Below are positions 1 through 64,000 of a stretch of DNA of 64,000 bases, one piece after another (within the stretch, counting starts at the first letter, position 1; each line of letters begins with the position of its first letter). The DNA is from an uncultured Chloroflexia bacterium (GTDB lineage Bacteria > Chloroflexota > Ktedonobacteria > Ktedonobacterales > JADMIN01). Under the pieces are notes generated by a model. The model did not search any database and was not told where the DNA came from. It was given only the letters and a program-made list of their open reading frames with translations. Made by a program: the position numbers and the translations under genes. The DNA lies in contig CAWJCH010000015.1 in the NCBI GenBank assembly GCA_963841205.1, positions 400,958-464,957 on the forward strand. Reading direction: 5' to 3'.

Positions 1-2
1 CC

Positions 3-1130
3 GCGTTCGCCGTCAACCCACTCTCGCTGCCGCAGCCCGATCCGGTGCGCTATGCCGCCTACGGCATCAGCTTCGCCGTCATGATGCTCGCCATCGACCT
101 CCTGACGCTCTGGCTCGTCATGCGCGCGGCCCACCGCCTACTGCCCAGTGATGCGCTCGGCATCAAGTCAGCATTTCTTTACATCGGTCTCGTTTTCCTT
201 ACAGGTGCGCTGCTGCAGAAGTTCGAGTTGGCCGCGGGCGCGCTCTGCCTCGTCGCCGTGTTGGCCTTGGTGACGGAGCGCCATGCCCTGGCCGGCGCCC
301 TCCTCGGCCTCGCCGCCCTCGTCAAGGGATTCCCCGCTTTGGCGCTGCCGATCTTCGCGGCTATCGTCATCATCAGCGCGGGCCAGGGCTTCACAGTCGC
401 GGCGTTGAAATTGCAGGCGCTCCCACTGCGCCGACTTCTCGGCGCCTTCGCACTCGTCGTTGGCGGGGCGACGCTCGCGGTGGCTTTTTGGGCCGGCTTC
501 GGTGCGATATGGCACACCGTGACGTATCATACCGGGAGGGGCACGGAGATCGAAAGCATCTACGGCAACGTCCTCTTGCTTATCTCTTGGCTGCCGGGGC
601 TGCGCGCGACGACGTCCTTCAGCGGCGAAGATCTCTCGCGCGTCGTCATCTCGCCGCTCAACGGCGAGATGGGTGTGCTGGCGGCCTTGGCGCTGCTCGT
701 CGGCGTCGCGCTGGCGTACTTCGCCACCTGGAGGGCACTGCGACGCGCCGGTGACGGGCGAGCCGTCGCCGGCGACCTGCGGCAGCTTGCCGTGATCGCC
801 ACGCTCGCCACGCTGCTGGCTTTCGAGGTGACGTTCCGTGCGCTGCCGGCGCACTACCTGCTCGACGCGGTACCGCTCGCCGTGCTCGTCCGTCTGCCAG
901 ATCGGCGATGGGCGCGCTGGTGGGTCGTCGCGCTGGTGGGCATCACGCTCGTCAGCCAGGTCATCATCTCGACGTGGCACGATCTGGCTATCTTGTTGCT
1001 GCCCTGGTCGGTGATCTTGCTGACCATCCGGAGCGCGTGCTGGGTGCTGGCGGCTGTGGCGCTGGTGATGAGCCTATGGCGCTGGCCGAGGAGTGCGCAG
1101 TCCGGGCGCTCCCCACAGCCCGCCGATTGA
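3..1130 (+). CDS. GT-C fold membrane glycosyltransferase (GT87/DUF2029-like), 5' truncated by window edge
   Basis: Frame is open from base 3. Multi-TM protein with K-x-F-P (LVKGFPAL) and RGxEIES motifs typical of GT87-like proteins. Confidence 0.65.
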   Translation, partial: AFAVNPLSLPQPDPVRYAAYGISFAVMMLAIDLLTLWLVMRAAHRLLPSDALGIKSAFLYIGLVFLTGALLQKFELAAGALCLVAVLALVTERHALAGALLGLAALVKGFPALALPIFAAIVIISAGQGFTVAALKLQALPLRRLLGAFALVVGGATLAVAFWAGFGAIWHTVTYHTGRGTEIESIYGNVLLLISWLPGLRATTSFSGEDLSRVVISPLNGEMGVLAALALLVGVALAYFATWRALRRAGDGRAVAGDLRQLAVIATLATLLAFEVTFRALPAHYLLDAVPLAVLVRLPDRRWARWWVVALVGITLVSQVIISTWHDLAILLLPWSVILLTIRSACWVLAAVALVMSLWRWPRSAQSGRSPQPAD

Positions 1131-1139
1131 GGAGTTTCG

Positions 1140-4100
1140 GTGATGGCGACGAAGCGAGGCGCGAGCGCGACGCGGCAGCGGGACGATCCCGCCGTCGCGT
1201 CGCAGCCGACCGCCCTACCCGTCATCCCGCGCATCCCCGGCTTCAGCCCGCGGGCTGAAGATCGCTTCGCCGTCATCCTGCGCCGCATCCCGCCGACGCG
1301 CCTGCTCATCGCTTCGGCCGCCATCTCGGGGTTGATCTACCTCGGGTTCACCCTCGCCTTCCCCATCACCACCTGGTGGAACCATCCGCACACCGCCGAT
1401 AGCGCCGACGCCATCAACGACCTCGGTCGCATCACCGCCTACAGCCCCTTCGCCGCCGTGGCCTTCGTCCTCGCTATCGTCGCGCTCTTCGCCTGCCAAT
1501 TCTTCGCCTACGTCGCCACCTCCACCAGCGCCGAGGGCCCCGCGAACGCGCCGGGCGCGCGGCTGCGCGAGCGTCTCGTACTCTTTGTGCCGCTGGCCTT
1601 CGGCGCCGTGTTGATCTGGATGCAGCCCGTCACCACCACCGATCTGTACGGCTACATCGCCCGTGGCTACCTCTACGCGCAGCTGCACCTGAACCCGATG
1701 ACGCACATCGCCTCGGATCTGCCCGGCGGCCTCAGCGTCGATCGTCCGCCTTCGCCATACGGCCCGGCTTGGCTCCTCGTGACGTGGCTCTTCTCGCGGA
1801 TCAGCGGCGAAGACCTGCTGCTCAACATGCTCCTATTCAAGGTCGTCGGGTTCCTCTCCGTGGCCAGCGCGATCTGGCTGGTGGACTACCTGGCGCGCAA
1901 GCTGTATCCCGCGCGCCGGCTGCGCATACTCGTGCTCTTCGGCTGGAGCCCTTTGCTGCTTTTCGAGGCGGTGGGCAACGGCCACAACGACATCGTCATG
2001 ATGGTCTGCGTGCTGGCGGCCTTCGTGCTGATGTATCGCGGTTACGCGCGGACCGCCTTCGCCCTCTTCCTCGTCGGAGCGCTCATCAAGTACGTCTCCA
2101 TCGTCTTCCTGCCGCTCTGGCTCGTCTATGAGCTGCGACAGTACGCGCTCGCCGAGACCGCGGGCGCGGCCTCTTCCCGGCCATTCGCGCGGCGTGTCTC
2201 CACCTCGCGCGCGCTGAACTCCGCCCGCCGTCTGATGGACACCGCCGCGACGACCATCCGCGAGGTCGATCTCCGCGCCGCGACTTGGCTGATCGCCCAA
2301 TGCAGCGTGATCGGCATCGCACTGATCGCACTTTGCTACGCGCCGTTCTGGGCCGGCATCCAGACCTTCACAGGGTTGGGACAGCAGATTCGCCCGCAGT
2401 ACTACAACAGTTCGATAGTCGGCTTCATCGCCGCGCCGCTGGAGCAGTTGGTCTCGACAAACAAACAAGCCGCGCTCGACAAAACGATCCGACTGCTTTG
2501 TTATGCGGCATTCGCCTGCTACACGCTGATCCAAATCCAGCGTCTTTGGCGCCGCGGGGCCGACGTGACGATGCGCGACGTCATCACCGCCGCGGCGAAA
2601 ATCACCTTCGCGACGCTCCTCATCATCACATTCTGGTTCCAGCCCTGGTACGTGATCTGGCTGCTACCGCTCGCCGCCCTCGCAGCCGAGCCGTTCGTCC
2701 GCCGCCAGGGCATGTTCTTCGCCCTCGGCGCGCTGATGACCTACGCGGTCAGCAACTTCCTCTTCGTGCAAGACAACGACTTCGCACGCGGGCTCTTCGT
2801 CCAGTTCTTCGAGATCATCGTCGCCTTCGGCCCGCTGCTCCTGATCCGCGCCATGCCAGAGGAGCATGGCTGGAGCGCCATCGCGCGCGAGTATCTCCGC
2901 TCGGCGACGCAGTGGCTGAATAGTCGTCCCGTCTTCTGGGACCGCGTGATGCTGGCGCTCGTCATGCTGGTCGCCGCACTGTTGCGCCTTGTGCGGCTCG
3001 ACAGCAACCTCTTCACCACCATCCCCCGCGACACCTCCACCACCAACATCCTCAAGCAGTTTGGCGGCGACCTACGCCTGCTCCTTTCGGACCCCCAAGG
3101 CCTCAGCAGTCCATTCGCGGCGCTGCAGAACCTCCTCATCGGCATCTTCGGCGACACGCCCTTCGCCGCGCTGCTGCCCTCCGCCATCATCGGCTCGCTG
3201 ACGGTCCTCGCCATCTACCTGCTCACCCTCGAAATCCTGCGGCACGGATCGATGGCTGGTAGGCACACCATCGCATTGCTTGCCGCGCTGCTCGTGGCGA
3301 CCTCCGCCTGGCACGTCTCGCTCAGCCGGTCGGGCACGGAGGTCGTGTCGTTGCCGTTGCTCATGTGCCTCGCGCTGTACTGGCTCCTCAGGTCGCTCCG
3401 GGTCAGCCCGCAACTGCGCGCGACGTCTGTGACAGATTCATCGGGTACCTCCGCCGCCCCGGCCTTCAGCGGCTACAGACCGGTGTTCAGGCGCTTTAAC
3501 CTCTGGCCGCGCGGCGGCATAGTGGGCCTGCGAGGCGACCAGTTCGCCGAGGTCGTCGGTGCGGGTATCTGCACGGGCCTGGCCTGCGATCTGGCGCCGG
3601 GGCTCTGGCTCGTACCCCTAACGATCGTCGCGTTCCTATTGCTCTGGCTCTGGCGCCGGCCGGCGGGATTGAACGTGACGTGGCCCGCCGTGGCCGTGCT
3701 GACGGTCGCGGCTGTCCTCTCTGGTGCGCCTGCGCTCTGGCACTTCGCCAGCCGGTTCATTGGCTTCCCGGAGGGTGCCGCCTTCCTCGCACAGACCAGC
3801 ATCGCCGCACGTCCGGGACCGACGCTCATCTCGATCGTCTTCTGGCAGCAAGTGCTCCGCAACATCGGCGCGACGGTCAATCTGCTCCTCTCGCAAGACT
3901 TCAGCGCGGGCTATCCCTCCACCGGCGGTGCAGCCATCATCCCGGCGCTGTTGCTACCGTTCGCAATCGTCGGCCTCTACACCATCGTCCGCTGGCGAGG
4001 CTACGTCTCACTGGCGATACTCGCCCTCATCGCCCTGCCGCTGATTGCCAGCGTCGCCGTCGGCACCTCGACCAGCGTGATCGACGCGGCGAGCGTCTTG

Positions 4101-4442
4101 CCGGCGCTCTGCATCGTTCCGGCCATCGGCATCTACACCTGTGGCGAATGGGTAGGCAACGCACTGATCGTGCTCGACCGCACCAACGGCACCCGAGTCT
4201 TCTCCACGCCCGAGCACATCGGGCGCATCGTCCTGTTGATATTCCTGCTGGCCAGCACGGTGCGCACGTTCTTCTGGTACTTCGAGGCAACGCTGCCGAC
4301 GCCGACGCAGCAGTGGACGCCGAGCATGACGCCGAGCCACGTGGCGCTTCTCGCACCCGCCCAACTGGCGTCGCCCTCACGGCAGATCGTGATACAAGGA
4401 CTTTCAGCGACCGAGGGCACGACCTTCTGGCGAGCGGATTGA
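1140..4442 (+). CDS. Large polytopic protein: N-terminal MptA/MptB (GT87)-like domain fused to C-terminal ArnT/PMT (GT39/83)-like domain
   Basis: N-half has TDLYGYIARG, SPYGPAW, GNGHNDIVM and WFQPWY. C-half has ALLRLVRL...AALLVATSAWHVSLSR, which is ArnT-like. Confidence 0.7.
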   Translation: MMATKRGASATRQRDDPAVASQPTALPVIPRIPGFSPRAEDRFAVILRRIPPTRLLIASAAISGLIYLGFTLAFPITTWWNHPHTADSADAINDLGRITAYSPFAAVAFVLAIVALFACQFFAYVATSTSAEGPANAPGARLRERLVLFVPLAFGAVLIWMQPVTTTDLYGYIARGYLYAQLHLNPMTHIASDLPGGLSVDRPPSPYGPAWLLVTWLFSRISGEDLLLNMLLFKVVGFLSVASAIWLVDYLARKLYPARRLRILVLFGWSPLLLFEAVGNGHNDIVMMVCVLAAFVLMYRGYARTAFALFLVGALIKYVSIVFLPLWLVYELRQYALAETAGAASSRPFARRVSTSRALNSARRLMDTAATTIREVDLRAATWLIAQCSVIGIALIALCYAPFWAGIQTFTGLGQQIRPQYYNSSIVGFIAAPLEQLVSTNKQAALDKTIRLLCYAAFACYTLIQIQRLWRRGADVTMRDVITAAAKITFATLLIITFWFQPWYVIWLLPLAALAAEPFVRRQGMFFALGALMTYAVSNFLFVQDNDFARGLFVQFFEIIVAFGPLLLIRAMPEEHGWSAIAREYLRSATQWLNSRPVFWDRVMLALVMLVAALLRLVRLDSNLFTTIPRDTSTTNILKQFGGDLRLLLSDPQGLSSPFAALQNLLIGIFGDTPFAALLPSAIIGSLTVLAIYLLTLEILRHGSMAGRHTIALLAALLVATSAWHVSLSRSGTEVVSLPLLMCLALYWLLRSLRVSPQLRATSVTDSSGTSAAPAFSGYRPVFRRFNLWPRGGIVGLRGDQFAEVVGAGICTGLACDLAPGLWLVPLTIVAFLLLWLWRRPAGLNVTWPAVAVLTVAAVLSGAPALWHFASRFIGFPEGAAFLAQTSIAARPGPTLISIVFWQQVLRNIGATVNLLLSQDFSAGYPSTGGAAIIPALLLPFAIVGLYTIVRWRGYVSLAILALIALPLIASVAVGTSTSVIDAASVLPALCIVPAIGIYTCGEWVGNALIVLDRTNGTRVFSTPEHIGRIVLLIFLLASTVRTFFWYFEATLPTPTQQWTPSMTPSHVALLAPAQLASPSRQIVIQGLSATEGTTFWRAD

Positions 4443-4531
4443 AGGAACCCACGCATCTCGTGTTGTATCAATGACGGCCTTATCATGGTCCGTCTCTGAT
4501 CGTTCAACGCGCACCCGATGAGGAGTACTCG

Positions 4532-5251
4532 ATGTCGTCACCGTCCGCAGAGGAGAAGCAGCGCGCCGCAGAGATCCTGCTGGAGCTGAAGCGACTCTAT
4601 CCCGATGCCCGTTGCGCGCTCAACTTCACCTCGGCGCTAGAGCTGCTGGTTGCCACCATCCTCGCCGCGCAGTGCACCGATGAGCGCGTCAACCAGGTGA
4701 CGACCACCCTCTTCAAGAAATACCCCACCGCGGCGGCCTACGCGAGCTCCGCGCAGGAGGAGTTGGAGCAGGACGTCAAGTCGACCGGCTTCTATCGCAA
4801 TAAGGCCAAGAACGTGCGAGCGATGGCGCAGGTGTTGGTTGATCGATATGGTGGCGAGGTGCCGCGCACGATGGACGAGCTGACGGCGCTGCCCGGCGTC
4901 GCGCGCAAAACGGCGAACGTCGTCCTTGGCAACGCCTACAACATCGTCGTGGGCATCGCCGTCGATACGCACATGCTTCGTCTCGCGCGCCGCTTCGGCT
5001 GGACCACGAGCGAGGACCCCGTGCAGGTCGAGCGCGACGTCATGCTCCTTTTCCCGCAGGATGAATGGGTACATCTCTCGCACCTGATCCAGTATCATGG
5101 GCGCGCCGTCTGCCGCGCGCCGAAACCACTCTGCGAGTCCTGCACGCTCGTGCCGCTCTGTCCGACGGGTCAAGAGCGCCTGGCCGCAGGTGGCGCGCCC
5201 GCGCCCGTTGCGACGAAGAAGGTGGCGGGCCGCGCGCGGGCCGCCAAGTGA
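4532..5251 (+). CDS. nth: Endonuclease III
   Basis: LLVATILAAQCTDERVN, HhH motif LPGVARKTANVV, VDTH, and C-x6-C-x2-C-x5-C Fe-S motif. RBS GAGGAG upstream. Confidence 0.97.
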   Translation: MSSPSAEEKQRAAEILLELKRLYPDARCALNFTSALELLVATILAAQCTDERVNQVTTTLFKKYPTAAAYASSAQEELEQDVKSTGFYRNKAKNVRAMAQVLVDRYGGEVPRTMDELTALPGVARKTANVVLGNAYNIVVGIAVDTHMLRLARRFGWTTSEDPVQVERDVMLLFPQDEWVHLSHLIQYHGRAVCRAPKPLCESCTLVPLCPTGQERLAAGGAPAPVATKKVAGRARAAK

Positions 5252-5315
5252 GGATCGCGTCGTCCGCGCTCGGCAGGAAGTTGCGGTGCATGCCGCGAGG
5301 GGATGAGGTGACCGC

Positions 5316-6851
5316 GTGGGCATCGAGCTTCGGGCGCGACTCTCGGCGCTGCGCCGTCGCGCGGTGAGCATGCGCGGCACCCCCACGGCGAGACCTGCGC
5401 GCGGCGAAGGCTTCCTGGTGGCGATGGTCCTCGCAGCCGCGGCCTACTTCGTCCCGCGCGGGATCTCGTGGAACGCCGATACCCACATGTTCCTCACCGC
5501 CAGCATCGTCGATCGCGGCTCGCTGAACATCGATCCCTTCGCCCAGCTCACCGGGGATCTTGCCTTGGCAAACGGCCACTTCTTCGCCGACAAGGCTCCT
5601 GGGCTCTCGCTCATCGCGGTGCCTTTCTATCTGCTGATCAAGTTCACCCTGCTCGGTGGGCACCCGCTCACCAGCCTCTACGCCGTCCCCGATCCGCAGC
5701 GGATCGACTTCCTCGTGCGCTACCTGCTGGCGCTGACCTACGCCGGCGTGCCGACCACGGCGGTCACGGTGATGCTCTACCGCTTCCTGCCTCGCTTGGG
5801 CCTCAGCACGCTCTGGAGCGCAGCAGTTGCCCTTGCCTATGGACTCGCCACGCCCGCTCGCGCCTTCGCCGACCAATTCTTCAGCCATCAACTAGTGGCC
5901 GCGCTGCTATTCGGCGCGTTCCTGCTGCTATATCGGGCGCGCCACACCGGCGTATCCACCACGTACGCGCTCTTCGCGGGGCTTTTGCTGGGCTGGTCGA
6001 TCATCTCGGAGTATCCGACGGCCCTGATCGCCTTGGCCCTCGGCGTCTTCGCGCTGACCAGCCCGAACGGCGGCAGGCGGCTCGCGATGCTCGTCGCCGC
6101 CGGAGCCGCGCCCGCCCTTTTGATCGGCGCGCTCTACAACACGTTGGCCTTCGGCGGCCCGCTCAACACCGGCTACAGCCACCTGGCGGGCCCGGAGGTC
6201 TTCCGCACCGGCCAGGGCCAGGGCCTCCTTGGCGTCACCGTGCCGCACCTCGACGCGCTCTGGCAAACCACCTTTGGCCCCTATCGCGGCATCTTCCTGC
6301 TCTCGCCGGTGCTGCTGCTGGCCGTACCGGGCTTCGTCGCACTCCGGCGCCGCGCGGCGTGGCGGGCCGAATCGCGGCTCTGGCTTGCCATCGTGGCCGT
6401 CTATGCGCTCTTCACGCTCTCTTATTTCGCCTGGGACGGCGGTTATAGCCTGGGTCCGCGCGACTTCCTGCCTGCGCTGCCGTTCCTGATGCTGCCCATC
6501 GGGGCGCTCCTAACAGCGGGACGCGATCCGCGTTGGCGCTTCGCTTTCGCCGCACTAGCAACCTGCTCGGCACTGATCGTCAATCTGGCGACGGCTGTAG
6601 GACCACTCTTTTCGCCCGCATTTGATTCGCCGCTGACACAATGGGTGTGGCCGCGACTGCTCGCCGGCCAGCTCGACAACAACTGGGGCATGGTCTTCGG
6701 CCTTCCCGGCATCCTCCAACTGCTGCCGCTCTGCCTGATCCTCGGCGGCATCGCCGTGCTCTATTGGCGGCGGGTAGGCAAGCATGCTACACTTGCCGCC
6801 ACCGGGCGTGAGCCGGTGGCTGAGGGATCGGTGGCAGCGGCGAGACACTAA
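5316..6851 (+). CDS. GT-C-like multi-pass membrane protein
   Basis: 511 aa hydrophobic ORF with DKAPGLS and WDGGYSLGPR motifs seen in PMT-like proteins. Start uncertain. Confidence 0.6.
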   Translation: MGIELRARLSALRRRAVSMRGTPTARPARGEGFLVAMVLAAAAYFVPRGISWNADTHMFLTASIVDRGSLNIDPFAQLTGDLALANGHFFADKAPGLSLIAVPFYLLIKFTLLGGHPLTSLYAVPDPQRIDFLVRYLLALTYAGVPTTAVTVMLYRFLPRLGLSTLWSAAVALAYGLATPARAFADQFFSHQLVAALLFGAFLLLYRARHTGVSTTYALFAGLLLGWSIISEYPTALIALALGVFALTSPNGGRRLAMLVAAGAAPALLIGALYNTLAFGGPLNTGYSHLAGPEVFRTGQGQGLLGVTVPHLDALWQTTFGPYRGIFLLSPVLLLAVPGFVALRRRAAWRAESRLWLAIVAVYALFTLSYFAWDGGYSLGPRDFLPALPFLMLPIGALLTAGRDPRWRFAFAALATCSALIVNLATAVGPLFSPAFDSPLTQWVWPRLLAGQLDNNWGMVFGLPGILQLLPLCLILGGIAVLYWRRVGKHATLAATGREPVAEGSVAAARH

Positions 6852-6962
6852 AATTCGCGCTCCGGCACAGTCGCCGCGTCGCGCCATTGTCTCACCGGCA
6901 TAGTGAGATCACCTCAGTACTGAAGCACGTGGGATCGACAAACGGGAGATGCGGCAACGAGC

Positions 6963-8309
6963 ATGGTCGAACAGCGCGGCAATGCCGGCCAGTCCGAGGC
7001 GCGCCTGCTGAACCTCGCCGGAGTACTCCTCCTGCTGGTGGGCGCGCTCGTCGGGTGGCTGGCCCCTCGACTCGCACTCGATCTCCCCGCAGTGGCATTC
7101 TTCGCGTCGCCCGCAGCGCAACCAGGAGTAGATGTCAATAGCTTTCTCGGAGCGGACATCACTGCGCTGGCCGTGATCATCGCCGTGGTGATCGGCTTCA
7201 ACGCGACAACGCTCCAGATCGCGGGGCAGGCGCACTCGCTCGGCTTGGTGCGCAGCATCCTGCGCTCGCTGACCCCGTTCCTGCTCTGCTGGAGCGTCAC
7301 GACCGGCGTCCTTCTTGTCTACTTCCCAGAGCCCCCACGGTACGCCGGCCAACTCTGGCAGATGCTCTGCTGGTTCGCCGCGATCGTCGTGCTGATGCTC
7401 GGTTATCTCTGGAACCTCCCCTGGCGGCTCTCCGGCGAGTACGTCGGTTGGTGGGCGTTGCGCAGCTTGCGCGGGCGACCAATCGCGCAGTGGGAGACGC
7501 TCGACGCCTATTCGGTGCTGCAATCGGCCGTCGCCTCGGCAAGCGCCAGGGGCGACATCGGCACGATGCGCTCGATCATCTCGGCCGTCGCCCTCTACCT
7601 TGCCGGATTGCACGATCAGGATCCGAAGGCGAAGGATGGCTATGACCGCCGGCGCTACCGCGCGCTCAAGAATCTGCTGAGCGGCTGCGCGCAGAACGCG
7701 GCCCAGGGCTCCAACGCGACTGCCTATCACCTCGGGCGCTTGCAGGCGGGCATCCTTCTGCAGGCCGTCGCGGTCGGCCACCGGATGGACGATGCCGATC
7801 ACAACCTCTTCTCCACGCTGCTCAGCATCCTGCGAAGCGCACCGGATCGCTACAACACCGTCTGGACTGGCCTGCGCCACGGACTCTGTCGAGGCGGCGA
7901 CGGACGCCAGCGATACCTCCTGGTGTTCTGGCGTCAGCAACCGCAGTCGGCGCAGGACGATCCTCTGCACATCGAGGGCATCGCGGGGGCGCTGACCTTC
8001 TTCCATGCCGGCGTCCGGAGCGAGCTGCGCTTGGCCCGCCTCGCTGGGGCCGCCGACGCCGAATCCGCCGAGATGGCGCTCGACCTCTACCGCGACCTGA
8101 CGATTCACCTCGGCAAAGAGATGGCCCAGGATCGCCACGCGCCGAGCGACGCCGTGGCCAGCGCGCCACTGCACCTTCTCGACGCCACGCACCGGCAGAT
8201 CCTCGCGCGCTGGCCGGAGATCGAATCTCCCGATCATCGTGCGCGCATCGTCGCGGCATACGACCAGCGGCGCGCGGAGTTGGCAGCGTTACTCGCGGGG
8301 AGGAGATGA
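6963..8309 (+). CDS. Hypothetical protein with about four N-terminal TM helices and a helical soluble domain
   Basis: 448 aa ORF with host-like codon use and hydrophobic N-terminus. Confidence 0.6.
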   Translation: MVEQRGNAGQSEARLLNLAGVLLLLVGALVGWLAPRLALDLPAVAFFASPAAQPGVDVNSFLGADITALAVIIAVVIGFNATTLQIAGQAHSLGLVRSILRSLTPFLLCWSVTTGVLLVYFPEPPRYAGQLWQMLCWFAAIVVLMLGYLWNLPWRLSGEYVGWWALRSLRGRPIAQWETLDAYSVLQSAVASASARGDIGTMRSIISAVALYLAGLHDQDPKAKDGYDRRRYRALKNLLSGCAQNAAQGSNATAYHLGRLQAGILLQAVAVGHRMDDADHNLFSTLLSILRSAPDRYNTVWTGLRHGLCRGGDGRQRYLLVFWRQQPQSAQDDPLHIEGIAGALTFFHAGVRSELRLARLAGAADAESAEMALDLYRDLTIHLGKEMAQDRHAPSDAVASAPLHLLDATHRQILARWPEIESPDHRARIVAAYDQRRAELAALLAGRR

Positions 8310-8439
8310 CGAGTCCCCTCGACGTCACCTGCATACCGCAGCGTCGCCTCTGCCGCACGGGATTCACCCCGGCCTGAATACCGGGGAGCGCCACAACTCC
8401 CCACCACGTAACGACGAGTTGTAACGCTCTTCCGCCGCC

Positions 8440-11136
8440 TTATTGGCGCACAGAGGCAACGGCTGCGCCCACCAGCGCCAGCACGTCCGCAGTCTGCGTC
8501 AGCTCCGTCAGGATCACGATAGTACCGAACGCGTCGTCGTCATGCGGGCTATGCACCACCTTGACCACCTTAGCAGCCCCATTGAGGTAGACGGTAGACG
8601 GCAGCAAGAGCCGCCCAACGCCCTCACGTCCTGGCGGCACGAGCTTGGCGAACGTGCGGCTGTTCTCGCCTGGGGTGAAATACGTGATCGTCGCGCTGTC
8701 CGTCACGGCGTGCAGCCCCAACGCGCGGATGCCATCATGGACCGCGCGCAGCACCGGCGCGCGATGCGTCCACTCCGGCATGTCGGCTGTCACCTTCTGC
8801 GGCTGCGGCCACACGTCCGGGAAGGGCACCGTGCCGAGCGACGTACCCTGCTCGATATGGCGGCACAGCTCGCCCAGCAGGCGAATCGCCTCGCCGTAGA
8901 GCACCGCCGCCGACTCCTTCTTCTTCTCGAAGGAGAGGCGCACCAGCAGCGCGCTGGCGCAGGCCAGCCAGAAACGTGCACGCCAGGTCGCGTCGTGCCG
9001 TTCTGTGGCGAACGCGCCCGTCAGATCGAAGATCCGCTTTTGGAAATGGACCGTCGCCTCGCGTCCCAACGGCTTATAACGCACCGCATTCTCCGCGACG
9101 CCAGTATCGTCCTTGCTCGGGAAGACGATCTCGCCGGGCTGCAAGCCAAAATCCGCATCGGGTTGCGCGAGGCGCCGCCCCACACAGACATCGGCGAGCA
9201 AGGTGCCGAGGTCGGCCAGGTAGTCGCCGGTGCGCGAGAGCTTATCCAGATCGATCAGCTTGGCACTACAATAGTCCGCGTCGAGCATGATGTTGCCCGA
9301 ATGCAGATCGCCGTGCGTCATGCCCAACTGGCGCGGCTGGAGCGTCGACGTGCTGCGCGAGACGATGCCGAGGTAGTATTCGAGCTCGCGGTGCCGGGTG
9401 TCGTTGACCGTGAACTCTTGCGCGGCGCTCTTCAGCCAGGGCACGTTGGCGACGCCGCGCAGCAGCTTCGCCTCGATCGGCGCGATGTAGAGCCGCGCGA
9501 TGTGCGAGCCCGGCAGCGACGCGCGCGGAACGGCGGTCTCGCGGAAGAGCGCGAACGTACTGCCACTCACCGTCGCTGCCACTTGCTCCAGCGACCAGCG
9601 ATGCTCCTCGGAGAGCCGTCGCTGATCGAGCCGTTGCAACACGGACGAGAGCGGCTGATAGTCGGTGAGGTCCTCCATCGCCAGGTAATAGGTCTGCGTC
9701 TCGCCCGACTTGTAGACCTGCGCGTCGGAGGGTTGGCGCACGAAGTACTCGCGGAGTGAGTCGGGAAGCTGCTGATAATTGGCGATGGCCGTGGCGAAAG
9801 CATCTGTCGTGCTGCGCTTGACGATGACAGACGCCTCCGGCATCACGTTGTGGATGCCGTGGCGGCCGTTGTTGCTCCCCAGCATGGGATACCAGTAGTG
9901 GAAGGGCACGCGGTAGACCTGCGCGTCGGTGTGGCCTCCCGACAGTTCCTGGATGCCGCCAAGCTCCACCGAGAGCCGCTCGCGGATCACATGCTTCAAT
10001 TCAGCGTTGAAAGCATTTTCGCTCAACTCGCGTCGCCGCTTGGCCTCGCGCAGGTAGCGTGCCGCGATGCCGCGCGCAAGCTCGGCGTCGCCGTAGCGCG
10101 TGACGATCAGCCGCATGACGAGCGTGTGATGCCCGATGCCCCAGGCGCGCATCTTCTCCGGCTTCAGATAGATGGACCGCACGTAGCGCAGGAGGGCGTT
10201 CAGGGCCTCTCGGACCTCCGCGACGCGGAGGGCGTGGTCGGCGAGCTGCAACGCGGCATAGAGCGACTGAAGGATGTCCCCCCCACTGGCGGATGGGCGT
10301 CCCATGACGGCATCGATCAGATAGGCAACGGCGCTGTTCAGGCGCGTCTTCGGCACCCCGGAGAGTCCGATATCGTGGAGCAGACCCCACGCGTAGCTGA
10401 GCTCGCGGGCGTCTATCTTGATCAGTGGGCCACTCGTCTGCGCGCGCTCTTTGCCGGACGTGGCAGGCTCTGCCGAGCGGTCCACCGCACGCCAATTGCG
10501 GAAATGTTTGCGAACCGCGCCCTGGATGGCCTCAAAGCGACGGTCGGCGCAGACCTCGCGCCGAAGTCCCGCCTGCTCCAACGTGACCAGCGTGTCGAGC
10601 ACGATGCAGGTCGTCAGCACGTCCGACTCGGTCACGCCGCGAACCATGCCACCGTTCTCTTTTTGTAGCAGATCGGCGAAATCCGCGCGGACGGTCGCAT
10701 CGTCGAAGGCCCCGAGATAGGCAAGCGTCTTGAAACGACTTGGATAGAGGCGCGTGCGGTCGCGCTCCGCAGGCTCAAGGCCGTGCGGGAGGCGCAGGTT
10801 GACCAACCAGACTAGCGCCTGATCCACGATATGCGCGCTCTCAACGTCGAAGCTGAGGCGGTGGAGCACTTCCGCCGCGTGGCACGTGCGCCGCAGGCTG
10901 TCGTGGACATCACGCCCCGGCCAGCACGACTCGCGCGGATCGAATGCCTCTCTGAGCGCCAACTGGAGCGCCGCGGCGAGGGCCGCGTCCGCCTCCTCTT
11001 CCGTCTCGGCATCCAGGTCCAACGCGAGCCGCGAAAACGCTTCGTCGTCCGTCACCCGCGCACTCCCTCGCCTCCTCAGCCCGCGCCAAGCGATCAGCGC
11101 CGCTCGCATTGTACTCGATACCAACACGGTCTCCAA
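8440..11136 (-). CDS. Multidomain APH/kinase-like phosphotransferase
   Basis: Gly-loop LSGGHTDAQVY, VIVK, and HGDLHSGNIML...LIDLD motifs. Long helical N-terminal region. Confidence 0.75.
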   Translation of the reverse strand: METVLVSSTMRAALIAWRGLRRRGSARVTDDEAFSRLALDLDAETEEEADAALAAALQLALREAFDPRESCWPGRDVHDSLRRTCHAAEVLHRLSFDVESAHIVDQALVWLVNLRLPHGLEPAERDRTRLYPSRFKTLAYLGAFDDATVRADFADLLQKENGGMVRGVTESDVLTTCIVLDTLVTLEQAGLRREVCADRRFEAIQGAVRKHFRNWRAVDRSAEPATSGKERAQTSGPLIKIDARELSYAWGLLHDIGLSGVPKTRLNSAVAYLIDAVMGRPSASGGDILQSLYAALQLADHALRVAEVREALNALLRYVRSIYLKPEKMRAWGIGHHTLVMRLIVTRYGDAELARGIAARYLREAKRRRELSENAFNAELKHVIRERLSVELGGIQELSGGHTDAQVYRVPFHYWYPMLGSNNGRHGIHNVMPEASVIVKRSTTDAFATAIANYQQLPDSLREYFVRQPSDAQVYKSGETQTYYLAMEDLTDYQPLSSVLQRLDQRRLSEEHRWSLEQVAATVSGSTFALFRETAVPRASLPGSHIARLYIAPIEAKLLRGVANVPWLKSAAQEFTVNDTRHRELEYYLGIVSRSTSTLQPRQLGMTHGDLHSGNIMLDADYCSAKLIDLDKLSRTGDYLADLGTLLADVCVGRRLAQPDADFGLQPGEIVFPSKDDTGVAENAVRYKPLGREATVHFQKRIFDLTGAFATERHDATWRARFWLACASALLVRLSFEKKKESAAVLYGEAIRLLGELCRHIEQGTSLGTVPFPDVWPQPQKVTADMPEWTHRAPVLRAVHDGIRALGLHAVTDSATITYFTPGENSRTFAKLVPPGREGVGRLLLPSTVYLNGAAKVVKVVHSPHDDDAFGTIVILTELTQTADVLALVGAAVASVRQ

Positions 11137-11304
11137 CTTTGAGACGCCCGGCGAGCGCTCCGCGCCACGCGGTACAATGGCGTAATAGACCCGGCGCGGG
11201 CGATCGGCAGGAGCGTCCCGCGTGCAGATACGAGACAGCGCCGTAGAGAGAGCCGCTTGCGGCCACGGCTGAGGGGCCGCGATGCCCGAAGGAGATTGGA
11301 TGCT

Positions 11305-12885
11305 ATGGTGACGGCGAATCGCACGTCAACGACGACGCCGGCGGAGTTTGTCAACGAAGCGGTGCTCGACTTCGGCAATTCAACCCACGGGGCAGCGCAA
11401 GAGGCGGCGCTACGGCGCGTGGAGTCGGAGCTGGGCGCGACGTTTCCGCTGATCATCGGCGGCGAGCGACGCGCGAAGGCGGAGACCTTCGCCTCGATCA
11501 ATCCCGCGCAGCCGACGCAGGTCGTGGCGCGCTTCGCCAAGGCCACCGCCGCTGAGGCCGACGAGGCGATCCAGTCCGCCTGGCGCACCTTCCAGACCTG
11601 GCAATTCGCTCCCGCCAGCGAGCGGGCGGGCTACCTCTTCGAGGCGGCACGGCTGCTCCGCGAGGAGCGCTATTACTTCAACGCCCTGATGATCTACGAG
11701 GTGGGCAAGAGTTGGGTCGAGGCCGACGCCGACACCGCCGAGGCGATCGACTTCCTCGAATTCTACGGGCGCGAGGCGCTGCGCTACGGCGGCGCGCAAC
11801 CCGTCACGCAGATCCCGACGGAGGAGAGCGAGCTGCGCTACATCCCACTCGGCGTCGGCGTGGTCATCCCACCGTGGAATTTCGCCTGCGCCATCATGGT
11901 CGGCCTCACCACCTCGGCGCTCGTCGCCGGCAACACCGTCGTGCTGAAGCCCGCCAGCACCGCCGCGCTCGTCGCCGCACGCTTCGTCGAGCTGTTGGAG
12001 CGCGCCGGGCTGCCCGCGGGTGTCGTCAACTTCTTGCCGGGGCCGGGCGGAGCGATGGGCGACGCGCTCGTCGATCATCCGCTGACGCGCTTCGTCTCGT
12101 TCACCGGCTCGCGCGACGTCGGCCTGCGCATCCACGAGCGCGCGGCGAAGCAGCAGCCCGGACAGAAGTGGATCAAGCGCACGATCCTCGAGATGGGCGG
12201 CAAAGACTCCATCCTGGTCGATGAGACCGCGGACTTGGAGGCCGCCGCCGCCGCCATCGTGGCCTCGGCGTTCGGCTTCCAGGGGCAAAAGTGCTCCGCA
12301 TGCTCGCGCGCCATCCTCGTGGACGCGGTCTACGACACGGTGATACAGAAGGTGGTCGAGAAAGCGCGCGCATTGACGGTCGGACCGACGGTCGAGCCGC
12401 GCAACGCCGTGGGCGCGGTGATCGACGAGAGCGCGTTCAAGAAGATTCGGGACTACATCGAGGTTGGGCGCAACGAGGGCACGCTGTTACTCGGCGGCGA
12501 GGCGCAGCAGGGCGGCGGCTATTTCATTCCCCCGACGATCTTCGGCGATGTCGCGCCGGATGCCCGCATCGCGCAGGAGGAGATCTTTGGGCCGGTGCTC
12601 GCGGTGATCCGCGCGAAGGACTTCGAAGACGGGCTGGCGATCGCCAACAACACCGAGTACGGCTTGACGGGATCGTTCTTCTCGGGTGACCGCGAGCGGA
12701 TCGAGCGGTCGGAGCGCGATTTCTTCGTCGGCAACCTCTACATCAACCGTAAGTGCACTGGTGCGTTGGTCGGCGTCCATCCCTTCGGCGGCTTCAACAT
12801 GTCTGGCACAGACTCCAAGGCCGGCGGACGCGACTATCTGCTGCTCTTCAGCCAGGCAAAGGCCATTTCCGAGAAGGTGCGCTAG
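11305..12885 (+). CDS. pruA: L-glutamate gamma-semialdehyde (1-pyrroline-5-carboxylate) dehydrogenase
   Basis: EADADTAEAIDFLEFY, PPWNF, FTGS, EMGGK, GQKCSACSR, PFGGFNMSGTDSKAGG. AAGGAG RBS upstream. Confidence 0.93.
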   Translation: MVTANRTSTTTPAEFVNEAVLDFGNSTHGAAQEAALRRVESELGATFPLIIGGERRAKAETFASINPAQPTQVVARFAKATAAEADEAIQSAWRTFQTWQFAPASERAGYLFEAARLLREERYYFNALMIYEVGKSWVEADADTAEAIDFLEFYGREALRYGGAQPVTQIPTEESELRYIPLGVGVVIPPWNFACAIMVGLTTSALVAGNTVVLKPASTAALVAARFVELLERAGLPAGVVNFLPGPGGAMGDALVDHPLTRFVSFTGSRDVGLRIHERAAKQQPGQKWIKRTILEMGGKDSILVDETADLEAAAAAIVASAFGFQGQKCSACSRAILVDAVYDTVIQKVVEKARALTVGPTVEPRNAVGAVIDESAFKKIRDYIEVGRNEGTLLLGGEAQQGGGYFIPPTIFGDVAPDARIAQEEIFGPVLAVIRAKDFEDGLAIANNTEYGLTGSFFSGDRERIERSERDFFVGNLYINRKCTGALVGVHPFGGFNMSGTDSKAGGRDYLLLFSQAKAISEKVR

Positions 12886-13021
12886 CGCCCGATTCGGCCA
12901 CCAGTCGCTCGCGCATCGAGTCCGACGGCTGGAGCTGGCAATTGCCGGCTTGTGCGCCTCGCACAACGCCACTATACTGCCATGCAAATGGGCAGGGGTC
13001 GAGTTGTGCGGGGCTATATAC

Positions 13022-13612
13022 ATGTCCATTCGGCCTACGAGCGTCATGGAACGCATACTTCGGTCGCGCCTTTATCTTCCCGCGTCGATTGTGCTGTCGT
13101 TGGTGCTCATCGCTAGTTCATCGGTGCTGCTGTTGGTGCGGGTAGGCCAGTGGCCACCAACCTTTGGCGCAACGTCCCCCGCGCTGGTGATCACCAGGCC
13201 GAGCGCCACGCCCGTGACGATACACGCCTCGGTGCTGGGGGCGGTGCTGGTGCCCGGGAACTATCCCCTCGCCGAAGGCTCGACCCTCAGCGACCTGATT
13301 GAAGCAGCGGGTGGCCCGCAAGCCGATGCCGACCTGAGCCAACTCGACGTCTCAACTGAGCTATTGGACGCGCAATCCATCTACGTGCCGCACGTCGGCG
13401 AAACGCCGCCAGTGCTTGTCGGCGGCAAAGTGAATCTCAACCTCGCCACCGCAGCCAAGCTCCACGACGCGCTCGACATCAGCATCACCGAGGCGAAACG
13501 GATCGTCAACTACCGCGGGCAACATGGCAAGTTCCAGTCGGTGAGCGATCTGCTGCTCGTGCCCGTCAACCAGACGATCTTCGACCGCATCAAGTCCCTG
13601 GTGACGGTCTGA
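13022..13612 (+). CDS. comEA: ComEA-family DNA-binding protein (TM + SLBB + HhH)
   Basis: N-terminal TM helix, GAVLVPGNY...LIEAAGG SLBB domain, VNLNLATAAKL...AKRIVNYR..HGKF HhH domain. Confidence 0.8.
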   Translation: MSIRPTSVMERILRSRLYLPASIVLSLVLIASSSVLLLVRVGQWPPTFGATSPALVITRPSATPVTIHASVLGAVLVPGNYPLAEGSTLSDLIEAAGGPQADADLSQLDVSTELLDAQSIYVPHVGETPPVLVGGKVNLNLATAAKLHDALDISITEAKRIVNYRGQHGKFQSVSDLLLVPVNQTIFDRIKSLVTV

Positions 13613-13735
13613 CAAACCATCGAGTGGTGCGGTGCTTGCCGCGACAACTACGAATGGGATGCCCGTAAGAGACCGCCGAAGCGACATGATGCGTGAGCTT
13701 GCTCCGTGACGCGATTTCCCATAGGTGTGACTGAC

Positions 13736-14371
13736 ATGGAGACAAATGGAGGGCGGCGCACGGTCGGCATCGTGTTGGCAGGCGGCAGAAGCGCGCGCAT
13801 GGGGAGGAGCAAGGCCGCACTCGACATCGGCGGCGCACCGCTCCTTACGCGCGTTGTCGGGCGGCTGCGACAAGCGGTGCAAGATGTCATCATAGTCGGT
13901 CAGCCCGATCTGCAATCGCTCGTCCCTGGCGTGCCGGTGCTTCCAGATCTGCACCCTGGAAGAGGCCCGCTGAGCGGGCTGGAGTCGGCGCTGGCGGCCG
14001 CCGCTGGCCAAAGTGCCACCAGCGTGTTCGTCGTCGCCTGCGACATGCCCTTCGTCTCCCCGCGACTCATCCGGCACATGGCAGACTTGGTTGAGGCCCA
14101 GCCGACCGCTCAAGTCATCATCCTGCGCAGCGCCCACGGACTTGAATACCTGCATGCGCTCTACGCCGTGAACTGTCTGCCCGCGATTCGTGCGCGGCTC
14201 GATAGCGGCTCGCGTTCGCTCCGAGGGCTACTCGACGAGTTGCGCATCCACGAGGTCGGCGGCGGCGAGGCGGCTGAGTTTGATCCTTCGGGACTCTCGG
14301 CCTTTAACGCCAACACACCCCAGGAATGGCAGCGCGCGCTGACCTTGGCGAGCGAAATCGACAAACGCTAG
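13736..14371 (+). CDS. mobA: Molybdenum cofactor guanylyltransferase
   Basis: VLAGGRSARMGRSKA, GPLSGL, VACDMPF, NANTPQE. Confidence 0.9.
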   Translation: METNGGRRTVGIVLAGGRSARMGRSKAALDIGGAPLLTRVVGRLRQAVQDVIIVGQPDLQSLVPGVPVLPDLHPGRGPLSGLESALAAAAGQSATSVFVVACDMPFVSPRLIRHMADLVEAQPTAQVIILRSAHGLEYLHALYAVNCLPAIRARLDSGSRSLRGLLDELRIHEVGGGEAAEFDPSGLSAFNANTPQEWQRALTLASEIDKR

Positions 14372-14453
14372 AGCTGATACTGCTCGATCGATCACCGACG
14401 AGACCCGTTACTTTCCGTGTACCTCCGTTGTCTCGACGTTTCCTCTGGACTCC

Positions 14454-17171
14454 TCACTCCCGAGTTGTCGCCTGCGCCGGGCGTTTCGCCGGCGTGCGCC
14501 CGTCCGCGGCAACGGGCGCCGTCGTCCCGTTGGAGCCTCCATTGCCCAGTCTGGCCTCCAGCGCATCCAGCCGATCGCGCAGCGTCCGATTCTCGCCGCG
14601 CAGCTCATCCAGATCGCCATGCAGGCGCCGCAACTCCTCGCGCTCGCTGCGTCCGCGCTCTAGCGCCGCCACCGCGACGCGTGCGGAGCGTATCACCCGC
14701 TCGTCGGGATGTCGCTCGATGACGCGTCGGAGTTCCGGCACCGCCCGCGCGTCGCCCCACGCCCGCAAGGCGCTGATGGTGTAACGCAACGCCCACTCCC
14801 ACGGATCGTTCAGCGCCTCGATCAGCACCTGCACCGCCTGGGAACGCACCGCGTCATCCGTAACCTGCCCGGTCCGTGCCAGCACCCAGAGGCCGTGGGC
14901 CGCTCCTGCCCGCGAGTCCATCGGCTTGCCGAGATCGCGCACCCATGCCGATAGCATCTCAACCGAACGCGGGTCGCCTAGCTCCCCTAATCCCACGAAG
15001 ACGCCCTCGCGCAGGATATCGAGCCAAGAGCTACAATCGATCTGTTTCACCAGCGCCTCGAACGCCCCCGGCGTGCGCGTCTTGCCGAGCGCCTCCGCCG
15101 TCGCGGCCAACACGTGATAGCTCGGCTCGTCGCCTTCCAGCACGGCCAGCAACGCTGCCCCCGCTTGCTCCGCCAGATCCGCCTGCTCCGGCGTGCGGAA
15201 TGCGCCAAGTGCGCGCACCAGCGCCCGCCGCACCTTCGCGTCATCCTCGCGACCGAGCGCCTCCAGCAGCGCCTCTAGCGCCTGGGCGCTCTTCAGTGTC
15301 GCCAGCGCCTCCGCGACCGCCCCGCGCACCGCCCAGAATGGTTCTTCCCGTAATGCCGCGACCAACGCCTCGGCACTCGTCACGTCACTCTTCTTGCCCA
15401 GCGCCTCCGCCGCCTCGATGCGCCCCAGCACATCAGGATCGTGCCGCAGTTGGTGTCGCAGCAGCTCCGCGGAACGCTCGAAGTCCAGCGTCTTCAGCAC
15501 CCACCCGCCCTGGTCGAAGCGCACCGCGCGCGGCCTCGCCTCCAGCACGAACGAGAACGACTGCTGCGCCTCCTCCACCATCACGCGATGCGTCACCAGC
15601 CGCGCCTCGTCGCCGTCGGACAGCAGAAATCCGATATCGATCGGCGTCGTGAAGAGCGGCGTGCGCTCGTCCACCAGTTGCGTCTGCGCCACCGTCAGCC
15701 GCGCCGTCCGATGCTCGTCGTCCCAGGCGTACGTCACTTTGAACTCGGGGTGCCCAGCCTTGTAGAGCCACTGCTCGAAGAACTGTGCCAGGCTCCTCCC
15801 CGTTGCTTCCTCCATCGCCCGCTCGAAATCCGCCGTGATCACCTCGCGCCCCGCGTTGCGCCGCGTGTAGAGCTGGATGCCCCGCCAGAACGGCTCGTCT
15901 CCGACCACCTGCCGCAGCATGTGCAGCACGCACGCCGCCTTGTTGTAGGGGTGCATGTCGAAGAGCTCGTCGCCGTTCTTCCTCGTCACGCCGTAAACGA
16001 TCGGCCGCCTCCCCCGCGCGTCCGCTGCCAGATAACCGTGCGCCTCGTCGCGCATCGTCGCGCGAAACTCATCCTCGCCCCGGTCGAACTGCTCCCAGCA
16101 GTTGCAGAAATAGGTCGCGAAGCCCTCCTTCAGCCACGTCTGGCTCCAATCGCGGACGGCGATCAGGTCGCCGTGCCATTGATGCACCAACTCATGGGCC
16201 ACCGTCGGTTCGGGCGAGTACGCAAGGCTCGCGCGCTCGTCGGCCAGCAGCCGATACGTGTGCGTCGTTGCGCTGGCGTTCTCCATCGCGCCCAGGTATT
16301 GCTGCACCACCGTCTGCGCATACTTCGGGTAGGGATACGACACGCCGAACCGCTCGGAGAAGTATTCGATCATGCGCGGCGTCTTGCCCATCATGCGCCT
16401 GCCGTCGTCCTCGCGGCCCTGCGGCACGTAGAAGTTCACTGGCACGTCGCGCCACGCATCCTCGATCTCGGCGAACTGGCCCGCGACCAGCGTCAGCAGA
16501 TACGCCGGATAGGGTACGTCCATCCGCCAGGCAAACGTCTTCGTGCCGTCGGCGTTCTCGCGCACCTCTTCTAGCCGCCCATTTGAGATCACGCGGAAGT
16601 TCCCCGGCACGGTGCAGTTCAGCGCCGTCGTAGCGCGGTCATTCGGATAGTCATGGCATGGGAACCAATAGTGGTGATACTCCGTCTCGCCCATGCTCCA
16701 CGCCTGCACCGGCAACCCCGGATCGCCCTTCGTCGGCGCGACGAACGTGAATCCCGTCCGCGGTTGAGCGCTGTACTCCACCCGCACGACGATCTCTTCG
16801 CCGTGTCGATACGTCCGGTCGAGCTGTGCCCGCAGTTTCTCGCCCTCCACCCAGAATTCCAACTCGCCAGTGGACCCTTCCAGGCGCACCTGCGTCACGC
16901 GCAGTTCGGCGGCGTCGAAGCTGATCTGCCCCAGCTCCTCGAAAAGCACCACGAAGGTCGTCGTCACCGACCCGCGTACCGTCCGCGTCTCGAAGTCCAG
17001 CGTGAGGTCGAGGTCCACATGCCGCACATCCACGGGCCGATCGGGCGCGTAGGCCATGCGGTCGCCGGGCAATGCATATTCGGGATAGCCAGCCGACTCG
17101 ACGGCCGCCTCATGCGCCTCCATCACCGAATTCGCGTCAAATTGGCATCCGTCGGCGAAGATATTTGGCAT
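14454..17171 (-). CDS. M1 family aminopeptidase with C-terminal HEAT repeats and coiled coil
   Basis: GAMEN and HELVH-x18-E motifs, HEAT-like repeats, terminal coiled coil. Confidence 0.92.
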   Translation of the reverse strand: MPNIFADGCQFDANSVMEAHEAAVESAGYPEYALPGDRMAYAPDRPVDVRHVDLDLTLDFETRTVRGSVTTTFVVLFEELGQISFDAAELRVTQVRLEGSTGELEFWVEGEKLRAQLDRTYRHGEEIVVRVEYSAQPRTGFTFVAPTKGDPGLPVQAWSMGETEYHHYWFPCHDYPNDRATTALNCTVPGNFRVISNGRLEEVRENADGTKTFAWRMDVPYPAYLLTLVAGQFAEIEDAWRDVPVNFYVPQGREDDGRRMMGKTPRMIEYFSERFGVSYPYPKYAQTVVQQYLGAMENASATTHTYRLLADERASLAYSPEPTVAHELVHQWHGDLIAVRDWSQTWLKEGFATYFCNCWEQFDRGEDEFRATMRDEAHGYLAADARGRRPIVYGVTRKNGDELFDMHPYNKAACVLHMLRQVVGDEPFWRGIQLYTRRNAGREVITADFERAMEEATGRSLAQFFEQWLYKAGHPEFKVTYAWDDEHRTARLTVAQTQLVDERTPLFTTPIDIGFLLSDGDEARLVTHRVMVEEAQQSFSFVLEARPRAVRFDQGGWVLKTLDFERSAELLRHQLRHDPDVLGRIEAAEALGKKSDVTSAEALVAALREEPFWAVRGAVAEALATLKSAQALEALLEALGREDDAKVRRALVRALGAFRTPEQADLAEQAGAALLAVLEGDEPSYHVLAATAEALGKTRTPGAFEALVKQIDCSSWLDILREGVFVGLGELGDPRSVEMLSAWVRDLGKPMDSRAGAAHGLWVLARTGQVTDDAVRSQAVQVLIEALNDPWEWALRYTISALRAWGDARAVPELRRVIERHPDERVIRSARVAVAALERGRSEREELRRLHGDLDELRGENRTLRDRLDALEARLGNGGSNGTTAPVAADGRTPAKRPAQATTRE

Positions 17172-17579
17172 CTCCCAGCTCCTTCTTTCGTCGTGTCGGG
17201 CGCCACGGCGAGTAGCAATCGGGTGTTAGATGGGCGTCTTACCACTGTAGTGCAGTCCCGCGCATCTCGTCAATTCACCTGCGCGTTCACCGCCCAACTC
17301 CGCCTTGGCCTCAGCGAGTCACTATCGCCCGATGCGCACTACTTCTTTCACTCTCTCCATCTCTCTTCTGCCCACTATGCACTCCACGTGCGCTGTGGTT
17401 AAATCTCCATAGGCCTTTCGCGTGCTTCGCGTTTCAGCTCAGGTACAGATGCATGCTTGCCGAGGCTATGCTACAATGGCGCGCAATGCGAGCGCGGGCA
17501 GCGTGTGCCGCCGTCGCTGGAATGGGACGAGGGACTTCGGCGCGGGCCACGAGCCAGCGAGAACTGACGAGGAGCAGGC

Positions 17580-18671
17580 ATGAGCCGCTACAGCACGATC
17601 ACCGGGTGGGGCATGCAGGTGCCCGAGAAGATCATGACCAACGCGGATTTCGAGCGCATTATCGACACCTCCGACGAATGGATCACCTCGCGCACGGGTA
17701 TCAAGCAGCGGCACATCGCTGGTCCCGGCGAGACGGCCTCTACCCTCGCCATCGCCGCAGGCCGTAAGGCGCTGGAACGCGCGGGCATCGAAGGCAAAGA
17801 CCTCGGACTCATCATCGTCGCCACCGTCTGCCCAGACTATCCCTTCCCGTCCACCGCCAACCTCGTCCAGCACGCGCTCGGCGCGCAGTGCGGCGCCTTC
17901 GACATGCAGGCGGCGTGCAGCGGCTTCCTCTACGGACTCTCCACCGCGCACCAGTTCATCGCCAACGGCAATGTCAAGCACGCGCTGATCATCGGCGTCG
18001 AGATCCTGTCGCGCGTCGTCGACATGCAGGACCGCACCACCTGCGTCCTCTTCGGCGACGGCGCGGGGGCCGTGGTATTGAGCACCAGCGACGAGCCAGG
18101 CGGCGTGCTCGGCTACACCATCGGCAGCGACGGCGCCCGCCCCGACTTCCTCTGGATTCCCGCTGGCGGCTCCGCCGAGCCGATCACCCACGAATCGCTC
18201 GATCAGCATCGCCAGTACGTCCAGATGCAGGGCGCTGAGGTCTTCAAGTTCGCCACGCGCATTATGGGCACCGCGATGGAAGAGGCGCTGGCGAACGCCG
18301 GCATGACCGCCGCCGAGATGGACCTCTTCATCCCGCACCAGGCGAACCTGCGCATCATCGAGGCCGCCTCTAAGCGCCTCAACCTGCCGCCGGAGAAGGT
18401 CTTCGTCAACATCCACGACTACGGCAACACTTCCGCCGCCGCGATCCCCATCGCACTCTGCGAGGCCATCGACCAGGGCCGCGTCTACCCCGGCGCGCAC
18501 CTCGGCATGGTCGCCTTCGGCGCCGGACTGACCTGGGCCGCCGCCGTGGTGAAGTGGACCGCACCTCTGCCCACCCTTCGAAAGGTGGCCAGTTTGGTGC
18601 AGAATCATGCCGATGACACCTTGGCAGGACGCGCGAATGGCAAGCGTCATGCGACAACGGCTAAGGCATAA
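17580..18671 (+). CDS. fabH: 3-oxoacyl-ACP synthase III; C-terminal tail after the attachment site is supplied by the integrated element
   Basis: DTSDEWI, AACSGF, LFGDGAGA, PHQAN, GNTSAA, FGAGLTW. RBS GAGGAG. Confidence 0.96.
   Translation: MSRYSTITGWGMQVPEKIMTNADFERIIDTSDEWITSRTGIKQRHIAGPGETASTLAIAAGRKALERAGIEGKDLGLIIVATVCPDYPFPSTANLVQHALGAQCGAFDMQAACSGFLYGLSTAHQFIANGNVKHALIIGVEILSRVVDMQDRTTCVLFGDGAGAVVLSTSDEPGGVLGYTIGSDGARPDFLWIPAGGSAEPITHESLDQHRQYVQMQGAEVFKFATRIMGTAMEEALANAGMTAAEMDLFIPHQANLRIIEAASKRLNLPPEKVFVNIHDYGNTSAAAIPIALCEAIDQGRVYPGAHLGMVAFGAGLTWAAAVVKWTAPLPTLRKVASLVQNHADDTLAGRANGKRHATTAKA
18552..18565 (+). repeat. Left attachment-site core AAGTGGACCGCACC (inside fabH)
   Basis: Identical to 24434-24447. 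Encodes K-W-T-A-P in the fabH frame. Confidence 0.9.
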
Positions 18672-18772
18672 CTAGCGCCAAGTCCGTTTAACGCCAACAG
18701 GGCCGTCCGAACCAAAATTCGGCGGCCCTGTTGGCAACGGTTATTGATGCCTCTGAGTACTCGTCTGCTTAT

Positions 18773-19024
18773 CAGCTCGCGCGGCGTGAAGACCCCTGGC
18801 TTGAGCCATGGGGAGGAAACGCCGCGCGCCGTCAGGCGCTCCCGACCACCGGACACCAACCGACCAGGTGTGCGATACGTACGCTCTACCGCAGGGCCTG
18901 CGGGAAGGTACGCGTGTGGAGGTGGCTTCGGGCCACGACAGGACCGTGTACGACGCTCCTAGCTCGCTAGGTGAGCGGTGGTCAGCCCAAGAATCCCCCG
19001 GCTTCAGCCGTGGGGAGTGGTCAA
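18773..19024 (+). mobile_element. Non-autonomous IS200/IS605-family mini-element retaining a TnpB reRNA-like right end
   Basis: Left hairpin CCCCTGGCTTGAGCCATGGGG. Internal CCGCAGGGCCTGCGGGAAGGTACGCGTGTGGAG. Right end GAATCCCCCGGCTTCAGCCGTGGGGAGTGGTCAA. No transposase ORF. Left boundary approximate. Confidence 0.75.
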
Positions 19025-19161
19025 CTTCATGTATGTCACTCACCGGGGAAGGATGAGTTCAGAAACCATGAATCGTCACTTGTGTACACGTCCCACGGCA
19101 ATGTGACCGCGTCACCGTGGTCGCTGACGCCTCTGCACCAGTTTCCAGCACGCCTCGCGGA

Positions 19162-20183
19162 TCATGCGGGCACGACGTAGGGGAAACCTTTCCTCCTGCG
19201 CTGCGCCGAGATGGATGGTTTCAGCCCAGAAGGTATCGCCGTGTTCACCACGAGGGACAACATCGCTTCGGGCGCGTTGTCTGCCAGCGTGCGTCCGTTG
19301 CGGGCGGCAAAGCTGTAGGTCGCCGGCGTACCGATCACATACGATAGGACATCGGGAAATAGTTCCTGAGCGACGGTCTCGCCGTACCCGTGGGGGTCCT
19401 CTGCGGTCCCGCTCGCGGCAACAACGGCGGCTATCTCGTCGCCGAGAGATGTGCCAACTGATTTGACGTCCTCCGACGGGTGCCGGGCATTGGCGGGGTT
19501 GTCGAATTTGGTGTCATCGGGCCAGAAGATCGGCCACATCATCGGGTGTCCGGCGCGGTTGATTTGCTGCCAGCCGCCTGCGTCCGTGGCAAGCTTGGTG
19601 ACGCACCAGACACCGACCTGGGCGCCGGGCCGCAACTGCGGATGCTAGTGGGAGACCTCCAGGACAATAGATTCGACGGTCGTGTTGCCAAAGCTGTTCT
19701 CTGCCTTTTCCGCGTGCCATCCCGACAGATCGAGCGCGGTCCCGCCTCTGACGGCCGCGTTGACCATGCCGAGCAGCGACAGGTCGATGTAGAAGGAGTC
19801 GGTGATGCGCCCTGCCCACAGCCGCGTGCCAGGGACGTTGGCTACCTCGCCGGTCCTCCCCTCCAGCACGAGTTGGCCCGTTGCAGCGTCTTCGCGGGCC
19901 TCATCCCCGGTGAGGGCGAGCAATTGCAGCGCCTGTCGCCTGTTTGCATCCGGTTCCCCAAAGGACACCCGGAAGGTCAGCGCTTCAAATGCGGCTCGTC
20001 GAAATGCACTTTGAACTCGTAGCGCGCCTCGTGATGGAAGCCCCGCTGGACATCGGGTCCGGTGATGGTAGAGTTGACATCCATGATGAACACGGTGCTG
20101 TTGACACCGGAAAAGACGTAGAGGTCGTCGATATAGAGTTGGCCATTCTGGCGTGCGAGCGGCGTATCCAAGTGGTGGGACAT
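19162..20183 (-). pseudogene. DUF4331-like protein pseudogene
   Basis: MSHHLDTP...DDLYVF start, QINRAGHP and NGRTLADN motifs. Frameshift near 19996 and in-frame TAG at 19645-19647. Confidence 0.8.
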
Positions 20184-20774
20184 GGTGATCCTCCGTTATG
20201 TTCTTGGGTCGTGTCCTTCGCCTCAAGGAGAAGTCGGTCAGGCGAGGCGTATCTTCTTCGTTGTGGGGAGCGGGGCGCTAGCAGTGCCCAGATCAGCCTC
20301 CTGCAACATTCAGACCAGCCACTCGTGTCAGCCCAGTCGAGGCCTATCCCCAAATTGCCGAGAAACTGGAGGATGCCCTCGACTGCGACAGTAAATGGGG
20401 GGGTGTTCGGCGGCCATGAGGATGGCAGATCGAAGCCTCTCCTTGGTACTGCGCAATCTACTAGGCTCACTCACCACTTCGACCACTGCCGTTGGCGCTA
20501 TGCCGCCACCGCTTTCCCCAAATCGTCCGTCACCTGATCATACGAGAAGTATCCGAGCCGACCGATCGTTACAGGCAGCATGTCGCTCGGGAGGACGACG
20601 AAGAGCAGTGTATCCCGAACAATTATGACTCCTCCAACCGCGTGCACCGCAGGCCTGACATCGTCAGCGACCCAGACAGCGTCATCGTTCGACATGAAGG
20701 GGTATCGGTACTTCACGCCCCCACCTCTCTATATACGGTGGCCGTTGTATCGCTGTGGCTGCGTGCCCACCGAG

Positions 20775-22254
20775 TCAGGCCGTCAAAGTAGAGAGCGAAT
20801 CCAGGGCAGCGACCTTGTCCTCGGCCTCCGCCTCCAGTAGCTCTAGGTGCTGAGTGAGCAAGTCGCCAGCGCTGTTTTCAGGTTTGTCACCGAGCGCCAG
20901 CACACCATGTGCAGCGAAGATACCGAGTAGCATCTGAATGAGGTGCTTGACCCGTTCTGGTTGCTCAATTGCCGAGTCCATTCCCCCTTCGACCCACGGC
21001 GGCACCGTACCGTCGCGTTCAAGCACATCCGCCTTGCGCGCCTCCAGACGCTTTGCCTCCTTCGTCGCGATCAGTTCACCTAACTGCCGGAGGGGGGCGG
21101 AGGCAACCGAGGCATCTTGTACCTCGAGCGCCTTCACCACGCCGAGCGACATGCGACGGAGGAGGCGCTGGCGACCTTCATAGCGATGTGCTCGTACCAA
21201 GTCACGCCCTTCTGCATTGAGAGGAGGAGCATCGGCCAACCGAGCGAAGTCGTGGCGCAGCGCTTCCCAGGTTGGATCGGTCTGCCAGCGCGAACGCACC
21301 TTGCCGCGCCCTGGCGTGGTGAGCCGCAGCCAATGCGCGGTGAGGTGCTGGAAGAAAGCGTCAGCGTGGGCGAACAGTTTGGGGAACGTTGCCAGATGCG
21401 GCAACGCTTCCGCCGAGAGTTCTGCCGCCACCTATAAGTCAAGGTCCTCTTCGTCCGTCCCGTCCGACTCGGGGGCGAGCCGGAAGCTCTTCATGCCCTC
21501 GCGCCGGATCTGGAACTCCAGGCGCCAGACGGTCTTCTCGGGATCGAAGGTGGTCGGGTTACGCCCGGCGAGGAGCGCGAAATAGCCCTCGTCGTGGCGG
21601 GCGCGCCGTTCAGTGCTCTTTCAGTGCTCTTGTCGTAGAGGCGGGCCAGGATCGCGTCGCCCGATCCGAAACGAAAGCCGGTGCAATAGTTCCCCTCGAA
21701 GTAGGGATGCCATTGATGCGGCGCGGCTTGACGAATCGTTCGATCTCGCCCGTATCGAAGGTGGGCGAGAACCCACCTTGCCAGTCGATGTGCAGGTCGA
21801 AGCGGGAGGGCGTCACCGTCTCGAAGGTGCAGACCGCCCGCACGTCCTGTGCTTTCTGGTCGTGCAAGAGCTTGGCGCGAATCCAGGCGAGCGATGCCTC
21901 CACCGCGCCACGTGCGCCGTCCTCGTGGGTATGGAGGAAGAAGCTGCGGAGTTCGACGTACAGCCCCGGCCAGGTCGTCATATGCTCTCCAGCGACCTTG
22001 ACCGTGAAATCCTCCAATTCAATGATGAAGCTGTACCCCCTGCCACCCGAGGGCAGCAGGCGCGCCCTGAGCCAGTCGGGGCAGTAGGCGACGCCCTCAC
22101 GGGCCAAGACTTGGGCCGTCGCCTTGTCCTCATCGAGCTTGGCGCGTACCGCCTGGCTGATGCGCGCTTGGCTGGAGTAGGTGATGGTGTCAAAGCCTGC
22201 TAGTTGCGGCACCGCATCCGATGCCGCTGGCGTAGGCTGTTTTGCTCGTGTCAC
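20775..22254 (-). pseudogene. Rep_trans-like rolling-circle replication initiator pseudogene
   Basis: Joined fragments give SRFDLHID...TGFRFGSG..ARLYDK...VWRLEFQ. Lesions: 1-bp loss near 21712, 11-bp duplication at 21609-21630, TAG at 21432-21434. Confidence 0.65.
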
Positions 22255-22306
22255 GTTACAGGCTCCATTCGTCTTCGCCCCAATGAGGCGCCTTGCGATA
22301 ATGGGA

Positions 22307-22344
22307 GAGCCGCCGACCCCGATGCTGTCAGGGTTCGACGGCTC
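22307..22344. other. Imperfect GC-rich hairpin between rep and recombinase (possible origin or regulatory stem)
   Basis: GAGCCGCCGACCCCGA / TCAGGGTTCGACGGCTC inverted repeat. Confidence 0.4.
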
Positions 22345-22573
22345 GCTTGCGTCACTTAACAGGGCCGTGATTACTTCTGTGGACTCGAGTGGACATAGGA
22401 AAGTGGTTTTGTAAACCGCAGGTTCATAATCAGGGCGATTTCCCGAACACGGTCATGGTCTATCTGTCTGAAGGACGAAACAAAGAAATACCTGTCGTCC
22501 TTTCCTGGCCTGACAAGCGATCTGCCAAAGGCGTATAGTGAGTTCACACTGCTTAGACGCCGGAGGTACCACG

Positions 22574-24517
22574 ATGAAATTCGATGCACCACCAAACTCG
22601 TCGGCTCCTGCTGGGGTCATTCCTACAGGCGCCAAGCGTGCCATCATATACTGCCGTGTCTCCTCGCCGGGCCAGAAAGAGAACGGGTCCCTCGATGAGC
22701 AAGAGGCGAGATGCAGGGCGTGGTGCGTCGAGCATGACTGCGAGGTTGTCGCTGTCTACCATGAGGTCTATAGCGGCGAGGACATCGATCGGCCCGAGCT
22801 CGAGACTGTGATGCAGCAAATCAAAGCAGGCGGGATAGATACGGTTGTCGTCGACAAAGTAGACCGATTCTCCCGCGCAGATCCGGCTATTACCGCCTAC
22901 ATCATGGTGGAAGCGGAGCAGTATGGCGCGAGTGTGGAGTTCGTCGAAGTACAAGACGACTCATTTGAGGGCCAGATCCTGCGTGCCGTATTGTCCATCG
23001 TCGCGCGCGTTGAGCACAACCGAATAAAAGAGCGCGTGAGTGCTGGTAAGCGCCGGCGCGTGCTCGGCGACCCAGAAAAAGGCCGCCCTCCTCGGCTGCT
23101 TCCAGGGAATGTGCCGAAATACGGCTGGAAGTACCGAGATGACGAGAAGTCAGCCTATGATCTCGATCCGCATCAAGCGAGTGTAATGACGCGGATCTAT
23201 CGCGAACTAGGCGACGACGGTCGAAGCCTCAATGCGATCTGCAGGGACTTGGAAAATGAAGGCGAACTTCCGCCGACGGCTTCCCTAGTCGCCGAGGGCT
23301 ACAAGATTGGCGGCCGCAAAGTAAGCCCACACTGGCATCCTTCGAGCATTGCACGGATGCTTAAGGAACCCTGCTACTGGGGCGAGGCGGTGGCGTATCG
23401 CTACGAAGCGTTCGAAGGTAGCAAGCGCGATCCTCATACCAACCGCATTAGAAAGAAGAAGCGGACGCGGTACCGCGACCCTGTGAGCGAGATGGTCGTG
23501 CAGTACCCTCAGGAAATTTGGCCTCCTATCGTACCCAAGGAATTGGCGATGCGCGCTATCGCGCGCCTTCGAAAAAACAAATTGGATTCGGAACGTAATC
23601 TCAAGCATACGGACGTATCGTTCCTCAGAGCTGGTCTTGCGCTCTGTGGGTATTGTGGTGGTCATCTTAACGTGCACGCGCACCAGACGGTAAAGGATGG
23701 GCCAATTACCCTGCGGTTCGTCTGCGGGCAACATCGCGCGTATTTGCGACGCCGCCCCGCTGCCAAACCGTGCCCTGCAATCACCCAATTCAGCGTCCGC
23801 GTACAACAACTCGAAGACGCCGCATGGGCATTCATTTTTGAGGCGATGCGCGATCCCCGACGGGTCCCCGACACCTACGAACGCCTTACTGCACGGGAGG
23901 CCACCGTGCGCGCTCAGCAAGGGGAAAGAAGCGACCGACTCAAGAAACTCATCAGCGACGCGATCGGTCGACGTGACGAATACATGCGTGCCGTCGGGTT
24001 GACTCATGACGCCGAAATGAAGATGGGATACATGCGCCTTGCTGAGGAACAGAACGCGCAGACGCGTTCTTGGCAGAGCGAACTCGATCGCGTCGAGCAT
24101 GACATGAATCGGGAACTTGCCGAGACTGAGGCCGTTCGCTCTGCCATTACCGAGATCAATTCGCAGACCGTACGGCTCTTGCGGATGGACACGGCAGATC
24201 GGCGACGCCTTGCCGAGTCGCTCGGGGTGCGGGTGGTCGTCTATCGCGACTCACACGAACCCTGGTTCTTCCTCGTCAGCGATCTGCCTGGTATGATGGC
24301 GATGTGGAAAGCGCGTCGGCACCAGCGGGCACCGGTCGAGCCTGTGCGATTCAGTGATGAAGAGGTTGCAGGCCTGACGGCAGATTGGACAGACGACGAT
24401 CCCGGTCACGTGGTGTACAGAGATGCGGTCTCTAAGTGGACCGCACCCGTCCCCACGCGCTCTATTGGCGCGACGGCGCAACCGCGCGAGAAGCGTGCTC
24501 CCGCCTCCGTGCGCTAA
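22574..24517 (+). CDS. Large serine recombinase (integrase); last 27 codons are the displaced fabH 3' end
   Basis: AIIYCRVSS catalytic motif, DRFSR, recombinase domain, CGYCG zinc ribbon, coiled coil. GGAGG RBS before ATG 22574. Confidence 0.93.
   Translation: MKFDAPPNSSAPAGVIPTGAKRAIIYCRVSSPGQKENGSLDEQEARCRAWCVEHDCEVVAVYHEVYSGEDIDRPELETVMQQIKAGGIDTVVVDKVDRFSRADPAITAYIMVEAEQYGASVEFVEVQDDSFEGQILRAVLSIVARVEHNRIKERVSAGKRRRVLGDPEKGRPPRLLPGNVPKYGWKYRDDEKSAYDLDPHQASVMTRIYRELGDDGRSLNAICRDLENEGELPPTASLVAEGYKIGGRKVSPHWHPSSIARMLKEPCYWGEAVAYRYEAFEGSKRDPHTNRIRKKKRTRYRDPVSEMVVQYPQEIWPPIVPKELAMRAIARLRKNKLDSERNLKHTDVSFLRAGLALCGYCGGHLNVHAHQTVKDGPITLRFVCGQHRAYLRRRPAAKPCPAITQFSVRVQQLEDAAWAFIFEAMRDPRRVPDTYERLTAREATVRAQQGERSDRLKKLISDAIGRRDEYMRAVGLTHDAEMKMGYMRLAEEQNAQTRSWQSELDRVEHDMNRELAETEAVRSAITEINSQTVRLLRMDTADRRRLAESLGVRVVVYRDSHEPWFFLVSDLPGMMAMWKARRHQRAPVEPVRFSDEEVAGLTADWTDDDPGHVVYRDAVSKWTAPVPTRSIGATAQPREKRAPASVR
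24434..24447 (+). repeat. Right attachment-site core AAGTGGACCGCACC (inside recombinase gene)
   Basis: Identical to 18552-18565. Read as KWTAP in the recombinase frame. Confidence 0.9.
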
Positions 24518-24635
24518 CTCTGCACGGGGTTTCCGGCTCATCCAAATCCTACGCGCGTGCGCTATGCTCTGTCGGTGCTACACGCGGACGGGCTCTGCGT
24601 ATCCGTAACCTCATCATTTTCAGGAGATCAATCGT

Positions 24636-24998
24636 ATGGGACTCCGCCCGACGCAGATGATTCTGCGCACCACCTTCGTCATCAACCTGATCCTCGGTAT
24701 CGCCTTCTGGACTGGGCACGAGAACCAGACCGTGAAGGGCATCCACATGCTCCTCGGCATCGTCTTCGTGGCAGCCCTGTTTTGGTTCGGCGCGGCCCAA
24801 GCGATGCGCGGCGGCAGTCTCGCCATCACGGCGGGCACGTTCGTCATCGGTCTCGCGCTCGCCGTCGTCGGCCTGACGCAAGAGGGCATCGATACAGGAT
24901 GGATCAAGGTGGTTCATCTTCTCCTCGCGGTCCTCGCGATCGGGCTTGCCGAGATGGCCGGGGCGCGTACCAATCGGATAAACGCCAGCAAGGCATAG
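24636..24998 (+). CDS. Small four-TM membrane protein
   Basis: 120 aa hydrophobic ORF with HMLLG and HLLL motifs. AGGAG RBS. Confidence 0.75.
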   Translation: MGLRPTQMILRTTFVINLILGIAFWTGHENQTVKGIHMLLGIVFVAALFWFGAAQAMRGGSLAITAGTFVIGLALAVVGLTQEGIDTGWIKVVHLLLAVLAIGLAEMAGARTNRINASKA

Positions 24999-25045
24999 TC
25001 GAAGATCTCGCCAGGCTACCCGCTCCGTCGCCCCAAGTTCTAGAG

Positions 25046-26310
25046 GTGAGCGCGGCGCGTTTTGAGGTCAGATGCCGCGGGCGTAAACCGCGCGGGCTGG
25101 GTACGGATGACTCGTTCACCGTGCGGACGGTAGTGGTCGGCAACCGCATCAGCGTCCGCGCCGCCCGGACGGAGCGTAGCTTCGTCGCCGAACTGGAGCG
25201 CATCGTCGGCATGGCCGCCCCGCATCTTTCGTCAGATGCGCCGAATCTCCTCGTGCTCGCCGAGCTCCTCGGGGTGCCCGCCGCGCTGTGTGGGCTGCGA
25301 GCATGGCCTGCGCGCCAGGCACGCACCTCGGAGTCCGCGCTCGCCCTGCTGGTGCTGGCCTACCTGCCGCGCGTGCTGCGGGTTCGTCGCCGCTGGAAGG
25401 GCATCTCGCTGGCGCGTGCGCTGCTCCTGGCGCGAGCCGATGCCCTCTACCATCCCTTCGTCGAGGCCCTCTCGCGGCTCGCGAGCAGCACCGCACGCAC
25501 ATCGTGGCGACCACGATCGCCCCGCGCATCCGCTTCTCGCGCCGTGTGTTCGATGCTCTGCGCTGGGGCGATATCAGCGCCCGCGGCGTCTACCTCGCCG
25601 ATGGACCCGAGGTCTACAACGCCGCGCTCGTGTTCGGTCCCGATGGTGCCCTGCTCGGTCGCGTCGACAAAGTCCACCTCACCAGCAGCGAGGTGGAGAC
25701 CCTCGACCTGACGCCGGGTCGCATGGAAGATGTCCGCGTGATACGGACGAGCGCGGGTTGCCTCGGCGTCGCCATCAGCCTGGATGCTTTCACACCAGAT
25801 TTCTGCCAGCACCCACACGCACAACACGCCGAGATCGTCGTGCAGCCTGACTCAAACGACATGCCGTGGGCCGGCGCCAGCGCGCGCAATAACTGGCAGC
25901 CTGCCGAGTGGCTTGGCTCCGTTCTCGGCTCGATCCAGCCCGCCTACCCGAACTTGCGTTACAACGTCTGCGCAATGCAGACCGGTAACTTCTTCGACGT
26001 CACCTTCGACGGCCAATCGAGCATTACGTCGAAATCCGACACACCATCGGACCCACGCGACCGCGAGCGTACATTCGTCGGTATTGATGCCTACGTTCAC
26101 CCCGATACGGGCGAGCCGCTGCTGGGCACGATGTTGGCTGTCTCGCCGTGGATCGCGCCCGATCCGGTCGTTGCCGAGTCCGAACTCCGTTTGGAGGAAC
26201 GTCGAGCACGGTTGGCGGCGGAGGGGCGCGAGCTGCTTCCGGGCGGCCGCCGCGTCAACCAGTCTTGCGAATCCGTGATCTTGGCCGATCTCTCCGTGCG
26301 CAACGCATGA
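25046..26310 (+). pseudogene. Carbon-nitrogen hydrolase (nitrilase superfamily), frameshifted near 25483 (true pseudogene or sequencing error)
   Basis: LLVLAE in the first frame. YNAALVFGPDG...DKVHL and GVAISLD in the second frame. Confidence 0.7.
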
Positions 26311-26367
26311 GCACGGTAAAATGCTTGGTGACGTGAGCGCCAATTGCGTTAGCGGGGAGCGCGGAAG

Positions 26368-27462
26368 ATGCAGGACGAAATCGTGATGCTCGAAGATAAC
26401 ACCGCAGAGGTGCTCGCGAACTGGGGGCTGAAGCCCGGCGACGTTGAAACCGTCGGCTTCGTCAAGGGCAGCCTCGAAGGCCTCGCTCGCCCGATCGTGG
26501 GCATCGGTGGCGCGCGCTACGTGGTTCGCCGACAGCCGCGCGATTTGACCGAGGCCGACACGCTTTTCCGACACAGCTTCATGCGTCACCTAGGTGCACG
26601 CGGCCTGCCGGTTCCCGAGTTGCTGCCCAGGCCCGGTGGCTTCAGCTACGCCGTGGTCGAGGACGGCATCTACGAGCTACAAGGCTGGAGTGAGGGGCGG
26701 CGCTACACCACCGGGGATCCCGACGAAGCGGAAATGCGGGAAGCCGCCGCATCCCGCCTTGGCGCGCTCCACCAAGCCTCGGCGGAATTTAAGTGGCAGC
26801 CGCACCGCTGGCCCGACGATCGCTCCTCGCTCGCCGTGACGCAGGCCTACATCGCGCTGATTCGCCAGCGGTCGGAGGAATCCGAATTGCCGCCGAGCGT
26901 CGCGCAGGGCCTCGCGCGGGTGGCGGAGGGCTGCGAAGCTCGGCTCGACGCGGCGATCAATGCGCTTGAAGCGGCGCCGCGTCCGCCGGAGCTGCACATC
27001 CACGGCGACTTCCAGCCGCACAACCTCGCATTCGCGCCGGGCGTCGGGCAAGGGCTCGCCGCGATCTACGACTTTGACGCCGCGCGTTACGAGCGGCGCG
27101 TCGACGAGCTGGCCTATGCGCTGCTCTACTTCGCCGGTGCGCGCTGGGATGAGGACATGACGGTGACGCCCCCGCTCGTCGATGAGGGGTTAGACGTGCT
27201 CGCGGCGCATCGCTTCCTCGCCGCGTATGGGACCGAGGCGCCACCCGCCGAGGGGGAGGCGCGGCTACTCGCCGACGCGTTGACGCTCGCCTTCCCGCTC
27301 GTCTTCGCCAACGGCATCGCCGAAGACCTCGTCTTTCACGACGATTTCGACGGCGAGCCAAACGAGGAAGACGCGCTGGCGCGGCTGCAGTGGGCCGACG
27401 CATTCTGGCTCTGGCTCGATCGCTATCGCGACTCGCTAGCGCATGCCTGGGAAAACGTATAA
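26368..27462 (+). CDS. Phosphotransferase (homoserine kinase type II/APH-like)
   Basis: LGALH, HIHGDFQPHNL, IYDFD. Confidence 0.8.
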   Translation: MQDEIVMLEDNTAEVLANWGLKPGDVETVGFVKGSLEGLARPIVGIGGARYVVRRQPRDLTEADTLFRHSFMRHLGARGLPVPELLPRPGGFSYAVVEDGIYELQGWSEGRRYTTGDPDEAEMREAAASRLGALHQASAEFKWQPHRWPDDRSSLAVTQAYIALIRQRSEESELPPSVAQGLARVAEGCEARLDAAINALEAAPRPPELHIHGDFQPHNLAFAPGVGQGLAAIYDFDAARYERRVDELAYALLYFAGARWDEDMTVTPPLVDEGLDVLAAHRFLAAYGTEAPPAEGEARLLADALTLAFPLVFANGIAEDLVFHDDFDGEPNEEDALARLQWADAFWLWLDRYRDSLAHAWENV

Positions 27463-27497
27463 TGCCGCCAGAACGGTCTAATTGAGGGGAAAGTGTC

Positions 27498-28265
27498 ATG
27501 ACGCAACCTTCCGAAGAAAGTCAGTCGCTCAAGGGCCAGGTAGCCCTCATCACCGGCGCGACCGCTGGCATCGGTGCCGCCGTCGCCAACGCGTTCCTCA
27601 ATGCGGGCGCGGACCTCATCGCCGTGGCACGGCGCGATGATCGGTTGAATGCATTGGTCCAGCGCGCGGAGCAGTTGGGGCAACACTGCGTGGTCGTCAC
27701 GGGCGATGTGCGCGACGAAGCCACCGCGCAGAACGCCGTTGAGGCAGCGGTCCGCAACTTCAGCCAGCTCGACATCCTCGTCAACAACGCCGGCGTCGGC
27801 ATCTACAAGCTGATTGAGGACACCTCCGCCGCTGACTTCGACACGATGATGGACACCAACATGCGCGGCACCTTCCTCTTCACGCGCTATGCCGTGCCGG
27901 TCATGCTGCGCCAGGCCTCCGGCACCATCGTCAATGTAGCCTCGATGGCCGGCGTGATGGGCTTCCCCAACGAGGCGGTCTATTGCGCCTCCAAATTCGC
28001 CCAGGTCGGCTTCACACAGGCGCTCGACCGCGAGCTGCGGCCCAAGGGCATCAAGGTCGGCGTCGTCTGCCCCGGCGGCGTCAAGACGGAGTTCGCGCTG
28101 GGCACGGGTCGTACCGAAGAGGGCGTCGCCGAGTCGCAGATGCTCGAGGCCGAGGACGTCGCGCGCTCGGTGATGCTGATGGTCACGCAGCCGCCGCACT
28201 CGCGTATTTTAGAGATTCGCATGCGCCCGATGGTCGAGCCGCTCGCCGGCAGGGACCTCGAATAG
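27498..28265 (+). CDS. SDR family oxidoreductase
   Basis: TGATAGIG, NNAG, YCASK. Confidence 0.93.
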   Translation: MTQPSEESQSLKGQVALITGATAGIGAAVANAFLNAGADLIAVARRDDRLNALVQRAEQLGQHCVVVTGDVRDEATAQNAVEAAVRNFSQLDILVNNAGVGIYKLIEDTSAADFDTMMDTNMRGTFLFTRYAVPVMLRQASGTIVNVASMAGVMGFPNEAVYCASKFAQVGFTQALDRELRPKGIKVGVVCPGGVKTEFALGTGRTEEGVAESQMLEAEDVARSVMLMVTQPPHSRILEIRMRPMVEPLAGRDLE

Positions 28266-28302
28266 ATAATCCCGTTGAAACTGAACGATAGCTGACTCGA
28301 AG

Positions 28303-29412
28303 GTGGGTGAGGCTGTGACGACGGAGCAATCCCCGGCATCCCGCGATCAACTAAACGTCGCGTTGATCGGTTATGGTCTGGCGGGGAGCGTCTTCCACGC
28401 CCCTCTGATAGCCTCGACGCCCGGTCTGCGGGTCGCGGCCATCGTCACGTCGAATCCAGAGCGGCAGGCCCAGGCGGCGCGGGATTTCCCCGACGCCGCT
28501 ATCCTTCCCAACGCCGAGGTCGTCTGGGCCGACGCGAAAAGCTACGATCTAGCGGTTATCGCGACGGTCAATCGTGCCCACGTGCCGCAAGCGGTCGCCT
28601 CGCTCGAAGCGGGTCTGCCGGTGGTGGTAGATAAGCCCGTGGCGGCGTCCGTAGCGCAGGCGGAGTCGATTCTCGCGGCCAGCCGGCGCACGGGCAAGCT
28701 CTTCACCGTCTTCCAGAACCGTCGTTGGGACAACGATTTCCTCACGTTGCGGAAACTGCTCGACGGAGACCTTCTCGGGCGCATCACGCGCTTCGAGTCG
28801 CGATACGAGCGCTGGCGTCCCGTGCCGCGCGCCGACGCGTGGCGCGAGCGCGGCAATCCCGAGGAGGGCGGCGGGCTGCTCCTCGATCTCGGCAGCCACG
28901 TCGTCGATCAGTCGATGCAGCTCTTCGGCCTGCCAAGTGAAGTGTACGCCGAGGTGGAGAAGCGTCGCGACGGCGTCGCCGTGGATGACGACACCTTCAT
29001 CGCGCTGCACTTCCCTGGCGGCGTGCGCGCGCACCTTTGGGTCAGCGCGGTGGCCCCGCTGTTGGGGCCGCGCTTCCGCGTGCTCGGCTTGAACGGCGCC
29101 TACGAGAAGTACGGCATCGATCCGCAGGAAGACGTGCTGCGCGTCGGCGGGCGACCTGGCGATGAAGGTTGGGGCATCGAGCCGAGCAGCCTCCGCGGTC
29201 GTCTCCTCACCGAGGTGCAGGGCGTCCACATCGACGGCCAGGTCGAGACGCTGCCCGGCGCGTACGAGCAGTTCTATGCGCAGCTTCGTGACGCACTGCT
29301 CCACGGCGGGGCGCCGCCTGTCGCCCCCGAAGACTCAATCAACGCCCTCCGCGTGATCGAGGCCGCCCGCCGGAGCGCTGACAGTCGTACAGTCGTGTCG
29401 CTCTCCTGGTAG
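28303..29412 (+). CDS. Gfo/Idh/MocA oxidoreductase (IolW/YdgJ-like)
   Basis: GYGLAG..FHAP, VVDKP, FQNRRWD, DLGSH. Confidence 0.9.
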   Translation: MGEAVTTEQSPASRDQLNVALIGYGLAGSVFHAPLIASTPGLRVAAIVTSNPERQAQAARDFPDAAILPNAEVVWADAKSYDLAVIATVNRAHVPQAVASLEAGLPVVVDKPVAASVAQAESILAASRRTGKLFTVFQNRRWDNDFLTLRKLLDGDLLGRITRFESRYERWRPVPRADAWRERGNPEEGGGLLLDLGSHVVDQSMQLFGLPSEVYAEVEKRRDGVAVDDDTFIALHFPGGVRAHLWVSAVAPLLGPRFRVLGLNGAYEKYGIDPQEDVLRVGGRPGDEGWGIEPSSLRGRLLTEVQGVHIDGQVETLPGAYEQFYAQLRDALLHGGAPPVAPEDSINALRVIEAARRSADSRTVVSLSW

Positions 29413-29802
29413 CAGTCGGCCCCAGCGGTCAACCTACCGCGGGGTTCGCCGCGCTGTCGGGCCGTTGGCGCTTCGCCAGCTGGACAATTAAGCGGTCCGT
29501 GCGCAGCAAGGAAAGCGGCACAGGCACGCCAGAACCATCGCTTCGCCTATATTGGGCGCGTCTCGACTGGCCGGCTTCGCAGTCGTGACGATGCGGCTAC
29601 CGAGGTTGGCGGCGGTGTCGCAGAGCGACAATCGGCCCACGGCTGTCGAGACAAACGCCGCGCAGCAGCTCCTATGTTGGCGAAAATCGCGAATCGGCGC
29701 CTGGCACAGAACCTGCATTTCCCTAATCATCATCTCGTCGCTATGATGAGATGGATTCGAGAGCCGGCGCAAGCGCGCCGTTCTCCGAAGGAGGGAGTCT
29801 GC

Positions 29803-30075
29803 ATGGTTGGCACTTTCATCGTGTGGATCATCGTCGGCGCGATCGGTGGATGGCTGGCGAGCCTCGTCGTGCATGGCAGCGGACTCGGTCTCGGCGGCGA
29901 TATCGTCGTGGGCATCATCGGTGGCATCATCGGCGGGCTGATCGTTTCCGCCCTTGGTGGTACCGGTGTCTCCGGATTGAACATCTGGAGCATCGTCGTC
30001 GCCTTTATAGGCGCCGTCATCCTTCTGCTCCTCGTGCGGGCATTCACCGGCGGGCGAACCCGTTCAACGCTCTAG
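29803..30075 (+). CDS. GlsB/YeaQ/YmgE family stress-response membrane protein
   Basis: WIIVGAIGGWLAS...IVVGIIGGIIGG...AFIGAVILL. RBS upstream. Confidence 0.9.
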   Translation: MVGTFIVWIIVGAIGGWLASLVVHGSGLGLGGDIVVGIIGGIIGGLIVSALGGTGVSGLNIWSIVVAFIGAVILLLLVRAFTGGRTRSTL

Positions 30076-30110
30076 CACACCGTGAATGACACAGTCCACT
30101 GACATTCACA

Positions 30111-30147
30111 CGCGCCGCCGAGGTTCTCCCCCGGCGGCGCGCCTTTT
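30111..30147 (+). terminator. Probable intrinsic terminator
   Basis: CGCGCCGCCG / CGGCGGCGCG stem followed by CCTTTT. Confidence 0.6.
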
Positions 30148-30578
30148 GGCAATCGGCAACTCTCCTACTCCCTCGATCATCACTTTTTTCCCGACAGCGC
30201 ACATGAGAAAACTGTTACCAACGACACTGAACATCGCGCCATTTTCGCGCTACGATATCCGCAGAGAGGTCGAACAGACGACCGATCGGGACTCTCCGGC
30301 TCCTCCATCTTCCAGTGGAAGGATACGGTGTCGACCCGATAATCGGGGCAGCTGGAGGTGTGGCGGGCAGCGAGGCGCGTCCATGCATCGGCATCGCAAC
30401 TTTGTGAAATATGGTTCGTATTCCCATTGGGAGCGCGCATCCGCGATCGCCAGGTGATCGCGCAGGTGCTCCTGGCGGACCGGCCCTTCCGAGCTCTCGC
30501 GACACCGCGACGCAATGTCCGGAGAAGTTGCGAGTAGGCAGGGAATACGACAGCCGGAGCGCGAGAAGGAGGCCCAAG

Positions 30579-31304
30579 GTGGTGGGAGCAGGCGGAGCCG
30601 CTGCCGTCGCTGGCAATGCCGCGGGAAGCGCGGTGGGCACACAAGCAGCATCCCAGGCCGGAACACCAATCCGATCTGCCGAGATGATCGAAGATATCAA
30701 CCTCGTCCGGCGCACCCTCGGCGGCGATCAGCAAGCGTTTGCCGGCCTCGTCGAGAAGTATAAGGACTCCGTCTTCAACGTCGCATACCGCATGCTCGGC
30801 AACGCGAGCGAGGCGGAGGACGTCGCCCAAGAGGCGTTCGTCCGCGCCTACACGCAGCTTCACACGTATAAAGATTCGCATCGCTTCAGCACATGGCTGC
30901 TCTCGATCGCGTCGCACCTCTCCATCGATCAACTGCGTCGCAGGCGTTTTCTGGCGCTTCCATTGGAGAATGTGCCCTTTCTCGAATGGATCGCCGATCT
31001 GAGCCTGGGCCCGGAAGAGTCCGCCCTTGCCGGCGAGACCTCGGACGAGATGCAGAAGGTCTTGGCCCTCTTGCCGACCAAGTATCGTGCCGTGCTCGTG
31101 CTGCGCTACTGGCACGACCTCTCGTATGAAGAGATCGCCGAGGTGCTGCATCTGACTCCGCCCCTCGTGAAGGCGCGGCTGCATCGCGCCCGCGAGCTCG
31201 TCGCGCGCCAGATGAAAGCGAGCGGCCTGGAGTTTCGCCTAGGGCGCGACGAGACGCCGGACGAGGCCGCGAACGGAGGACGACGCGTTGAGGCTGCCCG
31301 ATAG
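30579..31304 (+). CDS. ECF sigma-70 factor (SigW-like)
   Basis: AEDVAQEAF, FSTWL, LSYEEIAEVL..VKARLHRAR. AGGAGG RBS before GTG 30579; start uncertain. Confidence 0.9.
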   Translation: MVGAGGAAAVAGNAAGSAVGTQAASQAGTPIRSAEMIEDINLVRRTLGGDQQAFAGLVEKYKDSVFNVAYRMLGNASEAEDVAQEAFVRAYTQLHTYKDSHRFSTWLLSIASHLSIDQLRRRRFLALPLENVPFLEWIADLSLGPEESALAGETSDEMQKVLALLPTKYRAVLVLRYWHDLSYEEIAEVLHLTPPLVKARLHRARELVARQMKASGLEFRLGRDETPDEAANGGRRVEAAR

Positions 31305-31914
31305 GCTCCCGGCCAGACTAAACATGCTCGCCAGCGATCTCACGCGTGCAGTGGATGAGACCTCAAGGCATGCTCGCGTCTGGACGGAGCGCGCGGGCGC
31401 TCGTGTGAAGCGTTCGACTTTCGTCGCGGGGCACGCGGATTGGGTGCATGAAACGCCGATCGAGCGAAAGGATGAAGAGATCTGGCGCACAGAGTCCGGC
31501 CTCAACATGCCCCAACTTGCCCACACCTCTGCACCCCACGATTTCACCTCCGGGGTGATGGCGCGCATCGCGGCGCAGCAGGCGCCCAGGCTGGCCAGCA
31601 CCATCACGTTCTCAGGACCCGCCGTAGAGCCGATCCGTATGCTCGCCGGAACGGTTTGCATCTCCGCGATGATCGCGCTCGCCTCTAGCTGCATCCTGGC
31701 GATACTCGCTCCCAGCCAGGCGCTCGCACTCATAGGATGGGTGATCGGCGCCGGCATGATTGTCCTGCTCGCGCTCCGGGAGATCCTCAGTCTCGTCACC
31801 AGCCTCCTCGCCAGTTCAGGCGCACTCTTCATCCTCGGTACACTCGTGGTGCTCACCCTGATGACGGTGCTTCGACTCGCGCGGAGTGAAGACCACATCA
31901 TCCACGAGGCATAG
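31288..31914 (+). CDS. Putative membrane anti-sigma factor
   Basis: Overlaps the sigma stop. APHDFTSGVMARI motif followed by TM helices. Confidence 0.55.
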   Translation: MRLPDRLPARLNMLASDLTRAVDETSRHARVWTERAGARVKRSTFVAGHADWVHETPIERKDEEIWRTESGLNMPQLAHTSAPHDFTSGVMARIAAQQAPRLASTITFSGPAVEPIRMLAGTVCISAMIALASSCILAILAPSQALALIGWVIGAGMIVLLALREILSLVTSLLASSGALFILGTLVVLTLMTVLRLARSEDHIIHEA

Positions 31915-31940
31915 CCACGAGGCATAGCCACGAGGCATAG
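31902..31940 (+). repeat. Tandem repeat CCACGAGGCATAG x3
   Basis: Three exact 13-bp units spanning the stop codon. Confidence 0.95.
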
Positions 31941-32193
31941 CGCGGAAGTGAAACAGCTGCCGCCGCGTATGTGGAATGCTCCCCCGTCAGGCGATCCCGC
32001 CGAACGATCTCCTCAACGTCTTCCTCGACGTGCCCAACCGTTACCCATCCGTTAGTCTTGCACGGGCGTGAGGCCGGCACCCATATGTTACAATGCCGGC
32101 ATCGCGAGGGAGCATATGTTCGGGTGCGGTTGGGTTCCGGCGGGGATGGTGCTTCACGCACGCAGCCATGAATGATCGCGTCGTCCGGGATAT

Positions 32194-33699
32194 GTGGTAG
32201 CAACGAAGGCAGTGGGGCCAGCGGCTATGAACTCGCAATCGGCGGAGTATGAGGACCCATTTGAAGGGTCGGTGTCTGGCGTAGGCCAAGAGACGATCAG
32301 TTTCCAGGCGCAAGAGGTGCTTGGGCCCGTCATCGAGCTCGAACTCGCCGATCTCGCCTATGGCGGCGATGCCGTGGGGCGCTATCAAGGGCGCGCCGTC
32401 TTCGTGTCGGGTGGGCTGCCCGGCGAGGTGGTCCGCGCCCGGTTGACGCGCGAGCGCAGCAACTATGCCCGTGCCATGCTGGTCGAGGTGCTGCGCGCAT
32501 CTCCCGATCGCGTCGCCCCTCCACACCCCGAGATGGCCGAATCCGGGGGCTTCCAATGGCAGCACCTCGCCTATCCAGCGCAGGTATATTGGAAAACACG
32601 CATTGTGCGGCAGTTACTGATGCGCGTGGGCCACTTCGCCAACCCGCCGGTCTTGCAGACGCTCGGCATGCCCGCCGGTACGGATCCGTGGCGCTACCGC
32701 ACCGTGGCACAGTTTGCTGTCGGCCAGGATGGCGCGATCGGCTTTCGGCGCAGTGGCAGCCATGACGTGCTTGACATGCCCGAGTGTCCGCTGGTCCACC
32801 CCGCGCTCGACGCGCTCTTCCAGGATGTGCGTGCCTGGATGCAGGACACCTGGGGTGAAGACATCATCCAGTATGCCGAGCGATTCACCCTCCGTGTGGC
32901 CGCTGGCGCCTCTGGATTGCACGCCCCCGCGTATGATGCCGAATTCGGGCTGACCCAACCAGCGGCCGGCCTGATCGCCATCGAGACGCGACCGGGCGGA
33001 GCCATCGACGCCGCCGGCGGTCCCTACGCGCTCGGCGAAGCACTGCTCGAAGCCGTGCCCGGGCTCGTCGGCGTCGTCATACTCGGCCTCCCGGGCGGGC
33101 GCGGGCGCGTGGTCGTGGGCCAAGATTGCGTCTATGAGCAGGTGCTCGACAGGACGTTTCGCATCTCGGCGGGCTCGTTCTTCCAGGTCAACGCCGTGCA
33201 GACGCCCGTGTTGGTGCAACAGGCGCTCTCCGCGCTGCGTCCCCGACGCGGCGATTGGGCAGTTGATGGCTACAGCGGCGTGGGGCTCTTCTCGTTTTTC
33301 CTCGCCGACCACGTCTCGCACGTCCACGCCATCGAGTCGCAGCCGAGCGCGGTGGCCGACGCGCGAGCCAGTGCCGGACTCAACGGCATCGGCAACGTCA
33401 CCGCGACGGAAGGCGTGCTAGAACGCGTGCTGGGCGCGCTACGCCGGCAGAACGAGCGGGTGGACATCGTGCTTGTCGATCCGCCGCGCGCCGGCTGCCA
33501 TCCTCGCGCACTGAGCGAGATCAAAGCGCTCGCGCCGCGTTCGCTCGTCTACGTCTCATGCGACCCCTCCACGCTCGCCCGCGATCTGCACCTCTTCTGC
33601 AATGACGGCTATCGGCTCGTGCAGGTGCAGCCGGTCGACATGTTCCCCTTCACCTCGCACATCGAATGCGTGGCGCTCTGCGAGCGCGTCCGCTATTGA
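32194..33699 (+). CDS. rlmD: TRAM-domain RNA (uracil-5)-methyltransferase, RlmD/RlmCD-like
   Basis: TRAM domain, FFQVN, VDPPRAG, YVSCDPSTLARD, DMFPFTSHIE. Confidence 0.85.
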   Translation: MVATKAVGPAAMNSQSAEYEDPFEGSVSGVGQETISFQAQEVLGPVIELELADLAYGGDAVGRYQGRAVFVSGGLPGEVVRARLTRERSNYARAMLVEVLRASPDRVAPPHPEMAESGGFQWQHLAYPAQVYWKTRIVRQLLMRVGHFANPPVLQTLGMPAGTDPWRYRTVAQFAVGQDGAIGFRRSGSHDVLDMPECPLVHPALDALFQDVRAWMQDTWGEDIIQYAERFTLRVAAGASGLHAPAYDAEFGLTQPAAGLIAIETRPGGAIDAAGGPYALGEALLEAVPGLVGVVILGLPGGRGRVVVGQDCVYEQVLDRTFRISAGSFFQVNAVQTPVLVQQALSALRPRRGDWAVDGYSGVGLFSFFLADHVSHVHAIESQPSAVADARASAGLNGIGNVTATEGVLERVLGALRRQNERVDIVLVDPPRAGCHPRALSEIKALAPRSLVYVSCDPSTLARDLHLFCNDGYRLVQVQPVDMFPFTSHIECVALCERVRY

Positions 33700-35013
33700 C
33701 ACTCCCCACGCCTAAAGGCGGGGGATTCTCGGTTCTGCGTGGGAGCCACTGCCACCCACTCCCCGAAGGGCCTGCCCGGCCCATTCTATGTTCCTCGCGC
33801 TGTTGTGGTCCCGGTGCAGGCTCGTCCCGCAGCCCGGGCAGGAATGCCAACGGACGGACATGCCTTTCTGGACCAGCGCGCCACAGCCAGAGCATATCTG
33901 GCTGGTATAGGCAGGCGGCACGGCTACGACCCGCTTCCCGGCACACGCTGCCTTGAAAGCGAGAATGGTCAGGAACTGCGACCACCCAGCGTCCGCGATG
34001 GACTTAGCGAGATGGTGATTCTTGAGCATGTTGGTCGTCTGCAAATCCTCATGGTAGATGGTGTCGTAGCACCGGACCAGTGCCAGCGCGGTCTTGTGGT
34101 GGAAGTCTTGGCGCTGTCGCCGCACCTGCTGATGCGCTCTGGCGAGCAACTGTACCGCTTTGCGCCGGCGATTGCTCCCCGTCTTCCGCCGCGAGACGTG
34201 CCGCTGCACCTTCTTGAACTTGCGTTCTGCTTTGCGATAGTGGCGCGGGTTGGCAAGGCGCGTCCCATCGGCCAGGGCGGCAAACGCCTCCAGTCCGAGG
34301 TCTATGCCGGTCTCTCGGCCCGTCGCAGGGAGCGACTTAATCGGCACGTCGGCACGTCGGCACAGGAGAAGCACACGTGCCAGCCATCCGCCTCTCGACT
34401 GACCGTGACCGTCTTGGGTGTGCCTTCGATGGGGCGCGACCAGCGGATTTCGATGCGTCCAATCTTGGAGAGCACCAGGAGGCCGTTGTCCAATCGTGCG
34501 CCGCCATGCTCGCCCACCTGGGGACAGGTGAAGCTATTATAGCGGTTGCGGCCTTGGAAACGTGGGTAGCCGGGCGTTTCACCATTGCGCCGCGCGGCGG
34601 AAGAACGCTTGATATGCGCGGTCAACACGCAGCAGCACATCCTGCACTACCTGTGCGTTGACCTCGGCATACTCAGGAAAGGCGGCTTTCAAGTCGGGCA
34701 ACTCGGCCTTCTGTTGGTAGTAGCTGGCACTGATGCCTTGGCCGCGCCCCCACCAGGTGCGGCGCTGTTCCAGAGCGGTATTGTAGAGCACGCGCCACCG
34801 CCACAAGACCGCTTCCAACGCCTGCGTTTGTGTGGACGTTGGCTTCAGCTTATACTTGTAGGTTTTGTGGATCACGCCGGAGTACGTTTCCATACCTTAC
34901 CATTCTGCCTGATAGGTGAGAAACCGGCAACTATCGGTACGAGTCGTGGCCCTGGCGGGCTACCCGGCTTTCATCCCCATAGCTGAAGCCACGGGGCCTC
35001 AGTCGGTTTTCCG
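33696..35013 (-). mobile_element. IS200/IS605 (IS1341-type) element carrying tnpB only
   Basis: Subterminal hairpins at 34975-34996 and 33704-33724. Right end finishes in TCAA on the minus strand. Confidence 0.88.
33712..34893 (-). pseudogene. tnpB: TnpB RNA-guided endonuclease pseudogene
   Basis: KTYKYKLKP, GYPRF, GIDLGL, HEDL, TSQICSGCG...CGTSLHRDHNSARNI. Frameshifts near 34590 and at an 8-bp duplication (34341-34356). Confidence 0.9.
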
Positions 35014-35187
35014 CTAGCGCTCACCTCACACGTCGGCACGCTTGCGGCGATCTCGCATCATCGCTCGCGTACGCAAACATCCCTCGCTGCCTTCAATCAG
35101 AGTATGCTATGCTGGCGGCCAAAGACGGTTCAGCTTACCACCCGTGACGAGTCGCGCGGTGGACATCTCGCTCTTCGGAGGCATGCA

Positions 35188-36042
35188 ATGGACGTCACGA
35201 TAGATGGTGTGCGCGTCTTCTATGTTCCAGTCGGCTCACCTGAGCGCCATCCGTTGATCGTGCTGCACGGCGGCCCGGGCCTCGACCACACCGAGATGCA
35301 CCCGTGGATGGACGCGCTGGCCGACACCTTCTACCTCATCTACGTCGATCAGCGCGGGCAGGGGCGCTCGGAGCGGGTCGACCCCGCAACCCTCACGCTT
35401 GGCCGGTTCGCGGAGGACGTGACGAAGCTGGCGAACGCGCTCGGCTTCGACCGATACGCCGTGCTTGGCCACTCGTTCGGCTCATTCGTCGCCCTCGCGC
35501 ACGCCATCGAGCAACGCGGAGCGACGCATTACCTCTTCTCGGGCTGCACCGCCAGCTTCACCAAGACGATGCCCGAGATACAGGCGAATCTCGCCGCCTT
35601 CGAGCCGGTGGAGCTGCGCGACGACGTCACCCGCTCGTGGGCGCTGGAGCCGAGCGTGCGCACCCAAGAAGAGTTCGCCGAGTTGATGCGGCTTCAGATG
35701 CCGTTTCACTTCGCGACGACCACTAGTGATGCGTACCAGCGCTATCTCGCGAGCGAGCACAACACAGTCTATTCGCCCGAGGTGCTGGCCTATTTCTCCG
35801 AGCATGAATACGCCATCGAATACGAGGATCAACTGCGCGACATCGCCAAGCCGTGCCTCATCATGACAGGACAATACGACCGCACCTGCACCCCGCGCGC
35901 CGCCCGCGATCTCCACGCCGGCATACCCGACAGCGAGCTCGTCATCTTCCCCAACGCCGGCCACCAGACCTACATAGAGCAGCCAGGGATGTACTTCACC
36001 GCCGTGCGCGACTTCTTCACGCGACACCCTGCCACGACCTAG
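35188..36042 (+). CDS. Alpha/beta hydrolase (proline iminopeptidase-like)
   Basis: HGGPG, DQRGQGRS, GHSFG, catalytic Asp and His (AGH). Confidence 0.88.
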   Translation: MDVTIDGVRVFYVPVGSPERHPLIVLHGGPGLDHTEMHPWMDALADTFYLIYVDQRGQGRSERVDPATLTLGRFAEDVTKLANALGFDRYAVLGHSFGSFVALAHAIEQRGATHYLFSGCTASFTKTMPEIQANLAAFEPVELRDDVTRSWALEPSVRTQEEFAELMRLQMPFHFATTTSDAYQRYLASEHNTVYSPEVLAYFSEHEYAIEYEDQLRDIAKPCLIMTGQYDRTCTPRAARDLHAGIPDSELVIFPNAGHQTYIEQPGMYFTAVRDFFTRHPATT

Positions 36043-36089
36043 TGCCCTCCGCCCAGCCTACGCCGTGAGAATACGAAAGGCAGCAACGC

Positions 36090-36962
36090 ATGACGTTCTC
36101 GATTGTGGGACGCGATCCCGCCACGGGCGACTTGGGCATCGCCGTCCAGTCGAAGTTCCTCGGCGTCGGCGCGGTGGTGCCCTGGGCGCGTGCCGGCGTC
36201 GGCGCCGTCGCCACACAGTCCTACGCCAACACGAGCTACGGGCCGCGCGGACTCGATCTCCTAACACAGGGCCATGACGCCGACGCGGCATTGCGCGAGC
36301 TGTTGGCGAGCGATGAGAACGCCGCTCAGCGCCAGGTAGGCGTCGTCGACGCCCAAGGCCGCGCGGCAACATACACGGGTTCGGGCTGCCATGCCTGGGC
36401 TGGCGGCCTCGCGGGACCAAACTTCGCCGCGCAGGGCAACATCCTGGTCGGCGAAGCGACGGTGGCGGCGATGGCCGAGACCTTTCAGCGTTCGACCGGG
36501 ACGCTATGGCACCGGCTGATGGAGGCGCTCGCCGCCGGTCAGCGGGCGGGTGGCGACAGTCGCGGTCAGCAGTCCGCCGGGCTGCTGGTAGTGCGAGAGG
36601 GCGGCGGCTACGCCGGCTTCAACGACCGCATGATCGATCTCCGAGTGGACGACGCGCCGCATCCGATCGAGCAGCTCGCACGCATCCTCGATCTGCACGA
36701 GCTGCTCTTCCTCCGCCCGCGCCCCGAAGACCTGCTGCCCATCGACCCGCACATTGCCGTCGAGTTGCAAGGGCTGCTCGCGCGCTCCGGAGACTACCAC
36801 GGACCGCCCACCGGCGACTACGATGAAGCGACCTTCAAAGCACTTGAGGCATACGGTGGCCGCGAGAACCTGGAGGAGCGCCTGATGCACGATCCCGCCG
36901 ACGCGCGGATCGATCCCAAGGTGCTGGCCTATCTCCGTGACCACATTGGAACGCCAGGCTAA
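36090..36962 (+). CDS. DUF1028 (Ntn-hydrolase-like) protein with C-terminal peptidoglycan-binding-like domain
   Basis: MTFSIVGRD, GAVATQS, QGNIL, GGDSRGQQSA, DLRVDD. Confidence 0.9.
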   Translation: MTFSIVGRDPATGDLGIAVQSKFLGVGAVVPWARAGVGAVATQSYANTSYGPRGLDLLTQGHDADAALRELLASDENAAQRQVGVVDAQGRAATYTGSGCHAWAGGLAGPNFAAQGNILVGEATVAAMAETFQRSTGTLWHRLMEALAAGQRAGGDSRGQQSAGLLVVREGGGYAGFNDRMIDLRVDDAPHPIEQLARILDLHELLFLRPRPEDLLPIDPHIAVELQGLLARSGDYHGPPTGDYDEATFKALEAYGGRENLEERLMHDPADARIDPKVLAYLRDHIGTPG

Positions 36963-37007
36963 CCCCGAGCACGAAGTGGGACAGCGCTTACCCTGTGGCA
37001 TGGCCGG

Positions 37008-37214
37008 CGCCGCATTCACCGTGAGGTGCCTCACCCCAAACGTACCCGCCCGTACATAGCCCGAGGTAGAGGGCTTCGTGCCCGTAAGCCCAACCCCTAC
37101 TTGCTGGTCCATGCGGAATCGTGCCTGGTTGTTGCGGGATGCGCGGCGGACTGCAGTCCGCGTCCCCATGCGGCGGCACTTCGGTGCCACGATCCCCTCG
37201 AAGCGACAATAACC
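37008..37214 (+). ncRNA. Candidate structured non-coding RNA, family unknown
   Basis: Multiple stems, including GGCAC-TTCG-GTGCC, in a ~290-bp gap between convergent genes. Confidence 0.35.
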
Positions 37215-37248
37215 CAACGCGACGTGGATTCACCCGCCGTCTGCTCCC

Positions 37249-38055
37249 TTACAGCACTTTGGCGAGGAATGCCTTCGTGCGCTCCTGTCGCGGCGCGCTG
37301 AACATCTCCACCGGCGCCGCCTCCTCAACGATCACGCCGCCGTCCATGAAGATCACCCGATCGGCGACCTCGCGCGCGAAGCCCATCTCGTGCGTGACGA
37401 CCACCATTGTCATGCCCTCTTCGGCGAGTTGGCGCATCACCTTCAGCACCTCGCCCACCAGCTCCGGGTCGAGCGCGGAGGTGGCCTCGTCGAAGAGCAT
37501 CAATTTCGGGTCCATGGCCAGCGCGCGGGCAATCGCGACGCGCTGCTGCTGCCCGCCGGAGAGCCGTGCCGGGTAGGCGTCGGCCTTCGCTTCCAGCCCC
37601 ACCTTCTGCAACAGCGCGCGCGCGCGCGCCTCGGCCTGCTCCCGCGGCTGCCCCTTCACTTGCATCGGCGCCTCCATCACATTTTGCAGCGCCGTCATAT
37701 GCGGGAAGAGGTTGAACCGCTGGAAAACCATGCCGATCTCCGCGCGCAGCCGAGCGATGTTCTTCTCACTGTCCTCCTGAAGCTTGCCGTCGGCCGTCTC
37801 GCGGTAGCCGATAAGTTGGCCCTCGATGAAGATGCGCCCGCTGTTGATCTTCTCGAGATGGTTAATGCAGCGCAGGAACGTCGTCTTGCCCGACCCGCTC
37901 GGCCCGATCACGCAGACTACTTCGCGTCGCTGCACCTGCATCGTGATGCCGCGCAGCACCTCGTTGCGATGAAAGTATTTGTGTACCTCTCGCGCGTCCA
38001 CCATCGGCAGTCCACTGCCTGAATGGGAATCAGTTGTCCGCGGGATTGAGGCCAT
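37249..38055 (-). CDS. Polar amino-acid ABC transporter ATP-binding protein (GlnQ-like)
   Basis: [26 protein letters not shown]. Confidence 0.95.
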
Positions 38056-38104
38056 TCGGTCCTCCAACACATCACAAATCGCTTCGAGGTACGCAGCTTG
38101 GCGT

Positions 38105-38992
38105 TCACCGATGGTCGGTAATCACCGGAACCGCCACTTCGCCCACAATTCCACCTGATGCGGGACGCCTCAAGCCAAATGTGCGCTGCCACCAGGTGCC
38201 CTCCTCCCTCAGCGCCGGATCAATCGTTGAGGAGTTGAGTTTCCTCTCAATCTGCGCCTGCGCAAGCCCCCACAACGTTGTCAATGCCAAATACCATATG
38301 GCGCCGATAATAGCGAACTCGAGCGGCCTAAACTGCGAGTTTCCAAGATCGTAGGATACCGCGTAGATCTCGAAGACTCCGATGGAATAGGCCAGTGAGG
38401 TGCTCTTGAGCATGCTATTGAACTCATTGCCCAGCGGCGGGACGATGATGCGCAGGGCCTGTGGCAGCACGATTCGTCGCATAGCCAATCCATACGTCAT
38501 GCCTAGCGACCGTGCGGCCTCAAGTTGGCCAACGTCTATCGAATCAATGCCCGCACGGACGATTTCGGACATGTACGCGCCTTCGTTGAGGGCAAGAGCG
38601 ACAAGTGCGACGATAAAGGCATCAAACGGTGACTCAAGTTGGAAACCAAAGTTTTTGAAGAAGTGAATGGCGATAAGGGGTCGTGCCAGTCCGATGTGTG
38701 GCAAAAGAGTGTAGAGAAAGAGAATTTGCACCAGGAGCGGGGTGCCTCGGAAGAACCAGACGTAGAGACCCACAATTCGCCGAAAGATGAAAATGTTCGA
38801 TCGTCGCATGAAATAGAGAAGTAAACCGATGAGAGAGCCGATGCTTTGACCGAAGACCGCCAGGATGACAGTGACGATGGCCCCTTGGAAGAAATAGATG
38901 CTAAACAGGAAATCCCACACGACGCCCCAATTTAGGGTGTTGCCCAGCGTGAAGATGCCTTGAATGAATTGCAGGATAGGATCTAGGAACAT
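38105..38992 (-). CDS. Amino-acid ABC transporter permease
   Basis: [31 protein letters not shown]. Confidence 0.95.
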
Positions 38993-39153
38993 AGAACCTC
39001 ACTGCGACCGGCGGTCGTTCGATGAAAACGCTCATCATCTTCGATGTGTGATGACGGTGTGCGTACGGCAGTGGTCTAACGATACAACTGGACGGCCGAG
39101 ATGCTATTCTCGGCCGTCCAATCAACACTCATCGCGCTCGCGCGAACGTGCTA

Positions 39154-40119
39154 CTACTGCGGATACGCGAGGTTCTGCACACCCCAAGCGGTCAGAATGC
39201 GCAGATATGTGCCGTCCGAGCGCATTGCCGCGAGCGCGCCTGTGATTGCAGACTCCAACGCCGGATTGTCTTTCCGCATCACGATGCCCTCAGGCGACGG
39301 CTGAACCGTGATGCCAGAATCGATCAATTGCCCCTTGTGCTGCACAACGTAATAGTCGGTGACCGGCTGATCCTGGTAGCTAGCGTCCGCGCGACCGTTG
39401 AGCACTTGGTCCACCACCACACCTTGATCATCATTTGTGATGATGGTGATCTTGTTTGACTTGCAGACGGCGGCCTGGCCAGAGGAACCATCACCCGTTC
39501 CGTTGGCGTCCTGTAGCTCACTGAGCTCAACGGTGCCGTTCTGCGCGGCAACGTTTTTGCCACACATGTCGTTGATTGACTTGATGTTCGCGGGATTGGC
39601 AGTGGTCGTCAGGATGGATTCGCCAGCCTGGAAGTACGGAATCATGTCCACTGATTTCTGGCGATCAGTGTTGATCGTAAACGACGAGATCGACATATCG
39701 TAGCGCTGCTGCCCGAGCGGTGCACCCGAAATATCTGGGATGATGTTGCTAAAAGTGGCCTTCTCGATGTTTGTGGTCAGGCATAGGCGACGGGCGAACT
39801 CGCGCGCCAGATCCATGTCATAGCCAATATAGTTTGAGGGATTGGCCGGATCGGCGTACTCCGCGGGCGCATACGTCGTATCGCTAGCAATAGTGAGTGA
39901 CCCCGACGTGACGAGATGCCAGCTCGCTACTGTTGAGCTGCTTGGGCACACTACTACCGCGGTTCCCGTCGGCGCAATAGTGCCACGAGGTCCCCCACCC
40001 GATGCAGTCGTGGCGCCACAAGCCGAGAGAACGAGTACCAGGGCAGCGACGCCGGTCGCCATGAGGATGCGTGGCGTGCGGCGAATCTGGCCACCGGCCG
40101 GTCGCGAGAAGATGCGCAT
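39154..40119 (-). CDS. Amino-acid ABC transporter substrate-binding lipoprotein
   Basis: Lipobox LSAC, GYDMDLA, DGTYLRIL..W. Confidence 0.9.
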   Translation of the reverse strand: MRIFSRPAGGQIRRTPRILMATGVAALVLVLSACGATTASGGGPRGTIAPTGTAVVVCPSSSTVASWHLVTSGSLTIASDTTYAPAEYADPANPSNYIGYDMDLAREFARRLCLTTNIEKATFSNIIPDISGAPLGQQRYDMSISSFTINTDRQKSVDMIPYFQAGESILTTTANPANIKSINDMCGKNVAAQNGTVELSELQDANGTGDGSSGQAAVCKSNKITIITNDDQGVVVDQVLNGRADASYQDQPVTDYYVVQHKGQLIDSGITVQPSPEGIVMRKDNPALESAITGALAAMRSDGTYLRILTAWGVQNLAYPQ

Positions 40120-40323
40120 GAGTGCAGACCTCCGAGGAGCATAGTTACTCGACGACGAGAGATGAGCCGGTAGGATATGACGGCTCCGCGTTGTGTCGCC
40201 AGTCTACCACTGTTACGCAAGCATCATTGGTCGCACCGTTCTTCAGGAACGCGCCCGATGGATGCCACTACGACGCGACGCATACAAGTGTACGAACTGT
40301 GCGGGAGAAATCTCACAGTTTCT

Positions 40324-40645
40324 CCGGCCAGGAAGCCCCGGACCGTCCGGCCGGGGAGGAATAGCCGTCTCCTTTCGATGGTACACTCCAGCGGTGCTCA
40401 GGCACTCCGGTTCGTACTGGGTGCGGCCTGGAGACAACGGTTCAACCAGCACAGCGCTGATGAAGGGATCGCCCTTTCAGCACACGCGGCAGGAATGCTT
40501 CGGGCAACCGCTCGCATGCCCCTGTCGGGCCGGGCGGGGCAGAAACCCGCCATTTGTGTCAGGCGGCCGTACGCGGACTTCCCTGGGTCGGGTGTGTCGA
40601 AAGGGAGAGCTGCAAGCCCCTTGGCTTCAGCCAGGGGTACCTGAC
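40324..40645 (+). mobile_element. Second non-autonomous IS200/IS605 mini-element with reRNA-like right end
   Basis: Left hairpin CCCCGG..CCGGGGAGGAA. Right end CAAGCCCCTTGGCTTCAGCCAGGGGTACCTGAC. Internal GTCAGG is complementary to terminal CCTGAC. No transposase ORF. Confidence 0.7.
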
Positions 40646-40919
40646 ATAAGCACTGCGGCAGCATGCGCGAGCAGCCGAGGTTGCTGCAAACCAAACAAGC
40701 ATCAACGACGGTTGGAACTAGGGAGAAGTCGCGTAGGAAACAAGGAGAGCGAAAAAAGACGACGGGACGAGGTTCCGCCCACCTCGACCCGTCGTTGCAT
40801 GCGATTGGGATCACATGCCGCATTCGACGCACGTAGTATGCCGAATCGTCACCGCCTGGTACTTTCCGCGCAGGTCCACCACGGACGTTTAGCGCCTCAC
40901 GCGACCCAACTCGCCCCAC

Positions 40920-41738
40920 TCAGAATTGAAGGCCGCGCCCATGTTCGCGCAGCCACCGGCGTTGGGACGCATAATCGGGACAGCGCTGCGCCACGAGCGA
41001 CCAGAAGCGCGGCGAGTGGTTGAGTTCGCGCAGATGGCAAAGCTCATGCACCACCACGTAGTCGAGCACGGGGAGCGGCGCGAGCAGCAGCCGCCAATTG
41101 AAGTTCAAATTACCCTTGCGCGAGCAGCTCCCCCATCGGCTCTTCTGCTCCTTGATCGCCACCCGCCCGTACGCGAAGCCATAGCCCGCGTTGCAGGCAG
41201 CCAGGTGCTCCACGAAGATGGCGCCCGCCTGGAGTCGATACCACGCCTCTAATGCGCGGCGAATCGTCTCGTGACGTGTTTCCGCCACGTACAGCGTCAG
41301 CGTGTCGCCGTCGAGGGTGGCTCGGTAGCGCCCGCTCGGCGCTCCCGCTCGAAGCGCCAGACTGATCTCGCGCCCCGCGAACGGCAGGATTGCCCCGTCA
41401 ATGAGCTGCGCCCGCGGGTAAGCCGCCGTCTCGCGCGCCATACGGTCCAGCGTCGCCGCGATCCAGCGCGCCTTCTCCGCAAGCACCTGCTCGATGCGCG
41501 ACTGGGGCGTGCCGCGCGGCGCCACCACCTCGAGCCCCGTCTCCGGGCGGATCACCAGGCGTACCATCCGCGCCCGCGCGCTGATGCGCAGCACATACGG
41601 GACCGGTGCGCCACTCACATGGGTGACAAGACGGTTCGCTGTCGTCCGCGGGGAGGCGACGGGTGACGGACTGGGACGCCGCATCGCCCGCTCCAAACGG
41701 AAAGCATGCCGCCCGTCCTCTAGCCTATCCTGGGGCAT
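40920..41738 (-). CDS. YgjP/DUF45-type (M48-like) metal-dependent hydrolase
   Basis: QKSRWGSCS, LNFNWRL, YVVVHELCHL..NHSPRFW. Confidence 0.9.
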   Translation of the reverse strand: MPQDRLEDGRHAFRLERAMRRPSPSPVASPRTTANRLVTHVSGAPVPYVLRISARARMVRLVIRPETGLEVVAPRGTPQSRIEQVLAEKARWIAATLDRMARETAAYPRAQLIDGAILPFAGREISLALRAGAPSGRYRATLDGDTLTLYVAETRHETIRRALEAWYRLQAGAIFVEHLAACNAGYGFAYGRVAIKEQKSRWGSCSRKGNLNFNWRLLLAPLPVLDYVVVHELCHLRELNHSPRFWSLVAQRCPDYASQRRWLREHGRGLQF

Positions 41739-41918
41739 CGCCCGAGCATCCTTTCTCGCCGTGCCAGCCGCCGAAGGCGCCCATGCCGCCGCGCGGGAAC
41801 ACACATTACATCTAGCGAGTGGACGGACCCTCCGCGCCCGGAACACGACGGATGGGTCATCTTGCAGGGGGAATTTCGGGTAATGTTTCGAATTCGTCGG
41901 CAAATAGCGAAAAACAGC

Positions 41919-41947
41919 TTGACGCAAGCACAGCGCTGTGGTACTAT
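41919..41947 (+). promoter_or_regulatory. Sigma-70 promoter of the rRNA locus
   Basis: TTGACG-17 bp-TACTAT with extended -10 TG and an A-rich upstream segment. Confidence 0.8.
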
Positions 41948-42177
41948 CGATTTTGCGCCCACGACAGGGCACAAAAAGCACGGCGATGCCGATGCGAGCA
42001 CTTGAACAACTGAAGAGTGAGAAGCAGCAGCGTACAAGCACAGACAGCGGGAACGCCGATTCGTCGAGAATCGGCGCCGAATTACTTTGAGAACCTGTGC
42101 GAGCCGTAGAGGCTCAACATGCAGTAACTACTGCTCGGTCGTCGGCGGTGCGCAAGCACGCGACGCCCGAACGATAC

Positions 42178-43683
<1,506 letters not shown>

Positions 43684-43904
43684 GGGATACACGCTTCAGA
43701 CGCGTCTGGACGCATGGTTCGGCAACGAGCCTTGTCATCCTCCGCCACGAAGCCATTCCCAGGTCGATCGGTGGCCCTCAGAGGTTGCCGGATGACGAAT
43801 TTTAACTGTGCACAGCGTTCGAAGAAGTGATGCCCGTTGTATGTGCTGCGCGCTGTCTGTTTCTCACTCTCCAGTTGCCGCAGGTCTCGCCTCGCGGCCC
43901 GCGT

Positions 43905-43978
43905 GGGCCTGTAGCTCAGTTGGCTAGAGCGCAGTCCTGATAAGACTGAGGTCCCCCGTTCGAGCCGGGGCAGGCCCA
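43905..43978 (+). tRNA. tRNA-Ile(GAT)
   Basis: Cloverleaf GGGCCTG/CAGGCCC, anticodon loop CTGATAA, TTCGA T-loop. CCA not encoded. Confidence 0.96.
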
Positions 43979-44029
43979 CCCACAGCACCTTTGACAACCG
44001 AATCGGTGTTTCTCGTCGATGATCTTCCT

Positions 44030-44102
44030 GGGGGCGTAGCTCAGTTGGGAGAGCATCTGGTTTGCATCCAGAGGGTCAGGGGTTCGAGTCCCCTCGTCTC
44101 CA
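44030..44102 (+). tRNA. tRNA-Ala(TGC)
   Basis: Cloverleaf with G3:U70 pair and anticodon loop TTTGCAT. Confidence 0.96.
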
Positions 44103-44177
44103 CCGTCGGCCCGCCCGACGATCATCGCCCGAGAAGCCATAGAGAAGCGCGTCGAGCCGCATCTTCACATGCGGGGA

Positions 44178-44295
44178 GGCTGGTGACTATAGCGGAGGGG
44201 TTCCACCCGTTCCCATCCCGAACACGGTCGTTAAGCCCTCCAGCCCCGACGATACTGCAGGGGCAGCCCTGTGGGACAATAGGACGTTGCCGGTC
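44178..44295 (+). rRNA. rrf: 5S rRNA copy 1
   Basis: CACCCGTTCCCATCCCGAACACGG..GTTAAG signature and terminal stem. Confidence 0.95.
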
Positions 44296-44370
44296 TCCCC
44301 GCCTGCGAAGCTGACCAGTTCAACGCGCTTCTTCTTCATGACCATTCTCGCGTGTCTGCGTGCGCGGGGA

Positions 44371-44488
44371 GGCTGGTGACTATAGCGGAGGGGTTCCACC
44401 CGTTCCCATCCCGAACACGGTCGTTAAGCCCTCCAGCCCCGACGATACTGCAGGGGCAGCCCTGTGGGACAATAGGACGTTGCCGGTC
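44371..44488 (+). rRNA. rrf: 5S rRNA copy 2
   Basis: Identical to copy 1, offset by 193 bp. Confidence 0.95.
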
Positions 44489-44531
44489 TCCCCGCGCACA
44501 CAGGCCCAGCGAGCATACGACACAACCATTT

Positions 44532-44563
44532 GCCTGGAGCACCTTGCTTCAGGCGTTTTTATT
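44532..44563 (+). terminator. rRNA locus intrinsic terminator
   Basis: GCCTGGAGCA/TGCTTCAGGC stem followed by GTTTTTATT. Confidence 0.8.
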
Positions 44564-44596
44564 GCTGCGCCCGATCGTGTGATACTGTGAACCCAC

Positions 44597-45124
44597 ATGA
44601 ACGAAGCGGTATCCCAGGGAGGTACTCTAGTGGCACCGCCATCCACTGGCATCATTGCGCTGTATCCCGGGTGGGCTGCGTATCAAGAGCTCCTCATCGC
44701 CGCAATTGTGCCTTTAACCACGGAGCAGCTGGCCTTCCGTCCGTCGCCGCACCTGCGCAGCGTGGCTGAGAACTGCCGGCACATTATCGGCGCGCGCGGC
44801 CGTTGGTGTCATATGGCGATGGGCATCGGCGACGAGACGTTCGCCTCCTTTGCGCAATGGGATCGCCCGGGCATGCCAGAGCGCGACGCCGCCGCACTCG
44901 TCGACGGTATGCGACAAACCTGGGGCGTCTTGCAAGACGCCCTCGCGTACATGAACCTGGCGAACCTGGATGATACCTTCGCGAATACCAATCGCGAGCC
45001 AGGCGAGCCCGAGGTCTTTACGCGGCGGTGGATTCTCTGGCATCTCATCGAGCACGACACCCACCATGGGGGCGAGATTTCAGTGACGCTGGGGATGCAC
45101 GGACTCCCGGGACTGGATCTCTAA
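44597..45124 (+). CDS. DinB/YfiT family protein
   Basis: RSVAENCRHI and WILWHLIEHDTHHGGEI. Confidence 0.85.
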   Translation: MNEAVSQGGTLVAPPSTGIIALYPGWAAYQELLIAAIVPLTTEQLAFRPSPHLRSVAENCRHIIGARGRWCHMAMGIGDETFASFAQWDRPGMPERDAAALVDGMRQTWGVLQDALAYMNLANLDDTFANTNREPGEPEVFTRRWILWHLIEHDTHHGGEISVTLGMHGLPGLDL

Positions 45125-45174
45125 CGTGCGCGCTCGGCTCTGCGTGCACGGCCAGCACAAAAGGTGAAGCAATC

Positions 45175-46395
45175 ATGCTCCGCGGCAAGCGCATCGTCTT
45201 CGGCGTGACTGGTGGCATCGCGGCCTACAAAGCCGCCGATATCGTCAGCAAGCTGCAGCAAGCCGGAGCGCTCGTTGACGTTGTCCTGACCGCGCGAGCG
45301 ACCGAGTTCGTGCGCCCATTGACATTCTCGGCCCTGAGTCACCGGCCCGTCTACGGCGACCTGTGGGAGCCATCTGGGGAAGCCGCCGCGCGCCATATCG
45401 AGCTAGGCACCTCCGCCGATCTGCTCGTCGTCGCGCCCGCCACCGCCAACACCATCGCACGCCTCGCCCATGGACTCGCCGACGACATGCTCACTGCCGT
45501 GGCGCTCGCCTCGCGCGCCCCGCTGCTCCTCGCGCCCGCCATGGAGCACCACATGTACGAGCATCCCGCCACAAAAGCCAACCTCAGCCTCCTCAAAGAG
45601 CGCGGCGCAACGGTCATCCCGCCGGAGCTCGGCCACCTCGCCTCCGGCGAGGTCGGCATCGGGCGTTTCCCTGAGACGCCCGCCATACTGTCGCACATCA
45701 GGCGCCTACTGGGGCTGCACGGCGATCTCGCCGGCCGAAGCGTCGTCGTCACCGCCGGCGGCACGCAGGAGCCGATGGATCCCGTCCGCTTCGTCGGCAA
45801 TCGATCGAGTGGCCTGATGGGCTTCGCCATCGCGGAAGAGGCGCGCGACCGCGGCGCCGACGTGACCGTGATCGCCGGTACGGTCAGCACGCCTCTTCCG
45901 CAGGCAGTCACGCTTCGACGCGTGTCGACGGCGCTCGAGATGCGCGACGCAGTGCGCCTCGCCGTCGCGGAAGCCGATGTATTGGTGATGGCCGCGGCGG
46001 TCGCCGATTACCGCGTCGCCGAGCCGTCATCGCAGAAGATCAAGAAAGGCTCCTCCGCGGAAAATGCCGACGGGTCCCTCACGCTGCGGCTCGTGCGCAA
46101 CCCCGACATCCTCGCCGAGCTCGCCGAGGAGCGGAGGCCCCACCTGCTGCGCGTGGGTTTCGCCGCCGAAACCATCGATCTGGCCGTACATGCGGGCGCG
46201 AAACTGGCGAGTAAGAAGCTGGATCTCCTCGTCGCGAACGACGTCTCGCGCGAAGGCAGCGGCTTCGGCGCCTCCACGAATCAGGTCACGTTCTATTTCG
46301 CGGACGGGCGCGTCGAGCCGCTCGACATATTGCCCAAAGACGCCGTCGCCGCCGCGCTCTGGGATCGTATCGTCGTGCTCATCCAATCCCGCTAG
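45175..46395 (+). CDS. coaBC: Bifunctional phosphopantothenoylcysteine decarboxylase/synthetase
   Basis: GVTGGIAAYK, APATAN, TAGGTQEPMDPVRFVGNRSSG, AAAVADY, GFAAET. Confidence 0.96.
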   Translation: MLRGKRIVFGVTGGIAAYKAADIVSKLQQAGALVDVVLTARATEFVRPLTFSALSHRPVYGDLWEPSGEAAARHIELGTSADLLVVAPATANTIARLAHGLADDMLTAVALASRAPLLLAPAMEHHMYEHPATKANLSLLKERGATVIPPELGHLASGEVGIGRFPETPAILSHIRRLLGLHGDLAGRSVVVTAGGTQEPMDPVRFVGNRSSGLMGFAIAEEARDRGADVTVIAGTVSTPLPQAVTLRRVSTALEMRDAVRLAVAEADVLVMAAAVADYRVAEPSSQKIKKGSSAENADGSLTLRLVRNPDILAELAEERRPHLLRVGFAAETIDLAVHAGAKLASKKLDLLVANDVSREGSGFGASTNQVTFYFADGRVEPLDILPKDAVAAALWDRIVVLIQSR

Positions 46396-46560
46396 CCTAA
46401 TCGCGCCACGCGCTGTCCTCTCACAAGTGCGCCCCTTCGAGCGCTCCTGAGTACTCCTCTCCTACGACTCCATGTACCTCGACGCATTATGTTATGCTGC
46501 CCCGCGAGGTGATCGCCGTGCGCTGCGCGAAGCGGCTCCTCCACCAACAGGGGACAGTCA

Positions 46561-47265
46561 ATGGCATCGATGAGCGCGGGGAACGGCAACGTAACAACCT
46601 GGATCGATCAGCAGCAGCGTCGCATCCAACAGCTAGAGGCCGAGAATCTCGAGCTGCGCCGCCAGCTCGACAACCTTCGCCGAGGTGTCGGCCTCACGCT
46701 CGTCATCGAGGGCCGCGCGATTCCCCTGGCGCCGCAGCCACAGCCAAGCTCATCGCAGCCGGGCATCGGCTCCCCAGCGCCGGCGACATATGCGCACTCC
46801 AACTCGCCCGCACTCACCGGTTCAGGCGCCCCCTGGGTTCCCACGAAAGCAGCGCCGAAGCCGACCTTCGCGCGTCCTCGGTTTGAACCGATCCCGACGG
46901 GCGACACCGCACCTTTCGCCGAAGATGCGTGGCTATCGGACTCGGGCAGCGCCGTCGTGCCTCCTTCCCGCGTCGAGCGTGTAGCGCCTACCCGCCTGCG
47001 ACAGACGGCCTCTTCCCAAGACATGACACCGTCATGGTTGCGCGAGGATCCCCCCTCCCCCCGGTATTCCCAAGTCAACGCCGCAGGTCGACCGCGAGAG
47101 GTCCATCCCGCGCAGGCTCCCACGGATGCACTCCCCTCCGCCAGCCACGCCGAAGCCGAGCCGCTGCGAACCCTCGCGCAAATCACCGGCCATCAGCAGG
47201 CAGCTCGCCAGCGAAGCACAGCCGAGCGGCGCGACGTGTTCTCGGACAGCTTCGTGTTGGGATAG
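46561..47265 (+). CDS. Hypothetical protein (N-terminal coiled coil, Pro-rich linker)
   Basis: QQRRIQQLEAENLELRRQLDNLRRG followed by a low-complexity region. Confidence 0.6.
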   Translation: MASMSAGNGNVTTWIDQQQRRIQQLEAENLELRRQLDNLRRGVGLTLVIEGRAIPLAPQPQPSSSQPGIGSPAPATYAHSNSPALTGSGAPWVPTKAAPKPTFARPRFEPIPTGDTAPFAEDAWLSDSGSAVVPPSRVERVAPTRLRQTASSQDMTPSWLREDPPSPRYSQVNAAGRPREVHPAQAPTDALPSASHAEAEPLRTLAQITGHQQAARQRSTAERRDVFSDSFVLG

Positions 47266-47477
47266 AGCCAGCCGCCTACCCTCACCACCTCCCGCTCGAA
47301 CATCGCCGCACGCAGAGGTAGTTTTCCGTAGGCGCCCCGTAGGGCACTTCACCACGTCGATCCCGTCTCTTGCCCCCTCTCCTCAGGGATAGGGGTAGCG
47401 ATAAGGAACTCAACCTCGGCACGATCGGCCCCTCCGCCCACAACATCCCGCGGACAGCAATTCGAGCCCCTGTACAA

Positions 47478-47510
47478 CCTTACTCCAGCCTTACTCCAGC
47501 CTTACTCCAG
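47478..47510 (+). repeat. Tandem repeat CCTTACTCCAG x3
   Basis: Three exact 11-bp units in an intergenic region. Confidence 0.95.
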
Positions 47511-47764
47511 CGCCGCGATCCCCCGCTACAACAGCTTGTGCGGCTCAGTATGAACCAACGGCTCATCTTGCAAGCTCGCCCGTAGCGCATCGGGAACCTA
47601 GGCGGCCGAAGCAGCGTCTCCCCCACAGCCGCGCAATCCTAAATGTAAGGATAAATTGCGGGCCAGTCGGGAGAATGCTACAATCCGGGCGGCTCGCGGC
47701 GTGCCGTGTGGCCCAAGATGCAAGTCCTCGTGCGGCTGAGAGCGCCAGCCGCCCAGTTGTCACA

Positions 47765-50700
47765 ATGCGCGGGAGAAAGCGCGTGCCGGAGAAGGGAAAT
47801 CGCCAGCGCCGGCGCCGCAGCGAACCATCGCTCACGCAGGCAGGAGGGCACTCTTCGTCGCTTCGGCTGGCCTCCACCTCCAATAATGGTTCCTCTCTTT
47901 CGACGCCGTCGAAAATTGCTGAACCCTCGCCTCAGGCATCCCCCAACGAGGGTGATCCGCGCGATCCCGTGGAGGTGGGGCGCGCCGTATTCGGTGCTGT
48001 GCGCCACTGGGCCTCCGGTCGCGATTGGACGTTTTGGGCGCTCTTCGGCATTGCAATAGTAGCCTTCCTGCCGCGCGTCTACGGCCTGAACTGGGATGCC
48101 AACAACCAATTGCATCCCGACGAGCGCGAGATCATGTTCCGCGCCATCTGCCTCTCCCTTCTCGGCGCGCCGCACGACCCTAGCTGTGGAGCGATCACTA
48201 CCGGCCCCGGCTGGTTCTTCTCCGTCAATTCGCCCCTGAACCCGCACTTCTTCGCCTACGGCAGCCTCCCGCTCTACCTCGTCGCCGCCGTCGCGCACGG
48301 GCTCGCCTGGCTTACGCACCTCACCGGCGGTCGCTTCGTCCCACCTGACGGCGGCGCCTGGGACGACTTCAACCATTTCACCCTCGTCGGCCGCGTCCTC
48401 TCCGCGCTCTTCGACACCGGCACCGTCTTCGTGTCTGGCCTGCTCGCGCGACGCCTCGCCGGACGGTGGGCCGGGGTGCTAGCCGCTGCCTTCGTCGCCG
48501 TGATCCCCTTTGACGTACAGGTCTCGCACTTCTACGCCGTCGATACATTGCTCACGTTCTTTGTCGTGCTGACCCTCCTCGCCTGCGTGCGACTGGTCCA
48601 GCGCAGTGATCGCGTGCTCGCCACCATGGACCGCGAGGCCGACGACGGCTCGATAGAGACGCTTGAACTGCTGCCGACCATCTGGAGCAGTTGGCGCGGT
48701 GGCCTCTTCATCGGCGTCGCCTTCGGGCTGGCAATGGCCACCAAAATCAGCGCGTTGCCCCTCCTTGCTCCGATCCTGGTCGCGCTGATCCTCCTCGCGC
48801 GGCGTCGCGGCGTCGAGTATGCGGCGCTCACCTTCCTTGGCATCGCCGGCGCCGCGTTCATCACCTTCGCCGTCACCAGCCCCTACGCCTTCATCGACTC
48901 CACCGAGTTCTGGCAGCAGATCAACGAGCAGACCATGCTCTCGCGCGGCCAGCTCGACTATCCCTATGTGCGCCACTTCGCCAACACCACCCCATTCATC
49001 TACCAGTTACAGCAGATGATCCTCTACGACATGGGGCTTCCGCTGGCGCTGCTGGGGCTGGCTGGCTTCGCCTGGGCCGTCTCGCGTGTCTGGCGCCGCT
49101 GGAGCGACGAGTGGGGCATCATCGTCGTCTTCCTCGCAGGCTACTTCGCCGTCGTTGGCAGCGCCTACGTCAAATACACGCGCTACATGCTGCCCGTCTT
49201 CGCGCCGCTGGCGGTCTGCGGCGCGGCGGCGCTCGTGGTCTTCGCCCGATGGGGCACGACACGCCTGGCGGCATCCCGTACGGCTTCCTCAGCGCCGGCA
49301 GCCGTCGCCGCCTCGAATCTCCGCCAGCGCATCGCCCAACTCCCACAGCGCGCGCTCGGCTCCGCGCCCGCGCGGCGGCTCACCTCGCACTTCGGCGCAC
49401 GCTGGTGGCGCACCGTCTGCGTCGCCCTCGGCGTCGGCGTCCTCGCCGTCTCGACGTTCTTCACGCTCGCCCTCATGCACATCTACTCGCTGCCCAATAC
49501 GCGCATCCAGGCGTCGACCTGGATGTACGACCACATCCCCGCCGGCTCGACCGTCACCTACGAGATCTCGGGATCGCGGCCTACCCGTCGACGTGCCCGC
49601 CACCGGAACGAACTCCCTCGGCGAGCCGCTGACCAAGGCCGGCAACGTCATCAACCCCAACGAGTACCAAATCGTCGGCCTCGACATCTACGCCGAGGAC
49701 ACCCCCACCAAGGCCGACACCCTCTCGCAGCAGCTCGCCAGCGCGGACGTCGTCGTGCTGAGCAGCAACCACCTGCTGCACTCCATTCCGCTGTTGCCCG
49801 ACCGCTACCCGATGAGCACCCGCTACTACCAACTCCTCTTCGCCGGGAAACTCGGCTTCACGCTGGCCTATCACGCCGCCGAGCAGCCGTCTTTCCTCGG
49901 TATCAATGAAGATGATTCCGGTGCGGAGGAAAGCTGGTCGTACTACGATCACCCGCCGGTCTGGATCTTCGTCCGCCAGGGCGCCGGGCTGGGCCAGAAG
50001 CAGATCGAGTCGCTGCTGACCGACGGCATCTCTCTACCTGCAGCATCCACGCGCTCGGGTAGCCAGAAGTCGTTGCTCCTGCCGCAACAGAACATCGCCG
50101 CCAACGCACAGTCGCCAACGATGGACGCGCAGTTCTCGCCGGATAGCCTGGCAAACCAGATTCCCGTCCTCTGGTGGCTGCTCGTCGTCGAGCTGCTCGG
50201 CCTGCTCACCTTCCCGCTCACCTTCTACGTCTTCCATGGCCTCCACGACCGCGGCTGGGGTTTCAGCAAGCTGCTCGGCCTGCTGCTGCTCGCGTTCACC
50301 ATCTGGCTGCCGTCGAGCCTCAAGATCGTGCCGTTCGATCGGTGGGTGGTCTTCGTTGGCTTCGGGCTTCTCGCCGTCATCGGCGGCGCGCTGGCGTGGT
50401 GGCGCAGGCGTGAGTTGCTGGCCTTCGTCCGCGCGCGCTGGCGGACGCTACTGGTCGGCGAGCTTGCTTTCCTGGCGATCTTCCTCCTCTTCGTCTGGAT
50501 ACGTTCGCTCGACCCCGATCTCTGGCAGCTCTGGAACGGCGGCGAGAAGCCGATGGACTTCGCCTACCTCAACGCCATCCTCCGCAGCCGCTACATGCCG
50601 CCGCTCGATCCGTTCTTCTCCGGCGGCTACATCAACTACTACTACTACGGCCTCTTCCTCGTCGCCGTCCTAATCAAGCTCACCGGCATCGTGCCCTCCG

Positions 50701-52604
50701 TGGCCTTCAACCTCGCCATCCCGCTGCTCGCCGCACTGACCTTCTCCGGCGCGTACTCCGTCGTTGCGGGGCTGACGCGCCGCCGTTGGGCGGGCATCGC
50801 CGCCGGCGTCGGCATCGTGCTCGTCAGCAACCTCGATGGCCTGCAACAGCTCTGGGGCCAATGGCAGGCCGCGGTGGCCCACCTGACAATCCCAGCCTTC
50901 GACTACTGGCGCAGCAGCCGCGTGATCCCGTTCACCATCAACGAGTATCCCTTCTGGAGCTTCCTCTTCGCCGATCTCCACGCGCACGTCATCGACCTGC
51001 CGATCGTCGTCCTGCTGATCGGCTGCTGCGCCTCGCTGCTGGCCAGCGCCCGCCGTGACGCGCGACGCTGGCGCTACGCCGCCCCCACGCTGGCCGCCGT
51101 CGCGCTGGCGCTCGGCGCGGCTTGGTGTACCAACACGTGGGACGTGCCGACCTGCGCGGCGCTCGTCGCCGTCGTCCTGGCGGTGCGCCTCCTCCCGATC
51201 GGACCCCACGCGAGGTGGCTCGACCTCTGGCACGCCATCACCTGGCCTACCGTCCGCAACTATGTCGTGGCGCTCGGCCTGACCCTCGTCGCCGCCTACG
51301 TCCTCTACCTGCCCTTCCAGTCGAATTACCAGAACCTGCTCCCCGGCGGCACCGGACCCGTCACGACCCCGACACCACCAGGCCTTTTCTTCATCCTCTT
51401 CGGCATCTGGCTCTTCCTCGTCGCCTCGTTCTTCCTGGTCGATCTGCACGCCCGCTTCGAGGCCGCGCTCGCGACGCGCGACCAGGAGCCCTCCTACTCG
51501 TCCGCCACCCGCACCTGGGGCCTGGCCCTCGGTTGGGCGCTAATCCTCCTGATCGCTTACTTCGCCAGCCTCAAGTTGCTGCTGATCGTTCTGCTGGCGG
51601 TCGGATTGGTGCTAGCACTCAACCCGCGCCACTCGCCCGCCAAGCTGATGACGTACCTGCTGCTGCTGTTTGGGATCGGCCTCGCCCTCGTCGTCGAGTT
51701 GATCTACATCCGCGACTTCCTCGACAACTCCGACTACGAGCGGATGAATACCGTCTTCAAGTTTTACTACCAGGCATGGGTGGTTTTCGCCCTCGGCGGC
51801 GCGCTCGCCTTCTCCTTCATCCTGCGCCGCCTCTTCGGCTCAGCGCGCTATCGAGGCGCATCCTATGACGACGTCGACGCCGACTACAGCAGCGCCGCCC
51901 CACGTGCGCGCTTCACCAACGTCCTCGGCCTTGTTACCGTGCCGCTGGGAACGGTCAGCGCCTGGGCGCTCCGCAGCCTCTGGGTGGCGATCTTCGCGGC
52001 CCTACTCTTCGGCTCCACGGTCTACGACTTCGAGGGCACCGCCGTTCGTGTGCAGGACCCCGCCGCCTGGGCAAGCTATCAACCGCCCGCCGGGGGCCTC
52101 CAGCCCCAGGGACTCTCGCTCAACGGCGAAGACTTCCTAAAAGGTTGGTTCCCCGGCGACTACCAGGCTATCAACTGGATCAACGCCAACATCCCCGGCA
52201 CGCCGACGATAGTGGAGGCGGGCTACACCATTTACTATCGTGAACTCTATGGGCGAGTGGCAATGTTCACTGGCCTGCCAGACGTCTTCCAGCCCGCGCA
52301 CGAGAGCGAACAACGCTACTCGGATTCCGTCGGCATCCGCCAGAATGCCCTCCAGACCTTCTGGGGCACCGATGATGCAGTCGTGGCACTCAGCTTCTTG
52401 AAGGAATATGGCGTACAGTACGTCTACCTGGGCGATATGGAGCGTACATGCTATGCGCAGAACGTCGATCCGTCCACCAACGCGACGGTCTGTGAAGCGA
52501 TGTCGGACACTGCTATCGCCAAATTCACCGCACTAGTCGGTCAAGGCAAATTGCAGGTCGTCTACCACAACGCGGGTGTAGATATCTATAAGGTCGTCGG
52601 CTGA
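47765..52604 (+). CDS. PMT/GT39-like + DUF2298 (YYY-domain) fusion protein of ~1600 aa, split by a +1 frameshift near 49569
   Basis: First frame: LHPDERE, NPHFFAYGSLP. Second frame: GGEKPMDFAYLNA, INYYYYG, EYPFWSFLFADLHAH, RMNTVFKFYYQAW. Removing one C restores E-I-W-D-R-G-L-P. Confidence 0.8.
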
Positions 52605-55363
52605 TGGGGATCGTCTTCGTCTGGTGGCTGGCCGTCGAGTTCGTTGGCCTGGCGAGTCTGCCGCTCGCCGTCACCGTCTTCGCGCGCCTGCCGGATCGCG
52701 GCTGGGCGCTGGCGAAGCCACTGGGCGTCCTCGTCCTCGGCTGGCTCGTCTGGTTCCCGTTGATCACGATCCAGGCGCTGCCGTACTCAGCCGCGTGGAT
52801 CGGCGTAGCTTTCATGGTCTACGCCGCCGCCAACCTCGCGCTGCTGCTCCGCGTCCCATCGGTTCGCGCGCGCCTGCTCGATCTCGTCATGCGCGCGCGC
52901 GGCTATATCGTTCTCACCGAGGCGCTCTTCGCGGTCGCGTTCGCCGCGTTCGCCTGGTTCCGCTCCTTCAGTCCCGCCGTCGTAGACACCGAAAAGTTCA
53001 TGGACGTCGCCTTCATCAGTGCCCTCTGGCGCGCGCCGCACCTCCCCGCGCCCGATCCCTGGCTCAGCGGCTACCCCATCAACTACTACTACTTCGGCCA
53101 CTTCCTCATCGCGACCCTCGCCAAGACGCTCGGCACGCAGCCGGGGACCGCGTTCAACCTGGGCATCTCGCTGATCTTCGCCCTCACCGCCGTCGCCGTC
53201 TTCGGCGTCGCCCTGAATCTCACAGCAGCGCTGCGCCACAAATCCAGTGGATCGCTCCTTGGTATGGCCCCTTTCGGTCTTGCCGCGGTCTTCTTCGTCC
53301 TGATCGCGGGCAATCTCCGTGGAGCGCAGGTCTGGTGGCAGGATGCCCTCAACGCGACGAAATACAGTCTCTCGCTCCATGGCAATCCGTGGGCATGGTG
53401 GACGAACCGGCCTCTCTGGCTCGGCTATGAGTGGTGGCCGCCGTCGCGCGCCATCCCCAACACCATCACTGAGTTCCCCGCCTTCAGCTTCGTCCTCTCC
53501 GACCTGCATGCGCACGTGCTCGCGCTGCCGTTCGCAGCGTTGGCCGTTGGCCTCGCGCTCAATATCCTGCTGGCGCGTGGCGAGGGGATACGCCTCTTCC
53601 AGCAGGGTCGCCTCAGCTGGCTCGTGTTGGCCGTCACCGCCATCTGTCTCGGCGGCATGTACGCCATCAACGGCTGGGATCTGCCGACCTACCTGGGACT
53701 GGCACTGCTGGCACTGGCGATCCAGCAGTGGCTGGCCCACGGGCGGCGCTGGTCCTCCACCCTTGCCCTCAACGCCCTCGCGGCCGGCTCGCTACTCTGC
53801 GCGCTCTGCCTCCTTGCCTACCTCCCCTTCTACCGCGGCTTCGTCTCGCCCTCGCAGGGCATCGGCCCCGTCGGCCCCACCGATCACTCGCTGATCGGTG
53901 ACGAGGTGGCGATCTTCGGCCTGCCGGTCTTCATCCTCGGCTCGCTGCTCGTCATCTGGCTTGCGCGCTGGGCCGGCAAGGCGTTTGCAGACTGGTTCAC
54001 CGGCGCGGGCAATGCCTACCGGGGCAATCCCTCACCCGTGGGGCCGTGGATTGACCGCAACGCACGCCTCGTCGGCTCGGCGATCTTCCTCTGGGTGATC
54101 GTCATCCTCGTGCTCTTCACCCTGAAGTCTCAGGGCTACATGGGATGGACGATCTTCTGGTGCGTCGCGCTGGTCCTCGGCTCCGCGGCATTCGTCCTGC
54201 GCGCCCTGTTGACGCGCCGCGCCGCCGACCGTGATGAATCGGAGGCCGCCGGTGAGGACCCCGCAGCCGACGATTCTCGGCGCGCCGAGCTCTGGATGCT
54301 CTGCCTCTTCGGCACGGCGGCGGCGCTCGTCGCGGGCTGCGAGCTGCTCTTCGTCCGTGACATCTTTAACTCGCGGATGAATACCGTCTTCAAGCTCTAC
54401 TACCAGGCATGGCTGCTGCTCGGCATCGCTGCTGCTCCCGCGCTGGCGTGGCTCGTGGGCGCGGCGCGGCGGACCTGGGCGTCATCGTTCGCCCCCTCCA
54501 CGCGATTTTCCGTCGTCGAGGTCGGCACCTCAGCCCGCCCTGAGCCAGCTTCCAGCCTCGCACTGGCGGGAACAGGCACGGGCACCGTAGCGGCATCAAA
54601 TGCGATGGCGCTCGTCAATGGCAGTGGTGATCAGGCCTCGGATAGAGGCGCCCCTCGTATCCGACGATCCGCCCTTCCCACGGCGAGGGCAACCGATTGG
54701 GGAGGTCGCGCGGCGAGCCTACTCCCACGAGCGTTGCGCGGTCTGCGGCCAGCGGGTATCCTGTTGTGGAGCGCGCTGCTGGTCGCGCTCGTTGCCGCCG
54801 CGCTGATCTATCCCGTGTTGGCAACCTCGGCGCGCAGCAATAACTTCGCGCAGTCGCAGCAGCCTGGTCTCTCCGGCACGCTCGACGGCACGGCCTACAT
54901 GGCGGACGACAGCACCTCGGTCCCCGCCGATTGTGCGGTTGGTGGAGGGTCGAATCGCGGCGACAACTTTGCGATCGCCTGGCTGAACACGCACGTCAGC
55001 GGCTCGCCAGTCATCCTGGAGGCGCCTGGCTGCGAATGGTCACACTTCAGCCGCATCTCCGCCTTCACCGGGCTGCCGACGCTGCTCGGTTGGCCCGGCG
55101 GGCACGAGGGCGAGTGGCGCATCAACTGGCCGCCGTTGCAGCAAACCGACATCTTTGGTCAGCGCACGAATGCCATCAACACCGTCTACACCAGCACCAA
55201 CGAGCAGAGCGTGCTCGTGCTGCTGCACCAATATTCGGTCAGATACGTCTACGTCGGCGCGGCAGAGCGTAACCTCTACGCGACCGCCGATCTCGATCGT
55301 TTCAGCGCGTATCTCAAGATCGTCTACAAGTATGATGGCGTGACCATCTACGCCGTGTCATAG
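52604..55363 (+). CDS. DUF2298 (Chlor_Arch_YYY) membrane protein
   Basis: EKFMD, DPWLSGYPINYYYFG, EFPAFSFVLSDLHAH, RMNTVFKLYYQAW. Confidence 0.88.
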   Translation: MGIVFVWWLAVEFVGLASLPLAVTVFARLPDRGWALAKPLGVLVLGWLVWFPLITIQALPYSAAWIGVAFMVYAAANLALLLRVPSVRARLLDLVMRARGYIVLTEALFAVAFAAFAWFRSFSPAVVDTEKFMDVAFISALWRAPHLPAPDPWLSGYPINYYYFGHFLIATLAKTLGTQPGTAFNLGISLIFALTAVAVFGVALNLTAALRHKSSGSLLGMAPFGLAAVFFVLIAGNLRGAQVWWQDALNATKYSLSLHGNPWAWWTNRPLWLGYEWWPPSRAIPNTITEFPAFSFVLSDLHAHVLALPFAALAVGLALNILLARGEGIRLFQQGRLSWLVLAVTAICLGGMYAINGWDLPTYLGLALLALAIQQWLAHGRRWSSTLALNALAAGSLLCALCLLAYLPFYRGFVSPSQGIGPVGPTDHSLIGDEVAIFGLPVFILGSLLVIWLARWAGKAFADWFTGAGNAYRGNPSPVGPWIDRNARLVGSAIFLWVIVILVLFTLKSQGYMGWTIFWCVALVLGSAAFVLRALLTRRAADRDESEAAGEDPAADDSRRAELWMLCLFGTAAALVAGCELLFVRDIFNSRMNTVFKLYYQAWLLLGIAAAPALAWLVGAARRTWASSFAPSTRFSVVEVGTSARPEPASSLALAGTGTGTVAASNAMALVNGSGDQASDRGAPRIRRSALPTARATDWGGRAASLLPRALRGLRPAGILLWSALLVALVAAALIYPVLATSARSNNFAQSQQPGLSGTLDGTAYMADDSTSVPADCAVGGGSNRGDNFAIAWLNTHVSGSPVILEAPGCEWSHFSRISAFTGLPTLLGWPGGHEGEWRINWPPLQQTDIFGQRTNAINTVYTSTNEQSVLVLLHQYSVRYVYVGAAERNLYATADLDRFSAYLKIVYKYDGVTIYAVS

Positions 55364-55371
55364 GGGGCGCC

Positions 55372-58230
55372 ATGAGCAGCTCGAAGGGCAAGGGTAAGAC
55401 TGGGCAGCCCCGGTCTCGCCCACGGACGACACCGCGCAACGCTGCCGCGACGAACGGCGCACGCGACGCCGATCTCCGCAACCGCCGCACGGGGGTTCCG
55501 TCGTCGCCAAGCACCGGCACCAGCGGGACGCAACCCGCGATTCCGGCCTCGGTCGCCACCAGCGACGCGTCCGATGAGACGCTCGCCCGCGCGACGCCGA
55601 GCGAAAACGACTGGCCCGAGCCGCTCGATGACGACTTCGCTAGCTCCTCGGTAGCGAACGCGCCAAGCCCCAGCGCGAGCGATACGTGGCGGGCCTCCGC
55701 GAAAGACGGCGCGCAGCTGGCGCACGTCCCGCCGCTACCAGCCGTCTCAGGTACTCGCCTCGCCGATCGCCCCAAGGCGCTCGAAGATTACCTGGACTTC
55801 GACACCGAAACAACCGCGCTCCCTCGCCCCCCATTGCGCGACCGCGCCGCCGCCTTCGCCACCAACCTGCAGACACGCCTCCGCGCCGTCACGCCGGAAC
55901 AGTGGCTCTGGTTCGGCGTCATCCTCCTCGCCACCATCTTGCGCTTCTGGGGCCTCGGCGACAAGCCGCTGCATCACGACGAGAGTATGCACGCCTACTT
56001 CTCGCTCCAGTTCGCCGAGAACCCCGGCGGTTACGCCTACAACCCGTTGCTGCATGGACCTTTCCAGTTCCACGCCGAAGGCCTCATGTTCGCCATCATC
56101 CTCGGCGTGCAGGCCATCTTCGTACACGGTGCCGTCGGCAACCCTTGGATCAACGACACCACCGCCCGCTTCCTGCCGGCGCTCTTCGGCCTTGGCATCG
56201 TGGCGCTGCCGTTCTGGCTCCGTCGCGAGCTCGGTCGCGTCGGCGCCCTGGTGGCCTCGTTCCTCCTCGCCGTCTCGCCCACCTTCGTTTACTTCTCCCG
56301 CTTCCTGCGCGAGGACATCTACTTCAACTTCTTCATGTTCGCGATGGTCGTCAGCGCTATTCGCTTCGCCCAATCGCGCAGCACGAAATGGTTCATCGCC
56401 CTCTTCGCCTTCACTGTCCTCGCCTACGCCACCTTCGAGGGGACATTCCTCACCCTCACCATCTTCGGCGGCTTCCTCGTGCTGCTCTTCTTCTGGGACC
56501 TCGCGCATGGCGTCGAGCGGCTCCTGCCGAAGAATTTCACAGGTCGCGAGCGCACGTTCTTCGCGCGCGCCGGATTGCTCTGCATCCTCGCCGCGGTGGC
56601 TGCGCTCGTCGCCAAGATCGGCTTGCAGACGTTATCCGCCGTCAGCTCCTACATCAACAACTACAGCGCCACCGACCCCAAATATAAGGGGCTGCCTTCC
56701 CCGGACACGATCGTCCGCGAGTGGGAGGATCGCGGCGTCTCGATCCTCCTCTTCGCCAGCATCGCCGTCGCCCTGCTCGTGATCGCAACCTTGCTTTGGC
56801 AGATGTACCGCGACGACCTGATCTACGGCAAGCCGCAGGACTACGATGCCTTCGCCGACGACGAGGAATACGCGCAGGCGCTGCAGGCGCGCTACCAGTC
56901 CAGCCCGGCGGCGCGGCTCGACCGCATCTTCACCGCGCCCAGCCGCGCAATCGGCCGCCTGCGCAGGCGCGTCAACCCCCAGGGTCAGTCGTTCATCTAC
57001 CTGCTGCTCAGCATCACCTGGGTGCAGTGGTTTGTTGCGTTCGTCGTCGCCTGGCTGCTCTTCGCCGCCCTCTTCTGGATCATCCCGCCCGGTCCCGCCG
57101 ACAATCCCGCGCCCACCATCGGCGCCGGCTTCCAGCGCGGTGTCGGCCTCGGCCTCTTGCAGGGGCTCTATTACTGGCTCCAGCAGCAGGACGTCGCCCG
57201 CGGCGCCCAGCCCTGGTACTACTACCTGCTGGTGATGCCCCTCTACGAGCAGCTCGTCTGCATCTTCGGCCTCATCGGCATCGTCTACAGTGCAGCGCGC
57301 CCGACGCGCTTCCGCATGTTCCTCGTCTGGTGGTTCGTCGCCTCGCTCGGCATCTACTCCTGGGCCGGTGAGAAAATGCCCTGGCTCACCATCCACATCC
57401 TGCTGCCTCTCTTCCTGCTTTCCGCCGTCGTCCTTTCGCGGCTGCTGCAAGGCGCCTACGCCGCCGTCCTGCGCGCCGCCGATGACCTCGCCACCGGCGT
57501 GCACAACGTCGGGCGCAGCGTCGGCATCATCGTCAGAACGGCCGTCAAGCCAGCGGTGCTTGGTGTGCTCGCCGCGCTCGTCCTGCTCGTGCCCATGATG
57601 TACGGCATGCTAACGCTCTCGCAGGTGGATGCCGCCAACGCCCCCAACGAGATGTTGATCTACGTCCAGACGTCCCCCGACTGGCAACTCGTCATGAACA
57701 AGATAAAAGCCGCCGATCAGAAGCTCGACGGCGGCAAGCACACCATCCGCATCGGCGTCGGCGCCGGTATGGAGTGGCCCTCGTACTGGTACTTCCTCGA
57801 CTATCCCAACACGTTCTACAGCTATGATCCCACCGCCGCCAACGCGCCTCAGGTGGACGTGATGGTGCTCGCCCAATGGGAGACCGACGGCCAGACCTAT
57901 CTCGACGCGACGCCTCTGGGCTACACTGCGCACGACTACAAATTGCGCTGGTGGTGGGACGAGGGCTACAAGCCCCTCCCGTGCGTCCCGACGAAGACGA
58001 CGCAGTGCCACAACTCCACCGACGGCCTGTTCTACGGCGAGGGTCTCGGCCCCTACCTGACCTACGGCGCCGCGCAGCCGGCCGGTCAGCCCAACTTCCA
58101 GTTGACGAAGGCCGCCGGGCGCGTCTGGAACTGGCTTTGGACCCGCACGCCCATCGGCTCACCCAACCCCGGCTCGACGGACTTCGTCTTCGTCGTCCGC
58201 GCGGGCGTCCCGACCACCGCCGCGCCGTAG
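55372..58230 (+). CDS. TIGR03663/Agl23-like GT-C membrane protein
   Basis: LHHDESMH, YNPLLHGPFQF, YFSRFLRED, YSWAGEKMPWL. Confidence 0.85.
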   Translation: MSSSKGKGKTGQPRSRPRTTPRNAAATNGARDADLRNRRTGVPSSPSTGTSGTQPAIPASVATSDASDETLARATPSENDWPEPLDDDFASSSVANAPSPSASDTWRASAKDGAQLAHVPPLPAVSGTRLADRPKALEDYLDFDTETTALPRPPLRDRAAAFATNLQTRLRAVTPEQWLWFGVILLATILRFWGLGDKPLHHDESMHAYFSLQFAENPGGYAYNPLLHGPFQFHAEGLMFAIILGVQAIFVHGAVGNPWINDTTARFLPALFGLGIVALPFWLRRELGRVGALVASFLLAVSPTFVYFSRFLREDIYFNFFMFAMVVSAIRFAQSRSTKWFIALFAFTVLAYATFEGTFLTLTIFGGFLVLLFFWDLAHGVERLLPKNFTGRERTFFARAGLLCILAAVAALVAKIGLQTLSAVSSYINNYSATDPKYKGLPSPDTIVREWEDRGVSILLFASIAVALLVIATLLWQMYRDDLIYGKPQDYDAFADDEEYAQALQARYQSSPAARLDRIFTAPSRAIGRLRRRVNPQGQSFIYLLLSITWVQWFVAFVVAWLLFAALFWIIPPGPADNPAPTIGAGFQRGVGLGLLQGLYYWLQQQDVARGAQPWYYYLLVMPLYEQLVCIFGLIGIVYSAARPTRFRMFLVWWFVASLGIYSWAGEKMPWLTIHILLPLFLLSAVVLSRLLQGAYAAVLRAADDLATGVHNVGRSVGIIVRTAVKPAVLGVLAALVLLVPMMYGMLTLSQVDAANAPNEMLIYVQTSPDWQLVMNKIKAADQKLDGGKHTIRIGVGAGMEWPSYWYFLDYPNTFYSYDPTAANAPQVDVMVLAQWETDGQTYLDATPLGYTAHDYKLRWWWDEGYKPLPCVPTKTTQCHNSTDGLFYGEGLGPYLTYGAAQPAGQPNFQLTKAAGRVWNWLWTRTPIGSPNPGSTDFVFVVRAGVPTTAAP

Positions 58231-58263
58231 TGCCCAGACGCCCCACGGCGCGAGGAACCATCG

Positions 58264-58992
58264 ATGATAGAAGAAAAGCCCGCCACACTGGCTGAGCTTG
58301 AGCGACTGACTGAGCTTGAGCGACGCCTCGGCGTCCACTTCCACGACCGCGATCTTCTGCTGCGCGCGCTGACGCACCACTCCGCCGTCCCAGCCGATCC
58401 CATCCACGCCTCCTACGACCGCCTGGAGTTCCTCGGCGACGCCATCATCGGCGCGCGCGTCGTCGAGCACCTCTACCAGGCCTACCCCGACGCCAACGAA
58501 GGCAAGCTCACCGCCCTGAAGTCCGAGGTGGTGAGCCGTCGCGTCCTCGCGCGCATCGGCCTCGCCCTCGGCGTAGATCATGCCCTTCGCGCCGATGTAG
58601 CGAGCCTGCGCACCTTCAATGAGCGCTCGCGCGACTCCCTCAGCGCGGACGTGCTCGAAGCGCTCGTCGGTGCCATCTTCCTCGATCAGGGCCGCACCAG
58701 CGCGGAGCAGTTCATCGATCGCGAGATCGTGCCCTTCATCGCCGAGATCAAGTCCACCCTCAGCGACAACAACCCCAAAGGCACACTCCAGCAGCACGTC
58801 CTACGGCAGACGGGTGTCCTGCCGCGCTACGAAGTGCTGGCGCAGTCCGGCCAGGACAACGACCGCACCTATACCGTCGGCGTCTTCGCCGGCGAGCGTC
58901 AACTCGCCACAGGCTCCGGCAGCAGCATCAAAGAAGCCGGACGCGAGGCCGCCCGCGCCGCCCTCAGTGGCGAAACCGTCGACCAGACGTAG
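58264..58992 (+). CDS. rnc: Ribonuclease III
   Basis: ALTH, RLEFLGDA, ADVLEALVGAIFLD, C-terminal dsRBD. Confidence 0.95.
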   Translation: MIEEKPATLAELERLTELERRLGVHFHDRDLLLRALTHHSAVPADPIHASYDRLEFLGDAIIGARVVEHLYQAYPDANEGKLTALKSEVVSRRVLARIGLALGVDHALRADVASLRTFNERSRDSLSADVLEALVGAIFLDQGRTSAEQFIDREIVPFIAEIKSTLSDNNPKGTLQQHVLRQTGVLPRYEVLAQSGQDNDRTYTVGVFAGERQLATGSGSSIKEAGREAARAALSGETVDQT

Positions 58993-59403
58993 GGCTAGAC
59001 CTGCCTCGCCCGTCCGCCTCACCATCTCGGCTCCCTTCAGTTGCACCTCACGCGCTTCGCCCACCGGCTTTTCGCAATCGATGTGCGCCATCACGCTCCG
59101 CCTTGAATATCGCGCCACCTTCTGGTACAGTTGCTTCCAGCGCATGCGCCACGGGCGCGTGTCACCAGAGATATTGAGCGAAACTCGCGCACGAGCATGA
59201 AGGAGGCGTCGTCATGAAACCGTCCGCCTCCGTGCTCGACGACTAGCGCCGCTCCCTCGACCCACCCTTGCGCCCAACTGGCGCAGGCTCACGTCCTCGC
59301 CGCCCCACAAGCGGCTCCTGGCGCCATTCTTCTCGCACGACCGGCGGGCATAGCTCGCCGGTTTTTCGCGTTTCCGCGCCTGCAACCGAGCAGGGGTCAG
59401 ACA

Positions 59404-60540
59404 ATGCGACATGTACGAGATGAACAGCTACAGGAGCATGCCCGTTTGAGTAAGACAAAACGGTACGAGCAGACCGCCGACGATCCCCAAATGGACGCCG
59501 CCGATCTGCTGCTAGAGGGTTTGATCGTGGACGGCAGTCGCGGCATGTACCGCGTCGAAACGGAGGCCGGCGCGTACACCTGCACTATCCGCGGGCGATT
59601 GCGCAAAATACTCGACTACGGCGCAAGTGAGAGCGGCCGTCGCGCCGCCAAGAAGGTCAGTGTACGACCGCACGATCCGGTGGCGGTGGGCGACCGCGTA
59701 CGCCTCCTACCGATCGGTACCGGAGCCGGCGTCATCGAGGAGATCGTCGCGCGCGCTGGCGGCTCCTTCACGCGGCGCGATCCCGATCCCAAGGCCGGCG
59801 ATCTCACCACCGTCGCCGGGCTCGACCAGATGGCGATCGTCTTCGCCGCGCGCAACCCAGAGCCGCATCTCGGCCTGCTGGATCGCTTCCTCGTCGTCGC
59901 TGAGGCGCAGTCCATCGCGCCGCTGATCGTCATTTCCAAAGTGGACCTCGGCCTCGCCGACTGGCTCGACGAACGGCTGACCCTCTACGCCCAACTAGGC
60001 TATCCCATCATGCGCACCAGCGTGGCGACGGGCGAGGGCGTCGCGGAACTACGCGCGCTGCTCGCCGGACGCACCACAGCACTGCTCGGCAAATCGGGCG
60101 TCGGCAAATCAAGCCTGCTCAACGCGTTGGAGCCGACCGTCGGGCAGCGCGTCAGCGAGGTCAGCGGAGCGACGGGCAAAGGCCGTCACACCACCACCGC
60201 GACGCGCCTCTTCCCCCTCAGCGGCGACGCCGGCGGCTACCTCGCCGACACCGCCGGTATCCGCTCGCTCGGCCTAAACCGCGAGACCGAACGCCACCTA
60301 GACACCTGTTTCCCCGAATTCCTCCCCTTTCTAGGCGCGTGCCGCCTCCCAAGTTGCGGCCACATCGTCGAGCCGGACTGCGCCATCCGCGACGCTCTGT
60401 TGCGTGGGACCATAGATCGCCAGCGGTATGACAGCTACCGCCGCATACGAGGCGCCGGCGGCTCCCCGCTCGACGACCCCGACGAGGACGAAGGTCTCGA
60501 ACCACTCGCCTACTTGGCTGGCAAGTGGGCAAGCCGCTAA
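59404..60540 (+). CDS. rsgA: Ribosome small subunit-dependent GTPase A (start may be ~59491)
   Basis: VAVGDRV, LDRFLV, GKSGVGKSSLLN, GKGRHTTT, CxxxxCxH..EPDC. Confidence 0.93.
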   Translation: MRHVRDEQLQEHARLSKTKRYEQTADDPQMDAADLLLEGLIVDGSRGMYRVETEAGAYTCTIRGRLRKILDYGASESGRRAAKKVSVRPHDPVAVGDRVRLLPIGTGAGVIEEIVARAGGSFTRRDPDPKAGDLTTVAGLDQMAIVFAARNPEPHLGLLDRFLVVAEAQSIAPLIVISKVDLGLADWLDERLTLYAQLGYPIMRTSVATGEGVAELRALLAGRTTALLGKSGVGKSSLLNALEPTVGQRVSEVSGATGKGRHTTTATRLFPLSGDAGGYLADTAGIRSLGLNRETERHLDTCFPEFLPFLGACRLPSCGHIVEPDCAIRDALLRGTIDRQRYDSYRRIRGAGGSPLDDPDEDEGLEPLAYLAGKWASR

Positions 60541-60646
60541 AAGCGTCGGCCTCTGTCTCCCTCGCCCCGCAGGGAGAGTGGGAAGGGGGGGTGAGGAGCC
60601 CAATCCCACCCACGAGATCACCTCACAAAAGATTGGAGAACACCCT

Positions 60647-61756
60647 ATGGCTCACACCACCAATTCCGACACCGACGACCCAGACGAGCATATCTGGCCC
60701 GAAGCCCTGGTAGCCGTCGAGCCGGTCCGCGAATGGATCGCCTCGGCGCTGCCGGGCCAGCCTCGTATCGTCGGCCCGCTACTCGTCCACCAGGCGAAGG
60801 CATGGGGCGTCACCGCGTCCTTCGCCGCCGCCGGCGCGGCTCCCGATCAGACGCGCGAAGTCGTCTTCAAGGCGTCTCTGCTCCCACTCTTCGCCCGCGC
60901 ACCGCACGTCTACACCCTGCTCACCGAGCGCTGCCCCCGTAGCACGCCCGAGCTCCTCGCGTGGACCTTGCCCCGTCCCGGCCAGACCTGGTCGCTTTTC
61001 GCGCCCTTCGAGGGCCAGACCATTGAAGACCTGCACACGCTCGACGCACTCCTCGCCATGGCGCGCACCCTCGCCGACATCCAAATCCGCTGTGCCAGTC
61101 TGACCGAAGAACATCAGGCTGAGCTGCCGCGCATGCCCGTCGAGGGCATCCCCGCGTGGTTCGACACCGTCCTGCGCGATCTCCGCGAGCGCCAGGCACC
61201 GCTCTGGCGCGGCAAAGCGCGCCGCCTCGCCGCGCAATTCGGCCTACCCGACGATACCCCCGATCGGCTCGATTCCTTCCGCCCACATATCGCCAACTGG
61301 ACCGACGCCCTGGTCACCGCCAACATTCCGCAATCCCTCGACCACGTCGACCTCCACTGGGGCAACGCCGTCCAGCAGCCCGACGGAACCGTGCTGATCT
61401 ACGACTGGGAAGAAGCGGCCTTGAGCTGCCCGCTCTTCTCCCTCGACCGCCTCCTCAACGACGCCCGCGAGCTCGATCTCGGCGAAGCAGCCGCCTGGTC
61501 GAGCTACGCCAGCGGACCGCTCTATACCCCCAGCGAGCTCGCCCTCCGCGACGCCTACCTCGACGCCCTGCCCTGGGGCGCCCGAGCCGACCGCACCCAC
61601 GCCTTCGAGCTCGCCATGCTGCTCGCCCCCATCAAGACCGCCTACGAAAGCCTCGTCTTCGCCGGCGCCCTCGCCTGGGGCGACGAACCCTCCCTCGCCG
61701 CCGCCTGGTCCGTCAACCGCATGCTCGCCCGCTGGCCTGCCGCGACCCACGGGTGA
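60647..61756 (+). CDS. APH-family phosphotransferase
   Basis: VVFK, HVDLHWGN, LIYDWEEA. GGAG RBS. Confidence 0.8.
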   Translation: MAHTTNSDTDDPDEHIWPEALVAVEPVREWIASALPGQPRIVGPLLVHQAKAWGVTASFAAAGAAPDQTREVVFKASLLPLFARAPHVYTLLTERCPRSTPELLAWTLPRPGQTWSLFAPFEGQTIEDLHTLDALLAMARTLADIQIRCASLTEEHQAELPRMPVEGIPAWFDTVLRDLRERQAPLWRGKARRLAAQFGLPDDTPDRLDSFRPHIANWTDALVTANIPQSLDHVDLHWGNAVQQPDGTVLIYDWEEAALSCPLFSLDRLLNDARELDLGEAAAWSSYASGPLYTPSELALRDAYLDALPWGARADRTHAFELAMLLAPIKTAYESLVFAGALAWGDEPSLAAAWSVNRMLARWPAATHG

Positions 61757-61850
61757 TGCTCTCCCGTCCGCCTACGCGAATACGCCTCACACATTGTCGT
61801 CTTCCCGCCTGCCCTTGCGCCTGGTCTCATCGTATGCTATACGTTTTATC

Positions 61851-61862
61851 GAACATAAGTTC
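61851..61862. promoter_or_regulatory. LexA (GAAC-N4-GTTC) SOS-box-like site
   Basis: GAACATAAGTTC flanked by TATGCT and TATAGT -10-like hexamers. Confidence 0.5.
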
Positions 61863-62405
61863 TATAGTCCTTCAATCCCCCCGCTTCAATCCTTCCTCCG
61901 AAACGCAAGCCGCCACCACCAAGCGCGGAGTGCCCAATGAACGCACGTCTCACCATACCTTGCGAACCTTCTCGCCCAATCTCCCCCTCGTGGTGAACGG
62001 CTCTACTTCGCGATCCCTTCGCCTCGCGGAGGAAGAGGGAGGGGTTAGCTCCCCCCGGGGCGAGGCGGGGTCCCCCGCCCACTGGAGGGCTAGCCGGGGG
62101 TGAGGAACCCCGACTTCCGCCCTTTTGGCGCCTAACCCTCATGAATCCCCAAAACAAGCCGAGAAAAGCCCGATCGAAACGAAAAAGCGGAAGAAAGCGG
62201 AAATGAGCAACGCGCACACCACCATCGATCCGGGAAACAAAGGCATGCGCGCCTCCACTGTACCCCTCGTTCCGCCGCGCGAATGGGGCGTCTTCCGCCG
62301 TGGAGTAGCCCGAGCCCGCGGGCCGCGAAGCATGGCATCGAGCGAATATCCGCTATTCCTGAGGGTCCTTCCCGAACCCCCGATTTCCGCCCCCCTGACG
62401 CCTGT

Positions 62406-63359
62406 TCACCGTCCCGCGCTCGCCCCATCCAGCCCGCCGGTCGCCTTCACGCCCGCCAGTTCCTGCAGGTTGTTGCGATATTCCAACATGAAATTCCACA
62501 GAGCCGCGGCGGCCGCCGACGGATGGCTCCCCGCCCGCCGCGCCAGATACCAGTGGCGATGCACCGGGAAGCCGAACACGTCCAGCACCACCAGCCGCTT
62601 CGCCCCGATCTCCAGCTCGATCGCACTCAAGGGGATCACGGCGATGCCCAGGTCCGCCGCCACGCCTTGCTTGATTGCCCCGCTGCTGCGCAGCTCCATC
62701 CCCACGTTCAACTTCAGATCGCGCCCCTCGAAAAGCCGTTGCGTGTCGATGCGCGTCCCCGATCCCGCCTCGCGCAGCAGGAACGTCTCGTCACTCAGTT
62801 CCGCCACCGGGATCTCGCGCCGCTCGGCCATCGCATGGCGCGGCGACGCGATCACCACCAGTTCGTTCGGCACGAACTGGGCGACTTCCAGATCGTGCGC
62901 GTCCTCGATCAGCCCCATCACCGCCATGTCGACCTCATTATCGAGCAGCCGCTTCTGCACGGTGAACCGATTGAGCACGTCCAGCGTCAGCTTGATGCCC
63001 GGGAACTCGCGATGGAACGCCCCCAGCACCGGCGGCACCACGTAGATGCCCGCCGTCGTGCTCGCCGCCACCTTCACCGTCCCGCGCCTGCCTCCGCTCA
63101 GCTCCTCCATCACCAGCCGCGTCTCCTCAAGCAAGCCAAAGATCTTCTCGCTATACCCCAGCAGCGCCTCCCCCGCGGCCGTCAGGTGCAGCGTGCGCCC
63201 CACCTTCTCGAAGAGCGGCAGGCCGATGCTCTTCTCCAGCGCCTTCACCTGCAGCGATACCCCCGGCTGGCTCAGGTAAAGCGCCGCCGCCGCGCGGGAA
63301 TAGCTGCCATGTTCCGCCACGGCATGAAAGATGCGAAGTTGGTGAAGGTTAATATCCAT
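62406..63359 (-). CDS. LysR family transcriptional regulator (CbbR/CysL-like)
   Basis: NLHQLRIF..VAEHGSYSRAA..LYLSQPGVS and REAGSGTR. Confidence 0.95.
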   Translation of the reverse strand: MDINLHQLRIFHAVAEHGSYSRAAAALYLSQPGVSLQVKALEKSIGLPLFEKVGRTLHLTAAGEALLGYSEKIFGLLEETRLVMEELSGGRRGTVKVAASTTAGIYVVPPVLGAFHREFPGIKLTLDVLNRFTVQKRLLDNEVDMAVMGLIEDAHDLEVAQFVPNELVVIASPRHAMAERREIPVAELSDETFLLREAGSGTRIDTQRLFEGRDLKLNVGMELRSSGAIKQGVAADLGIAVIPLSAIELEIGAKRLVVLDVFGFPVHRHWYLARRAGSHPSAAAAALWNFMLEYRNNLQELAGVKATGGLDGASAGR

Positions 63360-63373
63360 AAGTGCACCTTATG
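63357..63373. promoter_or_regulatory. LysR-type T-N11-A box
   Basis: CATAAG-TGCAC-CTTATG inverted repeat overlapping the lysR start codon. Confidence 0.6.
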
Positions 63374-63500
63374 CGAAGCATCAGAAACTGTTGTTGTTGA
63401 TTATATCAGACCATGGTACGTTCTTGAGGGTTGTTTCGTGTGCCACGGTCGCGCACTGGTTAGCGTTCGGCACAGCGAGATGAAATGAGGGAGAGCTTGC

Positions 63501-64000
63501 ATGACCACGCTGTTAGGTGATCAGGTAAGTGACGCGCTCGACCGGGGCGCGGACGCAGCACACGTAGGGACCTCCACGGAGCGCACAGGCGCCGCGGCGG
63601 AGCTCGAGGCCACTTGGAAGAAGGACCCGCGCTGGGCGGGCATCACCCGCCCCTACTCGGCGGCGGACGTTGATCGTCTTCGCGGCAGCGTCCAGATCGA
63701 GTATACGCTCGCCCGCCTGGGCGCAGAGCGTCTCTGGCATCTGCTGCACACGCGCCAATACGTCCCGGCACTTGGCGCGCTCACCGGCAACCAGGCCGTC
63801 CAGCAGGTGAAAGCCGGACTCGAAGCGATCTACCTCAGCGGCTGGCAGGTCGCCGCCGATGCGAACCTCGCCGGCCAGATGTACCCCGACCAGAGCCTCT
63901 ACCCCTCCAACAGCGTCCCCTCCGTCGTCAAGCGCATCAACCAGGCGCTCCAGCGCGCCGACCAGATCGCCCACTCCGAGGGCACCGACGACACCCACTG
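63501..64000 (+). CDS. aceA: Isocitrate lyase (runs off the window end; missing from the ORF track)
   Basis: Hand translation gives [48 protein letters not shown]. Confidence 0.95.

What the first reader, a model, noticed from the sequence alone, without database searches (positions are those of the whole stretch)
18552..24517. Integrase and FabH reciprocally exchange C-terminal tails: the att site lies in frame inside both genes
Seen: AAGTGGACCGCACC occurs at 18552 (fabH codon 325 onward) and at 24434 (inside the recombinase ORF), and both copies read KWTAP in frame. In the integrated state FabH ends KWTAPLPTLRKVASLVQNHADDTLAGRANGKRHATTAKA (39 aa) and the recombinase ends KWTAPVPTRSIGATAQPREKRAPASVR (27 aa). 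Excising the 5882-bp circle would swap these tails and leave both genes open. Known: integration-dependent C-terminal remodelling exists, e.g. attP inside the repressor gene of mycobacteriophage BPs, where integration removes a proteolysis tag. Inference: the integration state could set the stability or directionality of the integrase and alter a fatty-acid initiation enzyme. I know of no described double tail swap with fabH.
Basis: partly seen in the sequence, partly recalled or inferred. Interest (0 to 1): 0.9.

Follow-up and report, generated by a model that had tools for sequence, protein, structure and literature searches.

The report
Integrase and fabH swap tails
A 5.9-kb mobile element sits in the last codons of a soil bacterium's fatty-acid gene fabH, and because its attachment site lies inside its own integrase gene, the two proteins end up carrying each other's tails, which is a neat arrangement but probably harmless.

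Summary
AAGTGGACCGCACC occurs exactly twice in the window (18552, 24434) and only there in the 7.1-Mb genome. It is in frame in fabH (K325 onward) and in a large serine recombinase (LSR) ORF.

A same-genus genome has the empty site: fabH runs directly into the window's right flank. The reconstructed attP is dyad-symmetric, centred on the AA that opens the repeat, as expected for an LSR crossover.

The arrangement is family-wide. 8 of 17 LSRs, counting the query (the 7 others share 52-75% identity with it), end in KWTA plus a host-FabH-like tail. One tail is 92% identical to the FabH tail of a different genus, whose own genome lacks the element.

So the reciprocal tail swap is structurally well supported. 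The regulatory reading is not:
- The swap begins at the end of the canonical FabH model.
- FabH tails are hypervariable, and short or absent in a sister family.
- The swapped LSR residues lie in a low-confidence C-terminal extension.
- No excision reads were found.

Precedents exist: Mx8 has attP inside int, and elements that integrate into tRNA genes restore the split gene. I rate this a new variant of a known kind, of moderate interest.

The parts
17580..18671 (+). fabH (beta-ketoacyl-ACP synthase III) in its integrated, chimeric form. Residues 1-324 are host-encoded. From the K325 codon onward the DNA is element DNA, which restores KWTAP and adds a new 34-aa tail.
   Evidence: Pfam ACP_syn_III and ACP_syn_III_C. 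TIGR00747 fabH scores 406 bits against a cut-off of 292, and the model ends at residue 326. Translation.
18552..18565 (+). attL core: 14 nt identical to the attR core. The predicted 2-bp crossover is the AA at 18552-18553.
18554..18577 (+). P' arm of attP, at the element's left end. It mimics the fabH 3' end and is the inverted partner of 24410-24433.
   Evidence: Dyad symmetry of 16/24, reached by 0.15% of 2000 shuffles. 20 of 21 nt after the core are shared with L016.
18566..18671 (+). Element-borne surrogate tail and stop codon. It serves fabH in the integrated state and the recombinase ORF in the excised circle.
   Evidence: That it also serves the circle form is inference.
18693..18735 (+). 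Strong hairpin just after the new fabH stop. It is a candidate terminator for fabH when the element is integrated, or for the recombinase gene in the circle. It has no U-tract.
   Evidence: -46.7 kcal/mol, z = -5.8, and 0 of 200 shuffles fold as well. The simple terminator scan did not call it.
18768..19025 (.). One copy of a ~257-bp dispersed repeat, MITE-like, inserted in the element.
   Evidence: 86 copies of at least 200 nt on 34 contigs of the genome. No Rfam match.
19162..20226 (-). Two adjacent ORFs of 157 and 193 aa. The first has a weak, sub-threshold DUF4331 resemblance. They may be gene fragments.
   Evidence: PF14224 at E = 0.0034, 17 bits against a cut-off of 27.
20498..20716 (-). 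Small 72-aa ORF, also found next to the fabH junction of the related element in G041. I guess it could be the excision cofactor (RDF).
   Evidence: tblastx gives 39% identity over 59 aa to L042:18220-18396, E = 1.7e-9. Both lie on the strand opposite fabH. No family hit.
20814..22374 (-). Broken copy of a 563-aa protein family of unknown function. It reads in three frames, with two frameshifts near 21617-21715. These are either pseudogene lesions or assembly indels.
   Evidence: tblastn with the intact paralogue L044:6320-8011. Paralogous matches at about 8 other places in the genome.
22510..22539 (+). Promoter-like site (CTGACA, 18 nt, TATAGT) ahead of the recombinase ATG at 22574.
   Evidence: 10 of 12 matches. 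This is a consensus match only.
22538..24517 (+). Large serine recombinase ORF, with ATG at 22574 the likely start. It reads across attR into the former fabH tail and uses the former fabH stop codon.
   Evidence: Pfam Resolvase 3.7e-27, Recombinase 1.1e-10, Zn_ribbon_recom 0.0015. phrog_95 integrase 2.5e-72. AF2 model.
24410..24433 (+). P arm of attP, lying inside the recombinase's codons ...VVYRDAVS.
   Evidence: Over the 36 nt before the core, 33 are identical to L031, and the 3 differences are all synonymous third positions, against 74% for the whole gene.
24434..24447 (+). attR core. The predicted crossover is the AA at 24434-24435.
24448..24517 (+). Displaced native fabH tail (VPTRSIGATAQPREKRAPASVR) and native fabH stop, now the end of the recombinase ORF.
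   Evidence: It aligns to the fabH 3' end of the G002 empty site and resembles relatives' tails.

Best explanation
A 5882-bp integrative element carrying a large serine recombinase (LSR) is inserted in the last conserved codons of fabH in a Ktedonobacteria-like genome assembled from a metagenome.

The element's attP lies inside the 3' end of its own recombinase ORF. Its P arm is the codons ...RDAVS. Its P' arm is a surrogate fabH 3' end (KWTAP, a new tail and a stop) followed by a hairpin. Recombination at the AA of the K325 codon joins host fabH to the element-borne tail, and joins the recombinase ORF to the native fabH tail. Precise excision would swap them back.

This is the ordinary behaviour of a small LSR family that targets this fabH site. 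The swap itself is most likely a tolerated by-product. The attP is packed compactly at the end of the gene, the element restores its target gene, and the exchanged segments are variable and probably disordered extensions of both proteins.

Shown: the repeat, the reading frames, the empty site in a relative, the family-wide fabH-derived tails, and the attP symmetry. Inferred: the crossover position, the sequences of the excised form, and neutrality.
For: - Only 2 exact 14-mer copies in the window and in the genome.
- G002 (same genus) aligns to window 17448-18571 and then 24476-25940, with 24 nt between them in G002 and about 5.9 kb in the window. Site alignment.
- 0 of 40 relatives have a close LSR homologue: the only hits at E<=1e-30, in 3 of the 40, are 29-30% identical. 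In the 18 same-family loci fabH continues after (K)WT(A/T) with a tail of about 20-70 aa (L016 runs off its contig), several starting VPT/VPN like the window's right-flank tail.
- GC falls to 0.54-0.60 over 22200-24400, against 0.65-0.70 in the flanks.
- LSR domains are present, with a modelled coiled coil at 444-548.
- The reconstructed attP has 16/24 dyad symmetry centred between bases 1 and 2 of the core; 0.15% of 2000 shuffles reach this. Identity between attL and attR starts exactly there.
- 8 of 17 family LSRs, including the query, have KWTA in the last 60 aa, followed by FabH-like tails. The P0003 tail is 92% identical to the G009 FabH tail, and L031 2611-2727 matches the G009 fabH 3' region at 84.6%.
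- For neutrality: the TIGR00747 and Pfam FabH models end at W326. FabH in a sister family stops 0-7 aa after WTA. G002's tail is in a different frame from the window's native tail. LSR residues 618-659 have pLDDT below 50. Element-borne tails of the window, L016 and G041 are alike only over the P' arm. fabH is not in a fab operon, so polar effects are unlikely.
Against: - No circle junction or empty-site reads were recovered, so recombination in this organism is unobserved.
- The element looks partly decayed: a MITE-like insertion, and a cargo gene reading in three frames. It may no longer move.
- 9 of 17 family members lack the KWTA tail. At least two of them are truncated or frameshifted at the C-terminus; several others end differently (P0005, P0010, P0013-15, P0017). 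I could not fetch their contigs, so other sites or states are unexplained.
- Neutrality is an argument from variability and a low-confidence model. Disordered tails can carry degrons, and Mx8 shows that an integrase tail swap can matter.
- attB shows no significant dyad symmetry (11/24).
- In G041 the putative attL and attR are on different contigs.
Confidence: 0.68

Rival explanations
1. The tail swap is a switch. The integrated-form recombinase, carrying the host FabH tail, differs in stability, specificity or directionality from the circle-form recombinase, which carries the element-borne tail. This would be a serine-integrase counterpart of Mx8 IntP/IntX. The FabH tail change might also tune FabH.
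For: - The ORF stays open through the att core in 8 of 17 family members spanning 52-75% identity.
- The last block before the core is conserved.
- Element-borne tails are 22 to more than 37 aa long after KWTA, where a stop right after KW would suffice.
- For Mx8, integration creates a new 3' end of int and modifies its specificity (PMC6070905, passage read).
Against: - The in-frame arrangement is inherited from one ancestor, so it has not evolved repeatedly.
- The conserved block is also the DNA P arm, and window versus L031 differ there only at synonymous sites.
- Tails beyond about 7 codons are not conserved between elements, and host tails differ between hosts.
- The region is modelled with pLDDT below 50.
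- No tmRNA was found, so degradation-tag likeness could not be tested.
Confidence: 0.17
2. The element is a fixed, decaying remnant that no longer excises. The two chimeric ORFs are then simply the present genes, and no exchange takes place now.
For: - A MITE-like repeat is inserted at 18768-19025.
- The largest cargo gene reads in three frames.
- There are DUF4331-like fragments.
- No recognised replication, transfer or excision-cofactor gene is present.
- No junction reads were found.
Against: - The LSR ORF is intact over 659 aa and aligns end to end with its homologues.
- Both att cores are identical, and the attP symmetry is preserved.
- A same-genus genome lacks the element, so the insertion is recent on that scale.
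- The frameshifts may be assembly indels.
Confidence: 0.3
3. This is an assembly or binning artefact: the recombinase region was joined to fabH by mis-assembly at a short shared word.
For: The genome is a metagenome-assembled genome in 46 contigs, and a nearby gene shows frameshifts.
Against: - An independent metagenome contig (L031) shows a 76%-identical LSR running into the fabH tail of another genus.
- G041 shows the same.
- Exact 151-264-nt contigs from two public soil runs match both fabH and the element interior, though none spans a junction.
Confidence: 0.03

Closest known systems
Myxococcus phage Mx8 IntP/IntX
   Same: attP lies inside the integrase coding sequence. Integration gives the integrase gene a new 3' end and so a different C-terminus (PMC6070905, passage read; PMC4383910, passage read, also names SSV integrases as extending across attP).
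   Different: By my recollection Mx8 Int is a tyrosine recombinase; the passages read do not say so. Its targets are two chromosomal sites, attB1 and attB2, which as I recall are tRNA genes. So there is no reciprocal in-frame fusion with a host protein. Here the enzyme is a large serine recombinase and the host partner is a protein-coding gene read in the same frame.
Large serine recombinases that target conserved sites inside host coding sequences (survey of Durrant et al. 2022)
   Same: [quoted passage not shown] The LSR gene lies within 500 nt of its attachment site (PMC10083194, passages read).
   Different: Here the distance is zero or negative, because the attachment site is inside the LSR ORF. 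fabH does not occur in that paper's main text (0 occurrences). Its supplementary tables could not be seen and may list such cases.
Integration-dependent immunity of mycobacteriophage BPs and relatives
   Same: attP lies near the 3' end of a phage gene, so integration changes that protein's C-terminus (PMC6109161 passage; PMC4557955 abstract in a search listing).
   Different: In BPs the gene is the repressor, and the removed part is an ssrA-like degradation tag. The integrases used are tyrosine integrases by my recollection. Here the gene is the recombinase itself. No repressor was identified, and tag-likeness could not be tested.
Target-restoring integration into the 3' end of genes (tRNA/tmRNA islands; recalled examples are phage 21/e14 in icd and Bxb1 in groEL1)
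   Same: The element carries a surrogate 3' end, so the split gene stays functional (principle stated in the PMC4383910 abstract). Here KWTAP is restored codon for codon.
   Different: The icd and groEL1 examples come from memory, not from a call. In those cases the displaced host fragment is not described as being read as part of the integrase.

Membership tests
Large serine recombinase / serine integrase | N-terminal resolvase catalytic domain | tested here: met
   PF00239 at 3.7e-27, residues 35-174. RVSS motif at residues 40-43.
Large serine recombinase / serine integrase | Recombinase domain (PF07508) | tested here: met
   1.1e-10, 42 bits against a cut-off of 21.
Large serine recombinase / serine integrase | Zinc beta-ribbon domain with inserted coiled coil | tested here: inconclusive
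   PF13408 scores 19.3 bits, below the cut-off of 25.3 (E = 0.0015). Against that, 13 of the 16 closest homologues (P0003-P0018) carry it precomputed, four Cys are invariant (C370, C373, C396, C412), and long helices are modelled at 444-548.
Large serine recombinase / serine integrase | Short dyad-symmetric attP with the crossover at a central dinucleotide | tested here: met
   16/24 symmetry centred on AA at the start of the identity block, reached by 0.15% of shuffles. This is in silico only.
Large serine recombinase / serine integrase | Catalyses attP x attB integration | not testable with these tools
   Indirect only: the empty site in G002. No junction reads.
Mx8-type integrase with attP inside int | attP within the integrase ORF, so that integration changes the integrase C-terminus | tested here: met
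   The ORF reads across attR into the former fabH tail. This is family-wide.
Mx8-type integrase with attP inside int | Tyrosine recombinase | tested here: not met
   The enzyme has serine recombinase domains.
Mx8-type integrase with attP inside int | The prophage-form integrase has altered activity | not testable with these tools
   This needs biochemistry.
BPs-type integration-dependent immunity | attP inside the repressor gene | tested here: not met
   attP is inside the recombinase gene. No repressor-like family was found in the element.
BPs-type integration-dependent immunity | ssrA-like degradation tag on the free-form protein, removed by integration | tested here: inconclusive
   The free-form tail would end ...TTAKA. 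No tmRNA was found in the assembly to compare with (aragorn found 0; RF00023 gave nothing over the cut-off).
FabH (KAS III) | Match to the curated fabH model above its cut-off | tested here: met
   TIGR00747 at 406 bits against 292; NF006829 at 429 against 249.
Target-restoring integrative element | The element supplies a surrogate end of the split gene | tested here: met
   The 14 nt encoding K-W-T-A-P are identical at attL, and a new tail, a stop and a hairpin follow.

The most novel reading that the evidence does not exclude
This LSR family has evolved a state sensor. Because attP sits in its own last codons, the enzyme made from the chromosome carries the host's FabH tail, and the enzyme made from the excised circle carries an element-encoded tail. 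The two isoforms would differ in stability or in preference for integration versus excision. That would be a serine-integrase counterpart of Mx8 IntP/IntX, with the reciprocal change in FabH giving the element a handle on host lipid synthesis.
Probability: 0.15. Interest if true: 0.7.

Novelty: new variant of a known kind. Interest (0 to 1): 0.45.

Why it matters
It documents a small family of serine integrases whose attachment site lies inside their own coding sequence and inside a conserved host gene, in the same reading frame. Integrated and free states therefore encode different integrase and FabH C-termini. For mobile-element biology this extends the Mx8-type "integrase rewritten by integration" arrangement to serine recombinases and to a protein-coding target. 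For annotators, it warns that the 3' ends of both genes are chimeric and depend on integration state. For tool builders, it offers an LSR with a defined, conserved bacterial target and a compact attP. If the isoforms differ in function, it would be a simple built-in directionality or stability control. My evidence makes that the less likely case.

Tried and rejected
**Sequencing runs.** The search found only 2 soil runs, holding 5-7% of the words. Laid on 17600-25600, they gave short contigs of 151-264 nt with none across either junction. They say nothing on excision, the empty site or habitat.

**Collection scans.**
- P0002 alone against genome contigs found nothing.
- Alignment A1 against viral contigs found nothing.
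- Alignment A1 against metagenome contigs gave 3 loci, of which only L031 and L032 are family members.
- Alignment A1 against genome contigs gave 1 locus, L034.
Both ends were therefore seen only for the window.

**Cargo function.**
- Pfam, PHROGs and NCBIfam gave no hit for the 214-aa, 218-aa and 72-aa ORFs.
- The intact 563-aa paralogue gave no Pfam hit. It gave only marginal PHROG hits at E = 0.002-0.02 and a spurious PDB hit to a ribosomal protein.
- Its AlphaFold model had pLDDT 40.5, so I ran no fold search.
- My impression that it resembles rolling-circle replication initiators is from memory and unsupported, so I dropped it.

**Degradation-tag test.** No tmRNA was found.

**Other checks.**
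- Rfam found nothing in 18500-24700.
- I asked whether the G010 tail (LRTREKV), which resembles the element-borne tail, marks a degraded element. No element gene and no second KWTA site lie in the 18 kb downstream, so I treat that tail as native.
- G041: the attL-like and attR sites lie on different contigs, and the attP symmetry is not significant (12/24). I left it as a probable, unproven second complete instance.
- The 50%-cluster library added only one further family member, P0035, which has a different end.
- My first regex for fabH ends picked wrong places and was replaced.

**Literature.** Searches for a described case found none: fabH + prophage + attB + integrase gave 1 irrelevant paper; LSR + attP within or overlapping the integrase gave 2 irrelevant papers. 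Supplements are closed and may hold relevant tables.

Full report
**1. The observation**

The 14-mer AAGTGGACCGCACC occurs at 18552 and 24434 on the + strand and nowhere else in the window, even with one mismatch allowed. 0.04 matches are expected by chance, and 0 of 100 shuffles gave two. In the whole 7.13-Mb assembly (46 contigs; the window is contig C15, 400958-464957) these are the only exact copies. Similarity continues to 20 of 23 nt.

The left copy lies in a 363-aa ORF that ends KWTAPLPTLRKV...TTAKA. The right copy lies in a 659-aa ORF that ends KWTAPVPTRSIGATAQPREKRAPASVR. Both read KWTAP in frame.

**2. The two genes**

- The left ORF is FabH. It has Pfam ACP_syn_III and ACP_syn_III_C. 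TIGR00747 scores 406 bits against a cut-off of 292, and the model's last position aligns to W326. The repeat, starting at K325, therefore begins at the very end of the canonical enzyme.
- The right ORF is a large serine recombinase. It has Resolvase and Recombinase domains, a sub-threshold zinc-ribbon match, a phrog_95 integrase match at 2.5e-72, and a long modelled coiled coil.
- A promoter-like site at 22510-22539 suggests the ATG at 22574 is the start.
- fabH is not in a fab operon here.

**3. It is an insertion**

- FabH was found in all 40 relatives searched. The recombinase has no close homologue in any of them: the only hits at E<=1e-30, in 3 of the 40, are 29-30% identical.
- The same-genus genome G002 aligns to window 17448-18571 and then directly to 24476-25940. 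The three-way alignment shows its fabH 3' end continuing into what is the window's right flank.
- In the 18 loci of the same family, fabH continues after (K)WT(A/T) with a variable tail of about 20-70 aa. Several begin VPT or VPN, like the window's right-flank tail.
- GC content drops to 0.54-0.60 across the recombinase gene, against 0.65-0.70 in the flanks.

**4. The site looks like a serine-integrase attP**

I rebuilt attP in a script from the element-side halves. It has 16 of 24 complementary positions around a centre lying between the first and second base of the 14-mer. Only 0.15% of 2000 shuffles reach that value. The identity between attL and attR starts exactly at that AA, and the left arms are unrelated up to it. 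This fits a 2-bp crossover at 18552-18553 and 24434-24435.

attB has no significant symmetry (11/24). Identity extends rightwards because the element's P' arm copies the fabH 3' end, so K-W-T-A-P is restored codon for codon.

After the new stop at 18669-18671 there is a strong hairpin (-46.7 kcal/mol, z = -5.8). It would follow fabH in the integrated state and the recombinase ORF in the circle. That dual role is my inference.

**5. It is a family trait**

- A protein search gave 16 homologues at 30-75% identity to the query (BLASTP gives 76% for the closest), one of them from a Ktedonobacterales genome.
- Counting the query, 8 of the 17 aligned proteins have KWTA within the last 60 residues, followed by a FabH-like tail.
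- The tail of P0003 (a 76%-identical recombinase) is 92% identical to the FabH tail of G009, a different genus whose own genome lacks the recombinase.
- At the DNA level, L031 2611-2727 matches the G009 fabH 3' region at 84.6%. This is a second, independent occupied/empty pair.
- The tails of P0009 and P0016 resemble the FabH tail of G023.
- In G041 the recombinase ends LKWTAPVPTT..., while its fabH, on another contig, ends KWTASLSPLEN....
- In G020, fabH runs off a contig end. 20 of the 21 nt after the core are identical to the window's element side. This is probably a further attL.
- The family is small. In the 50%-identity library only about four representatives score above 500 bits, and the next scores 393. 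Across the species-representative genomes, the scan found one other carrier.
- The remaining 9 of 17 proteins lack the tail. At least two of them are truncated or frameshifted at the C-terminus; several others end differently. I could not fetch their contigs.

**6. Does the swap matter?**

The evidence leans towards no.

- On the FabH side, the exchange starts after the last model position.
- FabH tails share nothing beyond about PVP. G002's tail is even in a different frame from the window's native tail.
- In a sister family, FabH stops 0-7 residues after WTA.
- On the recombinase side, the exchanged residues 638-659 lie in a stretch (618-659) modelled with pLDDT below 50.
- The conserved block just before KWTA is also the DNA P arm. 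The window and L031 differ there at only 3 of 36 nt, all synonymous, against 74% identity for the whole gene. DNA-site constraint is enough to explain that conservation.
- Element-borne tails of three elements agree only over the P' arm.

Against this, the tails are longer than target restoration needs. Mx8 also shows that an integrase tail swap can change activity (PMC6070905, passage read). I could not test for a degradation tag, because no tmRNA was found in the assembly.

**7. State of the element**

- It carries one copy of a ~257-bp repeat that has 86 copies of at least 200 nt on 34 contigs.
- It has ORFs with a sub-threshold DUF4331 resemblance.
- It has a 72-aa ORF shared with the G041 element next to its fabH junction.
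- It has a copy of a 563-aa protein family that reads in three frames here but is intact on contig C28.
- These may be signs of decay, or the frameshifts may be assembly indels.
- No reads or contigs across either junction or the joined forms were found.

**8. Comparison with what is known**

- attP inside an integrase ORF is described for Mx8 and for SSV-type integrases (PMC6070905 and PMC4383910, passages read).
- C-terminal remodelling by integration is described for BPs-type repressors (PMC6109161, passage read).
- LSR families that target one conserved site in a coding sequence, with the gene within 500 nt of the site, are common (PMC10083194, passages read). fabH has 0 occurrences in that paper's main text.
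- My searches found no description of a serine integrase whose ORF crosses attP, or of fabH as a target. Supplements were closed.

I therefore class this as a new variant of a known kind. It is a real and tidy arrangement, family-wide, and probably without a regulatory role.

Noticed in passing
window 18768-19025, plus 85 other places in the genome: A ~257-bp dispersed repeat at 88-99.6% identity, with 86 copies of at least 200 nt on 34 of 46 contigs. It has hairpin-like ends. It looks like a MITE. There is no Rfam match.
   Followed up: partly
window 20814-22374 (-); intact copy at L044:6320-8011 (G000:C28): A 563-aa protein family of unknown function with matches at about 8 other places in this genome (35-83% identity). 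Several copies, including the window's, read in more than one frame. No Pfam hit, and the AlphaFold model was poor (pLDDT 40.5).
   Followed up: partly
window 20498-20716 (-) and L042:18139-18426: A small ORF conserved between the window's element and DNA next to the fabH junction in G041 (39% identity over 59 aa). It belongs to no known family. It is a candidate accessory or excision factor.
   Followed up: partly
G041: C56:94510-95538 (fabH) and C57:16169-18067 (recombinase): The two junction-like sites of the related element lie on different large contigs. If they are one element, it spans at least about 110 kb; otherwise the genome is rearranged. Next to the fabH junction lie a PD-(D/E)XK nuclease gene and a 106-aa ORF.
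   Followed up: partly
L002 (G002) fabH 3' end: The same-genus relative's fabH tail is in a different frame from the window's displaced native tail, giving a 409-aa open frame. This is an indel in one of the two lineages.
   Followed up: no
G000:C27:49910-50286 (L046): An N-terminal fragment of a second recombinase of the same family (72-77% identity over about 100 aa, split over frames). It is probably a remnant of another element.
   Followed up: no
L016 (G020:C120, contig start): The contig ends about 50 nt after the fabH att core, and the sequence after the core matches the window's element side at 20 of 21 nt. An unassembled related element is likely there.
   Followed up: no
L044:10018-11019 (G000:C28): A TnpB-like gene (OrfB_IS605 plus the Cas12f1-like TNB domain) lies 2 kb from the intact 563-aa paralogue.
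   Followed up: no
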